From: Spirochaetota bacterium
GTDB lineage: Bacteria > Spirochaetota > UBA4802 > UBA5550
Direction of reading: 5' to 3'
NCBI GenBank assembly: GCA_050298055.1
Contig: JBNKTL010000025.1
Span: 11,538 to 75,537, forward strand
DNA: 64,000 bases
Part shown: piece after piece, positions 1 through 64,000 of the stretch
Layout of the letters: each line of letters starts with the position of its first letter
How positions within the stretch are numbered: position 1 is the stretch's first letter
Notes under the pieces: model-generated
The model's input: only the letters and a program-made list of their open reading frames with translations
The model's database searches: none
Told to the model about the DNA's origin: nothing
Position numbers and translations under genes: made by a program

Positions 1-550
1 TTGCCTTTTCAGTGAGTTCTGTTGTAAATGCCTGGAGTATCTTTGAGTCCTTCTTTGTTTCTTCCTCCTGCAGTTCTTCATCCTCGTCGATAAATTCATC
101 ACCATTCAGCTCATTCTCTCCGGGCAAAAGAGGAACGCCGTGGGAAATATAGTTGAGGAGGCTGTACTTTGTTATCCCTTCACTCTGGAGGAAATAAGCG
201 GCGTACGAATCCTTTTCATCAAAAATGGCCACGTAAACATCTCCGAGATCCAGCTCTTCCTTTTCTGCTGATGTCGTATGCCATATTGCCTTCTCCATAA
301 TATTCTGGAATCCAACAGACTGGATAGGCTCACCCTCTTCGACAACAGGTATCTTTTCTTTAAAATAATCTTCAATATTTGAGAGAAGATTGCTTACATC
401 ACCGCCAACGTTCTCAATAATTTTTTTTCCTTCGTTGTTATGAAGTGCCGCATAGAGAACATGTTCAGGAGTAAGAAACTCATGTTTTTTATCCTGTGCT
501 TCATTGAAAGCAGCCATCAGGACTTTGTTTAATTCTTCGTTAATCTTCAT
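1..550 (-). CDS. clpA: ATP-dependent Clp protease ATPase subunit ClpA, N-terminal part (runs off the window edge)
   Basis: Manual translation from ATG at 550: MKINEELNKVLMAAFNEAQDKKHEFLTPEHVLYAALH, a Clp N-domain; lies directly downstream of clpS. Absent from the ORF track because it is truncated. Confidence 0.9.
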   Translation of the reverse strand, partial: MKINEELNKVLMAAFNEAQDKKHEFLTPEHVLYAALHNNEGKKIIENVGGDVSNLLSNIEDYFKEKIPVVEEGEPIQSVGFQNIMEKAIWHTTSAEKEELDLGDVYVAIFDEKDSYAAYFLQSEGITKYSLLNYISHGVPLLPGENELNGDEFIDEDEELQEEETKKDSKILQAFTTELTEKA

Positions 551-601
551 AACAGTCTTTTTTATCCGTAGAGATCCAAAATATAATTAAGGAAATTTCC
601 T

Positions 602-925
602 TTATACCTCCTCACAGGAGGATTTTAACGGGAAATCTCTCTCCCTGGCCATTTGATGGACCTGGTTGATTTTTGTTACGGCAATATCGTAACTGTAGAT
701 TCCGCATAAACCTTTTCCTTTTTTATGGACATTGAGCATTATTTCAGTTGCCTTTGCCGCATTCATATGAAATATCTTCATTAAGACTTCAATAACAAAG
801 TCCATTGTGGTATAGTGATCGTTATGCAGAATAACCCGGTACATTTTCGGTTCATCAAGTTTTTGCTCTTCTTTTAATTCCAGGTCACCGTCGAATATAT
901 TATCATAATCGGATTTACTTCCCAT
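602..925 (-). CDS. clpS: ClpAP adaptor protein ClpS
   Basis: PKMYRVILHNDHYTTMDFV...MLNVHKKGKG..G.Y...IA.TK...FPL motifs; GGAGGA upstream favours ATG at 925 (ORF track gives 931). Confidence 0.95.
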   Translation of the reverse strand: MGSKSDYDNIFDGDLELKEEQKLDEPKMYRVILHNDHYTTMDFVIEVLMKIFHMNAAKATEIMLNVHKKGKGLCGIYSYDIAVTKINQVHQMARERDFPLKSSCEEV

Positions 926-1006
926 TAACATCCTCCATTATGCATATATTCTCCCGCATTTGAATAATATTGAGATAAGTATTTATTTTCAACTTTTTTT
1001 CCTTTG

Positions 1007-1624
1007 TTATTTGTGAAAATGCTCCATTATTGCTTGAGCCATCAGCCTGTATCCTTCATCTGTGGGATGGACCATATCTGTTTGTACAAGATTGGAAAAG
1101 TCATAGCCCTCTGTCAACTTTCTTTCCCAGTATCGGTGTACTTCAACCAGCGGCAGGCCTTCGTTTTTTGAGATTTCTGAGAGTACCCGGTAGTATTTAT
1201 TAATGCGGTTATTTTCTTTTTCATTGTTGAGTAAAACAGAAGTCATAAGGAGAATTTCTGATTCTGTTTTTTCTCTGATAACCTTAATCATTTCATGTAT
1301 ATTGTCACGGTAATTTTCAGGTGAATATCCTGTATATGCATCGTTGAGGGCAAACTGGATGAAAACCAGGTCCGGTTCGCTCTCCAGTACATCACGCTTA
1401 AGCCTTCTTCTGCCGTCAGCCGCGGTATCTCCGGGAATTCCCCTGTTTATTATCATTACCCGGTTTCCCGGAAACCTGATTTCAAGCATTTCTTGCAGAA
1501 ATTTCAGATAACCTTTCTCGACCATCCATCCATATGTTAACGAATCACCAAAGGCTACAAAATTGAGACTATTACCCTGTCTTAACCCGGTAAGTGTTTT
1601 TTCCAGTTTCATATTTTCCTTCAA
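1007..1624 (-). CDS. SGNH/GDSL hydrolase family protein
   Basis: FGDSLT, NRGIPG, FALND and DMVHP blocks. Confidence 0.9.
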   Translation of the reverse strand: MKENMKLEKTLTGLRQGNSLNFVAFGDSLTYGWMVEKGYLKFLQEMLEIRFPGNRVMIINRGIPGDTAADGRRRLKRDVLESEPDLVFIQFALNDAYTGYSPENYRDNIHEMIKVIREKTESEILLMTSVLLNNEKENNRINKYYRVLSEISKNEGLPLVEVHRYWERKLTEGYDFSNLVQTDMVHPTDEGYRLMAQAIMEHFHK

Positions 1625-1676
1625 CCATAATATGTTTCTCTTTATATATATAGCTGAGCAGTTACAACGATATTTT

Positions 1677-1773
1677 GTAACTGCCCGGCCATCTATGAAT
1701 AATTATATTCATCATAATTAATATGTCCCCGCCGTCCAAGGCGGCGGGGACATATTGTTGATATTTTAGTAAA
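1677..1773. mobile_element. MITE-like repeat, copy A (right end degenerate)
   Basis: Left end GTAACTGCCCGGC; central palindrome AATATGTCCCCGCCG-N7-CGGCGGGGACATATT (1720-1756); following TGTTGATATTTTAGTAAA matches the copies at 15254-15393 and 59550-59688. Confidence 0.7.
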
Positions 1774-2044
1774 TAAATGCATTTTTCAATGAATTATCAG
1801 TTTTTTATAAATGAGAAAAAAATATTTGATTACAAGTCATTTATGTTGTAAATAATTGAGAAACTCCTTTGAATTTCCTTTATTAAAAATAATTCACATA
1901 TTTATTTTAAAGTAGTTAATTTTTTTTAGTAAATTTTTAATATTATCATTGATTTAATAGTTATCTTTTTGTATAATTTTATAATATTTCCATTTGGTGA
2001 GGATAATATAATATTTATGAGCAACAGTTATTCCGGGGGGATGT

Positions 2045-2551
2045 ATGAAAATTGAAATCACCATACTCGGCCTTTTAATGGAGAGAAATCTTTACGGTTA
2101 TGAAATAAAAAAGAAGATTGTTGAAAAACTTGAAGATTATGTAGATATCAAGTTTGGCTCAATTTACTATGCCATAAAAAAAGCAGTCAGCAATGGATGG
2201 GTAAGAAGAGTTGGTACGGAGAAGGAGAGCGGGAATCCTGAAAGATATGTCTATGAGATTCTTCCTGTAGGAAAAAAGCATTATAAGAAACTTCTCAAAC
2301 AGTTTTTTGATCAGAACATGATCCATTTTAATATTGATATCGTTCTGATGTTCCTTAATTTTCTCAGTGAAGAGCAGAGAGCACAGTTCGTTGAAGAGAG
2401 AACTGAGCTTATAAAAGAAAAACTCGATGCTATCAGGGAAAAAATCTCCAGGGAAAAGGGAGCGGATAATGAGATGTCAAACTACTTTGTTCTCTCTTAT
2501 ATTGAACAGCACCTGAAAGCAGAACTTTCCTGGTTAAAAACCATTGACTAA
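2045..2551 (+). CDS. PadR family transcriptional regulator
   Basis: ILGLL...YGYEIKK...GSIY...GW...PER.VYEI...G winged-helix pattern. Confidence 0.9.
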   Translation: MKIEITILGLLMERNLYGYEIKKKIVEKLEDYVDIKFGSIYYAIKKAVSNGWVRRVGTEKESGNPERYVYEILPVGKKHYKKLLKQFFDQNMIHFNIDIVLMFLNFLSEEQRAQFVEERTELIKEKLDAIREKISREKGADNEMSNYFVLSYIEQHLKAELSWLKTID

Positions 2552-3592
2552 ATCATCAAGAAAGTCTGCCTTTTTTTTCAGCCTGATTTCCTCAACTTTT
2601 TCTTTCAGATATCTGAGATCTTTTTCAGCCCTGTCAAATTCGGAATTTAAGCGTTCATTTTTATTTTCTTCACTGAAGTTTTTCTCTACCAGAGACTGGT
2701 TTGTGGATTCAATCCTCACAATATTGTAGTTATGTTTTTTTGCAAGGGAACAGGCAATGTCCTTGAGAAGGGAGGTCTGTTCTTTTGACATCTCCTTGAG
2801 AGAACTTCGTGAAATTTTTGAAATGACAACATTGTTTTTTGCGGTAAGCGTTGCTGTTCTTTTTTCGCCCAGGAGAAGGGCCATCTCTCCAAAAACAGTT
2901 CCCGATTCTTCTATTGTGGCCACTTTATTCCCGTTAACCGCAACATCAATAGAACCGCTGTTGAGAATGTACATCTCATCACCACAGGTATTTTCTTCAC
3001 AGATAATGGAACTCCTGGGGTATTCCACCATCTTGTCAGAGAGATTGTGTGTGTCTGAAATCTTTGTAGGTTCGGAGGATTTGGAGAATGCTTCCCCCTT
3101 TTTATACGAAAGGGTGGTCTCATAGTCATTTAAAATTTCTCTGAGCCATTGCAGTTTCCTTTTATCATATTCCTCCCTGAGTTTAGTAAGTATTAAATAG
3201 AACTCAATGAGCATCTCTCTTGTCCTATTGGCTTTTCCCGTAAGGTCATTTATATTTTTATGGATGATATTATTAGTGAGTAAGACCTGTTTTGCTATTA
3301 CAATGGAGGTATTGAGTGCAAATGAATAGATATTCATTCCATTGATGAATTTATCCGTGGATATTTTTTTTATCTTGCTTTCCCGGTCCGTTACTGCAGT
3401 TTCAAGCCTGTTTGTTCTCATTCCCAGCAACCTGCTGAGTATCAGTTCTGTTGCTCCTATTATGAGGTTTTTTCCCCTTATTACGTACTTGTCCATCTCG
3501 GATACAAAAAAGTAAACATTCCCTTCATTGAGAAGGTATACAGAATCAGGTTCTGATGTGCCGCTGTAGAGTTTGATATAGTTCTGGTTCAT
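2534..3592 (-). CDS. Cyclic nucleotide-binding domain protein (degenerate N-terminal CNB, canonical C-terminal CNB)
   Basis: GDEMYILNSG...VFGEMALLLGEKRTAT motif; N-terminal VYLLNEG...IIGATEL...RLETA is a second CNB-like copy. Start set to ATG 3592, just after the upstream receiver gene. Confidence 0.8.
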   Translation of the reverse strand: MNQNYIKLYSGTSEPDSVYLLNEGNVYFFVSEMDKYVIRGKNLIIGATELILSRLLGMRTNRLETAVTDRESKIKKISTDKFINGMNIYSFALNTSIVIAKQVLLTNNIIHKNINDLTGKANRTREMLIEFYLILTKLREEYDKRKLQWLREILNDYETTLSYKKGEAFSKSSEPTKISDTHNLSDKMVEYPRSSIICEENTCGDEMYILNSGSIDVAVNGNKVATIEESGTVFGEMALLLGEKRTATLTAKNNVVISKISRSSLKEMSKEQTSLLKDIACSLAKKHNYNIVRIESTNQSLVEKNFSEENKNERLNSEFDRAEKDLRYLKEKVEEIRLKKKADFLDDLVNGF

Positions 3593-3602
3593 AATAATAT
3601 TT

Positions 3603-3965
3603 TCACAGAATTTTCTCAATGGTAGCGAGAAGCTTTTCTTTTTCAAAGGGTTTTGTAATATATGCGGAAGGGCTGATACCCTGATCGCTTATTTTTATTG
3701 TATTGTCACTGAGTGCCGATATGATGATTATTTTTGCATTGCTGTCAAATTCCAGGATTTCTCTGATAGTATTTATACCGTCTTTGCCTCCCATTGTTAT
3801 ATCCATTGTGACAAAGTCAGGATTATAGTGCCTGTAACACTCAATGCCGTCAGCCCCATTATCGGCTTCTGCGATAACCTCGTGACCTCCATTTTCCAGG
3901 GTTTCCCGAATTATTCTTCTCATGAACTTAGAATCATCTACTATCAGTGCTTTTCCCATTTTCAA
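3603..3965 (-). CDS. Single-domain response regulator (CheY-like)
   Basis: LIVDDS, TMDITM, ISA and YITKPF receiver motifs; ATG alternative at 3959. Confidence 0.9.
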   Translation of the reverse strand: MKMGKALIVDDSKFMRRIIRETLENGGHEVIAEADNGADGIECYRHYNPDFVTMDITMGGKDGINTIREILEFDSNAKIIIISALSDNTIKISDQGISPSAYITKPFEKEKLLATIEKIL

Positions 3966-4250
3966 TACCTGTTTTATTAATAGAGAGAATCATACTGCAT
4001 ATATGCACAAAATCTCATCTTATATATTAAAGATCTGTTCAATATCACATTTTTATCATGGTTGTTTCATTTAGCAATAACTTTTAAAACAAATTTTGTA
4101 ACTACTCAGATATGCCAATTTTCAACGAAAATTTGTGTAACTGTTGCTTGACAAAAATATACGTACAAAATTATCTTATATCTGACCATAATAATTTTTT
4201 TACTGCAGGGAATAATTATTCGTATTGCCATTAAGCTTACCGAGGAGAAA

Positions 4251-5750
4251 TTGATGAAAGATTTGGATGGTTTTTCAGCAGAAGACCTGTTTACAATGAA
4301 AAAAGGACTGGCATATAATGATTTTATCATATTGCCGGGATTCATAGATTTTTCCGTGGATGATGTTGTCCTGGAATCGAGACTTACCAGGAACATCATA
4401 CTGAAAAGCCCAATGGTCTCAAGCCCAATGGATACGGTAACTGAGTCAGAGATGGCAATCGGAATGGCCCTTCTTGGTGGTATCGGCATAATACACTACA
4501 ATAACAGCATTGAGCAGCAGGTCAATGAGGTCAGGAAAGTCAAAAGATTTGAGAACGGATTTATCAATGACCCCATGGTTCTCTCACCGGGAAATACTAT
4601 CGAGGATATCGATACCATAAAGGAAAAGTACGGATTTTCCGGCATTCCCATAACAGAAGATGGAAAGTTGAATTCAAAGCTCATTGGGATTGTAACAAAC
4701 AGGGACATCGATTTTGAAACTGACAGGGGAAAAAAACTCTCCGAAGTAATGACAACCGATCTTCTTACCGCCAAACAGGGGATCTCTCTTGCCGAAGCTA
4801 ACAATATCCTGAAAACTTCTAAAAAGGGGAAGCTTCCCATTGTCAATGATAAGGGGAGGCTTGTTGCCCTTATGAGCAGGAGCGACCTTTTGAAAAACAG
4901 GGAGTACCCCAAAGCATCGAAAGATGATGAAAAACAACTCCTGGTCGGTGCGGCAATTTCTACAAAACAGGAAGCCAGGGAGAGGCTGGATGCTCTCCAT
5001 GAAGCCGGGGTTGATGTTGTTATCATCGATTCCGCCCAGGGAAACTCGGTCTTTCAGATCGATATGATAAAGCACATCAAGAAGAAATACCCGGACATTG
5101 AAGTCATCGGCGGAAATGTGGTAACAGAGGAGCAGTGTGAAAGCCTTATAAAGGCAGGTGCTGACGGCCTCAGGATCGGGATGGGTCCCGGTTCCATCTG
5201 TACCACCCAGACGACCATGTCTGTGGGGCGGTCACAGGCTACGGCTGTTTTCAGGACCGCCAGGTACTCCAGGAAGCACAACATTCCTGTCATTGCAGAC
5301 GGGGGGATCTCGACAATAGGGCACATCTCCAAGGCCCTTGCTCTGGGCGCGTCAACGGTGATGATGGGTTCCATGTTTGCCGGTACAGCCGAGGCCCCGG
5401 GCGAGTATTTTTACGAGAAGGGTGTACGCCTCAAGAAGTACAGGGGGATGGCTTCCCAGGAGGCAATGGAGGTGGGAGGTTCCAAGAGGTATTTTGCCGA
5501 AGATGTCGCCATCCGGGTGGCACAGGGGGTCTCCGGGGCCGTTGTTGACAAAGGATCTCTCTTCGATTACCTCCCCTATATCATTCAGGGGATTAACCAT
5601 TCATTCCAGGACATAGGTGTACGGGATGTGAAGACCCTCCATGAGAGAAGTTATTCGGGGGAGCTCCGGTTTGAACTCCGCTCAACCTCGGCGCAGCTTG
5701 AGGGGGGTGTCCACGATATGCACTCCTATAATGAACCGAAGTATATGTAG
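4251..5750 (+). CDS. guaB: IMP dehydrogenase with CBS subdomain, eukaryote-like type
   Basis: [15 protein letters not shown], catalytic [25 protein letters not shown]. Confidence 0.97.
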
Positions 5751-6196
5751 TGAACGACATCGATTTCATGAAAATCGCCCTTAAAGAAGCCGAAGCAGGG
5801 TATAAAAGAGGTGAGGTCCCGGTGGGAGCGGTTCTCGTAAAGGAGGGAGAGGTCATTGCCAGGGCCGGAAACAGGAACCGGGAGATGAACAGTCCCCTCC
5901 TCCACGGGGAGATGATCGTAATCAAGGAGGGGTCAGAGCACTTCTCCAATGAAAGACTCACCGGGTGTGAGCTCTATGTGACCAAGGAGCCCTGCTCCAT
6001 GTGTGCCGGGGCCATTGTCCATGCCCGGATATCCCGGGTGATCATCGGGGCCGGGGACAGCAGGTACGGGGCCTGCGGGACGGCGCTCTCTGTCTGCGGA
6101 AACCGGGTACTTAACCATGTGCCTGAGTTGGTTTTCGGTATCCTTGAGGAAGAGGCTGCCGGTTTATTAAGGGAGTTCTTCCGTGAAAGGCGGTAA
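5750..6196 (+). CDS. tadA: tRNA adenosine(34) deaminase
   Basis: GEVPVGAV, HGE and EPCSMCAGA zinc-binding motifs. Confidence 0.9.
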   Translation: MNDIDFMKIALKEAEAGYKRGEVPVGAVLVKEGEVIARAGNRNREMNSPLLHGEMIVIKEGSEHFSNERLTGCELYVTKEPCSMCAGAIVHARISRVIIGAGDSRYGACGTALSVCGNRVLNHVPELVFGILEEEAAGLLREFFRERR

Positions 6197-6371
6197 AACC
6201 ACCTCTTCAGGGGATATCTGACTTCTACTCATTTTTTTTAACCACCAAGACGCAGAGATTAAGATAATGTTAAATATTGAATTTTAAATATGGGAATCTC
6301 TACACCCTTAAAATGAAAATTTAATAAAAAAATAATCTTGATTAATAGTTCGGTAATACAATTCTATCGCC

Positions 6372-7340
6372 ATGCCTGTGTACAAAGCTACAGATGAAAA
6401 CATCGCCAGGGCCGCGGAGATTATCCGGTCAGGGGGCCTTGTCTCGTTTCCTACCGAGACGGTCTACGGCCTGGGCGCAGATGCCCTGAACCCTGTCTCC
6501 GTTGCGCGGATATTCCAGGTGAAGGAGCGGCCCTTTTTCGATCCCCTGATCGTGCACCTTGCGGATTTATCGGAGCTTGGAACTGCTGCACGGGAGATTG
6601 CGCCGGCAGCGAAGATTCTCGCCGAAAAGTTCTGGCCGGGACCGCTGACACTGGTACTTCCCCGGCGGGAGAGGATCCCCGATATTGTAACTTCGGGACT
6701 TGATACCGTAGCCTGCAGGGTCCCTTCTCATCCCGTGGCCCGGAAACTCATAAGCCTTTCGGAAACACTTATCGCCGCTCCCAGTGCGAATCCTTTCGGT
6801 TACCTGAGTCCAACCCGGGCTGAGCATGTGGAGAGCCAGCTGGGCGGAAAGATTGAAATGGTTCTTGATGGAGGTCCCTCTCCTGTGGGTGTAGAATCTA
6901 CAATAGTCAAGATAGAGAATGATGAGATCTCCCTGCTCCGGCCGGGAGGTATTCCCGTTGAAGAGATTGAAAAGGTTGCGGGAAAAATCAGGAAAATGAA
7001 GGACACCATAACAAATCCTGAATCTCCGGGTCAGCTTGATTATCACTATTCTCCCTCAAAAAGAGTGAAAATAATGAAGGATATCGATTTCAGTGATCAG
7101 AATGCCTGCTTTCTTCTCTATAAGGTGCCGGATGGGAGCTATCCGAAAGAGAAAACGGTATTTCTCTCCCGTGAAGGGAACCTTGTTGAAGCTGCGGCAA
7201 ACCTCTTCACGCACCTTCATGCGCTTGACAAACGTAATTGTTCGGTTATAATAGCCGAAGAGATGCCTCAGAAAGGGCTTGGCCGTGCCATTATGGACCG
7301 TCTGATAAAGGCATCGAAGAAAACAGATGAACCGGAGTAA
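6372..7340 (+). CDS. sua5: L-threonylcarbamoyladenylate synthase, Sua5-type
   Basis: FPTETVYGLG, K.RP..DPLIVH, APSAN, GVEST, plus C-terminal SUA5 domain (SPGQL..HYSP). Confidence 0.95.
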   Translation: MPVYKATDENIARAAEIIRSGGLVSFPTETVYGLGADALNPVSVARIFQVKERPFFDPLIVHLADLSELGTAAREIAPAAKILAEKFWPGPLTLVLPRRERIPDIVTSGLDTVACRVPSHPVARKLISLSETLIAAPSANPFGYLSPTRAEHVESQLGGKIEMVLDGGPSPVGVESTIVKIENDEISLLRPGGIPVEEIEKVAGKIRKMKDTITNPESPGQLDYHYSPSKRVKIMKDIDFSDQNACFLLYKVPDGSYPKEKTVFLSREGNLVEAAANLFTHLHALDKRNCSVIIAEEMPQKGLGRAIMDRLIKASKKTDEPE

Positions 7341-7342
7341 AA

Positions 7343-8131
7343 ATGGAACATGAAAATCTTTTCAGGAATGGTGAGAAATTCAGGGACTCTATTGCAGGGG
7401 GCTTTTATGCTTTCTTCAGGTCTTTTGGTGTGGTTAAAGAGCAGAAGGGGCTAACCGGATATTTTATCATACCCTTTCTCCTTAATATTATCATACTCTC
7501 TTCGATTTTTTTCTTTTCATACTACTTTATGAAGCCGTGGCTTATGGAAATATTTGCCGGTGATTCATGGTATCTCAACCTTGTCAGGTTTCTCATCAAG
7601 CCGCTGCTCATGGGAGCGCTCTTTTTCCTGACGATTATTCTCTATTCAATAGTGGGAAGTATCGTAACATCACCCTTTAATGATTTACTTTCTCAAAAGG
7701 TGGAAGAGAAGATCACCGGCGCTGATTTTAATGAAAAGTTTTCTCTGACCATATTTATTACTGATATTGTGCGTATTGCTTCAAACATGATAAAGATGCT
7801 TTCCCTGATAATTATACTCAATATGGTTCTTTTGGTTATTAACCTTGTCCCGGTTGCCGGAAACATAATTTACTCGGTTCTCGGTTTTCTTGTTACGGCG
7901 TTTTTTCTCGGGTTCCAGTTCTTTGACTTTCCCCTTGAAAGGAGAAAGTATCGTTTCAAAGAGAAGCTGAGGGTGGGGATCCGGTTTAAATTCCAGGTTA
8001 TCGGGCTGGGGGCTGCATTCTTCATTGTCTCCTTTGTTCCCCTGGTGGGATTTATGGGTCTTAACTGCGGCACCATTGGTGCGACCCTGCTTTTTATTGA
8101 AAACATTAAACCGGTTTTAAAAAAAGATTAA
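7343..8131 (+). CDS. EI24/CysZ family membrane protein
   Basis: Multiple TM helices; IIPFLLN and SPFNDLLSQKVE motifs typical of CysZ/EI24. Confidence 0.8.
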   Translation: MEHENLFRNGEKFRDSIAGGFYAFFRSFGVVKEQKGLTGYFIIPFLLNIIILSSIFFFSYYFMKPWLMEIFAGDSWYLNLVRFLIKPLLMGALFFLTIILYSIVGSIVTSPFNDLLSQKVEEKITGADFNEKFSLTIFITDIVRIASNMIKMLSLIIILNMVLLVINLVPVAGNIIYSVLGFLVTAFFLGFQFFDFPLERRKYRFKEKLRVGIRFKFQVIGLGAAFFIVSFVPLVGFMGLNCGTIGATLLFIENIKPVLKKD

Positions 8132-8145
8132 ATCTTTCCCGGGAC

Positions 8146-8781
8146 ATGAAAAAAATAAGCAAACCTCTTTTTATTGTTTTCGAAGGAATTGACGGTTCGG
8201 GAAAAACAACCCAGTCTGAGATGCTATACAGGGACTTCCTTGATAACGAAATTGAGTGCCGGTGGATGATGGAGCCGACCGAGGGCCAGTGGGGAAGAAA
8301 GATCAGGGAGATCCTGAGGGGAGAGGAGATGCCCGGTGCCGAAGAAATGCTGAGGCTCTTTATCCTGGACAGGGAAGATGATGTGGATAAAAACATCATT
8401 CCCAGTATAAACAGAAATATTCATGTCATACTGGACCGCTACTACTATTCCAATGCGGCCTACCAGGGAGCAATGGGGCTTTCTCCGGAGGAAATAATCC
8501 GTGAAAACAGAAAAATGAATTTCCCCGAACCGGACCGCGTATACTTTATTGATGTAACACCGGAAATTGCCCTTGAAAGACTTGCCGCGAGAAACAGTGA
8601 AGGCGGGAGGGAGCTTTTTGAAAGAAGCGCCTTTCTCAAAAAAGTCAGGGATATCTACCATCAGCTTGCCGGGGAGAATTTTCTCATAGTTGACGGATCG
8701 GGGAGCATTGATGATATCTTTAAAACGATTAAAGAAGACTGGATGAAACTTTTTGACCGGAAAAATGAAACCTCATTCTGA
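8146..8781 (+). CDS. tmk: Thymidylate kinase
   Basis: FIVFEGIDGSGKTTQ P-loop; ILDRYYYSNAAYQG. Confidence 0.95.
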   Translation: MKKISKPLFIVFEGIDGSGKTTQSEMLYRDFLDNEIECRWMMEPTEGQWGRKIREILRGEEMPGAEEMLRLFILDREDDVDKNIIPSINRNIHVILDRYYYSNAAYQGAMGLSPEEIIRENRKMNFPEPDRVYFIDVTPEIALERLAARNSEGGRELFERSAFLKKVRDIYHQLAGENFLIVDGSGSIDDIFKTIKEDWMKLFDRKNETSF

Positions 8782-8886
8782 AAAAAAAGACCAATTGATA
8801 AGCAGAGATATAATGCTTGACTAATCAGCGGGATTTTTAATGGTATTATTTCTGCAATATGATTTTTATTTGAGGATAATGAAACG

Positions 8887-9159
8887 ATGAGTGATAAAAT
8901 TAAAGCGCACCATGTTCTCCCTGCAAATACAAAGGCATTCACCTGCGCAAAGTGCGGTGCCGTGTCCCTCTCTTCCGACGGTGTCTGTGAAGTCATGGGT
9001 ACGGCAACCAAAGGTGAATGGTGCGGAATTGAGCACAGGTATCATCCGAGTAAATGCAAAACAGGAATGAACAATGAGAGGTTCAAGTGCGGGAAGTGCG
9101 GCCAGGTATCCATAAATCCGGAGCTTTTATGTGAGCCCGAAAAAATGGAAAAGGAATAG
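8887..9159 (+). CDS. Small Cys-rich putative metal-binding protein with an internal duplication
   Basis: FTCAKCGAVS......VCE and FKCGKCGQVS......LCE repeats. Confidence 0.7.
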   Translation: MSDKIKAHHVLPANTKAFTCAKCGAVSLSSDGVCEVMGTATKGEWCGIEHRYHPSKCKTGMNNERFKCGKCGQVSINPELLCEPEKMEKE

Positions 9160-9291
9160 CGATCAAATCCCTTTAATCGTGACGCTGCCTCCATGGTAAA
9201 ATGAGTCATAGAGATGAATATGTATTGACATGAGTTTTTTTTCTCCTAATAATAGAGTATCTGTCTCAAGAGCTCTTAAAAAAAGAGAAGG

Positions 9292-9897
9292 TTGGAGGGG
9301 ACGGTTATGATGGTGAAGAACCTGGCCGATAATCTTGAAAACAAGAAAAAATACCTATTCCTCTCAATAAACAGCAGTTGTCTTCAGTACCTGGAGGGGA
9401 CGAAGTTACTCATTCCGGAAGATGAATCAGAAAGAGGATTATTTCTTAAGAGTTCTGTTTCTTATAAGATTATTCTTGGTGAACCCCTTCTTGAACTTAC
9501 ATCCTTTGAATCTTCAGGGTTCTTTGATGAGAAGTTTGATATGACATTCTCCTTCGGGATGCACTACCTGATGCAGAAAGATTATTTTGTTTACGATTCT
9601 GACGGTCTCAAGAAAGAGGAGATGACACCCATAGACAACCTGATGAAAAAGGTTATTAGACGCAGGGGCAAGTTTGAATATGGTGATGAGCTGATGATAA
9701 AGGAACTTGATCTCAACGATGCCTCGGGAATAATTTTTTTTACAAAGGATGCAAAAGCCAACCTTAAAAATTCCGGAATGGACAGGAAGATCAGGAGGTT
9801 TGATCTCATTAAGGAGAGGTCCGTTTCATTTTCCAATTTTGAAGAGTTTGATAAGAAGATCCGGGATGGGAAGGTCCGTGAATTTGAATGGAACTAG
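9292..9897 (+). CDS. Hypothetical protein
   Basis: 201-aa ORF overlapping the sppA start; no family recognised. Confidence 0.65.
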   Translation: MEGTVMMVKNLADNLENKKKYLFLSINSSCLQYLEGTKLLIPEDESERGLFLKSSVSYKIILGEPLLELTSFESSGFFDEKFDMTFSFGMHYLMQKDYFVYDSDGLKKEEMTPIDNLMKKVIRRRGKFEYGDELMIKELDLNDASGIIFFTKDAKANLKNSGMDRKIRRFDLIKERSVSFSNFEEFDKKIRDGKVREFEWN

Positions 9898-12350
9898 CAC
9901 AGAGAAAGAGATTGAGGATTGTTGCTGCTGTATTGTTACTGCTGTTTACCCCGGGGATGGCCGTCTCCTCTGAAATTAATCCATTCAGACAGCCTCTCTA
10001 TGACGGATCTGTAAGTTTTTCTGACAGTGGATTCTCTCACCTGATAAACCCGGTATTTACTGATGTCCCCGAAAGTTCATATTTTTCGTACAGGTACAAC
10101 AGGTATGAGGATGAAAAAAAAGGAAACCATTTCGCGGCATTGAAGGTTCTCGGATTTTCTCTTACCTATGGGAGGTTCAGCTGTTACGGGAGCACAGAAA
10201 GTGCCGGGAATACAGACAGTGATTCCCACTACTACAATATCAGCAGGGGATTTTTCTTTGGCAACCTGTTCGGTTTTGGAGCGGGATATTCATTTTCCAG
10301 AAGTGATCACGACAATTATGATAGCCTGAAGTCATGGGATTTTGGGCTTCTGCTGAGGCCCTTTTCATTCATATCACTGGGTGCTGTCTTCAGGGACTAT
10401 GACGGGAAAACAGGTGGCGGTGAAATAAAGAGGTCGGAAATCTACTCAATCTCCATCAGGCCCTATGGCAACAGGCTCACTCTCTCTTCGGACGCTCTCA
10501 GGTATTCCGGTGAGAATTACAGGGATATGGACTATTCATACTCCATCAGCATGAGGATACCCTATGAGTTATCTTTCTTTCTGCGCGGTGACAGGGAAAA
10601 GAACTTCATGTTCGGCCTGACACTCCCCTTTTACATGAGAAAGGGAAACATCGCCGGCCTGAAACTGGAAGGTTACGGTTCACGGACAGATGAGAAAAGT
10701 CCGGATTTCATTGGTGTGGGTTTCAGCTACACCGACTCTGCAAATGAAAAAGCCATTGTCTCTGCCCCGGGACGAAATATGCTCATGGTCAGGATTGCCG
10801 AAAGCTACAATGAAACAGAGATACGCAGTTTTTTTGGTGAAAGGAAGCTGGTTTTTTATGACCTCATCCGGGGAATGGACGAGGCCCTGGGGGACAGGAC
10901 CATAGACGGTTTAATACTACGGATTGATCAGGCAGAACTTGGTTTTGCGCAGCTGCAGGAACTCAGGGGAATTATGAAGAAATTCCGGGATGCGGGAAAA
11001 CAGGTGGTGTCCATCCTCACGGCAACCGGCAACAAGGAGTACTTTCTCGCGTCAGAATCTGACAGAATATATCTTTCTCCCAATGCCCCCTTCGGTCTCC
11101 GGGGACTTAAGGCTGAAGTATACTTTTTTAAGAAGCTCGCAGACAGTGCCGGTATCAGGTTTGAATCTATCAGGAGAGGACGCTATAAATCATTTTCAGA
11201 ACCCTGGACACGGGAAAAGATGTCTCCTGAATTCAGGGAGAACATGAACCAGGTCCTGGGTGACCTCAATGAACAGTTTCTCGGTTCAATCTCCGGGAGC
11301 AGAGGGATCTCCCGGAAGGATCTTAACGAGATCCTCTCCAAGGGGGTTCTGACTCCCGAGGAAGCAAAAGAAAAGAATGTTGTGGATAAAGTCATGTATC
11401 CCCATGAAGCAATTAAGGATATTGGCAGTAAGGTCATTCCTGTGGATCTGAAACAGTACCTTGATGAGAATAAGACCCTGCATACATGGGGCCCGGTACC
11501 TGTTATTGCCGTGATCTATGTGGACGGATCGATTATAAAGGGGAAGTCCAGGATCAGCCGGTATACCAGGGGAATTGGTGATGAATCCTATGCTGAGGTC
11601 CTTGAGAGAATATTTGGTGACAGCAGTGTAAAGGCAGTTGTGCTGAGAGTAGATTCGAGAGGCGGATCTGCCGAGGCGTCCGATTTTATGTGGAGAAGTC
11701 TTACCCGGCTGAAAGAGAAATATAAAAAGCCTGTTGTAATCTCTTTTGGAAATATTGCCGCCTCCGGCGGGTACTATATTGCGTGTACGGGAGACAGGAT
11801 ATACAGCAGCCCCGGTACAATTACCGGGTCAATAGGTGTGGTCTTCGGAAAACTTTCACTGAGTGAACTCTATGGAAAACTGGGCATCAACAAGGAAGTG
11901 ATCAAAATGGACAGGTTTGCTGACATAATGTCCGAATCCAGGAGACTCACAGATGAGGAGAAAAAGATACTGCAGAAGGGAATTGATTTTATCTACGGGA
12001 GGTTTCTTGATAAAGTTAAGAAAGCGAGGAAGATAGGTGCCGGGAAAATAGAGAGTGTGGCAGAGGGAAGGGTCTTTACCGGAAACCAGGCGGGAAAGAA
12101 CAGGCTTGTGGATGAAATGGGAGGCCTCCTCACAGCTATTGAATACGCAAAAGCTCTTACCGGTATAGAGAGAAAATTTGCTGTCCTGAGTCTTCCAGAA
12201 TATACGACCTTCATGGATGGCATTATTCAGACAAAGAGTCTCGGACCGCTGGGAAGCTTTTTCAGCAGGCTATACGGGGATTCTCAAATTGATCTGCTTT
12301 TAAATTCAGATTATCTCTATCTCTTTCCCTATGTTTTAAAAATAAGATAG
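9888..12350 (+). CDS. sppA: Signal peptide peptidase SppA (S49, two-domain) with an N-terminal beta-strand-rich extension
   Basis: GRYKS Lys motif, VLRVDSRGGS, SFGNIAASGGYY catalytic Ser, TGSIGV, GRVFTG; N-terminal signal peptide. Confidence 0.9.
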   Translation: MELAQRKRLRIVAAVLLLLFTPGMAVSSEINPFRQPLYDGSVSFSDSGFSHLINPVFTDVPESSYFSYRYNRYEDEKKGNHFAALKVLGFSLTYGRFSCYGSTESAGNTDSDSHYYNISRGFFFGNLFGFGAGYSFSRSDHDNYDSLKSWDFGLLLRPFSFISLGAVFRDYDGKTGGGEIKRSEIYSISIRPYGNRLTLSSDALRYSGENYRDMDYSYSISMRIPYELSFFLRGDREKNFMFGLTLPFYMRKGNIAGLKLEGYGSRTDEKSPDFIGVGFSYTDSANEKAIVSAPGRNMLMVRIAESYNETEIRSFFGERKLVFYDLIRGMDEALGDRTIDGLILRIDQAELGFAQLQELRGIMKKFRDAGKQVVSILTATGNKEYFLASESDRIYLSPNAPFGLRGLKAEVYFFKKLADSAGIRFESIRRGRYKSFSEPWTREKMSPEFRENMNQVLGDLNEQFLGSISGSRGISRKDLNEILSKGVLTPEEAKEKNVVDKVMYPHEAIKDIGSKVIPVDLKQYLDENKTLHTWGPVPVIAVIYVDGSIIKGKSRISRYTRGIGDESYAEVLERIFGDSSVKAVVLRVDSRGGSAEASDFMWRSLTRLKEKYKKPVVISFGNIAASGGYYIACTGDRIYSSPGTITGSIGVVFGKLSLSELYGKLGINKEVIKMDRFADIMSESRRLTDEEKKILQKGIDFIYGRFLDKVKKARKIGAGKIESVAEGRVFTGNQAGKNRLVDEMGGLLTAIEYAKALTGIERKFAVLSLPEYTTFMDGIIQTKSLGPLGSFFSRLYGDSQIDLLLNSDYLYLFPYVLKIR

Positions 12351-12557
12351 ATCGGAACAACATGTCAGTTATATCCATGAAAATGCTTATTCCTGCATAG
12401 GGCTGAGTTGTTACGGTGATCCATGCAGTAGTTGTTAATTTGTTGACAAAATATCAAAGAGGTATTTCAATAATTTGAAATGCCTGCAGAGTAGATATAC
12501 CGGTATTTTAACCGTAAGGATGAGTAGCTACAAAAAAAGTACTTCAGGGTTGGCACT

Positions 12558-13511
12558 ATGGATATTTTATTAGTAAACAGCACAGACAATGCAAAAGCCG
12601 CAGTAAAGAAATCTCTGGAAAAAATGAAGATGAACCTGATGTTCATCGAAGGAATTGAAAAGACACTGGATCTTATCAAGAAAGAACATCCCCAGGTGGT
12701 CCTTATTAACTGGGGCAAAAAAGACAGCTTTGATATGATAGCTCTCTGCAAGAAGATAAGAAGGTTAAAGCTTTCCAAGTATGTCTATATAATTCTCATG
12801 ATATCAAAGGAGCGGATAGCTGAAGTACAGGGCCTGATAAACTCCGGAGCAGATGACTTTCTTCTGAGGCCCTTTGGTGAAGAAGAACTCAGGGTGAGAG
12901 TCAATAAAGCCAAGAAAACAATCATTGTTGAAGACAAGCTCCTCAAATCCAAGAAAAACCTGATGAAACTTGCCAAGGAAGATCCCCTGACGAATCTTCT
13001 CAACCGGCGTTCACTTCTTGATGAGGCGCTCAAGGAGATGGGCAGGTCAACCCGGGAAAATAAGTATCTGTCATCGATACTTATCAGGATTAATAATTTT
13101 CAGGATATTGTTGATGAAAGGGGAGGCATTGCCGGCAGGGCGCTGCTCCTGGAGGCCAGCAACAGGGTCAGGTTGTCCTGCAGACCCTACGATAAGGTAG
13201 GCAGGTATTCTGTTTCCGATTTTCTCATAATACTTCCCGATACCGGGATAAAGAACGCCAAAAAGGTTGCCGGCAGGGTGCTTGATTCGTTAAACGAGGA
13301 GTTCCTGGTCAACAGGGAAGTCCTGGAACTGAACACCTCCATAGGGATATCGGAGATAGATCCTGATGATGTAAACCTGGTAAAGGAGAAGCATTCCGAT
13401 GACCTTCTTATGGACGACCTTCTTCTTGATTCCCTTATAAAGAGATCGGAGACTGCCGTTGAGAAGGCAAGGGAGAGAGGGAACAACCTCTTTGAGGTTA
13501 TTACCGATTAA
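12558..13511 (+). CDS. Pseudo-receiver + degenerate GGDEF domain protein
   Basis: REC fold (GADDFLLRPF); DPLTNLLNRR; RPYD I-site; SVSDF replaces GGDEF. Confidence 0.85.
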   Translation: MDILLVNSTDNAKAAVKKSLEKMKMNLMFIEGIEKTLDLIKKEHPQVVLINWGKKDSFDMIALCKKIRRLKLSKYVYIILMISKERIAEVQGLINSGADDFLLRPFGEEELRVRVNKAKKTIIVEDKLLKSKKNLMKLAKEDPLTNLLNRRSLLDEALKEMGRSTRENKYLSSILIRINNFQDIVDERGGIAGRALLLEASNRVRLSCRPYDKVGRYSVSDFLIILPDTGIKNAKKVAGRVLDSLNEEFLVNREVLELNTSIGISEIDPDDVNLVKEKHSDDLLMDDLLLDSLIKRSETAVEKARERGNNLFEVITD

Positions 13512-14842
13512 CCGAGAAGTTCAGAGAGCAGGAATGCCATTTCGAGGCTCTGTGTATAGTTGAGCCGGGGGTCGCAGTATGTTTCATAATTGCGGTTGAG
13601 ATCATCATCTTTCAGGTTTATTGCGCCGCCGGTACACTCGGTCACATCATCTCCTGTGAGTTCAAAATGGACACCGCCGATAAAAGTGCCCGCTTCCCTG
13701 TGCGCCCTGAAGGTCTCCTTGATTTCCCGTAATATATCATCAAAATTTCTCTTCTTGATCGTGTGACCGATATTTACAATGTTTCCATGCATGGGGTCGC
13801 AGCTCCATGTGACCTTTCGTTTTGATTTCTCTACCTTCTTTATCAACGCGGGAAGTTTTTTTTCAACGGAACCGGCACCCATCCGTGCTATCAGTGTTAT
13901 GCGTCCTTCCTCGTTTTCCGGGTTCAGTCTGTGCAAAAGTTCATTGAGTTCTTCGGGATCAATTTTACCGCTTATCTTTATACCGATTGGATTATGTATC
14001 CCCCTGAAATACTCCACATGGGCCCCGTCAATACTTCGTGTTCTCTCTCCAATCCAGAGCATGTGCGCTCCCAGGTTGTAGTATCTTCCTGTTTCCGGGT
14101 CTTTTCGTGTAAGGGCCTCTTCATATCCCAGGTGAAGGCCCTCATGTGAAGTGAAAAAATCCACCCTGCCCAGGGTCTCCGGTTTCAGCCCCCCGAAGGA
14201 CTCCATGAAGTTTATGGCATCCAGGATCCTTTCCACGGTGTTTTTGTATTTCTGCCATTCACCGGTTTTCTCAATGGAATGAAGCTCCCATGTGTAGGGA
14301 TGGTGAAGGTCCGCGAAACCTCCTGCGATTATTGCCCGGATATAGTTCAGGGTGGTGACCGAGTGAAAAAATGCCATAAGGAGCCTTTCCGGATCGGGTT
14401 CCCTGTTTTCCGGACCCGGCTCATAGATATTGATGCTGTCACCCCTGTATGTGGGTATCTGGCTGTTGTTCACGGTTTCATAAGGATTTGACCTGGGCTT
14501 AAAGTACTGGCCGGCGATCCTTCCAATCTTCACCACAGGCTTACGCGCGCCATAGGTCAGGATAACGCTCATCTGCAGCAGTATCTTTATCTTGTTGATA
14601 ATTGCGTTCTCGTTGCAGTCGAGAAACCTCTCTGCGCAGTCACCCCCCTGGAGGATAAATCTCTTCCCGTTCCCCGCCATGCTGATCTGCCGCTTCAGGT
14701 TTTCCACCTCACCGGGGAAAACCAGGGGAGGATACGACTCGATTTTCTCCAGGACTTTGCTGTAGCTGTCAGTATCCCTGTATTCGGGCTGCTGTGCCGC
14801 TTTGAAGTTTTTCCAGCTGTTTTTAGACCAGTTCTTGTTCAT
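13508..14842 (-). CDS. 3-deoxy-7-phosphoheptulonate (DAHP) synthase, class II
   Basis: LQGGDCAE, GRIAGQY.KPRS, LWIGERTR, CDPMHGN, CDPRLN. Confidence 0.95.
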   Translation of the reverse strand: MNKNWSKNSWKNFKAAQQPEYRDTDSYSKVLEKIESYPPLVFPGEVENLKRQISMAGNGKRFILQGGDCAERFLDCNENAIINKIKILLQMSVILTYGARKPVVKIGRIAGQYFKPRSNPYETVNNSQIPTYRGDSINIYEPGPENREPDPERLLMAFFHSVTTLNYIRAIIAGGFADLHHPYTWELHSIEKTGEWQKYKNTVERILDAINFMESFGGLKPETLGRVDFFTSHEGLHLGYEEALTRKDPETGRYYNLGAHMLWIGERTRSIDGAHVEYFRGIHNPIGIKISGKIDPEELNELLHRLNPENEEGRITLIARMGAGSVEKKLPALIKKVEKSKRKVTWSCDPMHGNIVNIGHTIKKRNFDDILREIKETFRAHREAGTFIGGVHFELTGDDVTECTGGAINLKDDDLNRNYETYCDPRLNYTQSLEMAFLLSELLG

Positions 14843-15253
14843 TCTATCCTGTGGCAGCTAAATAGAGATTGTAACGACTAAGCTATTATAAAAATTAACG
14901 CATCATATTTTGTAAATGATAAAAATTAAAGTTTTTACTCAACTGCAGGGCTAAAATACACATCAGCCATCCTTTTATCCATTAACATATTTAAGTTTAA
15001 GCAAAGTTGAGTAGCAGCGAAATAAGTTTCCTATTTTAAATACATGGTATTATTTCTATAATGCAAAAAAGTTTGACAATGACTTACTATGCTGATATAC
15101 TGTTCGGTACAATTTTGAGGAGGTATCTTGTGAGATATCTTAGATTTGTTTTTATGCTTATTTCCCCTTCTTTATCATCTTTATCTTCTTTGTCCTCTGA
15201 AATTCCTCAAAAAAATTTTATATTAAACAAAAGATTTTTCAATATATTAATTT

Positions 15254-15393
15254 GTAACAACTCAGCTGTAGGGCTAATAATAAATGTATTTGCTAAAATA
15301 TCAACGATATGCTCCCGACACCGTTGGCGGTGGGGGACATACCAGTTATATTTTCAATAAATATCATTATTCTTGAACATAGCGGAGTTGTTC
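15254..15393. mobile_element. MITE-like repeat, copy B (inverted relative to copy C)
   Basis: Ends GTAACAACTCAGC...GCGGAGTTGTTC; aligns along its length with the reverse complement of 59550-59688; central hairpin decayed. Confidence 0.75.
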
Positions 15394-15430
15394 ATTAATT
15401 TTTTAAAAAAAATTTTAAAAGGAGATCATA

Positions 15431-16669
15431 ATGAAAAGAACATCTTTAATTATGTCTTTCCTGATTGTAGCAGGTATATGTGACTCGGCACTTGCAACAA
15501 ACGGAATGAGAATGATAGGATTTGGTCCTGTCCAGAGGTCAATGGGTGGTGCAAACATTGCATCGCCGCAGGACGCTTCAGTGGTAATCACAAATCCTGC
15601 AGGTATGAGTGAATTGAAAGCACGTGTGGATTTCGGTTCATCTTATTTTCAGCCAAGTACCGAATACAGTGGTACGGGCGTAATGGCCGGTGTTTTCTCA
15701 AAAGGTGACGGTGAAACAGTAGAGAGTGATACAAAAGCATCCCCTATTCCCGCCCTGGGGATTATACTTCCCATTAATGATAAGATGAATTTTGGAATTG
15801 GCGCATACGGAGTTGCCGGAATGGGTGTTGATTATGAGAGAAACCTTTACGGTTCAAACACTTACAGTTCCTATTCGCAGATGAGATTCGCTCCCGCGCT
15901 CTCTTACAGGATCAACCAGATGATTTCTGCGGGGGTATCACTGAACATAATGTATGCAACCATGAGTTTTGATGCGGGAAGGGAAGCTTTTGCTATGATG
16001 ACAAATCCTCCCCATATGAACGCTGCCTCTTTTGGTTATGGAGCAACAATTGGAGTCCTTGTCAAGCCGATGGAAATTCTTTCAGGAGCCATCGCGTATG
16101 AAACAAAGAGCAGGTTCCAGGACTTTGAGTTTAATACATATGATACTCAGGGTACCGGCACATATGCGAAGGACAAAATTGAATTCAATCAGCCTGATAG
16201 TATTACCGGTGGAATTTCACTCTTTCCCATAAAGGGGTTGATAGTAGCCCTTGAAGTTCAGTATATCAGGTGGAGTACAACAAACGGGAAGGACCAGCCT
16301 GAGTTTTCGACTAACGGAAGTAACTCAAGTGAATGGAATCTCGACTGGGATGACCAGCTGGTTTATAAAATCGGTCTCTCATACCTTGTTATGCCGATGC
16401 TGGTTGTCAGGGCAGGTTATAACTATGGGAAGATGCCTCTTAATTCTGACAGGGCCTTTGAAAACATCGCTTTCCCTGCTATTACGGAACAGCACATTAC
16501 ATTGGGTGTCGGGGTAAAGACTGGTGAGAACACAACCGTAAATATCGGTTTTATGTACTCACCGGAAGCATCACTGAGCGGATCAAACGCAGCGGGCCAG
16601 TACATCACTGATTATGAGACAAAGATGACTCAGTACTCATTTGATTTTGGTATAAGTTACGCTTTCTGA
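15431..16669 (+). CDS. FadL/OmpP1/TodX family outer-membrane transporter
   Basis: Signal peptide; ATNG....GFG....SMGGA...NPAG hatch motif; C-terminal SYAF beta-signal. Confidence 0.9.
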   Translation: MKRTSLIMSFLIVAGICDSALATNGMRMIGFGPVQRSMGGANIASPQDASVVITNPAGMSELKARVDFGSSYFQPSTEYSGTGVMAGVFSKGDGETVESDTKASPIPALGIILPINDKMNFGIGAYGVAGMGVDYERNLYGSNTYSSYSQMRFAPALSYRINQMISAGVSLNIMYATMSFDAGREAFAMMTNPPHMNAASFGYGATIGVLVKPMEILSGAIAYETKSRFQDFEFNTYDTQGTGTYAKDKIEFNQPDSITGGISLFPIKGLIVALEVQYIRWSTTNGKDQPEFSTNGSNSSEWNLDWDDQLVYKIGLSYLVMPMLVVRAGYNYGKMPLNSDRAFENIAFPAITEQHITLGVGVKTGENTTVNIGFMYSPEASLSGSNAAGQYITDYETKMTQYSFDFGISYAF

Positions 16670-16932
16670 TTAATTTCAAATTTTGAACCTGTATCTGACG
16701 AAACTGCCTCACCTGTTTGGTCAGTCACAGCCGAAGGGAGAGAGGATTTATTCCTCTCTCCATCTCGAGTTCATGACGAGTATCCACATCCACGCTCTTA
16801 CCCCCTGATCTTAACCGTCAGCAATCAATAAGATTTACCTCATTAAAAACCGGGACTCCCGGTAACCGGTTTTTGTTATATAATAATAATCAAAAACGAT
16901 GATTTCATAAAGTGAAAAAATGCATATAATGC

Positions 16933-17178
16933 GTGTATCAGGGAATCAAAAAGAACCTTAATCGGTATAAGGCCGGTGAGGAGAGGAGGCCCAAAATGGT
17001 ACGTTTTGATGTAAATTATATTGAGAGACGAAAGAGTTTCAGGATATTTCCCGATGCGGTCAACGGGATAATAAATACCATTTTAACAATTATTGTTTTG
17101 GGTACAACACTGATGTTTTATGTCTCTGCCTGTAATAAACATGATGTTGTAAACTTAATAGCAGGATTGTTTCATTGA
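16933..17178 (+). CDS. Small hypothetical membrane protein
   Basis: 81-aa ORF with one hydrophobic helix; GTG start, no clear RBS. Confidence 0.4.
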   Translation: MYQGIKKNLNRYKAGEERRPKMVRFDVNYIERRKSFRIFPDAVNGIINTILTIIVLGTTLMFYVSACNKHDVVNLIAGLFH

Positions 17179-17383
17179 TCTTTTTATTTTCCGGACCGCG
17201 GGTGAAAGTAAGTGAAACCGGGCCGGGAACAGGTATAAGGTATATATTCCCAATAATAATTGCTGCTGAATTTTTTCGTTGCCTGAGAGTGGAAAATCAT
17301 TTCCTTTTATATTATCATTAATTTGATTTCTCAGTTATAAACCGGCAGAGGAATTGTAGTGCAATTTCCTGTGATTTATTGTT

Positions 17384-18352
17384 ATGCAAATTATAAAGAA
17401 AAAACTATACGTTAAAAGTCATTACATAAGAGTCTGTATTATTGCGTTTCTGGTATTTTTATGTATCTACTTTACATACTATTTCCATATCATAATAAAA
17501 ACAGGGGAGGGTATCAGTCATTTCTTCTATATACCGATTATTCTTTCGGTGTTATGGTGGGGAAAAAAGGGGAATATCGTAGCCGTCCTTCTGGCATTAA
17601 TGCTGATCTCTGCCGACCATCTGTTTGGCATAGGTGAGACAAAATTTTTTGATTACGTGCGGGGAATAATGCTTGTTGCCGTATCATATATTCTTTCTCA
17701 TTTCATATTGACCATTGAAAGATCTTTGAATAAAATAAGAAAGCTGCAGAATGAAATAATGAAAATTACCACAAAGGAGAGGCAGAGAATAGGGCAGGAC
17801 CTGCATGACGGGCTGGGACAAAACCTGACTGCGGCCACTTTCCTCCTCGAAGCCCTGGGTGAAGAAAAAGATTCATTGCTGCCGCAGATCGAAAAAATCC
17901 ATGAGATCATAAGCGGCGCAATAGTGCAGACAAAAAACCTCTCAAGAATGCTCTGCCCGGTTGAATTGGAAAAAGAGGGGCTTGTTTCCGCAATAGTGAG
18001 AATGGCGGAAGCGACCGAAAAGATCTTCAAAGTCAGGTGCAATGTTTTTTCAGACAGCAATTTTCAGGTGGATGATGAACAGACGGCAATTCATCTTTAT
18101 TATATCGTACGGGAAGCTGTTAATAACGCAATAAGGCATGGAGCAGCCGGGAAAATAGAAATAAATTTAAAAAGCGGTAATGGTAAAAAATATTTATCGG
18201 TTAAAGATAACGGTTCCGGATCAACAGGAGAAAAAAAGAATGAGGGTATGGGACTTTATATTATGCAGTACAGGGCACACATAATCGGTGCCGATTTTTC
18301 TGCGGGCAATCATGATGAAGGAGGATTCATGGTCCAAGTCGGGATGAATTGA
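17384..18352 (+). CDS. Membrane sensor histidine kinase (HisKA_3, NarX/UhpB type)
   Basis: ERQRIGQDLHDGLGQ H-box; EAVNNAIRHG, DNGSG, GMGL. Confidence 0.92.
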   Translation: MQIIKKKLYVKSHYIRVCIIAFLVFLCIYFTYYFHIIIKTGEGISHFFYIPIILSVLWWGKKGNIVAVLLALMLISADHLFGIGETKFFDYVRGIMLVAVSYILSHFILTIERSLNKIRKLQNEIMKITTKERQRIGQDLHDGLGQNLTAATFLLEALGEEKDSLLPQIEKIHEIISGAIVQTKNLSRMLCPVELEKEGLVSAIVRMAEATEKIFKVRCNVFSDSNFQVDDEQTAIHLYYIVREAVNNAIRHGAAGKIEINLKSGNGKKYLSVKDNGSGSTGEKKNEGMGLYIMQYRAHIIGADFSAGNHDEGGFMVQVGMN

Positions 18353-18425
18353 TTGGGATGACAGATTTTTCCCTGAGAAAGAAAAAACGGGTTATTTCAT
18401 TTGTAATAAGGACTTGTCCGGGAGT

Positions 18426-19112
18426 ATGAAAATGGCAGAACTTCTCGATAAAAAAAAGATCATGATTGTTGACGATCATCCGCTGTTGAGGCAGGGGATC
18501 AGAAAGGTCATTGAGCTGGAAAGCAATTTTATTGTCAGCGGGGAGGCATCTACCGCCAATGAGGCAATTGATTTGATCGCTCAGGAGAGGCCGGACATTG
18601 TTATTGTGGATATTACTCTTGCGGGGAATGTCAGCGGGCTTGACCTGATAAAAAGCATACGGCAGAGATATTCTGATATTTATACAATTGTTCTTACAAT
18701 GCATGATGAGATGGTTTACGGGGAGCGGTCAATAAAAGCCGGTGCCAGGGGTTATGTCATGAAGGAGGTAGCGTCGAAAACCATTATTAATGCAATTAAC
18801 ACGGTCCTTGGCGGAGAATTATTTATCAGCGACAAGCTTTCAAAGAAGATAATAAATTCTGTTGTCGGCGGGATGGATAATCATGAAGGGATGTCATTTG
18901 AAAACCTGACCGACAGGGAGTTTGAAATTTTTAATCTTATCGGGAACGGGTTCAGTACCAGGGAAATTGCCGGGAAATTAAACCTGAGTATATTCACTGT
19001 TGAAAGCCATAAGAAAAATATCAAAGAAAAGCTTAATCTAAAAGATTCACCGGGGCTGGTGAAGTACGCAGTCCAGTGGATCATTGCGGAAAACAAAAAA
19101 CGGGAATGTTGA
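18426..19112 (+). CDS. NarL/LuxR family response regulator
   Basis: IVDDHPL, VDITL, LTMH, GARGYVMK; LTDREFEIF...TVESH LuxR HTH; start at 18426 or 18432. Confidence 0.93.
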   Translation: MKMAELLDKKKIMIVDDHPLLRQGIRKVIELESNFIVSGEASTANEAIDLIAQERPDIVIVDITLAGNVSGLDLIKSIRQRYSDIYTIVLTMHDEMVYGERSIKAGARGYVMKEVASKTIINAINTVLGGELFISDKLSKKIINSVVGGMDNHEGMSFENLTDREFEIFNLIGNGFSTREIAGKLNLSIFTVESHKKNIKEKLNLKDSPGLVKYAVQWIIAENKKREC

Positions 19113-19276
19113 TTTTGCCGGAGAAAGCCGCGCTCTTGTTCAAAAATGGCGGATAACAAAAAAAGCCGCCGGGAAAATGCCGAGCGGCCTTTTTTATTTT
19201 ATCAACCGGTTTTTTCATACCGGAATTACTGCCATCCGCATTCACGGTATTATCCGCCTCTGCTCTGATCCCTTGA
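19069..19276. repeat. Direct repeat copy 1 (~205 bp), duplicated at 19826-20030
   Basis: Runs CAGTCCAGTGGATCATTGCGGAAAAC...GAGAAAGCCG...CATACCGGAATTACT...CCCTTGA in both copies. Confidence 0.9.
19158..19200. terminator. Putative bidirectional intrinsic terminator
   Basis: A-tract, GCCGC...GCGGC stem, T-tract between convergent genes. Confidence 0.65.
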
Positions 19277-19281
19277 TCCTG

Positions 19282-19638
19282 TTAATTTCTGTGTCCCTTA
19301 AATCTCATAAATGCCCTGCAGGTACCACTGCTTCTTGTACTTCTCCTGTCGCATCCGCACTGGATCCTTGTATAGTTCTGACAGTTTGTGTATCCTCTCC
19401 TGTTTCTCACTCCATACCTGCCGATCATTTCGCAGGCATGGTTGACCCATGAACCGTTTCTGAGTTGCAGCTTTACAAAACTTCCATTAGGCATAACATA
19501 ATAGGGGCCATCCGGAGAAATAAGATCATGGACAAATGTGGGTCGCCAACTTCCGCCCCGGCAGGGACCTGAAAAGGCATAGATACTAAAACCTGTTACA
19601 ATTGCACCGGCAAAAAGTAAAATAAACGTTTTTTTCAT
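19282..19638 (-). CDS. Secreted Cys/Arg-rich small protein
   Basis: ATG 19638 with GGAG upstream; signal peptide MKKTFILLFAGAIVTGFSIYAFS; six Cys in the mature part. Confidence 0.75.
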   Translation of the reverse strand: MKKTFILLFAGAIVTGFSIYAFSGPCRGGSWRPTFVHDLISPDGPYYVMPNGSFVKLQLRNGSWVNHACEMIGRYGVRNRRGYTNCQNYTRIQCGCDRRSTRSSGTCRAFMRFKGHRN

Positions 19639-19825
19639 AATAGTGTCTCCAATATGTTTTATTAATATTAAAATAACTAACATTAATGGAATCCGGCAGA
19701 GACAGCTCATCAATAGGGTAAAAAGATGAGAGGAAATGAATCCACGATGACAACCATTACTGTTAAAGGTCATTATTGATTTTTAACAATGCAATTTTCA
19801 AGTATTTTTCCCGGATTTTTTTAAT

Positions 19826-20030
19826 CAGTCCAGTAGATCATTGCGGAAAACGTAATACAGGAATATTATTTACCGGAGAAAGCCGTGCTCTTGTTAAAAT
19901 GGCGGATAACAAGAAAAGCCGCCGGGAAAATACCGGACGGCTTTTTTATTTTAACAACCGGATTTTTTTCATACCGGAATTACTACCATCCGCATCCGCG
20001 GTACCATCCGCCTCTGCCGTAACCCCTTGA
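19826..20030. repeat. Direct repeat copy 2
   Basis: Near-identical to 19069-19276; contains the functional 3' end of the 19983-20402 gene. Confidence 0.9.
19914..19952. terminator. Putative intrinsic terminator (duplicate of 19158-19200)
   Basis: AAAAGCCG-CCGG...CCGG-A-CGGCTTTTTT hairpin flanked by A and T tracts. Confidence 0.65.
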
Positions 20031-20402
20031 CTGGTAAAATTTCTCTTTCTGTTTTGCTGTAAGCACTTTGTCGATCTCTTTTCGCTGTTCTTCCCTCAGT
20101 GAGTAAATTTTATCCGTGTTGTTCCTGTTCCTGAAAATCTTTTCCCTGTACTCTGAATTAATTTTGTGAATCTTTTCAATCTGTTTCTCAGTGAGACCAA
20201 GTTCAGATTTGAAGTTATCATATCCTCCGTAACCGGGGCCATGCATAAAACCGGGTCCCATCATATGGCCGTAACCATATCCGTATCCCCTGTGACCATA
20301 TCCCATACCCCATCCCTGTGAAAACAGGTCGCTCACAACAAATGTTACTGCTCCGGCAACCAGAAGGGCGAGTATTCCAAGTTTGAGTTTTTTGTTCATC
20401 AT
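19983..20402 (-). CDS. Spy/CpxP/ZraP-like periplasmic protein
   Basis: Signal peptide, Gly/Met/His-rich segment, LGLTEKQ and VLTAKQ (LTxxQ) motifs. Confidence 0.8.
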   Translation of the reverse strand: MMNKKLKLGILALLVAGAVTFVVSDLFSQGWGMGYGHRGYGYGYGHMMGPGFMHGPGYGGYDNFKSELGLTEKQIEKIHKINSEYREKIFRNRNNTDKIYSLREEQRKEIDKVLTAKQKEKFYQSRGYGRGGWYRGCGW

Positions 20403-20484
20403 CCTTACCTCATTTTTTTAAATTTTACCTGTTTGACCCGGGTAATTGAAAAATGGTTCCCTCTTAAAAAATATTTTCAAAAAC

Positions 20485-20540
20485 TTGACAATTTTATAAT
20501 AAAGTAGTATCTTGGATATAGATATAGGGGGTATGGGTAT
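20485..20540 (+). promoter_or_regulatory. Sigma70-type promoter of csoR-copA plus G-tract candidate CsoR operator
   Basis: TTGACA (20485-20490), 17-bp spacer, TATCTT (20508-20513); TATAGGGGGTATGGGTAT immediately downstream. Confidence 0.6.
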
Positions 20541-20861
20541 ATGGAAAAAGGAAAAAACCGGAAAGAGGGCCATCACGTGGCCAAAAGAAAGGCCCATCAC
20601 TCAGATGAGAAAAAAGAGAACATGGTGAGCAGGCTGCACAGGATAGAAGGCCAGGTACGGGGAATTGCCCGGATGATTGATGAAGATGTCTATTGCGACG
20701 ATGTTCTGCACCAGATCTCATCTGTGGAATCGGCCCTTCACGGTGTGAAAACGGTACTCCTTGAAGCCCACATGAACAGCTGTGTCATTGAACAGATCAG
20801 AGAGGGGAAGGATGAGGTCATGGATGAACTTCTTGTAACGCTGAGAAAATTCTTAAAGTAG
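20541..20861 (+). CDS. csoR: Copper-sensing repressor, CsoR family
   Basis: RLHRIEGQVRGI, YCDDVL.Q, EAHMNSC (Cys-His-Cys ligands); precedes copA. Confidence 0.92.
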   Translation: MEKGKNRKEGHHVAKRKAHHSDEKKENMVSRLHRIEGQVRGIARMIDEDVYCDDVLHQISSVESALHGVKTVLLEAHMNSCVIEQIREGKDEVMDELLVTLRKFLK

Positions 20862-20931
20862 TGCCAAACCTCATTCATGTTGCATAGTACCGGGAGAGCA
20901 TAAACATTAAGAGAATGACAGGAGACTGACA

Positions 20932-23385
20932 ATGAAAGAGGAAACGCTTAATATAACCGGGATGTCATGCGCATCCTGCGCAATGCGGATAGAGAAGGGG
21001 CTTCTCAAGGAAGCCGGTGTGAAGAATGTCAATGTCAACCTTGCGCTGGAAAAGGCAACAGTTGAATACGATGAAAACCTGCTCAACAACGGGAAAATAT
21101 CGGAAAAGATAAAGGACCTGGGATACGGGGTAATTGAGAAAGAACCTGAAACGAAAAAAAACGAGACGGAGATCAATGTACTGGGAATGAGCTGCGCGTC
21201 ATGCGTGGGGAGGGTCGAGAAGGCCATCAACAAACTTCCCGGTATTGTGTCATCCAGTGTCAACCTGGCCACGGAGAGGGCCCATGTCGAATTTGAAAAA
21301 TCTCTCGTAGATGTGGAAACAATTCTGAAAACCGTTGAAGAGGCGGGCTACCAGGCAAGCGAGGTCATGACTGAGGCGGGAGACAGGGAAAAGGAGGCCC
21401 GTGACAGGGAGACCGGGGGTCTGAGACTGAGACTTGTTGCCGCTGCCCTCCTCAGTTCGCCCCTTCTCCTGGCTATGATAACGGTAATGGCGGGGATAAA
21501 GATACCTTTTCTTCATAATCCTTTCTTCCAGCTTGCCGTGACCACGCCCGTACAGTTTATTATTGGCTGGAGATTTTACAAGAATTCATACCACAGCCTC
21601 AGAGCACTGAGCCCCGGTATGGACCTCCTTGTTGCCATGGGAACAAGCGCGGCGTATTTTTATAGTCTCTATAACGGGTTTTTCAGGACTTATCCTGCGG
21701 GAACAAAACCGGAACTCTATTTTGAGGCATCGGCAATACTGATTACCCTGATCCTTCTGGGAAAATACCTTGAGGCCAGGGCCAAGGGAAAGACTTCGGA
21801 AGCAATAAAGAAACTTATCGGGCTGCAGCCGAAAAAGGCGCGGATCGTGCGGGACGGAAAAGAATCCGATATCCCCATAGAGAACCTTCGGGTGGGCGAC
21901 CGTGTGGTCGTGAGACCGGGAGAAAGAATAGCCGTTGACGGGATTGTTGCCGGGGGAGAAACATCCATCGATGAAAGCATGCTCACGGGTGAGAGCATCC
22001 CGGTTGATAAAGCTGCCGGTGACACTGTTTTCGGGGGTACCATCAATAAAAACGGTACAATTACCTTCACCTCCACAAAGGTAGGGAAGGACACTCTCCT
22101 GGCCAGGATCATAAAGGTTGTGGAGGACGCCCAGGGGTCCAAGGCCCCCATACAGCACCTTGCGGACAGGGTTGCTGGGATATTCGTTCCTGTGGTCCTT
22201 TCCATAGCCGTTGCAACGTTTATCGTATGGAATTTCGTTGTGGGAAACAGTACAATGGCCTTTATTGCGGGAGTCTCTGTCCTTGTCATTGCCTGTCCCT
22301 GCGCCCTGGGACTGGCAACGCCAACAGCCATCATGGTGGGAACAGGTCTGGGTGCCGAAAACGGTATTCTCATAAAGAACGGAGAGAGCCTGGAACAGGC
22401 CCTCCGGATAAATGCCGTTGTTCTGGACAAAACAGGAACAATTACAAAGGGAGAACCTGCGGTCACGGATATTGTTCCCCTTAACGGGAGCGATGAAAAA
22501 GAACTTCTTGAATACGCGGCAGTTGCCGAGAAAAAATCGGAGCATCCCCTGGGTGAGGCCGTTGTGAAAAAAGCGAAAGAGACCATGGTAGATATTAAGG
22601 ACCCGGAAAGCTTCACTGCCCTTCCCGGAAAAGGGGTCAGAGCGGAATTTCAAGGAATGACAATAATTGCGGGGAAAAAGAACCTCCTGGATGAGAAGGG
22701 AATTGATACGGCCGGGGGAAAGAAAAAAGCCGGAGAGCTTGAGGGTGAAGGGAAAACAGCGGTCTTTATAGCAAAGGACAGCTCTCTCATGGGGATTATT
22801 GGAATAGCCGATACGGTGAAAGAGGATTCGGCCCCGGCCATCCGGAAGATGAAGGAGATGAAGATTGATGTTTATATGATAACAGGAGATAACCGGAGGA
22901 CCGCGGAAGCGATCGGCAGCCAGGTGGGTATCCCCGGGGACCGGATCCTTTCTCAGGTGCTTCCGGAGGATAAGGCTAGGGAGGTGAAAAAGCTCCGGGA
23001 AAAGGGCCTTGTTGTTGCCATGGTGGGTGACGGGATCAACGATGCCCCGGCCCTAGCAACTGCTGATATCGGAATGGCAATGGGGACAGGGAGCGATGTA
23101 GCCATTGAATCGGGCGATATAACACTGGTGAAGGGAAGCCTCCGGTCCGTTGTTTCGGCGATCAGGCTCTCCCGGAAAACAATGAGCAAGATAAAGCAGA
23201 ACCTCTTCTGGGCGTTTATCTACAATGTGATCGGGATACCCATTGCCTTTCTGGGACTTTTAAACCCTGTTGTGGCGGGGGCCGCCATGGCTTTCAGTTC
23301 GGTTTCCGTGGTCAGCAACTCCCTGAGTCTCAAAAGGTTCAGGCTGGAAAAATATGTGATCGGTTTTATTTTATTTTGGGGATAA
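20932..23385 (+). CDS. copA: Cu(I)-translocating P1B-type ATPase
   Basis: Two GMSCASC HMA domains, TGES, CPCALGLATP, DKTGT, SEHPL, GDGIND, YN and MAFSS. Confidence 0.97.
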   Translation: MKEETLNITGMSCASCAMRIEKGLLKEAGVKNVNVNLALEKATVEYDENLLNNGKISEKIKDLGYGVIEKEPETKKNETEINVLGMSCASCVGRVEKAINKLPGIVSSSVNLATERAHVEFEKSLVDVETILKTVEEAGYQASEVMTEAGDREKEARDRETGGLRLRLVAAALLSSPLLLAMITVMAGIKIPFLHNPFFQLAVTTPVQFIIGWRFYKNSYHSLRALSPGMDLLVAMGTSAAYFYSLYNGFFRTYPAGTKPELYFEASAILITLILLGKYLEARAKGKTSEAIKKLIGLQPKKARIVRDGKESDIPIENLRVGDRVVVRPGERIAVDGIVAGGETSIDESMLTGESIPVDKAAGDTVFGGTINKNGTITFTSTKVGKDTLLARIIKVVEDAQGSKAPIQHLADRVAGIFVPVVLSIAVATFIVWNFVVGNSTMAFIAGVSVLVIACPCALGLATPTAIMVGTGLGAENGILIKNGESLEQALRINAVVLDKTGTITKGEPAVTDIVPLNGSDEKELLEYAAVAEKKSEHPLGEAVVKKAKETMVDIKDPESFTALPGKGVRAEFQGMTIIAGKKNLLDEKGIDTAGGKKKAGELEGEGKTAVFIAKDSSLMGIIGIADTVKEDSAPAIRKMKEMKIDVYMITGDNRRTAEAIGSQVGIPGDRILSQVLPEDKAREVKKLREKGLVVAMVGDGINDAPALATADIGMAMGTGSDVAIESGDITLVKGSLRSVVSAIRLSRKTMSKIKQNLFWAFIYNVIGIPIAFLGLLNPVVAGAAMAFSSVSVVSNSLSLKRFRLEKYVIGFILFWG

Positions 23386-24223
23386 TTTTTTCCAGCCACG
23401 CCGATACCATTTTCAGGACTTTTTTCCTTTCGGGTTCGACCTCGTTCATGGTCTCATGCCTGAGGCCCTCAAAGAGCCGGAGGGTGGAATTCTTCGGGTT
23501 GCAGTTTTTGAAAAATTCTTCTGTGCCCCTGTAGTCCACGATCCCGTCCTCCTTCCCGTGAAAGAGCAGGAGGGGTATTTTCAGTTCGCTTCCCCTGGTA
23601 ATGCATTCCTCCCGTGCCGCGGTTGTCTCGGTAAACCATCGTGCGGAGACCAGTGAATGTACCAGGGGGTCTTCCGCGTAATTGTCTACCGTTTCCCTGT
23701 CAGATGAAATCTCCCGGGGATCGAGCCCTGTGGGCATGCTGAGCCCGGGAACAATCCCGGAGAGAAGTCTCCCCATGAAGACCTTCCATCCCGGGACCTC
23801 CATTGCGGTCTTCAGGTAGGGGGAGGATAATATCAGGCCCTTGATATCTTCCTGATGATCGAGGGCATACTTCAGCGCGATCAGCCCTCCCATGCTGTGG
23901 CCCAGCATGAGAATGGGGAGTTTTTCCTGCTCTCCCCTGACCAGTTTTATAAAAATCCCGATATCATCGGTATAGTCCGTGAACCTGTCAATATGGCCTT
24001 TCTTTCCCCCTGACCGTCCGTGGCCCCTGAGGTCGAAGGAGTATAGGGATATCTTTTTATTTTTCAATTCATCGAGAATGTTCCCGTACCTGCCGGAGTG
24101 TTCGCCCACTCCATGAATGACAACGAGTATTGCCCGGGGTTTCTTACAGATCCATTTCCGGAAGAATATCTCCACTCCTCCTTTTCCGATAAATGTCCCG
24201 GTTTCTCTTTCGTAGTTACTCAT
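23366..24223 (-). CDS. Alpha/beta hydrolase (lysophospholipase/monoacylglycerol lipase)
   Basis: HGVGEHSGRY, DLRGHG, GHSMGG, HETMNE. Confidence 0.92.
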   Translation of the reverse strand: MSNYERETGTFIGKGGVEIFFRKWICKKPRAILVVIHGVGEHSGRYGNILDELKNKKISLYSFDLRGHGRSGGKKGHIDRFTDYTDDIGIFIKLVRGEQEKLPILMLGHSMGGLIALKYALDHQEDIKGLILSSPYLKTAMEVPGWKVFMGRLLSGIVPGLSMPTGLDPREISSDRETVDNYAEDPLVHSLVSARWFTETTAAREECITRGSELKIPLLLFHGKEDGIVDYRGTEEFFKNCNPKNSTLRLFEGLRHETMNEVEPERKKVLKMVSAWLEKIIPKIK

Positions 24224-24277
24224 AGCTCCTCCTTGCTTTTCCTGTGATTCTGTTCCTTATTTATATCATCGCTGATA

Positions 24278-24799
24278 TTATTCTTTCATCATTTGATCCA
24301 ATAGTTTCCAGCTGAGCATCAGTTTCATCCGGTGTCCCGGCAGTTCCTCAAAATCAAAGTGCCGGTAAAATGATTTCGCATTTACTGTTGCACAGTCCAA
24401 TAAAACAGCAATAAAGGGCATGACCTGACCGGTACTATGGCAGTCAACAAGAGCCTGAGCCAATAGTCTTTTCCCAAGTCCCCTGTTTTGAAATCTTTGA
24501 TCTAAACCAAGCCATGCCAGAGTAATTACAGGTAACAAAGTACCTGGCATTTTTTTTGCCATATCAATTGGAAGTAAATCAAAATTTACCTGTCCCATAG
24601 CCAGGGTATAGTATCCTGCAATAATATCAGTTTCTTTTACAAGAACTCGTGTAATGGAAAGTCGTTTTTTCTGTGCCTGATGAGCATGTTTTTTTAACCA
24701 TTCATCCACTGATTCAGTTCCACTATTGAAAGAACTTCTCTTATGGCTTTTTTTAAGTTGTTCAATGGAAAAACCATCAGGCCAGGATACCTGCCTCAT
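24278..24799 (-). CDS. GNAT-family toxin (TacT/AtaT-like)
   Basis: H.R..F.SG...D.WL, GYYTL, LGLDQRFQNRGLGKRLL acetyl-CoA motif, A.SFY.HFDF; overlaps the antitoxin stop codon. Confidence 0.88.
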   Translation of the reverse strand: MRQVSWPDGFSIEQLKKSHKRSSFNSGTESVDEWLKKHAHQAQKKRLSITRVLVKETDIIAGYYTLAMGQVNFDLLPIDMAKKMPGTLLPVITLAWLGLDQRFQNRGLGKRLLAQALVDCHSTGQVMPFIAVLLDCATVNAKSFYRHFDFEELPGHRMKLMLSWKLLDQMMKE

Positions 24800-25071
24800 T
24801 GGTCACCCTGCATTATTTTCCCAAGAGCACGTTGTTTTTCCGTTGGTTTTCCCGGAGCCTGTAAGGCATGCCAGAATCGTTCCTGCTCATCGGCTGTCAT
24901 CTGGAGGACCCGGTTTTTAGCCAGTTCAATTTCCCGCCGGGCAGTGGGGACAAGTACCAGGCGGATATAATCAGAAAGACCAACATGACGCAGTTTTGCC
25001 GCTTCAATTATTGCTTTTTTATTTTTTGGGTCAAGCCGCACCTGCAATGTTGTTTTTTTTATATCAGTCAT
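24796..25071 (-). CDS. DUF1778 ribbon-helix-helix antitoxin (TacA/AtaR-like)
   Basis: LQVRL....K..I.EAA......LSDYI...F..AL..P..P pattern, directly upstream of the GNAT gene. Confidence 0.88.
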   Translation of the reverse strand: MTDIKKTTLQVRLDPKNKKAIIEAAKLRHVGLSDYIRLVLVPTARREIELAKNRVLQMTADEQERFWHALQAPGKPTEKQRALGKIMQGDQ

Positions 25072-25089
25072 GTATCACCTCTTTTTCGC

Positions 25090-25118
25090 AATGTACTGCA
25101 TTCTGCATGCATTGTCAA
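25090..25118 (-). promoter_or_regulatory. Sigma70-type promoter of the toxin-antitoxin operon
   Basis: Minus strand TTGACA, 17-bp spacer, TACATT. Confidence 0.55.
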
Positions 25119-25223
25119 GCAAAACATTTTTGGCTCTTGCCGGAATGCAGGGAAAAATAAAGTCTTTGTGATTTTTGCATGACAACGCTATCCCCGTTAT
25201 TAACGTGATACTTATTTTTAAAA

Positions 25224-26237
25224 TTACTTAAAAGGATAAAATACCGGCGGCGCCCCGGCAGTTCGATTCTGTACTCTCATGATAAAACCATCGGTTTTTG
25301 GCAATCCTTTAAAAATATCCAATTCGGCTATACTCTCTGCGGCCAAACATGCGATTTCCGCGATTTTATTTGAAACAGCATACCTGACACTTGTAAGGTT
25401 ATCATCATCTAAATTTTCAGGCCGTTCGCTGGAAAACCAGCTTGATAAATTTAAGGGAGAAGGCCACGGGTATTTCGTTTTCCCGGAGATACCGCCAAAG
25501 ACACTCTCTTTCTCAAAGTTAGATGACCATGCAATAACTATTCTCTCTAAAGGTTCAATGTCCTGTTCGGACAACCAGAATATGAACTCTTTAAAAACGG
25601 GAATCAATTCATCTGAGCATTTACGAACATCAATATTTTTTAAATGATTCATAAATGTATTTTCTCTTGTACCTTCTTCAGTATAACAACTGGCAGCGCT
25701 ATGAAGTCGTTTCAGCCTTACATTGCCATAGTCAATTTCATGCTTTTCTCCTTTATGAATATATAATTCGTTGTTTTCCCATCCGGAGTGAGCCCCAACA
25801 CTAAAAACGATTTTTTCTTCACGGGGAAGGCTTAAAAACTCAGTTGTTTTGCAGGCAGCGGGTAACACTTTTTGATAGCAAAGTGCTAAAAATTGAGCAA
25901 CCAGGTTAAGCCTGCTTTCAAATTCAGAAAGGTCTTCATCTTTACTCACTATACCCCATTCATATAAGTCCGGACTGCTTCCTTCACTTACCATGCATAC
26001 GCCTTTTTTATTAAACAGGGAAGAATAGAGGTAGCCCTGACTATCAACTTCAATTTTAATTTCCGAAACAGGTTCTAAAACAGGTTCTCCCGTAAGATCC
26101 GGATCCATCCAATTGAGAAAGTGACCGGGCAGTTCTTCCTGCAGCCTTGACGTAAAATTATCAACTGATAATACCTCTGCTTTATCTCCTTCATAATTTT
26201 TTAATGATTTTTCAAATTCGCTTTCCAGTATACTCAT
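25224..26237 (-). CDS. Hypothetical acidic protein
   Basis: 337-aa ORF with AGGAG RBS; AT-rich; no family confidently recognised. Confidence 0.7.
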   Translation of the reverse strand: MSILESEFEKSLKNYEGDKAEVLSVDNFTSRLQEELPGHFLNWMDPDLTGEPVLEPVSEIKIEVDSQGYLYSSLFNKKGVCMVSEGSSPDLYEWGIVSKDEDLSEFESRLNLVAQFLALCYQKVLPAACKTTEFLSLPREEKIVFSVGAHSGWENNELYIHKGEKHEIDYGNVRLKRLHSAASCYTEEGTRENTFMNHLKNIDVRKCSDELIPVFKEFIFWLSEQDIEPLERIVIAWSSNFEKESVFGGISGKTKYPWPSPLNLSSWFSSERPENLDDDNLTSVRYAVSNKIAEIACLAAESIAELDIFKGLPKTDGFIMRVQNRTAGAPPVFYPFK

Positions 26238-26618
26238 ACAAAACTCCTGTTGGGATCTGACAGATAAAATTTTAATTACTGGTCACAGGACTTTCTGTCA
26301 ACAGATTAATATTCAATAAAATACCTCCGGGAGAATCATGCTCATGAAGATAACGTAAACCCTTCATTTACAAACAGACTCGATTCATCGATTTTGGACC
26401 AATTAATTCTCATTTACGCTTTCTCACGGGAAATTTTATCTTGACAGATATTCATGTTGACCATGAATTTCCATAGAAACTAGTAATGACAGATTTCCGG
26501 CTGCTCAAATACAGAGATAACGCAGCCAGTTCAGATCCTGCTGATCATCTTGCATTTGCGTAGAAAAACCGGAAAATCAGTAATAATCCAGATTCAATAT
26601 TAAACCAGGGGCTTTACC

Positions 26619-27761
26619 ATGTGTCGATTAGCACTTAAAACAGCATTGGAACCGTTTTCACCCTACAGCGTCCTTACAGCAATGGAGGCCATGCAGGAGG
26701 GTTATGACGGCAGCGGGCTCGGCCTCCTGCTCCGGGGGATAAAGTTTTCCGATTTTGATTATAAGCGGAAGGATCCCATTTTGTCCGGGATTGCCCACAC
26801 ACCGGAAGCCCTGAAAAGGCTCGATGACGCCATGCTGGAGAGGGGATTCACCCTCAGTTACGATCATGAGTTCAAACAGGACTTCAGTTTTATCGAAGCA
26901 AAGGACAGGCACAAGTACTTTCTCAGGGTCTACAGACCCTCGGAGGCTCATGAACAGTATTCAAAGGAAGAATTTGAAAATTACCTGATGATGACAAGGC
27001 TCGCGTTGAGAAAAAACGGGGAAGAGAATAACGGCGACCTGACGGTTTTTTCCTTTTATCCCGAAGTGGCAATGATCAAAGAGGTGGGATGGCCCCTTGT
27101 TGTGGGCGATGCCCTTGGCCTTAATGATAACAGGATCAAGGCCCGGGTAGTCATGGCACAGGGACGGCAGAACACCAACTGGGGCATAAACCTCTACGCC
27201 TGCCATCCTTTTTTCATCGAGGGAATTTCCACAATGACAAACGGAGAGAACACCGCGTTTATTCCCATAAAGGAATGGCTTATCGGGAAAGGATATCCCG
27301 GTTACGTGGGATACCAGAGTGACAGTGAGGTCTTTGCCCATATCCTTCACTATGTTTTAAAGCAGCTCAGGCTTCCCTTGGAAGCATACAAGCACGTTAT
27401 AACGCCCCTGAAAACAGAAGAACTTGAAGGCCACCCCCAGGGTGATTTTCTGAAAGGCCTCAGGGACGTAACCAGGAGGCTGATCATTGACGGCCCCAAC
27501 TGCATCATGGGGACGATACCCGATGAAACATGTATTATGACCATGGACCACAAGAAGCTCCGCCCGGGAACAATCGGAGGTAAGCCGGGCGAATGGGCCA
27601 TGGCCTCGGAGATGTGCGGTGTGGATGCCATGATCCCTGACAGGGACAAATCCCTGGATTTTCAGCCAATGAGAGAGAATCTGATAATAGTTCCTCCGGA
27701 CAGAAAGGAGTATAAGATATGGTCTCAATTCAACCAGTTACAACTGAACCAAGTAGCCTGA
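26619..27761 (+). CDS. gltB: Glutamate synthase, class II glutamine amidotransferase subunit
   Basis: N-terminal MCR (Cys2 nucleophile), GYDGSG, RQNTN, HPF, NGE, SDSE, IDGP. Confidence 0.85.
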   Translation: MCRLALKTALEPFSPYSVLTAMEAMQEGYDGSGLGLLLRGIKFSDFDYKRKDPILSGIAHTPEALKRLDDAMLERGFTLSYDHEFKQDFSFIEAKDRHKYFLRVYRPSEAHEQYSKEEFENYLMMTRLALRKNGEENNGDLTVFSFYPEVAMIKEVGWPLVVGDALGLNDNRIKARVVMAQGRQNTNWGINLYACHPFFIEGISTMTNGENTAFIPIKEWLIGKGYPGYVGYQSDSEVFAHILHYVLKQLRLPLEAYKHVITPLKTEELEGHPQGDFLKGLRDVTRRLIIDGPNCIMGTIPDETCIMTMDHKKLRPGTIGGKPGEWAMASEMCGVDAMIPDRDKSLDFQPMRENLIIVPPDRKEYKIWSQFNQLQLNQVA

Positions 27762-29356
27762 CATACCACGATCTTCCGTGGATAATCCGGCACAGGGAGG
27801 ACAGGTGCACCCTCTGCGGGCAGTGTACTGCTGTCTGCCCTACGGGCGCTATCTATCTCACCTACAGAAGGCAGCGTATGCCCCGGCTGGATATTTATAA
27901 AAATGAACAGGGTAACACCTACCGGACCTTCACGGGGATAAGACAGAAGACAGAAGTCGAACACCGGTGTATCGGCTGCGGAACATGTTCAATGGTCTGT
28001 CCCAATGAAGCCATTACACCTGTAGCCAATAACAATATTGACAGGCAAAAGTTCCACATCTTCCAGAAAGGGGAAGCCTATAAACGGGGCGGAAGGAAAA
28101 ATGACAGCAGGTCTCTTCTTGACAGGATCATCTTTTCGCGGATATCCATGCTTACCGACCCCGCTCTTGATGCCGGTCGTCATGAATTCCAGTTGAATAC
28201 CATACTGGGAAGGATACTCTCCCCGGAGGAGTATCTCAGGCGGAAGGCAAAGGGGGAATGGATACCTCCCACACGGGAGATCTTTCCCTTTATTATCGGG
28301 TCCATGTCCTTTGGCGCCATGTCTCCCAACATGTGGCTGGGACTGTTGCAGGGTGTTGCTTACTGCAACGAGGTGCTGGGTATTCCTGTTGTCATGGCAA
28401 CCGGAGAGGGGGGGTGCCCGCCCTGGGTGCTCAGGAGCCCCTTCCTGAAATATATTATCCTCCAGATTGCCTCCGGTTATTTCGGATGGGACGAGATCAT
28501 TCGGGCCATCCCGGAGATGCAGTGCGACCCGGCGGCCATCGAGATAAAATACGGGCAGGGAGCGAAACCGGGTGACGGCGGACTTCTCATGTGGTTCAAG
28601 GTGAGCAAGCTTATCGCGCGGCTTCGGGGCGTTCCCGAAGGAGTGGACCTTCCGTCGCCTCCTGTTCACCAGACGCTCTATTCCATCGAGGAGAGTGTTA
28701 TGAAGATGATCCAGTCCCTCTCAATGGCATGGGGATTCAGGGTCCCTGTCTATCCGAAGATATCGGGGTCCAACTCCGCCAAGGCGGTACTCAACAACCT
28801 GGTGAGAAATCCCTACGCGGGGGGCCTCCTCATCGACGGAGTGGACGGAGGAACCGGGGCCGCGTACAATGTGAGCATGGACTCAATGGGTTACCCCATC
28901 GCTTCCAACCTCAGGGAGTGTTACCTGGACCTTGTGGCCCAGGGTAAACAGAACGAGATCCCCCTCTTTGCCGCGGGAGGAGTTGGAAAGAACGGAAACG
29001 TCGCGCAGAACGGCATGGGCCTCATCATGCTGGGGGCCAGCGGTGTCCATATGGGGAAGTATATGATGCAGGCCGCGGCCGGGTGTCTGGGCAGTGAAAT
29101 GAACAGGTGTAATGTCTGTAACCTGGGTATCTGTCCCAAGGGGATCACCAGCCAGAACCCGAAGATCTACAGGCGCCTTGATCCCGATAAGGTCGCTGAG
29201 AGGGTGGTGGACACCTTCTCCGCCATCAGGACCGAGATGAAGAAGATCATGGCGCCCCTGGGACGGTCTCAGTCTCTTCCCATCGGTATGAGTGACGCTA
29301 TCGGTATTGATAACCGGGATGAAGCGGAAAGGCTGAATATCAGGTATATCTGCTAG
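27719..29356 (+). CDS. gltB: Glutamate synthase FMN-binding subunit with N-terminal 2x[4Fe-4S] ferredoxin domain
   Basis: Two CxxCxxCxxxCP motifs; MSFGA, TGEGG, QIASG.FG, EIKYGQGAKPG.GG, DG..GGTGA, C...CN..ICP.GI.SQ. Confidence 0.9.
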   Translation: MVSIQPVTTEPSSLTYHDLPWIIRHREDRCTLCGQCTAVCPTGAIYLTYRRQRMPRLDIYKNEQGNTYRTFTGIRQKTEVEHRCIGCGTCSMVCPNEAITPVANNNIDRQKFHIFQKGEAYKRGGRKNDSRSLLDRIIFSRISMLTDPALDAGRHEFQLNTILGRILSPEEYLRRKAKGEWIPPTREIFPFIIGSMSFGAMSPNMWLGLLQGVAYCNEVLGIPVVMATGEGGCPPWVLRSPFLKYIILQIASGYFGWDEIIRAIPEMQCDPAAIEIKYGQGAKPGDGGLLMWFKVSKLIARLRGVPEGVDLPSPPVHQTLYSIEESVMKMIQSLSMAWGFRVPVYPKISGSNSAKAVLNNLVRNPYAGGLLIDGVDGGTGAAYNVSMDSMGYPIASNLRECYLDLVAQGKQNEIPLFAAGGVGKNGNVAQNGMGLIMLGASGVHMGKYMMQAAAGCLGSEMNRCNVCNLGICPKGITSQNPKIYRRLDPDKVAERVVDTFSAIRTEMKKIMAPLGRSQSLPIGMSDAIGIDNRDEAERLNIRYIC

Positions 29357-29410
29357 GGTTTTCAGGATATCAGGGAAAAAGAGAAGAATTGAATTACAGG
29401 AAGATATAAC

Positions 29411-31771
29411 GTGAAGCAGAAGAATAAAGCAGTTAAGGGAAAAGGAGCCGGTCCCGTTGTGATCAGGGGCAATGATGAAAAAGGCAGAAGGATAAACTCC
29501 AAGGAATTCGAGGAGATGGTCCAGGACGCAATCAAGTCGTCAAACAACCTTGTTCTTGAAACAAACGGTCAGCATAATGTGGGCGGAAGGCTGAGACATG
29601 AGAGCGGCGAGGTCACTCTCAGGGTAAAAGGCCCCGTGGGCCAGAGGCTGGGATGCATGGGCCAGCCGGGGACATCCATTATCTGCGAGGGGAACGCTTC
29701 CGATGATGTGGGATATCTCAACATCGGTGCCGATATTGTCGTTCTCGGGGACGCCACAAACGGTGTCTGCAACGCCACGGCCCAGGGAAAGACCATGATA
29801 GGAGGCTCAATCGGCGCCAGGGGCCTGACCATGACAAAGTGGAACCCCGACTATGAAAAGCCCGAGCTCTGGGTCCTGGGCTCCGTGGGGGATACCTTTG
29901 CCGAGTTTAACTGCGGCGGCATCGGGGTCATCTGCGGCGTTGATCCGAAAAAGCCGGAAAATGTCCTGGGCTACCGTCCCTGCGTGGGGATGGTGGGAGG
30001 CACCATCTATTATCGGGGAAAGACCGATGACTCCTATTCACGGAACGACGTCTATTACCGAAGGCCCGATGATGAACAGTGGGCCTGGCTTGAAGAGAAC
30101 ATGCCCGGTTTCCTCAAATCAATTGATAGAAAGGACCTCCTGAAAGAACTCACCGTGAGGGACCAGTGGCACATCCTTACCGCTATTCCTCCCCATGAGA
30201 AGTCCCTGATCCAGAGCGGGACCATGCCCATGGCGGAATTCAGAAACAAAATATGGGAACCTGCCTTCGGGGGAGACCCCCTCCGTGACCTCTCACCCGG
30301 CCTTGACAGGTCGCCCATCGGGTTTATTGTTTCCGGCGAACTGAGAAGAAAAAGACCCTACTGGGCAAACAGGGAGAGCGCGGCACCCTGTACATTCTAC
30401 TGTCCCACGCATATTCCCACCGTGGACAGGCTCAGGCTCATCAGGGAGGGAAAAACAGAGGAGGCCTACAGGCTGGTCCTGAACTATACCCCCTTCCCCG
30501 CGTCTGTTTGCGGCGCCGTCTGTCCTAATCCCTGTATACAGAACTGTTCGAGACAGGGTGTGGATGAAAGCATAGACATGTCCCTCCTGGGACGGGCAGC
30601 CCTTGACGCCCCCGCTCCCGAAACAAAGGAAGCTGTGGGGAAAAAGGTAGCCATTGTGGGCGGGGGTCCCGCGGGAATGAATGCCGCCTGGCAGCTGGCG
30701 CAGGAGGGGATAGAGGCCCATATCTTTGAAAAGGACAGCAAGCTGGGAGGGAAGCTGGCCCAGGTGATACCCTGGGAGAGGCTTCCCAAGGCCGCATGGG
30801 ACGCGGAGATCCAGAGGTTTCTCAATATGCCCAATATCCACGTAAACCTCAACGTCTCCATGACAAAGAAGAAGATGGCCGAGCTGAAGAAGGAGTTCGA
30901 CTATGTGATGGTTGCCGCCGGTGCCCATGAGCCCAGGAGGATTTCCTTCCCCGGCTCGGAGAAGGTGATCTCCGGCCTTGACTTCCTTATCGCGGCAAAG
31001 AGCGATTCCCCCATGAAGGTGGGGAAGCAGGCTATTGTTATCGGTGCGGGTAACGCCGGATGCGATGTTGCCTGCGAGGCCTACAGGCTGGGCGCGGAAG
31101 AGGTGACCCTGGTTGACATCCAGAAGCCCCTTGCCTTCGGAAAGGAGAAGGAGGCCGCGGAGGCCCTGGGTGCCAAATTCAGGTGGCCGGTTTCCACAAA
31201 GGAGGTGACCGATGAGGGGCTGGTCCTGGCCGACGGCGAGGTGATACCCGCCCAGACGGTGTTTATCTCCATCGGTGATATTCCCAAGGTTGATTTTCTC
31301 CCCGACTCGGTGGAGACAATCAGGGGCTGGGTCAAGACCGATGAGGCGGGAAGGACCACCGATGATAAAATTATCGCCATCGGTGACGTTGAGAGACCGG
31401 GTCTGGTGACAGACGCCCTGGGAAGCGGAAAGAACGCCGCTGAGTATCTCATCAGTGTTCTTAAAGGAACTGAGTGGAGACCCTTCAAACAACCGGTTGT
31501 GAACTACAGCGCCCTGACAATCGAACATTACTGCCCGGCTCCCTCTGAAGCGGGCGTCACGGAGCAGAAGGAAGCGGACAGGTGCCTGAGCTGCGGGTCG
31601 TGCCGGGACTGCCGTTTCTGTGAGACCATCTGTCCCACGGCGGCGATCTCACGGAGGGACCTGGAAACCGGCGGATACGAGTATGTTTCCGATGACGAGA
31701 AGTGCATTGCCTGCGGTTTCTGCGCGGACACCTGTCCCTGCGGGATCTGGGTCATGCAGCCTTATGAGTAG
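29411..31771 (+). CDS. gltD: Glutamate synthase GXGXG domain fused to a GltD-like FAD/NAD(P)H oxidoreductase and ferredoxin
   Basis: GQRLGCMG and other GXGXG repeats; PCTFYCP, CGAVCPNPC...C, GGGPAG, GAGNAG.D; C-terminal 4Fe-4S motifs. Confidence 0.88.
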   Translation: MKQKNKAVKGKGAGPVVIRGNDEKGRRINSKEFEEMVQDAIKSSNNLVLETNGQHNVGGRLRHESGEVTLRVKGPVGQRLGCMGQPGTSIICEGNASDDVGYLNIGADIVVLGDATNGVCNATAQGKTMIGGSIGARGLTMTKWNPDYEKPELWVLGSVGDTFAEFNCGGIGVICGVDPKKPENVLGYRPCVGMVGGTIYYRGKTDDSYSRNDVYYRRPDDEQWAWLEENMPGFLKSIDRKDLLKELTVRDQWHILTAIPPHEKSLIQSGTMPMAEFRNKIWEPAFGGDPLRDLSPGLDRSPIGFIVSGELRRKRPYWANRESAAPCTFYCPTHIPTVDRLRLIREGKTEEAYRLVLNYTPFPASVCGAVCPNPCIQNCSRQGVDESIDMSLLGRAALDAPAPETKEAVGKKVAIVGGGPAGMNAAWQLAQEGIEAHIFEKDSKLGGKLAQVIPWERLPKAAWDAEIQRFLNMPNIHVNLNVSMTKKKMAELKKEFDYVMVAAGAHEPRRISFPGSEKVISGLDFLIAAKSDSPMKVGKQAIVIGAGNAGCDVACEAYRLGAEEVTLVDIQKPLAFGKEKEAAEALGAKFRWPVSTKEVTDEGLVLADGEVIPAQTVFISIGDIPKVDFLPDSVETIRGWVKTDEAGRTTDDKIIAIGDVERPGLVTDALGSGKNAAEYLISVLKGTEWRPFKQPVVNYSALTIEHYCPAPSEAGVTEQKEADRCLSCGSCRDCRFCETICPTAAISRRDLETGGYEYVSDDEKCIACGFCADTCPCGIWVMQPYE

Positions 31772-31777
31772 ATTATT

Positions 31778-32353
31778 TCAAATATTCTGGCTCCATTTTG
31801 CCAATCTCATTATTCCTTTGATGAGAATATTGAAACTTTTTGATTTATTAGTTCCATCTGTCTTCAAATGAGGACCGATTTCCCTTGAGCCGGAGATTTT
31901 TTGATATTTATTTTTAGTAAGTCTATATAATTCTTCTGACGCATTAGACAAATTATCAGGATTTCTATACTTTGATTTTAATTGTTGTTTTGAGAGTCCA
32001 TTTATAGATAATCCTTTTTCAATAGCATCCAGGTCACCGAGGTAAAAACTTTCTAGCTCATGGCATGCGATTCGAACTAATGTTGAAGATTCTTTCCTGC
32101 TATTTTTTACTTTATCCAATAAATTATTTTTTATCGTTTTACAGTCCCCGGAATCTTGATCTCTCATTATCAGAAAGACTGAATTTGGTACTTGCCATAG
32201 TCTTAAACGTCGTTCTAATTGTTTTTCAAGGTTCTGTTTGCCTTCAAAAACGATAAACTTTGTCTGAATATCAGATGATATAATTTTTGGTAATATTCCT
32301 TTCAACATTTCTTTTGCTGAAGGTTCTTCTAAAAAAAAGATCATATTTTTCAT
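31778..32353 (-). CDS. DUF4276 family TOPRIM-like putative nuclease
   Basis: IFFLEEPS, IMRDQD, HELESFYLGD, YQKI.G, NKSKSF motifs. Confidence 0.8.
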   Translation of the reverse strand: MKNMIFFLEEPSAKEMLKGILPKIISSDIQTKFIVFEGKQNLEKQLERRLRLWQVPNSVFLIMRDQDSGDCKTIKNNLLDKVKNSRKESSTLVRIACHELESFYLGDLDAIEKGLSINGLSKQQLKSKYRNPDNLSNASEELYRLTKNKYQKISGSREIGPHLKTDGTNKSKSFNILIKGIMRLAKWSQNI

Positions 32354-33540
32354 TTGGGATCAACCTCGCCAAAGAATCCCTGTTTCCATAAATAACCCAT
32401 TTGGTCTCCCCCATCACTCATATAAGCAGCGATTTGTGGATCATCTTGAGCCCGTTTAATTCCTGTATAACCATTATCCTTTTCAAGCCAAAAGACTTCT
32501 TCAAGATTACATGCATTTAAAAAATCAGGAGAATGAGTTGAAACAAAAACTTGTCCTCCTCGACTTGAGTAAGAACGAAATTCTTCAGAAAGCTCCCAAA
32601 GTAATTGAGGATATAATTGGTTTTCTGGTTCTTCTACACATAATAACGGATGAGGTTGAGGGTCATAAAGTAGTGTGAGATATGCCAACATTTTTATTGT
32701 TCCATCAGATACATATCGGGCCAAGAATGGATCTTCAAATGAACCATCTTGGAATTTAAGTAGAACACGCCCTTCTTCAGTTGTTTTTGATTCTACATTT
32801 GATATTCCGGGGATACGTTTTTTTAATAGGCTTAAAATTTTATTAAAAATTTCTTTATGATGTTTATGAAGATATTCAATAACTAACGATAAATTTTCAC
32901 CTTCTCGTGATAAATGTTCAGCAAATCCTGCTTCTTGTTCAGGTCGTGCCTTACTAATATGAAAATCAGAAATATGCCAGTTCTCTATCAAGTTTCCAAG
33001 AGCCACTACTGCCGGAAAGCGTTCAAATTGGGCAAGGCCTTTAATTGCCAGTATATCATTTGATTTTAATGTTTGTTCTTCTCTTTTCAGGTCTTTCACA
33101 TCAGTCACAGATTCAACTTCATTTGTTACTGCCATTCCTTTACCATCTGAAAAATCAAGAAAATGCCATGGTTGCCCTCCACTTCCCCGTCTATATTTTA
33201 AAATCTCTCTGTGAACATATGCTCTTCCCTGTTGTTCATTAAGTTGTATAAAATATGTAATTAGTGGGCTATCTGATTTATCTCTGAATTTTATTTCTAT
33301 TTCAATCGGTCCTACAGATCCACGGCTGCGGACTTCATTGAAACCACGGCTTCCACCTAATTTCCCTAATGCTGTATTAACATTTCCCGTCATTGCTTCT
33401 CGCAAGAAACCAAATACAGAAAAAATTGTACTTTTACCACTACCATTTGCTCCAACGATAACACAAAATCCGGGTACATCTCTCATTTCGGCATCTTTGA
33501 ATGCCTTAAAATTTTTTAGATGAATAGATTCAATTTTCAT
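32350..33540 (-). CDS. ABC-type ATPase (AAA_21/AAA_15-like)
   Basis: I.LKNFKAF, Walker A GANGSGKS, signature VSDGT, Walker B VEEPE, STHSP; no permease genes nearby. Confidence 0.9.
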   Translation of the reverse strand: MKIESIHLKNFKAFKDAEMRDVPGFCVIVGANGSGKSTIFSVFGFLREAMTGNVNTALGKLGGSRGFNEVRSRGSVGPIEIEIKFRDKSDSPLITYFIQLNEQQGRAYVHREILKYRRGSGGQPWHFLDFSDGKGMAVTNEVESVTDVKDLKREEQTLKSNDILAIKGLAQFERFPAVVALGNLIENWHISDFHISKARPEQEAGFAEHLSREGENLSLVIEYLHKHHKEIFNKILSLLKKRIPGISNVESKTTEEGRVLLKFQDGSFEDPFLARYVSDGTIKMLAYLTLLYDPQPHPLLCVEEPENQLYPQLLWELSEEFRSYSSRGGQVFVSTHSPDFLNACNLEEVFWLEKDNGYTGIKRAQDDPQIAAYMSDGGDQMGYLWKQGFFGEVDPK

Positions 33541-33846
33541 TATTTTCTCCTTATAGGAAAACCATTCATTAGGAATAGTAAAATTAAGTTATTGGTCATA
33601 GGCAGAGAATCTCCTGTCAACAGAAAATTATTTTGCCTTAACTCTGCGTTTCTCCTTATAAACCAGTCACACGGGAACAGATTCTTCGTATCCGCACATA
33701 CCGCCAAAAAAAAGAAAATATCGTTAAATTATTGTAGACATCTATTCCGAAATATGCGATTTACTCTTTCATAGGTTTTATACTTCCGGTGTGAGAAAAA
33801 TCAGCTTCAGTGTTTGAAAATGGATAATCCCAATGAGGAGAATATT

Positions 33847-34263
33847 GTGACTGATCCAGAGAGTATTATTGAAAAAAACCAGGTGCTTAAAGAGCTCATG
33901 GGTATCCTTGAAGAAGTTCTGTCCATTCTTCCCTATGAAGTATATAGTATTCACCACAGGGTTAACTCAAGCAAAAACAATTTCGTTCTCGGGATCGGCG
34001 GTGTGGAAGATATCAGGGACATCGGTGATCTCTTTATGAGCATGCAGCTGGGTGAAGGGGCCGACCATACAAAACCCGGCGCTTCGTTTTATATAAGGCG
34101 CAACAGGGAGAATGAAATACTGGACTCAAGCCATGATATTGACAGGATCAGAGGCATCTTTAAAAAGTTTGATATCAGTGACAAGAATTACACAATAAAC
34201 TTTGATACGTATCTCGGTAATATTTCAATTATCCTGGATGCGGATGTTCTGAACTTCTCCTGA
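33847..34263 (+). CDS. Hypothetical protein
   Basis: GAGGAG at 33835-33840 favours GTG at 33847 (ORF track gives 33814). Confidence 0.6.
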   Translation: MTDPESIIEKNQVLKELMGILEEVLSILPYEVYSIHHRVNSSKNNFVLGIGGVEDIRDIGDLFMSMQLGEGADHTKPGASFYIRRNRENEILDSSHDIDRIRGIFKKFDISDKNYTINFDTYLGNISIILDADVLNFS

Positions 34264-34414
34264 AAAAGGCATCCCGATATTTAAAAATTCATTTCAATGA
34301 CCGGCCGCATGCAGAAGATTTTCTGAACTGCATGTTTAAATAAAACCTTGATATAATTCCCCTCATAATAATAATTAATCTGAAAATGGAAGAATATTAA
34401 TACCGGAGAGAAAT

Positions 34415-35461
34415 ATGCGGAAAGTCATTTTTGTTTTATTCAGTTTATTATTTATCAGCTGTACGGAAACCATTCACCAGCAGATCAGAATGGGAGAAAT
34501 TGAAAAGATCAATAATTATATTAAAGAGGGGAAGGACCTCAATAAAAAAAGTGAAATTACTGATTTTACAAGAAAATCGATCTGGGACCATGGCCTGTAC
34601 AAAGGTGACAGCCTCCTGAGAGTCGCCATCCGGACAAATAAATATGAAATTGTAAAAATGCTCATTGATGCCGGTGCGGATTATAAAGAAAGGGCCCGCG
34701 GCAGTAATGAAAACTTTCTGGCTTTTGCGCATTATAAACGGGACCCGCGGATTATTAAACTGCTGATTGACAAAGGTCTTGATGTCAACGCCCGGGACAG
34801 GTTAGGGCACACGCCGCTTCTCAGCCACATACAGAGCAATAATGCCGCATGCGTTGAACTTCTCGTTAAGGCGGGGGTCAGGGTCAATTTAAAGGACTGG
34901 AAAGGCTGGCCCTATTTCGCCAGGGCGGCTTTAAACAGAAACGGAGTAAATGTAATGAAAATCCTTCTTGCCGCCGGGGCAAAAATTGATGCCGCCAATA
35001 AAATAGGAGAACAGGCAATACACTGGTCGGGGATGAAGGAAACACTTTTTCTTATCAGTAAAGGAGCAAAGGTCGACGCGGAAGACGCTTTTGGCCGGAC
35101 ACCCCTGCATCACAGGGCCGATGATGTCAACTCAAAGGATTATTTAAATATGATCAACCTGTTGCTTGACAAGGGAACCAATGTGAACCACAGGGACAAA
35201 GAGGGGGCGACCCCCCTTCATGTTGCGGCGGCAAAAGGAAATGTGAAAGGGATCAGCCTGCTTCTTAAAAGAGGAGCAAATGTTAACGCGCAGAATATCA
35301 ATGGTAATACGCCGCTCCACATTGCCTATTTTTCTAAAAGGCCGTCTTCGATAAAATCTGTGCTTATTCTCGGAGGAGCGGACCAGTCCATTAAAAACAA
35401 AAATGGGAGAACCCCCAAGGAGATAATAAAATTATTACGAAGAAGATATTATAGAAGGTAA
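34415..35461 (+). CDS. Ankyrin repeat lipoprotein
   Basis: Lipobox LFISC; repeated G.TPLH...LL..GA.VN units. Confidence 0.9.
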   Translation: MRKVIFVLFSLLFISCTETIHQQIRMGEIEKINNYIKEGKDLNKKSEITDFTRKSIWDHGLYKGDSLLRVAIRTNKYEIVKMLIDAGADYKERARGSNENFLAFAHYKRDPRIIKLLIDKGLDVNARDRLGHTPLLSHIQSNNAACVELLVKAGVRVNLKDWKGWPYFARAALNRNGVNVMKILLAAGAKIDAANKIGEQAIHWSGMKETLFLISKGAKVDAEDAFGRTPLHHRADDVNSKDYLNMINLLLDKGTNVNHRDKEGATPLHVAAAKGNVKGISLLLKRGANVNAQNINGNTPLHIAYFSKRPSSIKSVLILGGADQSIKNKNGRTPKEIIKLLRRRYYRR

Positions 35462-35482
35462 AAACCATAGTGGGAACCGGTT

Positions 35483-36820
35483 TTATTCTGCTCCGGCCTT
35501 AACCAGCAGGGAGCGGATCTCCTGTATCTTTTTTTTCTCTTTTTCATCATAGATCCCGGAACTGGTTCCAATATGATCCACAAGTCCCAGGGGTGAATAA
35601 ACTTTCCCGTAGAGGCCGGGGGTGCTTCCCGGGAGGTTCGGGTTGGCACCATTCTTTAAAAGCAGCCTGACCATTTCCGGAGATCTTTTTAAGACGGATA
35701 CAATAAGGGGTGTCCTCTGAAATTTATCTTTTACATCGGGACGGGCACCTTTTTCTATAAGAAGTCTCATGACTTTGAGATTGGATGCGGTGGCGGCCTC
35801 AACCAGAGGTTTTGCCTCCTCTTCCGGGAGTCCGCCGGGGGGTAATCCCCGTTCCATAATAAATTTTACAAGCTCATATGCCCGGGGATGGGGGCGAAAA
35901 TTGTCCTCCATGCGGGCAGCAATGCTCAGGATCGACTCCCCGTACATGTTGATGGTCCTTAAATTCACTTTATGCCCCATGAGCAGTTTAAAAATATCCG
36001 GATGCTCTCTGGCGGAATAGAGAACATTGTTTCCCTCCCCGGTGAGGATATGGGGATCGGCCCCTTTTTCCAGGAGAAACTCCACTGTTTTTCTGTCCCC
36101 TTTTTCCGCGGCCAGCATGAGGGGGGTGCGGGGTTTGAAGTCCATCCCCATGAGATTTATATCCGCCCCCGACTCAACAAGAAATTTTGTGGCTTCAAAA
36201 TGACCGCCGGTGACGGCCAGGTGGAGAGGGGCCAGGGACTTGTTGGTCTTCCTGTTTATCAGCTCCCTGTTGTCCCGGATGAGGGTTCTTAAGCTGTTCA
36301 GGTCACCGTCCCGTGCCGCCTCATGAACTGGGAAAAATTTTTCTTTCGGGTCAGGCCGGCCATTGGGACTCCAGGCCGGGACTCTTATATAGTCATTGGA
36401 AATTACCAGAAAGAGGCACACAAAAGAGACAGGAATACTTAAAAGAAAGGGGCTCTTTATTGCTTGAGTGCTGAGAAAAGAGAGCCCCCCGTAAAGGAGC
36501 AAAAAGAGGATAACCAGGGAAGGAAAAAAGGTCAGTGCGTGAAGCAGCCTGTCAGAATCGGCGATCTCTCCGGGAAAATTGTGGAAGTATATGGTCAACC
36601 GGGAATCCAGGAACCGCTCCCTGTATCCTGAAAGGGAATATTCAAAGATCTCAATGATGATACCTGCAAGGATAAAAAGGCCGATTATCCAGAACCGGCC
36701 GCTTTTCCCGGAAAGCATCTGAAAGGAGATAAGGATGCCTGCCAGGGGGATGATCACCGCAGGTCTCAGGATAAATTTAACTGCGGTTAAAAAAAACACA
36801 GCGACGATATAATCAATCAT
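35483..36820 (-). CDS. Membrane-anchored ankyrin repeat protein
   Basis: Hydrophobic N-terminal helices followed by TPL..A...LL..GA repeats. Confidence 0.88.
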   Translation of the reverse strand: MIDYIVAVFFLTAVKFILRPAVIIPLAGILISFQMLSGKSGRFWIIGLFILAGIIIEIFEYSLSGYRERFLDSRLTIYFHNFPGEIADSDRLLHALTFFPSLVILFLLLYGGLSFLSTQAIKSPFLLSIPVSFVCLFLVISNDYIRVPAWSPNGRPDPKEKFFPVHEAARDGDLNSLRTLIRDNRELINRKTNKSLAPLHLAVTGGHFEATKFLVESGADINLMGMDFKPRTPLMLAAEKGDRKTVEFLLEKGADPHILTGEGNNVLYSAREHPDIFKLLMGHKVNLRTINMYGESILSIAARMEDNFRPHPRAYELVKFIMERGLPPGGLPEEEAKPLVEAATASNLKVMRLLIEKGARPDVKDKFQRTPLIVSVLKRSPEMVRLLLKNGANPNLPGSTPGLYGKVYSPLGLVDHIGTSSGIYDEKEKKKIQEIRSLLVKAGAE

Positions 36821-37084
36821 GGGGACCTCAATATTCTTTTTTCTTTCCCGGGTGAAAGACTTTTTTCATAATTACAGGGTACTCTGAGAATGCAATGAAT
36901 TTTAGTAACGACTTTTCCGTATGTCTAAAAAATAAACATTTAATGAAATAACAGCCATGTGTCCTCACTGCGGTGGATGCTGAGCAGCAGGGAATTTTAA
37001 TTATTTGTTGCTGAAATACTCATGAAATGTTATTAACGGATATTAAATGTGCTTCAAAGAGAATTTTGAAGGTGGTTTATCTAA

Positions 37085-37969
37085 ATGGATAATCATATGA
37101 AAACAAAAGATATACGTGTTGAGTGTTCTGAAAAGAGTGTAAAAATAAACGGTACAGAAATTTCATTCCCTCTGCACATGAACACCCTTGTTAAGCTCTT
37201 CGGGGACCCTTCCCTGATGCAGCATGACCTTCTCTGGAACGTGGCATGGGATGATTACGGAATCTGGACCGACTATGGAACAGCGGACAATATCCTCAAT
37301 ATTAACTTTCTCATTAAAGAAACGGACCGGTTCACCTATCTGCCCCAAAAACTTTTCCCGGGCAGTTTTCTTATTAATGGCAGGGACTTCTCCGAGCTGG
37401 AAGAAGATGAATGTTTCCTCAAAAAGAACCATGCGCGAAAGATACGGTACAGGGGCGAGGGTGAAGTCCTGGGATTTGCCCTTGGGCAGAACTTCGATTA
37501 CAAAGAAGATATCCCTCCGGACAAATACCGTATTGAAAAAGAATCCGGGGAGGTTATTCTCTTTAAGGATTTTAATTTTAAACTGGCGGTGATACAGGTG
37601 CTGATGTATGAGAAGGAGCTCCTGAAGCCGAAATTTGACCTCTCTGAGTTTGTCAAGTGGTATGATAAGCGGAAGATCGATCCGGATAAGGAGGGTTATG
37701 AGTTGATCCCCGAGGTGACCCAATACTTCAAAGATCTGCCCATCCCCAAAAAACTGGCAGGTGAAATTACCGAAATTTACCAGGACGGAGGGGATGAGAT
37801 CTATCTCAATATGCTTCCCGGTGGTTCCGGGTCGGAGGATTATTTTGATATCCGGACCGCAGAAGATGCCGGGCACTTTCCCCGTCTGAAAAAAGCCACG
37901 ATCTGTTATGCGAAAGAAAACGTGATTGACGAGTTGAAAGAGATGGGCATTGAAGCCGAATGGCTGTAA
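37085..37969 (+). CDS. Hypothetical protein with a DUF6892-like C-terminal domain
   Basis: FKDFNFKLAVIQVLMY...I.EV..YF....I......EI.QDGG.EIY pattern recalled for DUF6892; not verified. Confidence 0.6.
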   Translation: MDNHMKTKDIRVECSEKSVKINGTEISFPLHMNTLVKLFGDPSLMQHDLLWNVAWDDYGIWTDYGTADNILNINFLIKETDRFTYLPQKLFPGSFLINGRDFSELEEDECFLKKNHARKIRYRGEGEVLGFALGQNFDYKEDIPPDKYRIEKESGEVILFKDFNFKLAVIQVLMYEKELLKPKFDLSEFVKWYDKRKIDPDKEGYELIPEVTQYFKDLPIPKKLAGEITEIYQDGGDEIYLNMLPGGSGSEDYFDIRTAEDAGHFPRLKKATICYAKENVIDELKEMGIEAEWL

Positions 37970-37981
37970 GAGAGGGGAATT

Positions 37982-39091
37982 TTGGAGAATCTATCTGTCA
38001 GCATTGAGCCCTTTCGGCTTTTCATATTGATGATAACCCTTCATGGTTTTCTCCTTTCGGCCCTTATGGCAACAGGCCAGCTTCTCATTAACAGAAGATC
38101 ACCTGTCAATATTCTCTACTTCGGACTTTTTATCAATTTTTCACTTTTTGAAATTGATATTCTTTTTTTTGAAACGGGGCTGATCAATAAATACCGTTTG
38201 TTTTATCAGCCCTCAATTCCCGGGTTATATTTACTCGGTCCTCTCCTCTACCTGCTTGCTCAAACTTCCTTTCATAAGGGATTCGGGCTGCGGAAAGATC
38301 ATCTTGTTCATTTTATTCCCCTGATTGTCTCCCTGGGGGTAATGATTATCGGGACCAATCTCTTCCCTCCCCAAAAGACCGTCTTTTTACCCGGATACTT
38401 TTATAACTCCCTTACCATGGCTGCCGGGATGGGCGGGTCCCTTACTCTTTTTATCTACCTGGTCCTGATCTGGCGCATGATTATTTCAAGCGCTTTGTGG
38501 AACAGAGAGCTTTTAAAAAAAGAACCCGTCTCACGTATAACTTTTTTCCTTTTTCTCATGGTCTCCCTGTCATGGATCACCGATTTTCTTTCGGTTATTT
38601 ATAACGATCTCTGTTATATCGAAATATCAATGACATTGCTGACTTTTATCATTATCTTTTTATTCCTGGTGAATTTCATCTATCCCGATTTTTACCGGAG
38701 ACTGCACAGGGTCGTTGAAGAGGAAAAGGAGAGAAGATCTTACCTTGCGGGCCTTGACCTGGATTCCCTGGGTCAAAGATTGAGTACCGCAATGACCGGG
38801 GATGAACTCTTCACCCGTGAGGATATCACTCTTAATACCCTGGCAGAGATCCTGGGTATTACACCTCACCAGCTTTCGGAATTTATCAACAACAGGTTTC
38901 AGAAGAACTTTACAACATATATAAATGAATTCCGGATCAATAAGGCAAAAGACCTCCTCCGGAAGGATCACAGGGCGGCCATCCTTGCGGTTGCCTATGA
39001 AGTGGGATTTAAATCAAAATCCCGGTTTAACGCGGTGTTTTTAAAACACACGGGAGAGACCCCCTCACGGTTCAGGAAGAGGAAAGGATAA
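37982..39091 (+). CDS. Membrane-bound AraC family transcriptional regulator
   Basis: Multiple TM helices, then LAEILGITPHQLSEFIN...VAYEVGFKSKSRFNAVF.K.TG.TPS.FR. Confidence 0.92.
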   Translation: MENLSVSIEPFRLFILMITLHGFLLSALMATGQLLINRRSPVNILYFGLFINFSLFEIDILFFETGLINKYRLFYQPSIPGLYLLGPLLYLLAQTSFHKGFGLRKDHLVHFIPLIVSLGVMIIGTNLFPPQKTVFLPGYFYNSLTMAAGMGGSLTLFIYLVLIWRMIISSALWNRELLKKEPVSRITFFLFLMVSLSWITDFLSVIYNDLCYIEISMTLLTFIIIFLFLVNFIYPDFYRRLHRVVEEEKERRSYLAGLDLDSLGQRLSTAMTGDELFTREDITLNTLAEILGITPHQLSEFINNRFQKNFTTYINEFRINKAKDLLRKDHRAAILAVAYEVGFKSKSRFNAVFLKHTGETPSRFRKRKG

Positions 39092-39434
39092 TTATTCTCT
39101 CCGGCGAGCCTCACACACATTCATTTTTCCGAAATGTATCAAGCCCTCTCTGCCTTCCCGGCAATACTTTGCGGGAAAACTTTATGATCCAAAAAAAATT
39201 GTCCCATGTTATAACAGGGGTCGATCTTGTTTTCGGTTTCGTGTAATTTATCGGTACTGGTTTTTTAAAGATCAGCAAAAGAGGCAAGAAAGTTCCGGGT
39301 TTCAAGTTCCAAGTTAATGACAATCCCGGAACCCGAAACGTGTAACTTTTAACTAAAAATGCCTTTATGACAGGTCAAAAATTTTTGGTACAATAATTTA
39401 TTATTAAAATATAATGTAAAAAAGGAGGTTTCAG

Positions 39435-39728
39435 ATGGAACTGAAAATCAAATACTTCGGAATGACCTGCAGTGTTTTCTGGGGGCTGGCCGTCTTTACC
39501 ACCACCTGGTGGCTCATTGCCAGGGGGCTCTATCTCAATGAGATGACATTCCTGGGAGCAATTTATCCCTACTACTCCGTATCACCCCTGGGAAGTCTCA
39601 TCGGTCTTGTTTACGGTTTAGCCGACGGCTTTTTTGCGGGAGTGATCTTCGCCTGGTTTTACAATCTCCTGGTAAAAAAGGGAAAGAACAGATCAGAGGA
39701 AAAAGGAGAGAACCATGAACAGCGTTAA
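39435..39728 (+). CDS. Small two-TM membrane protein (family often labelled holin-like)
   Basis: WGLAVF..TWW...YPYYSVSPLGSLIGLVYGLADG...FAWFYN; strong AGGAGG RBS. Confidence 0.7.
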   Translation: MELKIKYFGMTCSVFWGLAVFTTTWWLIARGLYLNEMTFLGAIYPYYSVSPLGSLIGLVYGLADGFFAGVIFAWFYNLLVKKGKNRSEEKGENHEQR

Positions 39729-40278
39729 ATCACCCTGCAGCTGCGGCAGCTGCGCAATTACCGAAAAAGCAGGCAGTAAATACGGCTATCCCTATAGAAT
39801 GAGCCTTGAGCTGAAAGAGAGCGGACTGCATTACGGGTTTATTATCATTCTCATTATTCTGGGAACAGTATTAACAGGTCTTTCCGCCGGCCCGTTGTGG
39901 CTCCCGGCTGTTCCTCTTCTTTCCTTTCTCATCACATATATCCTGAATTCATTTACCTTCTGCGCCACCTGTACCTATCACCACAGCGGGGTCAGGTTCT
40001 GCGGCTGTTTTCCCAAATCTGTTTTTTCTTACAAAAGGGAAAAGTCGTGGAGTAAGCTTGACAATATCATCGGGTGGCCGCTGATCATGGGTCTTTTAAC
40101 CGGACCGGTTATCTTTATCCTGAGTCTTTACGGCAATAATACTTACCTGGTAATCTACCTGCTCTATGTTATTTCAGGGGTCCTTCTGCAGGCTGTTGTC
40201 ACCTGTAAAAACTGCAGGCAGAGAGGTGTCTGTTTTCTGGGGATTGCGAGCATGTATTTCAGGGGAGGGGGACATTAG
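39715..40278 (+). CDS. Cys-rich membrane protein
   Basis: About four TM helices with CSCGSC, CATC.Y......CGC and CKNC.....C clusters. Confidence 0.7.
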   Translation: MNSVKSPCSCGSCAITEKAGSKYGYPYRMSLELKESGLHYGFIIILIILGTVLTGLSAGPLWLPAVPLLSFLITYILNSFTFCATCTYHHSGVRFCGCFPKSVFSYKREKSWSKLDNIIGWPLIMGLLTGPVIFILSLYGNNTYLVIYLLYVISGVLLQAVVTCKNCRQRGVCFLGIASMYFRGGGH

Positions 40279-40334
40279 ACCGGTTTTTGTAACCGGTGAA
40301 TGTAATGAAAAACAGTTTCCTGAAAAGCCGGTCC

Positions 40335-41288
40335 TCAAATTCCTTTCAGGAGATTAACTATTTCCTTATCTGAATTGGACTTTGCAATTTCAAGAGCCGT
40401 AAGGTTATTGTTGTCGGTCATTTCTGCATTTGCGCCATATTCCAGCAGTATTTTAACAAGTTCGGTTCTTTTCCTTACAACAGCGTTGTGCAGTGCTGAT
40501 CGACCGCGATAGTCAATACTGTTTATGTCAACACCTGCCTTGAGTAACATTTCCACCAGGGAAATTAATGCTGTCTCGTGGGCGGTTTTTGACAAACAGG
40601 CAAAATGGAGAGATGTCATGTCTAATTCAGACTTGTGGTGAATATCCGCTTTTGAATCCAGTAATAATTTTACGAGATCATTCCATCCTCCACCGGCTGC
40701 ATACATAAGGGGAGAAATTCCCTGGTTTCCCTTTGCGTTAACATTGGCCCCTGCTTTTATCAATTGCTTAACAACATCTTTTAAACCAAACTTCGATGCC
40801 TTATGGAGAGGTGTGTCGCCATGTTCATCAGGAATATCCGGATTTGCCCCGTTTTCCAGGAGTACCGGTATGATTCTCAGTGAGTCAGGTGAATCTTCGG
40901 CCCTGCTTGTAACCAGAAACAGCGCAGTTTCATTTTCACTGTTTACATGATCAACATCGGCCCCGGCATGGATGAGCAATGTACAACTGGCAATATTTCC
41001 ATAAAGGGCCGCGTATAAGAGGGGGGTGAAGCCATCCTGATCACTTGAATTTACCGGTGACCCTTTTTCTATCAGAAGTTTTACAATATCCTGGCTTTCT
41101 TCATTGCAGCATGCGGCAATGAGTGGATTGGAGCCGTCATCCCCGGTTACGTTAACATCTGTATTGAGTGCCAGTAATGCCCGCACACCCGGGAGATCTC
41201 CCTGATCACAACACATCAACAGTGCTTCTTCCCGTTCTTTAACAGAGTAATTTTCTCTGTAATTGTTTATGGTTTCTTCAGGATTCAT
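40335..41288 (-). CDS. Cytoplasmic ankyrin repeat protein
   Basis: Tandem G.TPL..A...LL..GA.VN repeats across the protein. Confidence 0.92.
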   Translation of the reverse strand: MNPEETINNYRENYSVKEREEALLMCCDQGDLPGVRALLALNTDVNVTGDDGSNPLIAACCNEESQDIVKLLIEKGSPVNSSDQDGFTPLLYAALYGNIASCTLLIHAGADVDHVNSENETALFLVTSRAEDSPDSLRIIPVLLENGANPDIPDEHGDTPLHKASKFGLKDVVKQLIKAGANVNAKGNQGISPLMYAAGGGWNDLVKLLLDSKADIHHKSELDMTSLHFACLSKTAHETALISLVEMLLKAGVDINSIDYRGRSALHNAVVRKRTELVKILLEYGANAEMTDNNNLTALEIAKSNSDKEIVNLLKGI

Positions 41289-41558
41289 ACGTTGATGTTT
41301 TTATCTTTTTCCCGAGTTCTGAAGCAAGGACATATAGCTGAACAGTTGCCGGGTATTTTATTAATATGTAAATCTCATGACTTCCTGTCAATAAAAATAA
41401 CTGTGGCTTGTCCGGTTATCCGTAGGTTTCGGGATTTCTGAAGAGAGGGACTTCTGGTGTGAGAAAATTATTTACACTGACTCATATAAAATTTACAATG
41501 ACCCATTGATCTTATCAGGAAACAGTAACAGAAAAACAAATCTACAATTCAGGATGGC

Positions 41559-44540
41559 ATGATGAAAATATACCTGGTTTTTAAAGATGAAAAATCCTCA
41601 AAATTCTGGCAGATCGAAGTTAAGGGGAAAAAACACACGGTTACCTTTGGTAAAACCGGGACAAAAGGACAATCGAAGGATAAAGAATTTAACTCGAAAA
41701 AGGAAGCCGAAGAAGATGCGGAAAAACTGATCACACAAAAATTAAAAAAGGGGTATGAGAAAATATCCGCTCCCGGAAAGACCGGTGTTGTATCTGAAAA
41801 GAAAACGAAAAAAGCCACTGTAAAAAAAACGGCTGCAAAGATCAAAGCTGACGGAGGTAAAGGGGAGAAGAAAGCAGCCAAAAAGACGGTCAAAAAGACT
41901 GTGAAAAAGGTTGTTAAAAAAGCTGTGAAAAAAGCAGCTCTAAAGAGTGTGAAAAAGACGGTAAAAAAAACAGTGAAAAGGAAAACGGCATCCGGTGAAG
42001 ATAAAAAATCTCTTAAAATATATGATCATATCTTAAATGCCGGGGACCTGAAACAGGCCCTTGTTGAACATTTCTCTTTTCTCGCGGATAATAAGGGATT
42101 TGAACCGGTGCTTGAAGCAGTGATGGCCCGGGCCCATGAGGTAAATCTTGAGGGAGTAACTCTGCAGGTTGAATTCCCCGGGAGAAAGACCCTTGTCTGC
42201 TCGCCCCCGGCAGACCCCGGTGATTATGCGGCCTGGCCCAAATCATTTCAGAATATCGTAAAGCATCATGAGACACTTGCCTATCCCGAAACCGGCTGGA
42301 GCCTGAACCTGGGGGATGTGGGCAATTTTGAAGTTGAGTTTCTGGAGGACGCGGATTCGGAGCTTCTGGAATATGTCGATGACCCGTCGGATATCCTCTG
42401 CCCCATTACCGATTACTCCGACTGGTGGCTTTACCATCCCTCTGAGGTGAACCCTGCGGGGGAACCGGCTCTCTGTTTTTTCAGCCATGAAGGGGGGGAT
42501 ATTGAAGATCCCGTCAACTACAACGCGGGCTCTTACTTTCTCATGCGGATAGCCGGAGACCTGGGGTGTGAAACGGTGATACCGGAGATAAAAGGGAGCG
42601 TTCCGGATGCCGATGAGCTTCTCGCGTGGTATGGTGGACTGGAACCGGCATGGCAGGAGGTCATACGGAGAGAAACGGACTCGGAAGATCCCGGCGTGCA
42701 TATCCTCCACAGGCTTCTCAAAACCAGGGAGATCCATGTCGGAGATTCTGAAATCGATTCCCTCAAGCCCCTGGAAAAATTTACCCGGCTTGAGGAGCTT
42801 ACCGCTTTTAATAGTCCCGTAACTTCACTTGAGGGGACCTCCCATTTAAAAGGACTCAAAAAGCTTAAGCTGGACAATACAAAGATTACGGATTTCACTC
42901 TTCTCGAAAATTTTCCCCGGCTGCAAAAGCTCTCCCTGGATAAATGCGCCTTGAGTTCCGTCACGGATCTGCCGCTGCTGCCCGTTCTCAGGGAGCTGGA
43001 AATAAATAATACGGGTATACGGGACCTCGGCGGGGTGGAAAGGTTCAAAAAGCTGGAGGCGTTGGAGTTTGATAATACCGGGGTTTCAAGCATGGAACCC
43101 CTGAGATCTCTGAAGGGGATCAATCATGTAAGCTTCTCCCATACATCCGTCAGCGACCTCTCCCCTCTTTACGGGAAAAAGGAGATGCATGCCCTAGTGT
43201 GCCAGAACGCCCCTGTTCCGTTAGTAGAGCTTTTAAATTTTAATGCCTCAATTGTTGAGGGTGAGAATGATGAGTTGATTCCCTTCTTCGGGTTGGTCCT
43301 TTTTGCGGATGCCACGGAAGATGACAAAATCCTCAGAGAGGGAATTACCGGTCTGCCCCGGCTTAACGGGGAACAATGCGATATCCTGGGAAAGCTGGTA
43401 AACGAGAGGCTCGTATCCCGGTTGAAAAAAGAGGAATATGAGGAGGCGATAGATCTTTTAGAGGCCTTCCTGGATCTGCCGGCCATTGAGCTCTCTGAGA
43501 ATATCCGGGCTGAGCTCGGGGGAAACTCCATGATTCTTGTCATTAACTTCACGGGGAAAGACCTCGCCGAAAAGGTTTTTTCGCGGCTGGTCCCGGAAGA
43601 GGTAAAAGAAAAGCGCCTTGCCTATAACCTGGCATGCTGGTACGCGGGGGAAAAGGAGAAGGAGCAAATGCTCAGGTTTACAAAGACCGCGCTGGAACTG
43701 GGGTTCGAAACAGAGCGGTTCGGTGAGAAGGATTTTGACAATTTCAGGGAGGACCCTGATTTTATTGAACTCATATCAAAACCGCAAGTCCCCGATCCCA
43801 GGGTAGATCCGGAGAAATGGTTCAGCCTGTTGAACGAGGAAACCCGGGAGTGCCTTATCTGGAAAGCCGGGAACGGTAATGAACCGGATTTTAAAAAGAT
43901 CCTGGATCTTGAAGAGCTTCACGGCCTTCGGGATGTCACGTCCCTGGAGCCCTTTCGGTACCTGACAAAGCTTAAAAAACTGAGTGTCGAATACAGTTCT
44001 TATTCCAGTATCGAACCGCTGAAGGACCTGGTGAACCTTGAAGAACTGAAACTGACGGGGGAACATTATACGGACAATAAAAAAATCGTCAATATAGAAC
44101 CCCTTGCGAACCTGACGAAGCTGCGGGAGCTGGTTGTTACCAATCAGAAAGTCGATGATATCGGCCCGTTGAAAAATCTGAAAAATCTCAGGACCCTGGA
44201 TCTCACTGCCAACAATATAACTGACATTACCCCCCTGGGGGGACTTGTGAAGCTGGAGGATTTGAGTCTCCGCGGAAACAGGATCGGGGATCTTCATCTT
44301 ATCGCAGACCTGAAGGAGTTAACCCGGCTGGATGTTATTCTCCCCGGGAATTCCGATTTTGAATTTATCCGGGGGTTGAAAAAACTGACAAATCTCTGGG
44401 CGGGAGACGCTGTCACCTCACTGGAGCCCTTTGAGGACCTTCCGGATTTGACCTATCTCTGTCTTTCAGGGAGGAAAATTGATCCCGGGGAGGCTGAGGA
44501 CTTTCAGAAGCGGCATCCCCATTGTGATTTGGAGATATAG
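41559..44540 (+). CDS. WGR domain / Lys-rich linker / SMI1-KNR4-like / leucine-rich repeat multidomain protein
   Basis: SSKFWQI....TFGKTGTKGQ...K.KKGY (WGR); KKTVKK repeats; WP.SF..IV.HH...FSHE; internalin-type LRRs; AYNLACWYA TPR-like helix pair. Confidence 0.85.
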   Translation: MMKIYLVFKDEKSSKFWQIEVKGKKHTVTFGKTGTKGQSKDKEFNSKKEAEEDAEKLITQKLKKGYEKISAPGKTGVVSEKKTKKATVKKTAAKIKADGGKGEKKAAKKTVKKTVKKVVKKAVKKAALKSVKKTVKKTVKRKTASGEDKKSLKIYDHILNAGDLKQALVEHFSFLADNKGFEPVLEAVMARAHEVNLEGVTLQVEFPGRKTLVCSPPADPGDYAAWPKSFQNIVKHHETLAYPETGWSLNLGDVGNFEVEFLEDADSELLEYVDDPSDILCPITDYSDWWLYHPSEVNPAGEPALCFFSHEGGDIEDPVNYNAGSYFLMRIAGDLGCETVIPEIKGSVPDADELLAWYGGLEPAWQEVIRRETDSEDPGVHILHRLLKTREIHVGDSEIDSLKPLEKFTRLEELTAFNSPVTSLEGTSHLKGLKKLKLDNTKITDFTLLENFPRLQKLSLDKCALSSVTDLPLLPVLRELEINNTGIRDLGGVERFKKLEALEFDNTGVSSMEPLRSLKGINHVSFSHTSVSDLSPLYGKKEMHALVCQNAPVPLVELLNFNASIVEGENDELIPFFGLVLFADATEDDKILREGITGLPRLNGEQCDILGKLVNERLVSRLKKEEYEEAIDLLEAFLDLPAIELSENIRAELGGNSMILVINFTGKDLAEKVFSRLVPEEVKEKRLAYNLACWYAGEKEKEQMLRFTKTALELGFETERFGEKDFDNFREDPDFIELISKPQVPDPRVDPEKWFSLLNEETRECLIWKAGNGNEPDFKKILDLEELHGLRDVTSLEPFRYLTKLKKLSVEYSSYSSIEPLKDLVNLEELKLTGEHYTDNKKIVNIEPLANLTKLRELVVTNQKVDDIGPLKNLKNLRTLDLTANNITDITPLGGLVKLEDLSLRGNRIGDLHLIADLKELTRLDVILPGNSDFEFIRGLKKLTNLWAGDAVTSLEPFEDLPDLTYLCLSGRKIDPGEAEDFQKRHPHCDLEI
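41880..41980 (+). repeat. Coding tandem repeat with 12-nt period (KKxV units)
   Basis: AAAAAGACGGTC AAAAAGACTGTG AAAAAGGTTGTT AAAAAAGCTGTG and further units. Confidence 0.75.
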
Positions 44541-44609
44541 CGTCGGTTACCTTTAGATTGCGGGGAAAAATCAAAAAATTTCACTCTTTCCGGAATATGA
44601 GGAAAGGGT

Positions 44610-44822
44610 ATGAGACAGGATTTATCAGGATTGGATTTGCTGGCAGTAAAAATACAAACATCTTCGTCAGTTGTTCTCCCATCCGAAAATAACAAAGCGG
44701 TGGATTTTTTGTTGAATAGTGGTTTTTCTGAAATAAGAAAAGCAAGGCGTATGATTTTTGGAAAAGGATTCAAATGGGAACCTCAATCTATCTACAGCAG
44801 AATTGGCGGGTATCTGGGATAA
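44610..44822 (+). pseudogene. Probable C-terminal remnant of a tandem GNAT acetyltransferase
   Basis: P.EN..A..FL...GF......RM..G....W.P..IYSRIGG.LG resembles a GNAT C-terminus; the N-terminal part is missing. Confidence 0.5.
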
Positions 44823-44896
44823 ATAACTGCTCTTTAAGCGAATTACTGCGAGATCTGAAAATAATAATCAGGAAAGATGCCGCCTGCACAACTTCC

Positions 44897-45754
44897 TTAC
44901 TCCTGACCGGTTTTTTGTAATTCCTGTATCTGGTACTGTTTCGGGGTCAGGCCGAACCTGTTGGTGAACAGCTTGATAAAATGTGAGATGCTGTCGTACC
45001 CGAGATCAAAGGAGGTCTCTGTTACCGAATGATGTTTCAGTATTTCTTTTGCTTTGTTGAGTTTGATACAGGTAAAATAAGCATTAGGAGACATCCCGGT
45101 TATTTTCTTAAATTTCATTGAAAAGAGGGCGGGAGACATATAAAGGGAGGAAGCGATCTCCCTGATGTTGAGGTTTTCCCGGTAATTGTTCTTCATGATC
45201 CGAATCGCTTTTGAGACCGGGTTTCCGGGGTTTTGATGAAGAAAGCCTTTCGCCCCGGCGGAACTCAGGATCTTAAAAACCATCTCCTGGCCGTATAGGT
45301 CGACCAGGAACTCCTTTCCGGAGTTGTTTGAAAGGGCGGTCCAGGAAATTTTGTCCAGGTCTGTCCTGATGAGCTCCGTGTTTTCCCTGAAAACAAATTC
45401 AACTTTTTTATCTATGGGGATATTGTTAATTTCAAGATCATCACAGACCTTGTTGCTGATGGTCTCGATCAGCTTATCGCTCACTTCAAAAACAAGGCAG
45501 TTAGTGGGAACGGACATTTCCATTGAAACCCGGGATTCCGGGGGGAGGATAATAAACTGGTCTTTGTCATAGGTAAAACCTTCCCTCCGGTCAATTTCCA
45601 CGGTTTTTTCGCCGCGGAGTACCGTACAGATCCTGTAATACTCGTATGAATAATACCAGTCCTTGTAGTAGTGAGGAAAGTCATAGTAGAGAACTCTCAT
45701 GTGCTCGGTCTCAAGACCTTCCGCAAATTCAATTTTTCTATCGAAGCAGTCCAT
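44897..45754 (-). CDS. AraC family transcriptional regulator (AraC_N type), divergent from aor
   Basis: C.VLRGEK.V cupin-like N-terminus; IASSLYMS..F..KFKKITGMSP...LGYDSISHF...F...FGLTP. Confidence 0.92.
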   Translation of the reverse strand: MDCFDRKIEFAEGLETEHMRVLYYDFPHYYKDWYYSYEYYRICTVLRGEKTVEIDRREGFTYDKDQFIILPPESRVSMEMSVPTNCLVFEVSDKLIETISNKVCDDLEINNIPIDKKVEFVFRENTELIRTDLDKISWTALSNNSGKEFLVDLYGQEMVFKILSSAGAKGFLHQNPGNPVSKAIRIMKNNYRENLNIREIASSLYMSPALFSMKFKKITGMSPNAYFTCIKLNKAKEILKHHSVTETSFDLGYDSISHFIKLFTNRFGLTPKQYQIQELQKTGQE

Positions 45755-46014
45755 GTGGATAATCAGGATTTGCGGTCACCATGACCGGTGACAAAAAAAT
45801 CAATTATTTAATATTGTGTTACTTTTTTTAATTATGAATTAGATTAACTTTTCTTCTTTTTTTATTATTGGAGAGAGTAACTGGATTTAATCAATGAAAA
45901 AAATTAATTTTATCAATAATTCTTTTAAAAAAAATTACTCAAAGCCCGGCTATGTTAGTATTTGTAAAAATTTGTAATTTTTCAGACATATAATTTTATT
46001 TTAAGGAGGATACT

Positions 46015-47757
46015 ATGGATAAAATATTGAGAGTTAATATGGGAGCGAAAGACGGCCCGGAGATAAAGACGGAAAATCCCGGTCCCTATGCCGGACTGGG
46101 AGGACGGGCCATGACCACATCCGTCATTTCGGCCGAAGTTCCTCCGCTCTGCCATCCCCTTGGTGCGGAAAACAAGCTGGTTATTGCGCCGGGACTTTTG
46201 AGCGGGACTTCCGCGTCAATGTCCGGACGCCTTTCGGTGGGATGCAAAAGCCCCCTTACGGGAGGCATCAAGGAAGCGAACTCCGGGGGACAGGGGGCGC
46301 ATACTCTTGCCCGTCTCGGTTACGCGGCCATTGTTCTTGAAGGTGTTCCCCGGGGGGATGATCTCTATAAAATGTTCATCAATAAAGACGGGGTAAAAAT
46401 CGAAAAGGACAACAGCCTGAAACTGCTGACAAACTATGACCTTGTGGACAAAATGAAAAAAGAATACGGGGATAAAATAACCTGCATCTCAATAGGCCCC
46501 GCCGGAGAGATGAAGCTGGGGGCCGCATCTATTGCCGTCACGGACCTGGAACTTCGTCCCACGCGCCATGCCGGCCGCGGAGGCGTTGGAGCGGTCATGG
46601 GGGCAAAAAGGCTCAAAGTTATCGTCATGGACGACAGCGGGGCAAAGAACAGGGAACCGAAGGACCTGGAGAAATTCAGGGAGGCGAATAAAAAATGGGT
46701 GGAAGGCCTTAACAATCACGCGGTCACCGGCCAGGCATTGCCCGCTTACGGTACAAATGTCCTTACGAACATCATAAACGAAGCCGGGGGATATCCCACC
46801 TGCAATTTCAGTGAAGGACAGTTCGAGGGGGCCGCGAAAATAAGCGGTGAAACATTTGCCGAAATGGAAGAGAGCCGCGGAGGAAAAGGAAGCGCCACGC
46901 ACCCGTGCCACCGGGGTTGTGTGATCAAATGTTCAGGGACATATTATGACAATAAAGGGAACTTCGTTTCCAAGCAGCCTGAGTATGAAACCGTCTGGGC
47001 CCACGGCGGGAACTGCGGGATAGATGATCCCGATGCCATCGCGCAGCTGGATTTCCTTGACGATACATACGGTATTGATACCATTGAAATGGGAGCGACC
47101 ATAGGCGTGGCAATGCAGGCCGGTATCGCCGAATTTGGTGACGCGGAAGCTGCCATCGACCTTGTCAGGGAGGTCGGCAAGGGGACTCCCCTGGGCAAAA
47201 TACTGGGAAGCGGGGCGGCGGTGACCGGAAAAGTTTTCGGTGTGGAGAAAGTCCCGGTTGTGAAAGGCCAGGCGCTTCCGGCATATGATCCGCGTTCAAT
47301 TCAGGGTATCGGGGTAACTTACGCAACCAGTACCATGGGGGCGGACCATACGGCGGGATACGCTATCGCAACCAACATATTAAAGAGCGGAGGTTTTGTT
47401 GATCCTTTAAAAACAGAAGGGCAGACCGATCTTTCGCGCAACCTGCAGATAGCAACTGCGGCTATTGATTCCACAGGGATGTGTCTTTTTATCGCTTTTG
47501 CTATTCTTGATCAGCCCGAGACTTTCCAGGCTCTGCTGGATTTACTGAACTCCTGTTACGGGTTATCGCTTACAGGGGATGATGTAACTGAGCTTGGGAA
47601 AAAGGTCCTTAAAATGGAAAGGGACTTTAACAAAGAAGCCGGATTTACCAGGGAACATGACAGGCTTCCGCGGTTCTTTTCCCGGGAGCCCCTGAAGCCT
47701 CATAATTTAACTTTTATGGTTGAAGATTCGGAGCTTGATTCTGTATACAACTGGTAA
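46015..47757 (+). CDS. aor: Tungsten-type aldehyde:ferredoxin oxidoreductase
   Basis: ILRVN, KSPLTGGIKEANSGG, GRGGVGAVMG.K.LK, CHRGCVIKC, PEYET, D.YGIDTI, PAYDPR, GADH, DSTGMC. Confidence 0.95.
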   Translation: MDKILRVNMGAKDGPEIKTENPGPYAGLGGRAMTTSVISAEVPPLCHPLGAENKLVIAPGLLSGTSASMSGRLSVGCKSPLTGGIKEANSGGQGAHTLARLGYAAIVLEGVPRGDDLYKMFINKDGVKIEKDNSLKLLTNYDLVDKMKKEYGDKITCISIGPAGEMKLGAASIAVTDLELRPTRHAGRGGVGAVMGAKRLKVIVMDDSGAKNREPKDLEKFREANKKWVEGLNNHAVTGQALPAYGTNVLTNIINEAGGYPTCNFSEGQFEGAAKISGETFAEMEESRGGKGSATHPCHRGCVIKCSGTYYDNKGNFVSKQPEYETVWAHGGNCGIDDPDAIAQLDFLDDTYGIDTIEMGATIGVAMQAGIAEFGDAEAAIDLVREVGKGTPLGKILGSGAAVTGKVFGVEKVPVVKGQALPAYDPRSIQGIGVTYATSTMGADHTAGYAIATNILKSGGFVDPLKTEGQTDLSRNLQIATAAIDSTGMCLFIAFAILDQPETFQALLDLLNSCYGLSLTGDDVTELGKKVLKMERDFNKEAGFTREHDRLPRFFSREPLKPHNLTFMVEDSELDSVYNW

Positions 47758-47771
47758 TTTATTCCGGATGC

Positions 47772-47809
47772 TGTGCCCGTGAAAAGGGATAGTCGATTCA
47801 TGGGCACAG
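47772..47809. other. Intercistronic stem-loop between aor and moaD
   Basis: CTGTGCCCGTGAA-N12-TTCATGGGCACAG; no U-tract. Confidence 0.5.
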
Positions 47810-47828
47810 TCATTAATGAGATATTTTT

Positions 47829-48053
47829 ATGACGGTTACAGTAAAACTTTTTGCCACTTTAAGGGACGGGCGGTTTGACAGCAGATCCATGGAATTTCCC
47901 CGGAATACCACGGTGCTTGAAGTAATCAATAAACTCAAAATAGATGAAAAGGACGCGGCTATTGTTTTTATTAATAGTCAACATGTAGAATTTCACAGGG
48001 TTTTACAGGAAGGCGATATACTTGGAATATTTCCCCCGGTGGGAGGCGGTTAA
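47829..48053 (+). CDS. moaD: MoaD/ThiS family sulfur carrier
   Basis: VKLFATLR...L.EGD...IFPPVGGG C-terminal GG. Confidence 0.9.
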   Translation: MTVTVKLFATLRDGRFDSRSMEFPRNTTVLEVINKLKIDEKDAAIVFINSQHVEFHRVLQEGDILGIFPPVGGG

Positions 48054-48368
48054 ACCGGGTGTACTTTTCTTATCCATAGCTCTTAAATTTTATTTGAGAG
48101 TAGATTATCTGCTCTATATACTGTTCCCTTTTTTTTTGTTTATGGATATGGCCTTTCAACAATTATATGATTAAATGCAAAAGGGATTGAACGGCTATTG
48201 AGTTCCATTTGCAAACCTGATACCAGGAGACTTACAATATTTGCCTCGACATTTCCCGAATGCTGATGGCTGGATAATATTAATTCTGGAAGCTTGAAAA
48301 ATGCATTTTCAATTAGCATTGTATAAACGATTTCCTTGTAGTTTAATTATAAACCGGTATTTCATCTA

Positions 48369-48938
48369 CTACCCCTGAACCTCCCCGTACCTGAAACAGT
48401 CCGTGGTATGGTCATTGACCATCCCCGTTGCCTGCATATGGGCGTAAACGATGGTTGAACCCACGAATTTGAATCCTCTCTTCTTCAAATCCCTGCTGAT
48501 CCTGTCCGATAATTCGGTCTTTGCGGGAATCTCGGATATTGATTTGAACCTGTTTATCACAGGTTTCCCCCCGGTAAAAGCCCAGATATACCTGCCGAAG
48601 GAACCGAATTCCTCCCGGACCCGGATAAAAGCCCGGGCATTGGTTTTTGCGGCGTTTACTTTCAGCTTATTACGGATGATACCCTCGTCCAGGAGAAGTG
48701 CATCGATTTTCTTTTGGTCGTATTCCGCGATTATGTTATAGTCAAAATGATCAAATGCCCGGCGAAAGTTCTCCCGTTTTTTCAGGATAGTGAGCCAGCT
48801 GAGCCCGGCCTGAAATCCTTCGAGGATCAGAAACTCAAAGATGGTTTTGTCATCGTAGACGGGAACTCCCCACTCTTCATCGTGGTACCTGTGGTAAAGA
48901 GGATTTGAATCCGCCCACTGGCATCGTATTTTACTCAT
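48369..48938 (-). CDS. tag: DNA-3-methyladenine glycosylase I
   Basis: RC.W, YHDEEWG, LEGFQAGLSW, IIRN, GFKFVG, NDH...C. Confidence 0.96.
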   Translation of the reverse strand: MSKIRCQWADSNPLYHRYHDEEWGVPVYDDKTIFEFLILEGFQAGLSWLTILKKRENFRRAFDHFDYNIIAEYDQKKIDALLLDEGIIRNKLKVNAAKTNARAFIRVREEFGSFGRYIWAFTGGKPVINRFKSISEIPAKTELSDRISRDLKKRGFKFVGSTIVYAHMQATGMVNDHTTDCFRYGEVQG

Positions 48939-49023
48939 TGTAATTCACTCAAAAAGGACCCTGATAAAAAAAATGTCGGGGCTGCCTGATCTTCACAGGC
49001 AGATAATTTTACAGAGCGCCCGC

Positions 49024-50007
49024 TTACAGCAGTCTCTTCATCCTCTTGATCTGCCTTCCCTCGAAGATCCCCTCATCCAGAAAGTAATTCCTGATATCCC
49101 TGGGGATGAACTTGAAGAGATTTTCCGTGATGACGAATGTTCCCGGTTTTGCGAATTTCTGGCCCAAGTGAAATACGGAGTTAACGGAATCGGAGACCAC
49201 TTCTCCCGTATTCCCCCTTTCCTTGTACTCGATATTGCCGATGTGAAGGGCGGTCCTGAATGAAAGAGAATCGTCATAGCTGAACTCTTCCGCCATGATG
49301 ATCCTGATATCCATATAGAATTTGAATATTGAGAGCAGGGGATGACATTTCGTTCCGTCAAAGGGGAAAAGGAGAAGACCGCCAAAATCCATCCAGATCC
49401 AGACCCTTCCGTTGATCTGTGAGAACTTTCGCGCAACCAGGTCCCGGAATTCTGAAACAAATTTTCCGGTGTTAATATCACCATATTTCCCCTTGATCTC
49501 CCCCTGGTTATCAAGCTCGATAAACATGAGGCAGAAGCTGTATTCCCGCTCCGGTTTGATCTCTTTCCAGTCGGTCCCCGATGAGATGAAGTTCTCGAAT
49601 ACGGTTTCATCCTCCGGGGTCCCCGCCTCTTCGCCGTGGATTGTCTTTATATAATCAAGTACAGCTTTTATTCTCTTTAAAGAAATTTTACTCTTTAGCT
49701 GCTCTTTGCCTATATAGTCTGCGGCCCCGGAGTGAAAGATATCCGCCACATCTTTAACGATCCCCTTTGGGTCGATGATCCCGAAATAGACATTTTCAAG
49801 TTTTGAGAGAAGAGAGATGTTTTTTTTCAGTTCGGGATGCGTGAGTTTTCCCGCATCGAGGTAGACCAGGGATTCCTTATCGATCTCCCTGATCTTTTTT
49901 TTCATGCAGGCGGGAGGTTCAACGGTAACGCTGTTTCCCTTTGATTTCCCGATGGCGGAAAAGAGATCTTCAATTTTACTGTTATCGGTAAAGATGAAAA
50001 GCTGCAT
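49024..50007 (-). CDS. Receiver-like domain + class III nucleotidyl cyclase-fold domain lacking the metal-binding Asp pair
   Basis: LVYLD and GAADYIGK receiver features; FIELDN, WMDFGG, FRTALHIG, SDSVNSVFHL. Confidence 0.75.
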   Translation of the reverse strand: MQLFIFTDNSKIEDLFSAIGKSKGNSVTVEPPACMKKKIREIDKESLVYLDAGKLTHPELKKNISLLSKLENVYFGIIDPKGIVKDVADIFHSGAADYIGKEQLKSKISLKRIKAVLDYIKTIHGEEAGTPEDETVFENFISSGTDWKEIKPEREYSFCLMFIELDNQGEIKGKYGDINTGKFVSEFRDLVARKFSQINGRVWIWMDFGGLLLFPFDGTKCHPLLSIFKFYMDIRIIMAEEFSYDDSLSFRTALHIGNIEYKERGNTGEVVSDSVNSVFHLGQKFAKPGTFVITENLFKFIPRDIRNYFLDEGIFEGRQIKRMKRLL

Positions 50008-50931
50008 CTACTTCTCCCATTCAAGTTTGTACCTGTAGTATTTTTTCCGGGGGCCAATGTCAATGGGCGTCATGCTGTCAGCCAGAATGGGATCGAGGTT
50101 GATCCACGCGGTATCGCTGATTGTCACGGTGTTGGGCTCCGTGTACTTCGATTCTATTTCAATGATATTTTTAATGGTTTCACTGTCCTTTATAATTTCT
50201 TCACTTTCGGTATATTCACAGGCGCCGGTATGTACGGCGACCCTTAGTTCCACATGTTGTTTGAGTTTACATTCCAGGCAGTTGTAGAGAAAGACCCTGT
50301 TAATGATCTCCATGGCGGAAAGCATTGCCTTCTGGTTGCGGTTTGAAAAATGAAAGGCAACAAGTCCCCCGTCTCCCTCCCAGCTCCAGATTCTTCCATG
50401 CCTTTTAATCACAGTCTCTTTGACTATTTCATGGAGGTCGGAATATGTTGATTTTATTGTATTGTACGGATATTTTTTTACCAGCTTTGTGTTTCCCACA
50501 ATGTCCAGTCTCAGGAAAGTGAAGATATAGTCTTCACCCTCCAGTAAAACACCCCAGTTCCTGGTTATTCTGAGGCTGGGGTCTTCCACGAACATCCTGT
50601 TTTTTTTGTCATAGAGATATCCGTAATCCTGGATCTCCCTTATCAGGTTCCCGATATTGTTGACAGGGTATTTCCTCCCCGTAAGGCCGTTATAATGAAC
50701 ATCTACAAGGAGTGACACAAATTGTGTAAAGAGGTTGTTGGCCTTAATATCACTGACAATCTGCCGGGCCGCCTCTGTTTTCTGAATGGGGATGTTCTCG
50801 GGGATCCCGGTCCTTTTATGAAAATCATATCCCTGAATTAAATGGTTGATGATGACCTTCATAATCTGAATGCTGAACGACTCTATGAGAGTTTTCGTGA
50901 GGAGAGAATATGTGCTTGTTTTGATCTTCAT
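50008..50931 (-). CDS. Class III adenylate/guanylate cyclase-domain protein with an uncharacterised N-terminal domain
   Basis: LDIVGNT, WEGDG, LRVAVHTG, EPNTVTISD. Confidence 0.82.
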   Translation of the reverse strand: MKIKTSTYSLLTKTLIESFSIQIMKVIINHLIQGYDFHKRTGIPENIPIQKTEAARQIVSDIKANNLFTQFVSLLVDVHYNGLTGRKYPVNNIGNLIREIQDYGYLYDKKNRMFVEDPSLRITRNWGVLLEGEDYIFTFLRLDIVGNTKLVKKYPYNTIKSTYSDLHEIVKETVIKRHGRIWSWEGDGGLVAFHFSNRNQKAMLSAMEIINRVFLYNCLECKLKQHVELRVAVHTGACEYTESEEIIKDSETIKNIIEIESKYTEPNTVTISDTAWINLDPILADSMTPIDIGPRKKYYRYKLEWEK

Positions 50932-51108
50932 TGGCGTTTATCATGAAATATAAAGGCCAGTTTTGTCAAATAATTATTGTAATCGTGTCTATATGAAACA
51001 TTTACTCCCCTTTTCACATTAACTGTCAAGAAAGCCTCTTTTATGAACGATAAGTAATAAAAGGGACCTCAATAAAGAAGAATGCTCATGAATGACCAGG
51101 GGATAACT

Positions 51109-51606
51109 ATGAAAGTTCAAAAGGTTTTTACCGGATTTATCACTCTTCTTATTTTTACCGGTTTTACCGTTGTTACCGGCTGTTCAAAGAAAATTGTACG
51201 GACGGGGAGCGGAAAGACCGTGGACGCTGCGGGAAATACCGTTACTTCACCGGAAGAGATACTGAAGTATACCGGAACATACAGGGTTGAACTTCCGGGA
51301 TACAAAGGGATCTTAACACTGAGATATAACAGGGAGTCGGGAAAGTCCACGGGAGAGATACTCTTTCCCGGCTGGGGAACGGGGAAACCGCAGCCTCTGA
51401 AAAAACTGAGCATTAAGGATGACAGGATATACTTCGAAAGGTCCGTGGAAACAGCGGCAGAACTCAGGGAGTACGGGGGGTCCCGGTATTTCAGGCAGAA
51501 GTATTACGGAAAGTTTTCCCGTGACAGGTCCGAGGTCAAGGGAGAGTTTACGGATTCAGGCGCCGTTTATAACTGGAGGGCCGGGAGACAGGGGTCCCGG
51601 GATTGA
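51109..51606 (+). CDS. Putative lipoprotein
   Basis: Hydrophobic leader ending VTGC; beta-rich mature domain; ORF track start 51082. Confidence 0.7.
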   Translation: MKVQKVFTGFITLLIFTGFTVVTGCSKKIVRTGSGKTVDAAGNTVTSPEEILKYTGTYRVELPGYKGILTLRYNRESGKSTGEILFPGWGTGKPQPLKKLSIKDDRIYFERSVETAAELREYGGSRYFRQKYYGKFSRDRSEVKGEFTDSGAVYNWRAGRQGSRD

Positions 51607-52817
51607 AGAGGATCGCGGTTATCGGGGGAGGGGCCTCGGGTCTTATGGCCGCGTGTCACGCGGCGGGAGAGGGGAGAAGCGTTGTTCTCTTTGAAAAACA
51701 GAAAAAACCGGGGCGGAAGATCCTGGCCACAGGGAACGGCAGGTGCAACATAACAAACAGAAACCTCGATCCCCGGAGGTATCACGGGGGAAACCCGAAA
51801 ATTGTCCACAGTATCTTCTCAAAATTCGGCTACCCTGAAACAGAGGATTTTTTTCTTTCAATAGGGCTTCCCTTTTCCGAGGGAAAAAACGGGAGAATGT
51901 ATCCCTCGTCGTTCCAGGCGTCATCGGTTGTAAACCTTCTGCTTTACAGGCTCAAGAGAGCGGGTGTTGCCGTGAGTCTCCATAGAATGATCAGGGAGAT
52001 TATACCGGGGAATGACGGGTTCAGGCTCATCACCCCGGGCCGGGAAGAACACCATTTCGATTCGGTGATACTTGCATCGGGAGGATGTTCCTATCCCCAG
52101 CTGGGAGGGAACAGGAGCGGCTACGATATGGCGGAGAAACTGGGTCACACACTTGCGGACCCTTTTCCCGCTATCCTTCCCATTAATATTCCCCTTAAAT
52201 CGGTCCACAGGCTCCAGGGAGTAAAATGGGAGTGCGGGGTGGAGCTTCTTGAAAAGGGAAAGAGCGTTGTCTCCTCAACAGATGAGCTCCTCTTCACAGG
52301 TTTCGGACTGTCGGGGATTGCGGCACTGGATATCTCCCGACAGGTGAACATGCTGGTTCTTGAGGGAAAAGACCCGGAAATCAGTATCGATTTTTTCCCC
52401 GGATTGAATGAACAGGAACTTGACGTTCTCATGGAAAGGCTCTGGGAGGATGAGAATAAAAAGCTGGCATTCAGTCTTTCCGGTATCCTGAAAGAGAGAA
52501 TCCCGGAGCTTGTCCTGGAGACCGCGGGTTTTGATCCCTTCGGAAAGACCGGTTCTTTGAAAGGAGCGGAGAAGAAACGGATCGTACATCTCTTCAAGAA
52601 CTTCAGGCTGAAACCGGGGAAGCCCCGTTCATTTAATGAGGCGGTTGTGGCCGCAGGGGGCGTGAATGTTGACGAGATCGATCCCTGGACCATGGAATCG
52701 CGGCTTGTAAAGAACCTCTTTTTAACGGGAGAATTACTTGACATTGACGGGGAGAGCGGAGGATATAATCTTCAGTTCGCATGGAGCACCGGTGCCATTG
52801 CGGGAATGTCACAGTAG
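51603..52817 (+). CDS. HI0933/BaiN family flavoprotein
   Basis: IGGGASG, KILATGNGRCNITN, GG.SYP, LFT..G.SG, GELLDIDG..GGYNLQ.A. Confidence 0.93.
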   Translation: MKRIAVIGGGASGLMAACHAAGEGRSVVLFEKQKKPGRKILATGNGRCNITNRNLDPRRYHGGNPKIVHSIFSKFGYPETEDFFLSIGLPFSEGKNGRMYPSSFQASSVVNLLLYRLKRAGVAVSLHRMIREIIPGNDGFRLITPGREEHHFDSVILASGGCSYPQLGGNRSGYDMAEKLGHTLADPFPAILPINIPLKSVHRLQGVKWECGVELLEKGKSVVSSTDELLFTGFGLSGIAALDISRQVNMLVLEGKDPEISIDFFPGLNEQELDVLMERLWEDENKKLAFSLSGILKERIPELVLETAGFDPFGKTGSLKGAEKKRIVHLFKNFRLKPGKPRSFNEAVVAAGGVNVDEIDPWTMESRLVKNLFLTGELLDIDGESGGYNLQFAWSTGAIAGMSQ

Positions 52818-52834
52818 AGATTTACACTTATTCA

Positions 52835-53197
52835 ATGAACAGTATAATAAAAGACCACTTTCTCAATCCCCGGAACATGGGTGTCCTTGAGGACCCGACC
52901 CACCGGGGCATAGCCAGGAGCGATTCCTGCAATGATATTGTAAAGCTTACCGCGGATATTGAGGACGGGATTATACGGGAGATAAAGTCCGAGGTCTTTG
53001 GGTGCGGATACTCCATTGCCGGCACATCCATTACCACGGAAAAATCCAGGGGGAGAAAAGTTGAGACACTGGTTGAAGAAGTGGGGTCAGAGCTTGATGA
53101 ACTCCTTGCGGGTATTCCGGAGAAACACCATACATGCATGAGGCTCTGTCTCAGGGCAGTGAAGGCCCTGGTCGGTCCTGATAAAAGGGAGGAATAA
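52835..53197 (+). CDS. IscU/NifU-type Fe-S scaffold / sulfur-transfer protein
   Basis: DHFLNPRNMG, SCND, FGCG, K..C; start moved to ATG 52835. Confidence 0.88.
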   Translation: MNSIIKDHFLNPRNMGVLEDPTHRGIARSDSCNDIVKLTADIEDGIIREIKSEVFGCGYSIAGTSITTEKSRGRKVETLVEEVGSELDELLAGIPEKHHTCMRLCLRAVKALVGPDKREE

Positions 53198-53198
53198 A

Positions 53199-53984
53199 AT
53201 GCTCCCCGGAATTGTTCAGGTAAAGGCATGGGAATATTCAAAGGGTGAGTTCCGGGAAACGGTGCAGCCCGTGAGCTCGGAGTATCCCGTTACCCTGAAG
53301 CTTAACGGCAGTCCCTTTGTTTCAATATCCTGTTCCGGCAGTGACATGGAGTACCTGGCAACGGGGCATCTCATATCGGAGGGTGTTGTCAGGAGCAGGG
53401 AAGAGATTGACAGGATTGAGATAGACTCTGACCGGCTTGAGGTCAATATCTTACTGAAAATGACAGATGAGGTTGTGGAGAGGCTTTTCCGGATAAGGTC
53501 CATTGCCTCGGGCTGCGGCCAGGGAGGAGTTTCAATTGCAGGGAGAGACCATGAGACGGGGAGGAGCGGGAAGGAAATTGAGATAGACGCGGAAGGAGTC
53601 ATCTCCTGCATGAAAAACTTTCTGATTCACTCGGAACACCACAAGCTGACCAGGGGAGTGCACAGCGCCGCCCTTTATGACCTCGCCTGGAAACAGATCG
53701 TTTTCTTCGATGAGATCGGGCGACACAATGCCATTGATAAGATTATCGGTTATGCGTCAAGTTCCGGAATAGAGCTGGGTGATAAAGGGATACTCTCCAC
53801 CGGCAGGCTCTCAAGCGAGATCGTCTCCAAGGCCATAAATGCGTCCGTTCCCCTCCTAATCTCCAAGGCGTCACCCACAGGCTACAGTATCGAACTTGCC
53901 CGAAGGTATAAGATCATCATGATCGGAAAGGTCAGGGGAAGCGGTTTTTCTGTTTTCAGCGGCAGGGAGAGGGTGAGGGCCTGA
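53199..53984 (+). CDS. fdhD: Formate dehydrogenase accessory sulfurtransferase
   Basis: SGCG, T.GVHSAA, EIGRHNAIDK.IG, STGRLS.E, PT. Confidence 0.92.
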   Translation: MLPGIVQVKAWEYSKGEFRETVQPVSSEYPVTLKLNGSPFVSISCSGSDMEYLATGHLISEGVVRSREEIDRIEIDSDRLEVNILLKMTDEVVERLFRIRSIASGCGQGGVSIAGRDHETGRSGKEIEIDAEGVISCMKNFLIHSEHHKLTRGVHSAALYDLAWKQIVFFDEIGRHNAIDKIIGYASSSGIELGDKGILSTGRLSSEIVSKAINASVPLLISKASPTGYSIELARRYKIIMIGKVRGSGFSVFSGRERVRA

Positions 53985-53986
53985 GA

Positions 53987-54250
53987 TCAGAAAAGGGTCA
54001 TGAACCCATCAAGCCCCGAGACCAGGCTGCAGATTTTGTTCAGGATATCGTTTGATGGAAACTCCGCGGTTATGGTGTATGAGATAAAATTACCGTTACT
54101 GCTGGCCTTGTTACTGACGGTGGAACCTGCGGCTCCCTGTTCCATCAGGATAGTCCTGATAGAATCACCCGTGTGAGCATTATTTCTGAAAATAGCCTTG
54201 AAGGTCAACTCTGAGGGGAATTCGATCTCTTTTTGCTGATTTATATTCAT
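53987..54250 (-). CDS. DUF493/YbeD family protein
   Basis: IEFP....FK.I...SSNGNFISYT. Confidence 0.8.
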   Translation of the reverse strand: MNINQQKEIEFPSELTFKAIFRNNAHTGDSIRTILMEQGAAGSTVSNKASSNGNFISYTITAEFPSNDILNKICSLVSGLDGFMTLF

Positions 54251-54467
54251 GCTGATCAGGGTGATTTCCCGGTTTTTTTTGTCAATTGATTAATGGCTGT
54301 GTTGCGCTTCAAACTTGAACTTAGAATGATGATCTGTTCCAGGAAAAGCCTCAATATGATCTGGCTCTTTTGAAACCGGTTCTCATCTCCTTCCAGGAGG
54401 GTGAATTAAGAAAGGATTTTAAACCCGTGGATGAACAATAAAACAAATTTCAAAATATTGATTAAAA

Positions 54468-55166
54468 CTATAAATCCGAATCATGGGTCAAAGCCAGCAG
54501 CCAGTCATGGAGCGGCTTCATCTTTTTATAATGGTCTCTGCAGTAATCCACTATCCGGGGAGTAAAAAATTCCGGGGGGATTTTCGTTTCTCTCCCGGCA
54601 TAAAGCCCGTTATAGAGAAGCATCTCTTTCATTTTATGGCGGGGATCAAAGCCCCGGGGCACTTTTTTATAATATTTTCCTCCCGGATTATAGCCTTCAC
54701 GGGAGATCTTTTTCATGATCGCTGCCAGGGCCGGTCCCTGCTTTTCTGAGACCAGGGCATTTCGGTACTTCACCAGCAGCGGTCCGGGGAACATATAGAT
54801 CCCGGTCCCCAGCATTAAATTTGGCGGTTCCAGATGGAAGTAGTAACCGGAACATTCCATTCTCTTTCCATCTCCTTCCCAGAACCACAATCCCAGGTGT
54901 GTTTTGTAAGGAGATTTGTCCCGGGAAAAACGGACGTCCCTGTAAATACGAAAAATTGACTTATTGATTTGCGGAATGGCCTGAATATTCGGAGAGAACT
55001 TCTCCAGTTCCCTGCCCAGGACAACAACAAAATCCCTGGCCGGTGACAATACATAATTCTCAAAGTCCTCTTTGTGGGAAGCAAACCATTCCCGGGAATT
55101 GTTTTTTTGTAATGAACGGAAAAAAGTCACACATTCTTTGGGAAATCCCGGAAAATCTGTTGGCAT
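54468..55166 (-). CDS. DUF2461 (TIGR02453) family protein
   Basis: L..NN.REWF, IFRIYRDVRFS.DKSPYK, K.VPRGF. Confidence 0.92.
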   Translation of the reverse strand: MPTDFPGFPKECVTFFRSLQKNNSREWFASHKEDFENYVLSPARDFVVVLGRELEKFSPNIQAIPQINKSIFRIYRDVRFSRDKSPYKTHLGLWFWEGDGKRMECSGYYFHLEPPNLMLGTGIYMFPGPLLVKYRNALVSEKQGPALAAIMKKISREGYNPGGKYYKKVPRGFDPRHKMKEMLLYNGLYAGRETKIPPEFFTPRIVDYCRDHYKKMKPLHDWLLALTHDSDL

Positions 55167-55279
55167 ATATCTCTCCTTTCAATTGATTCAATCCAAAGCA
55201 CTGTTTTATCGGAATGTCAATAAATTTTAACATTTTTAAATTAAAATAGTCATTGACTGCAATATCTCTATTACCAATT

Positions 55280-55395
55280 CCTCGGCCTGCCCAAAATACA
55301 AGCCGCCGCCCAAATATATCGACCATCCGAATAAGTACTGCCCCCCCGGTTATGTCTGGGTCGACTCGCCTCAGGTTTTCGGGCAGGGACAGGGG
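55280..55395 (-). ncRNA. Candidate structured non-coding RNA or DNA hairpin (unassigned)
   Basis: GC-rich island in AT-rich intergenic DNA with nested complementarity (CCTGCCCGAAAA/TTTTGGGCAGG; TCGACC/GGTCGA). Confidence 0.3.
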
Positions 55396-55491
55396 CGTTG
55401 CCGGAAGAAATAAACCATAAAAAAACAATTGATTTTGAACCGGGCAAAAGTGAGAATTGTCCGCTCAGAGTAACGATGAGAGGATATTCCC

Positions 55492-55785
55492 GTGAAAATT
55501 GATAAAGATGTTATAACCAGGGTCTCGAAACTTGCCCGGCTTGAACTCACCGAAGATGAGAAAACGGAGTTTTCCCGGCAGCTTACCGATATTATCAGCT
55601 ATGTTGAAAAGATCAACGAGCTCAATACCGAAAATGTTGAGCCCGCGGACCATATCGCGGACCTCACCAATGTTTTCAGGGAAGACAGTGTGGGGAAATC
55701 CATGGATACCGAAAGGATAGAGGAGATGACCCCTGAATTTGATAAGGGCTTTATTGTTGTACCGAAAATCATAGAAGGCAACTGA
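55492..55785 (+). CDS. gatC: Asp/Glu-tRNA amidotransferase subunit C
   Basis: LARL.L...E.......L..I..YV.KI.ELNT..VEP, NVFRED, VPKI. Confidence 0.95.
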   Translation: MKIDKDVITRVSKLARLELTEDEKTEFSRQLTDIISYVEKINELNTENVEPADHIADLTNVFREDSVGKSMDTERIEEMTPEFDKGFIVVPKIIEGN

Positions 55786-56354
55786 TGAGGAGGCTCTTTA
55801 TTGCGCTTCCCTTCGAGAGTGCGGTAAAAGAGTCTCTGCACCCGGTTTATGAGAACCTCGTCAGGTACAGGTCTCTTCTCAAGGTGGTCCCCACGGATAA
55901 CTATCACATCACGCTGAAATTTCTCGGGAACATTGATGAGAAGAGGGCGGATGAGATCATCGGGGATTTTCGTGGGTTTGAAGTTAACCTGCGGGAAATT
56001 CCCGTGGCAATAAAGGGACTGGGAGCCTTTCCCCGGGTAAAAAACGCCCGTGTCCTCTGGATGGGGATTGAAGGGGACAGTGATGCTCTTTCCGGGCTCA
56101 ATGAAAGGATCGGGGAGTTTTGCAGTGGGTCTGGCTTTGAAAAGGACGAAAGAAGCTTCAGTCCCCACCTGACAATAGCCAGGGTGAGAAAAGGGAAAAG
56201 TCCCGGTAGTCAATTAACCGGGTATATCGAAGAAAACAGGAATACCGAATTTAATACTACCATCTTTAACAGGATTGTACTTTATGAATCGCTCTTTAAA
56301 AAAGATGGTCCTCTTTACTCTGAGGTAATCTCCAGAGAGCTATGGGCAGGATAA
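55785..56354 (+). CDS. thpR: RNA 2',3'-cyclic phosphodiesterase (2H phosphoesterase)
   Basis: RLFIAL, HITLKFLG and PHLTIAR (two HxT motifs). Confidence 0.93.
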   Translation: MRRLFIALPFESAVKESLHPVYENLVRYRSLLKVVPTDNYHITLKFLGNIDEKRADEIIGDFRGFEVNLREIPVAIKGLGAFPRVKNARVLWMGIEGDSDALSGLNERIGEFCSGSGFEKDERSFSPHLTIARVRKGKSPGSQLTGYIEENRNTEFNTTIFNRIVLYESLFKKDGPLYSEVISRELWAG

Positions 56355-56360
56355 ATCTCT

Positions 56361-57116
56361 ATGGCAAAACTTATCAATACACCTGAACGTGTCTCAAAAG
56401 ACCATTATCTCTTGAAGATCGAACTCCCGGGGGCCGTTTCCACGCCGGGGCAGTTTATCAATATAAAAACAGACAGCGGGACCGACCCCCTTCTCCGAAG
56501 GCCGTTTTCCGTTTACGACCAAAATGGTGATATAATCAGTATCGTTGTCAGGGTCGTGGGAAGGGGTACGGAGATGATATGCAGCAGGGACAAGGGTGAG
56601 ATTGATGTTATGGGGCCCCGGGGGAGGGGATTTACTCTTACGAAAAATAAGAGAGTGCTCCTTGCCGGGGGAGGTGTGGGAAATGCGCCCCTTCTTTATC
56701 TCTCCAGGGCCCTCAGGGAGAGGGGGAACAGGATCACCTTCGTCTACGGGCACAGGTCGGAAGAGTATATCTATTGTGAGGAAGAGTTTAAAAAGTATGC
56801 CGATGATTTCAGGATCGTCACGGATGACGGTTCCCGGGGGATGAAGGGATTTACAACCGGTGCCGTTGAGGAGGCATTGGGGTCACCCGGTTACGATTTT
56901 ATCTATACCTGCGGCCCGGTCCCCATGATGGAGGGTGTTGCAGCAGCTGCGGAGGGAAGAATTCCCGTTGAGGTCTCACTGGAGAACTACTTCGGCTGCG
57001 GAATAGGTCTCTGTATGGGTTGCACCGTGGAAACCGGTGATGGCTTTAAAAGGGTATGCCTGGACGGGCCGGTCATGGAGAGCGGCTTCATTCATTGGGA
57101 AAGTTTGAAGGAGTGA
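56361..57116 (+). CDS. pyrK: Dihydroorotate dehydrogenase electron transfer subunit
   Basis: PGQF, LRRPFS, GGGVG.AP, CGP, CGIG.C.GC...VC.DGPV. Confidence 0.92.
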   Translation: MAKLINTPERVSKDHYLLKIELPGAVSTPGQFINIKTDSGTDPLLRRPFSVYDQNGDIISIVVRVVGRGTEMICSRDKGEIDVMGPRGRGFTLTKNKRVLLAGGGVGNAPLLYLSRALRERGNRITFVYGHRSEEYIYCEEEFKKYADDFRIVTDDGSRGMKGFTTGAVEEALGSPGYDFIYTCGPVPMMEGVAAAAEGRIPVEVSLENYFGCGIGLCMGCTVETGDGFKRVCLDGPVMESGFIHWESLKE

Positions 57117-57119
57117 TCC

Positions 57120-59339
57120 TTATGACCCGTTCATTACTTCGGAAAGGACTTTTCTGAGTTCTTCAAGCCTGAAAGGTTTCTGAATGGCGCCGGAAAAACC
57201 GTAGTTACGGTAGTTTGCGATGATGGGATCATTGGCGTATCCGCTGGAAACCACCGCAAGGATGTCCTTATCATACTCCCTGAGTATCCGGAGGGTCTTT
57301 TCCCCTCCCATGCCGCCCCGTATTGTGAGATCCAGAATGACACAGTCAAAGTCCCTGCCCGAATCTTTCGCGTTCCGATAGAGGTTAATGGTGTCCTCAC
57401 CGGTGTTAGTTACTGTTATTTCAAATCCAATACTTGTCAGCATCCTTTTCATGATCGCAAGGATTTTCTCATCATCATCAAGCAGGAGTATTCTTCCCGG
57501 TCTTGAAAAGTTGAAATTAAAGTCGTGAGTATTTTTTGGCACCTCTTCCCTGGTTGCCGGTAAATAGATTTCAAAGGAGCTCCCCTTTTCTTTTGCCGGG
57601 AGAATGTTAATATGGCCGTTATGTTTTTTAATGATTGAAAATGATATGGCAAGACCCAGGCCGCTCCCTTCTTTCTTTGTGGTGAAAAAGGGGGCAAAAA
57701 TCCTGTCCCTGTTTTCTTCCGGGATGCCCGGCCCTTCATCGCTGATAGTTATCTTCACATGATCGCCTTCATTGAGAGGAGTGCTTTCTCCGGGAGAAAC
57801 GGTAATGTTTTTTGCGACGATATCGACCCTTCCGCTGTCAGGCATGGCCTGCCGGGCATTGAGCACAATATTATGGATCACCTGGCTGATCTGCCCTTTA
57901 TCGATCATTGCGTTCCAGAGGTCTTCGGATAAATCGCATGACCACTCAATCTGAGAACCGCTGAGTACAAATTTTGCGGCACTTTCAATTATCTCTTTTA
58001 TTGAAGCCGTTTCTTTAAGAGGATCCCCCCCCTTTGTAAAGGTCAGGAGTTGATGCGTCAGGTCCCGTGTTTTCAACAAGGCCTCTTCCGCTTCCACAAT
58101 ATAATTCCAGATTTTCTCATTGTCCTCTAAATGATATTTCGCCATGGAGATATTCCCCATTGCGGAGGTCACGATATTATTAAAGTCATGGGCTATCCCG
58201 CCGGCAAAGACACCCAGGTTCTCAATTTTTGAAACCTTGTGCAGTTCTTTTTCAATCCTTTTTTCCTCTGTGATGTCGCGTAAAACGATAACCGCCCCCG
58301 TGATCCTGCTCCGGTTGTCATGGACCGGGGCGGCGGTCAGGGTTATGTTTCGTTTTGACCCGTTTTTTTTCTGTAAGATCAGGTCCTGAGAAGATTCAAA
58401 AATGCCTCCATTATTTACAACCTGCAGGGCCGGGTTATGAAAAGGTTCATTCGTGTCTGCAGTACGGATATCCACCACTTCGTTAAAGGTTTTCCCCTTT
58501 CCCTCAATTGCGGTGTGCTGGGAGATTGTTTCTGCGGTCCTGTTCATGAGAACAATATTTCCCTCCCTGTCGGTTGTCATCACAGCGTCTTTAATGGACC
58601 TCAAGGTAGTGGAGAGGAGTTCCTTTTCCCGGGAGAGCTTTTCATGTGTTAAAATTAAATCTTCGTTTATTGTCTCAAACTCTTCATTGGCCGATGTAAG
58701 CTGCTCGTTTTGTTTTTCTATTTCCAGATACTGTTTCTGGATCGTTAACTCAGATATCTGGGCCCTTTGAAGTGTGTTGGTGTAAATGGTGAAGATCAGG
58801 TAAGATGATGTACCGGCAACAAAAAGGGTCAGAAGAACGTCAATCCTGTATTCAAAAAGAACGGAAGAAGAAAGCCCAAGGTCCTTTTGGGCTTTTAGAG
58901 TAAAGAGGATAAAGACGATTCCGTTGGCCAAAAAATAGAGAATTATTGAGAATTTTTTTCTGGAAATCACCAGGGGAACAAGAGAGAGAATTCCAACAAG
59001 CAGGACAATGGTATCGAGCCTGCCTATTGCGTCGGCATTTTCAAAAAAAAGAGCAACCCAGGTTGCGGAAAGACAGGTAACAAGGAGAAGATGAGGTACA
59101 AGTTTTAAATTTCCCTTCCTCAGGAGGTAGAGGGAGAAAAGAGAGATGATCCCTGTTATTGACAGGGGAGTCAGTACTGCAAAATCTGTCAGCCCTCTTA
59201 TCCTGATTAAAATGTGATAAAATATCACAACAACTATGATAGTAAAGCTTATGAAATAAAAGATGATGGCCCTTTGGTGGGTGAGATAATCGTTGTTTAT
59301 ATAAGGTTTTAAAAAATAATCTTTGATCTTTCCGAACAC
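57120..59339 (-). CDS. Hybrid sensor histidine kinase (TM-PAS-HisKA-HATPase-REC)
   Basis: AGGIAHDFNN, NIVLNARQAM, DEGPGI, FFTTK..GSGLGL; C-terminal LLDDD/LDLTI/QKPF. Confidence 0.95.
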   Translation of the reverse strand: MFGKIKDYFLKPYINNDYLTHQRAIIFYFISFTIIVVVIFYHILIRIRGLTDFAVLTPLSITGIISLFSLYLLRKGNLKLVPHLLLVTCLSATWVALFFENADAIGRLDTIVLLVGILSLVPLVISRKKFSIILYFLANGIVFILFTLKAQKDLGLSSSVLFEYRIDVLLTLFVAGTSSYLIFTIYTNTLQRAQISELTIQKQYLEIEKQNEQLTSANEEFETINEDLILTHEKLSREKELLSTTLRSIKDAVMTTDREGNIVLMNRTAETISQHTAIEGKGKTFNEVVDIRTADTNEPFHNPALQVVNNGGIFESSQDLILQKKNGSKRNITLTAAPVHDNRSRITGAVIVLRDITEEKRIEKELHKVSKIENLGVFAGGIAHDFNNIVTSAMGNISMAKYHLEDNEKIWNYIVEAEEALLKTRDLTHQLLTFTKGGDPLKETASIKEIIESAAKFVLSGSQIEWSCDLSEDLWNAMIDKGQISQVIHNIVLNARQAMPDSGRVDIVAKNITVSPGESTPLNEGDHVKITISDEGPGIPEENRDRIFAPFFTTKKEGSGLGLAISFSIIKKHNGHINILPAKEKGSSFEIYLPATREEVPKNTHDFNFNFSRPGRILLLDDDEKILAIMKRMLTSIGFEITVTNTGEDTINLYRNAKDSGRDFDCVILDLTIRGGMGGEKTLRILREYDKDILAVVSSGYANDPIIANYRNYGFSGAIQKPFRLEELRKVLSEVMNGS

Positions 59340-59549
59340 AAAAATTTCCGCAATTCTGTTTTAAATTTGATAGTCAAAAGGAGACATTTTATTTGAGATT
59401 GAACACATTGGAGTTTCTGTCAACATAAAAATTTTATTATACTGAGTGAATAATGGTATAAAATGGCTGATGATTTATTATTCATAAACCGGTAACAATA
59501 TTTCTTATTCATATGAGACATATTTTATCCGATAATAATATTGAAAAGA

Positions 59550-59688
59550 GTCACTGCTCAGTTATGTATAAGAATAATCATATTTATAAAAAACATAACT
59601 GGTATGTCCCCGCCGCCGAAGGCGGCGGGGACATATTGTTGATTTTTTAGTAAACAGGTTTATTTTGTTCATAGAGCTGAGTAGTTAC
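59550..59688. mobile_element. MITE-like repeat, copy C (best preserved, 139 bp)
   Basis: Ends GTCACTGCTCAGT...GCTGAGTAGTTAC; perfect central hairpin TATGTCCCCGCCGCC-GAA-GGCGGCGGGGACATA (59603-59635). Confidence 0.8.
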
Positions 59689-59715
59689 TGAAAATACACA
59701 TATCAGGGTAAAAGT

Positions 59716-59856
59716 ATGTCAGAACCAAAATTAAGAGTCTTTTCATACAACTGCAAATGCGGACATAAGGTTAAGGTCTTTTTTGATTTCGGTGTTCCCC
59801 AGGAGCTCTACAAGTGCAGGAGGTGCGGTGAACAGATCAGGAGGGCCGAGGACTAG
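59716..59856 (+). CDS. 46-aa zinc-ribbon microprotein (not in the ORF track)
   Basis: Manual translation MSEPKLRVFSYNCKCGHKVKVFFDFGVPQELYKCRRCGEQIRRAED*; CxCG and CxxCG knuckles. Confidence 0.7.
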   Translation: MSEPKLRVFSYNCKCGHKVKVFFDFGVPQELYKCRRCGEQIRRAED

Positions 59857-59895
59857 TACTGAGTCCGCGTGATTTTGCACCAATAAGGTTAAAAA

Positions 59896-61146
59896 TCACG
59901 CAGTCGAAGTACTAGCGGATATTCCCGCAAGGTACCCGGTACTCCAGCATGCCTGGAGATTGTAGCCTCCGGTTACCGCGTCTATGTCCAGGACCTCACC
60001 GGCAAAGAAGAGATTCTCAATGAGCCGTGACCTCAGTGTCTTCGGATCGATCTCCTTCAGTGAAATGCCTCCCTTTGTCACAATGGCCCTTTTAAAGTCA
60101 CCGGTTCCGGCAACCTCCATCTCCAGGGATTTTAAAAGGTGAAGGATCTTTCGTCTCTCTTCCCTGGATATTTCGGATATTTTTTTTTCAGGACCCATAC
60201 CGGACAGCTTCACCATAACGGGAACAAGTTCAGCCGGGAGGAGCTTCCGTAAAAGTTGAGGAAGGGTGCCCCTGCCCAGTTTTTCCCTTTCCCGGAGTAT
60301 CCTGGCATCAAGCTTTTTATGGTCCAGGGCCGGTTTAAGGTCGATTCTTATTTTCAGATTTCCGTTCATGTTCTCCCGGGCATACCCGCTCATGTCCAGG
60401 ATCACCGGCCCGTCCAGTCCTTCACGGGTGAAAAAGGCCTCTCCGAACCTGCCGCAGATTTTCCTGCCGTCTTTTATCAGTTCCGCGTTAATATTGTTGA
60501 GATGAAGGCCTTCCAGTTCCTCTCCCCACGGCTCTTTGATCATTATTCCCGTGAGAGAGGGTGCCGGTTCAACGATGGTGTGCCCGAGGTTTTCCGCCCA
60601 CCTGTATCCGTCGCCGGTTGACCCGGTCCCCGGATAGGAGAGGCCGCCGGTACAGACGATATAATTTACGGCCTCAATATGTCCCCCGTCATGTTCAAGT
60701 CCCGTTATCCTGTTAGCTGTGCCGGCGAGACTTTTCACCTCTCTTCCCGTAAGAATATCCACACCGGTTTTTTTCATCCATTTTACAAGGGCTTGTTGAA
60801 CGTCCCGGGCGCTGTCAGATACGGGGAAAACCCTGCTGCCCCTTTCAACCTTTGTCTCTACTCCTATATCGTGAAAGAACTCGCGGGTGCGGGTTACATC
60901 CAGGGCATTGACGGAAGGGTAGAGGAACTTCCCGTTTTTCCCGAACGCGCCGATGAAATGGCTCCTCTCCCCGCCCGCGTTTGTCATGTTACAGCGGCCC
61001 TTCCCGGTTATAAGGAGTTTCTTTCCCGGAATTTTGTTCTTCTCCAGAAGGACCGTATCCGCCCCTTTCTCTGCCGCCGTACCCGCGGCCATCATTCCCG
61101 CGGGGCCCCCTCCGATAACGGCAATATCATACTTTTTTTCTTTCAT
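59896..61146 (-). CDS. HI0933/BaiN family flavoprotein (second paralog)
   Basis: IGGGPAG, KLLITGKGRCNMTN, TGG.SYP.TGSTGDG, GE.LD.D..TGGYNLQ. Confidence 0.93.
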   Translation of the reverse strand: MKEKKYDIAVIGGGPAGMMAAGTAAEKGADTVLLEKNKIPGKKLLITGKGRCNMTNAGGERSHFIGAFGKNGKFLYPSVNALDVTRTREFFHDIGVETKVERGSRVFPVSDSARDVQQALVKWMKKTGVDILTGREVKSLAGTANRITGLEHDGGHIEAVNYIVCTGGLSYPGTGSTGDGYRWAENLGHTIVEPAPSLTGIMIKEPWGEELEGLHLNNINAELIKDGRKICGRFGEAFFTREGLDGPVILDMSGYARENMNGNLKIRIDLKPALDHKKLDARILREREKLGRGTLPQLLRKLLPAELVPVMVKLSGMGPEKKISEISREERRKILHLLKSLEMEVAGTGDFKRAIVTKGGISLKEIDPKTLRSRLIENLFFAGEVLDIDAVTGGYNLQACWSTGYLAGISASTSTA

Positions 61147-61149
61147 GGA

Positions 61150-62292
61150 TCAGAGCTTCTTGAGGCAGAGGACCGTAATATCATCCTCCTGCTCGGTATA
61201 GTCGGTGAACCTGAAAACAGAATCGATGATGGAGTGGACGATATCAATAGAGGGAAGATCGATAAAATCCGTAAACACCTGCTCAAGCTTTTCGCTGTCA
61301 TACATTTTATTGTCCGGCGACAGGGATTCCGTTATGCCGTCTGTATAGAGAAGGAGAGAGTCCCCTGAACGCATCCTGAGCCTGATATCCTCAAAGACCC
61401 TGTCTTTCACAATACCCACAAGGGGGCCCTTTGGCTTGACCTTGATACAGTTCTTCTTCTCGGAGGAGTAGAGAAGGGAGGGAAGGTGCCCTCCCGAAGA
61501 GAGGAATATTTCTCCCGTCCTGATATTTATCTGGGCAACAATAATCGTGGCAAAGAAGTAATCCACAGTGGTATCGTTGACCAGCTGCAGGTTGGCTTTC
61601 TCCATGAGCTGTGAAGGGGTCTGTCTTTCAAGGGAGAGGGTCCTGAAGATGCTCCTGATCTCAAAGCCGATATAGGAAGAGGCAACACCGTGGCCCGAGA
61701 CATCGCAGAGCACCACCTGGTAGGTTTCATTATCGATCAGGTAGCCGTCAAGGAAGTCCCCGGAAAGATTTTCAACGGGAAGAATGGAAAAAGCCGCGTC
61801 AAATCCCGTGAGTTTTTTAAAATCGGGAAGAAGTTTCGCTTGGAGCTCCCGTATGGTTGCCAGGTCCGAATGGAGCTGTTTTATCTGCCTGTTCCTGAAG
61901 TCTCTGAGCTTTTTGTATTCAAGGGCTTTTTTCAGGGCGATAAAGAACTGGTCGGCCTCAACAGGCTTTATGATATAGTCAAAGACCCCGAGTTTCATAA
62001 TGTCAATAATGACACGGGGAGAATCCAGTGCGGTCTGGACCAAAACAATTGATTCCGGTTCGATCTCCATGAGCCTCTGGATAAAGGACCGTCCGTCCAT
62101 TACCGGCATCATGAGATCCACAATGTAGAGTGAATAGCTGTTCTTTTCCAGAAGGTCAAGGGCCTCCTTCCCGTTGTTTGCAGTGCGGCACTCCAACCCG
62201 GCTTCACGGCAGAGTGACTGCAGAAGGACCTGGCTGTGCTTTGAATCCTCAACAATGAGGACAGGATCATGTTTTGTGCCGGTAAGTTTCAC
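61150..62292 (-). CDS. Response regulator with a SpoIIE/PP2C phosphatase domain (RsbU-like)
   Basis: IVEDS/VDLMMP/KP receiver; SGDF, DVSGHG, YTDGITE, DDIT. Confidence 0.93.
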   Translation of the reverse strand: MKLTGTKHDPVLIVEDSKHSQVLLQSLCREAGLECRTANNGKEALDLLEKNSYSLYIVDLMMPVMDGRSFIQRLMEIEPESIVLVQTALDSPRVIIDIMKLGVFDYIIKPVEADQFFIALKKALEYKKLRDFRNRQIKQLHSDLATIRELQAKLLPDFKKLTGFDAAFSILPVENLSGDFLDGYLIDNETYQVVLCDVSGHGVASSYIGFEIRSIFRTLSLERQTPSQLMEKANLQLVNDTTVDYFFATIIVAQINIRTGEIFLSSGGHLPSLLYSSEKKNCIKVKPKGPLVGIVKDRVFEDIRLRMRSGDSLLLYTDGITESLSPDNKMYDSEKLEQVFTDFIDLPSIDIVHSIIDSVFRFTDYTEQEDDITVLCLKKL

Positions 62293-62972
62293 TGCCGGTC
62301 ATCCCCCCCGGAGAACTCCTTCAGCCTGTTTTTTAAAAAACGGATTGTGCAGCAGTTATCCCTGTCCCGGTTCCTGTCATAGAACTCTTTCAGGTCTTCA
62401 AGGTTATCTATATCGTTTAATACATCCAGAAATTGATAACTCACTCCCCGTTTCGTGAGATTCCGCAGAGTCTGTTCCAGGACTTCACCGGTGCTCCACC
62501 GGATACCCGTGAAGATGTCCCTGTGGAGTTTTTCTCTTCTGAGCCCTATGAGGTAATAGCCCCCGTCGCTTCCCGGTCCCAGTACTGTATCAGATTTTTT
62601 TAATTTGTCAAACCCCTTATTGATTTCATCCGCGGAAATATCGGGAATATCGCTTCCCATGAGAATGCACTTTTCATACCCGGAGTGAAAAATATCCTCC
62701 ATTGAGTTGTACATCCTTTCCCCCAGATCTTTACCTCTCTGAAGATAAGATGTGATGCCAAACTCGTTTTCAAAATCGCCGGCGGTTTTTCCGGAACCTG
62801 AAGATACGGTGAGGATGAGATCGGCATCAACCATCCCGCATGTTTTTATCATGTCCCTGATGAATTCCCGGTAGAGCCTGTAAACAAAATCGTTTCCCAG
62901 CCGGGATGAGAGCCGGGTCTTGACCTTTCCCTTTTCCGGGTACTTGAAGAAGAGGTTGAGCGCCGGTTTCAT
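62289..62972 (-). CDS. TIGR04282/DUF2064 glycosyltransferase-like protein (arsenosugar-cluster type)
   Basis: K.P..GKVKTRL, Q.G.DLGERM, GSDIP, LGP..DGGYYLIG, WST, DID...DL. Confidence 0.9.
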   Translation of the reverse strand: MKPALNLFFKYPEKGKVKTRLSSRLGNDFVYRLYREFIRDMIKTCGMVDADLILTVSSGSGKTAGDFENEFGITSYLQRGKDLGERMYNSMEDIFHSGYEKCILMGSDIPDISADEINKGFDKLKKSDTVLGPGSDGGYYLIGLRREKLHRDIFTGIRWSTGEVLEQTLRNLTKRGVSYQFLDVLNDIDNLEDLKEFYDRNRDRDNCCTIRFLKNRLKEFSGGDDRQ

Positions 62973-63691
62973 GGGAGAGGGTCCTCTTTCTTTCCGTAAT
63001 AGTATTTATAAAGTTTTTCGGGAGGGGTCCCCGTGGCATAGAGAAGCTGTAAAATCCAGTTTCTCATTGTGGTGTAGAGGATCCCTTCGGTCTCCCATTT
63101 TCTCGCCGAGGTGGTGACTTTTAAAGGGGATATATGGATTTTCTTTCCCGCTCTTTTTATCCTCCTCATAAACTCAAAGTCTTCCATGAGGGGGACAGGG
63201 GAAAACCCGCCCATGCCGTCAAAGTCCTTCTTTCTGATGAAGTATGCCTGGTCTCCGTAAGGGATCCGTGTGATCCTGTTCCGTATCTGTGCCATCCGTT
63301 CAATGAGCCTGAAGGGAAAACTCCTGTTGTCAAAACCGAGACTGAAGGCCCCTGCCGTAAACCGCGTACCGGCAAGAATTATTCTCATTTCATGAAAGGC
63401 CCCCGGGGGAAGAAGAGTGTCCGCGTGGAGGAAGAGGAGGATATCCCCCGAGGCGTTTTCCGCGCCCCTGTTCATCTGCCGGGCCCGTCCCCGGGGTGAC
63501 TTCAGTGGGATAACAGCCCTGTCTTTGATGCTGCTTATTGTGTTTCCGGAAGGCACCCCGTCTACAGTGATAATCTCAATATCTTCCTCTCCCGAAATAT
63601 TCCTGAGCATCTCTATGGTCCCGTTAATCCCCTCCTCCTCGTTATAGACAGGGATGATGACGGATATTTTTTCCGAACCGGAACGTGACAT
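62969..63691 (-). CDS. TIGR04283 family 2 glycosyltransferase (arsenosugar-cluster type)
   Basis: SVIIPVYNE, GRARQMN.GA, FLHADT, PYGDQ, PLMED, TSAR.W. Confidence 0.92.
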   Translation of the reverse strand: MSRSGSEKISVIIPVYNEEEGINGTIEMLRNISGEEDIEIITVDGVPSGNTISSIKDRAVIPLKSPRGRARQMNRGAENASGDILLFLHADTLLPPGAFHEMRIILAGTRFTAGAFSLGFDNRSFPFRLIERMAQIRNRITRIPYGDQAYFIRKKDFDGMGGFSPVPLMEDFEFMRRIKRAGKKIHISPLKVTTSARKWETEGILYTTMRNWILQLLYATGTPPEKLYKYYYGKKEDPLP

Positions 63692-63708
63692 TTCCCCGGC
63701 GCCTCCTG

Positions 63709-64000
63709 TTAGCCCGCGTCAGGGGTCCCGGACTTTTTTATATTCTTGATATAGTAGTTCAGTCCCTTTTTTACCAGCAGGGGGAAGACTCCCAGGATGG
63801 CGAATGATATGATCAGCGTGGGAGAGAGGATTCCCGACAACGATTCTATTTTACCCAGTTCCTTCCCCGCGTTCACATAGACGAAGGTTGCCGGGAGCAT
63901 CCCCGCCTGGGAGATCCAGTAGTATGTGAAAAGGGGCATCTTTGTGAGACCCATGAGAAGGTTGATCACAAAAAAGGGGAATATGGGGATAAGCCTCAGG
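63709..64000 (-). CDS. TVP38/TMEM64 (DedA) family membrane protein, C-terminal part (starts outside the window)
   Basis: Frame is open to the window edge: LRLIPIFPFFVINLLMGLT...SQAGMLPAT.VY.NAG. Confidence 0.88.
   Translation of the reverse strand, partial: LRLIPIFPFFVINLLMGLTKMPLFTYYWISQAGMLPATFVYVNAGKELGKIESLSGILSPTLIISFAILGVFPLLVKKGLNYYIKNIKKSGTPDAG

Follow-up and report, generated by a model that had tools for sequence, protein, structure and literature searches.

A conserved spirochaete gene pair with complementary half-sites is a candidate one-site heterodimeric class III nucleotidyl cyclase

Two abutting genes, named A and B, were analyzed in a 64,000-nucleotide stretch of spirochaete DNA (the window). 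They are a real, conserved gene pair and, if the reading below is right, add a bacterial example to the cyclases with a split active site. We regard it as probable that A and B together make up a heterodimeric cyclase with one active site, likely producing a purine cyclic nucleotide (cNMP) for housekeeping signalling. In the proposed 1:1 heterodimer, A would give the two Mg-binding aspartates (D143 and D187) and the pyrophosphate arginine (R230, next to the conserved E260). B would give in trans the base pocket (F162, I204, and the T-G-x-I-V-S-D arm), N276 and H280 at the Asn/Arg transition-state positions, and the E-G-R hairpin. From ATP or GTP, between which it may discriminate poorly, the complex would form a 3',5'-cNMP used in ordinary cellular signalling. 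No catalysis is predicted for the mirror-image pocket; its opposite charges in the near clade (R141 and K254 in A; E164 and D166 in B) may hold the two chains together or serve as a binding site for a regulator. A single duplication of a homodimeric stand-alone cyclase that already had the N-domain probably gave rise to the pair; B would have gained its receiver domain after the duplication, and this receiver would since have turned atypical. That A and B form a heterodimer is very likely. If it forms, the heterodimer is likely an active cNMP synthase. The features of the pair are as follows.

50008..50931, minus strand: gene A (P0001), 307 aa; N-terminal helical domain of spirochaete type plus predicted class III cyclase-fold domain; putative metal/pyrophosphate half-site D143, D187, R230, E260.
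49024..50007, minus strand: gene B (P0002), 327 aa; atypical receiver, disordered linker, and predicted class III cyclase-fold domain; putative transition-state half-site T267-G268, D273, N276, H280, E316-G-R318.
50557..50931, minus strand: A residues 1-125, the N-domain; a homologue of the domain at the N-terminus of DUF8084-like proteins from Spirochaetota and also found in stand-alone cyclases; no credible Pfam or PDB sequence match.
50011..50556, minus strand: A residues 126-307, the cyclase domain; the Asn/His residues of the helix and the E-G-R hairpin at the C-terminus are missing.
49642..50007, minus strand: B residues 1-122, receiver-like; D51 in the phospho-Asp column of NtrC1, D79 at the Thr/Ser position, acidic pocket degenerate.
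49027..49581, minus strand: B residues 143-327, the cyclase domain; E164 and F208 occupy both metal-Asp columns.
50005..50018, minus strand: junction of the A stop and the B start; Shine-Dalgarno-like GGGAG within A's final codons, 6 nt upstream of the B ATG.
50940..50969, minus strand: sigma70-like -35/-10 match (10 of 12 consensus positions; a consensus match only), ending 9 nt upstream of the A ATG.

The TAG of A ends at 50008 and is followed directly by the ATG of B at 50007, confirming the zero-gap abutment noted in the first-pass annotation. Of 76 A-B pairs, 67 had an intergenic gap between about -4 and +3 nt, and a Shine-Dalgarno-like word lay upstream of 74 of 88 B starts (counted without a shuffled control). 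Such an arrangement suggests translational coupling of A and B. There is a weak indication that the Trp-Glu at the end of A is retained because it encodes the Shine-Dalgarno sequence of B; A's terminal Glu was encoded by GAG in 22 of 35 genes, against 812 of 1817 background Glu codons. The window neighbours of the pair are a 3-methyladenine glycosylase gene and an unannotated ORF. A conserved leaderless promoter for A was considered and rejected, as a similar -35/-10 placement was found in 1 of 78 A genes, the window's own.

The cyclase parts of A and B had been proposed to be paralogous, and BLASTP analysis supported this (21% identity over 155 aa, E 8e-13). All motifs quoted for the two proteins were present, and only the spacing of the W...Y.F motif needed correction, with 8 rather than 6 residues between W and Y. 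AlphaFold 2 models had pLDDT values of 93.7 (A) and 88.4 (B). Their best Foldseek matches were class III cyclases (E 3e-10 for the A model and 2e-8 for the B model). In the VIA wide structural search, the A model matched Cya2 (Z 21.4, rmsd 2.4, 175 residues), mammalian adenylyl cyclase chains (1cs4_A, Z 20.1; 1ab8_A, Z 15.9), and soluble guanylyl cyclase (3uvj_A, Z 19.5). When the whole A model was searched, the matches were filled by the cyclase domain. Profiles of both A and B matched 3mr7, a Silicibacter cyclase, as did the profile of their stand-alone relatives (E 2e-12). These results predicted a class III cyclase fold for both proteins. Neither was matched by Pfam PF00211 or by NCBIfam. 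The family appears to be one overlooked by Pfam, with an unusual His and base pocket, and is found mostly in uncultured spirochaetes.

We aligned 244 cyclase domains from the fetched loci, with classes set by gene context and not by residues. The stand-alone class comprised 22 genes that carried A's N-domain and had no partner within the fetched flanks. Seventeen rows did not enter the split counts: six A chains that were unpaired or lay at a contig end, nine odd single genes, one chimera, and one fragment. The aligned A and B columns were D143/E164, D187/F208, K254/N276, and E258/H280, with S183/I204 at the base-selecting position. The first-pass annotation had assigned both metal aspartates but no Asn to A, and the Asn but no metal aspartate pair to B. 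Each of the 102 paired A chains, of which 88 belong to the near and 14 to the distant clade, had both Asp residues and the pyrophosphate Arg, and none of these carried Asn combined with His, Lys, or Arg. No B chain had both Asp residues (0/103), and 102 of 103 had the Asn; His occupied the Arg column in 100 of 103, and Asn and His occurred together in the same number (100/103). The stand-alone relatives had both Asp residues, the Arg, and the Asn in 22 of 22 chains, with the Arg column filled by His in 18, Lys in 3, and Arg in 1; they also had the T/K-G arm and, in most cases, the C-terminal acid-x-basic hairpin. The full catalytic set was therefore found in one chain in 0/102 A, 0/103 B, and 22/22 stand-alone proteins. 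The proposed complementarity of the half-sites holds family-wide, including the distant clade (14 pairs, L119-L132), and the stand-alone control chains carry both halves.

Protein searches gave 140 A relatives, of which 120 were listed and used (query included), and 94 B relatives. D143 was conserved in 120/120, D187 in 120/120, and R230 in 119/120 of the listed A homologues. In B, the counts were 94/94 for N276, 93/94 for H280, 92/94 for E164, and 91/94 for D166. The split pattern is far beyond chance and is conserved in the 120 listed A and the 94 B homologues. The Glu six residues past the Asn column was kept in 100 of 102 A chains and in 22 of 22 stand-alone chains, and most near B chains had Gly there, which fits A holding the Arg side. 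The exchange of Arg for His was confirmed in B, but the implied view of it as a peculiarity or decay of B did not stand: His occurs in 18 of 22 stand-alone chains, indicating that it is the family state. Counting against our reading, the complete relatives are themselves only presumed to be active; they too lack the Lys/Glu base residue and have His for Arg.

Alternatively, A could be an active homodimer on its own, with K254 replacing Asn/Arg and B acting as a dead, titrating regulator. At the K254 position, 97 of the 120 near homologues listed have Lys and 9 have Arg, the Asn is dispensable in active Rv1900c and Ma1120 according to the available text of PMC4886424 and PMC4215837, and a few unpaired Asp-only chains exist (L076, L137, L140). 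Lys is found at this position in only 1 of 14 distant A chains, though, and A also lacks the conserved arm and the E-G-R hairpin. Furthermore, a mere inhibitor would not need N276 (102/103) and H280 (100/103), residues that the complete chains keep. We consider this alternative quite improbable.

The heterodimer might also bind NTP and metal without making an ordinary 3',5'-cNMP, serving as a nucleotide sensor or scaffold or performing other chemistry. No member of the family has the canonical Lys/Glu base residue, and His replaces Arg. The family also scores below or near the PF00211 cut-off, with matches at E <= 0.01 in 13 of 22 stand-alone relatives and in 0 of 2 window proteins. Cyclase-like domains with non-cyclase roles have been reported, as far as the accessible part of the AdvA preprint goes (10.64898/2026.04.03.716176). 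Against this, the residues of all metal, pyrophosphate, and transition-state columns are invariably held by the very chain where the class III mechanism needs them, and they occur together in 22 of 22 single chains. A sensor or scaffold is unlikely, even if it is the alternative to which we give the most weight.

Second-pocket charges were prominent in the near clade, where R141 and K254 were found in 105 and 97 of the 120 listed A homologues, as were the B residues E164 and D166 counted above. By homology only, these four residues would line the mirror pocket. The distant pairs lack the pocket charges conserved in the near clade.

The pairing of the genes was also conserved. The A profile matched 124 of 401 phylum genomes at E <= 0.001; many of these matches were weak and probably came via ordinary cyclases. 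The B profile matched 97 of 401 at E <= 1e-15, some via A-type chains. Among the matches listed, A-then-B adjacency was found for 83 of 86 near-clade A genes (77 genomes) and 83 of 85 B genes. Exceptions were one additional copy of A, one A lying at the edge of its contig, a chimera, a B downstream of the C-terminal piece of an A-type gene, and one partial B match. For loci in named genomes (80 of 274 confirmed), B lay directly after A in 76 of 80, three ended at a contig edge, and L076 had no B. In these loci the expected conservation of the gene pair was borne out, and orthologues were not commonly unpaired. Because the loci are kin and the locus sets overlap, partly drawing on the same genomes, these counts describe a pattern and not independent trials. 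Relatives in named organisms were mostly from Spirochaetota, and four of the named cases had A and B under consecutive locus tags. The window's own genome carries a second A-B pair.

It is conceivable that A and B each partner other cyclases in the genome, or that B is a decaying duplicate, and ten further class III domains in the genome would offer partners. Near-universal A-then-B adjacency and B residues that stay invariant across very distant sequences speak against it, making this reading very improbable.

We then considered the chains that departed from the pattern. L076 is an additional Asp-only copy, and its genome has a complete pair elsewhere. The six excluded A chains at contig ends or unpaired were all Asp-only. 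Among the nine odd single genes, three were complete, four were Asp-only (L112, L115, L137, and L140), L104 lacked the first Asp, and L139 was truncated. The contig of L115 stops at the end of this gene, and L112 is directly followed or preceded by a receiver-like ORF that the contig edge truncates. The Asp-only L137 and L140, each 199 aa long, genuinely have no adjacent partner; in the same two genomes, the Asp-deficient L104 and L139 lie at other loci. L137 and L140 speak against strict adjacency, but they could pair in trans. Among 73 full-length proteins with the N-domain that were taken without gene context, 53 were Asp-only.

A quick maximum-likelihood tree of 114 domains (unrooted) placed 46 of 46 Asp-only chains on one side of a branch with 96% support and 42 of 42 B chains on one side of a branch with 88% support, with the complete chains between them. 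This topology fits one duplication followed by division of labour. The chimera, L117, is a natural in-frame fusion of an A front and a B back with the full residue set, seen in a single assembly. Its first 189 residues are 98% identical to the A of L041, and its last 115 are 96.5% identical to the B of the same locus. The junction lies inside the shared W-x-W-x-x-x-G-G motif and has few shared bases, which makes repeat-driven misassembly less likely. A search for fused A-B polypeptides of 582-2000 aa found none among 7997 candidates, which is weak evidence.

The N-terminal domains may regulate the pair. The N-terminus of B gave weak profile matches to response regulators (E 0.017-0.026). PF00072 did not match B, but one distant B (L132) passes its cut-off. 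Together, these matches indicated a receiver origin of the B N-domain. In near-clade B receivers (n = 89), the phospho-Asp D51 was kept in 88, the switch position was Asp in 88, and the Lys was present in 51; the first position of the acidic pocket was Ser/Thr in 76 and the second was Asp in 43. The phospho site of distant B receivers (n = 14) was Glu in 12 and Asp in 1. The first-pass annotation had proposed gating by the receiver. A receiver-like domain with its phospho-Asp is indeed present, but the pocket, the Thr/Ser switch, and the Lys are degenerate, so that canonical phospho-gating of B is doubtful. Input through binding of a partner or a ligand seems more likely than canonical phosphotransfer.

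For the N-domain of A (residues 1-125), no Atlas match and no credible PDB or Pfam match was found. Its profile search returned 165 clusters, which contained cyclases and proteins of 360-374 aa. Atlas placed the latter with the Spirochaetota family DUF8084 (0.96), and the N-domain of A aligned with that of these DUF8084-like proteins (hhalign 99.4%, E 6e-21). One DUF8084-like protein is encoded in the window's genome. These proteins had no Pfam, NCBIfam, or PDB sequence match; an ATPase-like C-terminal part is an Atlas lead (0.89), and we take its motifs to be ATPase-like as well. The N-domain of A is likely a reused spirochaete signalling module.

The genomic context was inspected for a dedicated effector. 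ORFs at 141 loci were clustered, and no recurrent effector cluster was found beside the pair. A cNMP-binding-like cluster (named by eye) occurred at 6 of 141 loci. The largest real neighbour clusters, also named by eye, were a sensor kinase type and housekeeping genes common to about 20 related genomes. We rejected a link to the methyladenine glycosylase gene that lies downstream, since none of the 30 largest clusters of neighbours contained it. In viral contigs, the stand-alone profile found no relative. A plasmid search gave 19 partial matches below 60%, and the 10 listed were all ordinary Rhizobium cyclase-type genes. The window's genome had 10 matches to ordinary class III cyclases and 33 to cNMP-binding domains, and the latter indicate that receptors exist without a dedicated neighbour. 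The lack of an effector and of viral relatives, together with the genomic cyclases and receptors, argues for physiological signalling and not for Pycsar-type defence.

The base pocket bears on the product. The first base-selecting column is supplied in trans by the Asn-bearing chain. As claimed earlier, this position holds neither Lys nor Glu: it is S183 in A and I204 in B, and near B chains have Met in 63 and Ile in 23 of 89. Distant B chains have Phe/Tyr and stand-alone chains mostly Ser, and Lys or Glu is absent from the complete relatives as well. The second base-selecting column is Thr in 53 of 89 near B chains; the available part of PMC4215837 describes Thr at this position in some adenylyl and guanylyl cyclases.

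A product of the cUMP/cCMP type, as made by Pycsar cyclases, was also weighed. PADLOC gave weak PycC matches on A (E 1e-8). A's E185 aligns with D94 of BcPycC, which in the accessible text of PMC11224242 is one of three UTP-recognition residues; 99 of 102 A chains have this Glu, against 0 of 22 stand-alone chains. The Y50/F100 column is Phe/Tyr in 78 of 89 near B chains. These were matches in single columns only: none of the published pyrimidine sets (Y50/D94/R97, F100/R142/Q144, and PucC E118/K195) was complete. In A, Gly occupies the R97 column (117 of the 120 listed of 140), and the columns of EaPycC R142/Q144 in B are Met/Ile and variable, respectively. Moreover, ordinary adenylyl and guanylyl cyclase domains ranked equal to or higher than PycC in fold searches (7r65 at rank 8), no effector gene is linked, and viral contigs hold no relative of the stand-alone profile. 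The suggested Pycsar-like role was therefore not supported, and a pyrimidine product is quite improbable. At modest odds, the product would be a purine cNMP, possibly with loose selectivity. A bolder combination, which we hold to be rather unlikely, is that a two-gene, one-site Asn/His heterodimer makes a non-canonical cyclic nucleotide outside phage defence, that its dead pocket (A R141/K254, B E164/D166) is a forskolin-like allosteric ligand site, and that the homodimeric ancestor and a natural re-fused revertant are still extant.

Several known systems resemble the preferred one-site heterodimer of A and B. Soluble guanylyl cyclase (sGC) alpha/beta works as a heterodimer. Mammalian membrane adenylyl cyclase C1/C2 has the same fold and divided catalytic residues; we take A to correspond to C1 and B to C2 in residue roles. 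In C1/C2, the catalytic residues are shared out between two domains, neither of which is active alone (PMC9552081, available part). A and B differ in being two separate soluble operon proteins without membrane anchors, in having His for the transition-state Arg and no base-selecting Lys, and in having a receiver-like and a spirochaete-specific N-domain in place of G-protein control. The chytrid NeoR/RGC(a) proteins are obligate heterodimers, although the cyclase domain of one subunit of the fungal heterodimer is active alone (PMC10622942, as far as accessible). As proposed for A/B, sGC alpha/beta and NeoR/RGC(a) are two products of a duplicated homodimeric ancestor, of which homodimeric relatives persist. 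Both are eukaryotic, GTP-specific, and heme- or light-gated, whereas A/B has no Glu at the base-selecting position.

Among bacterial enzymes, Ma1120, Rv1900c, the Silicibacter 3mr7 cyclase, Cya2, and CyaB were the best sequence and fold matches and have a short dimerization arm in common. These short-arm cyclases presumably represent subclass IIIc. Pycsar/Pucsar cyclases (PycC 7r65, 8jsf, 8jsz; PucC) share the class III fold, a non-canonical base pocket, and weak HMM similarity to A; A/B differs by having no effector neighbour and incomplete pyrimidine determinant sets. In the available portions of PMC11224242 and 10.64898/2026.08.12.744502, they are homodimers encoded beside a CNBD-TIR or TM effector. 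The statement that bacterial class III enzymes are usually homodimers agrees with the accessible text of PMC4821796 and PMC9552081, which describes them as homodimers with two sites and places the complementary split in eukaryotes. An engineered bacterial precedent exists, since the inactive Rv1625c mutants D300A and R376A complement each other (PMC4821796, same portion). A natural bacterial two-gene heterodimeric cyclase was not found in the literature covered, outside which lie most subscription papers and the classic surveys; complementary pairs in bacteria may be treated in PMC2447327, available in part.

If A/B is indeed a natural heterodimer widespread among bacteria, the C1/C2 design would have had an independent origin there. 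The family retains every stage, from complete single chains through split pairs, present in two distant clades, to a chimera in which the halves are fused again. They would allow one to test what a one-site heterodimer gains over a homodimer and how the freed second pocket is used. By analogy, A/B would work like C1/C2, sGC, NeoR/RGC, and the Rv1625c mutant pair, yet it is a member of none of them.

The genome containing the window encodes a second A–B pair, which is 51% and 43% identical to the window pair. Among relatives of the pair, A-type and B-type parts were found joined. In a natural fusion, the full catalytic residue set is back in a single chain. Another fusion, P0284, consists of the N-domain and a B tail, without the cyclase core.

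G000:C56:19129-21029 (L002), second A–B pair, same genome as the window
L117:3770-4744, in-frame fusion, A front and B back

Two related genomes carry short unpaired chains. In both, an rpoD-like gene lies immediately ahead of a chain with metal Asp residues only, and an Asp-deficient chain is encoded elsewhere. Together these chains are possibly a second, unlinked split pair.

L137:3626-4225 and L140:3127-3732, 199-aa Asp-only cyclase chains
L104:3411-4178 and L139:1-651, Asp-deficient chains

A distant B chain has a near-canonical receiver that scored above the PF00072 cut-off, and it is the best candidate for genuine phospho-control. At L017:4976-6892, the open B frame runs 638 codons and spans all of gene A, probably by chance.

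L132:3567-4535, distant B chain

Genes resembling thpR and pyrK are located ~5 kb from the window pair; such genes also occur near gene A in 20 related loci. By eye, a 993-aa ORF appears to combine leucine-rich repeats with a WGR-like domain and a low-complexity region rich in Lys, Ala and Val.

Window 55785-57116, thpR-like and pyrK-like genes
Window 41559-44540, 993-aa ORF
Window 44897-47757, divergent genes for an AraC-family regulator and aldehyde ferredoxin oxidoreductase

The same N-domain as in A was found in DUF8084-like proteins of 360-375 aa (P0317, P0321, P0325-P0327, P0335, P0340, P0354, P0357 and one further locus), joined to a C-part with ATPase-like motifs of the GHKL type. A related C-part is present in proteins of ~500 aa. 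DUF8084-like proteins are a possible signalling partner of the A–B cyclase pair.

L149:1498-2625, DUF8084-like protein with A-type N-domain
L150:589-2085, example of the ~500-aa proteins
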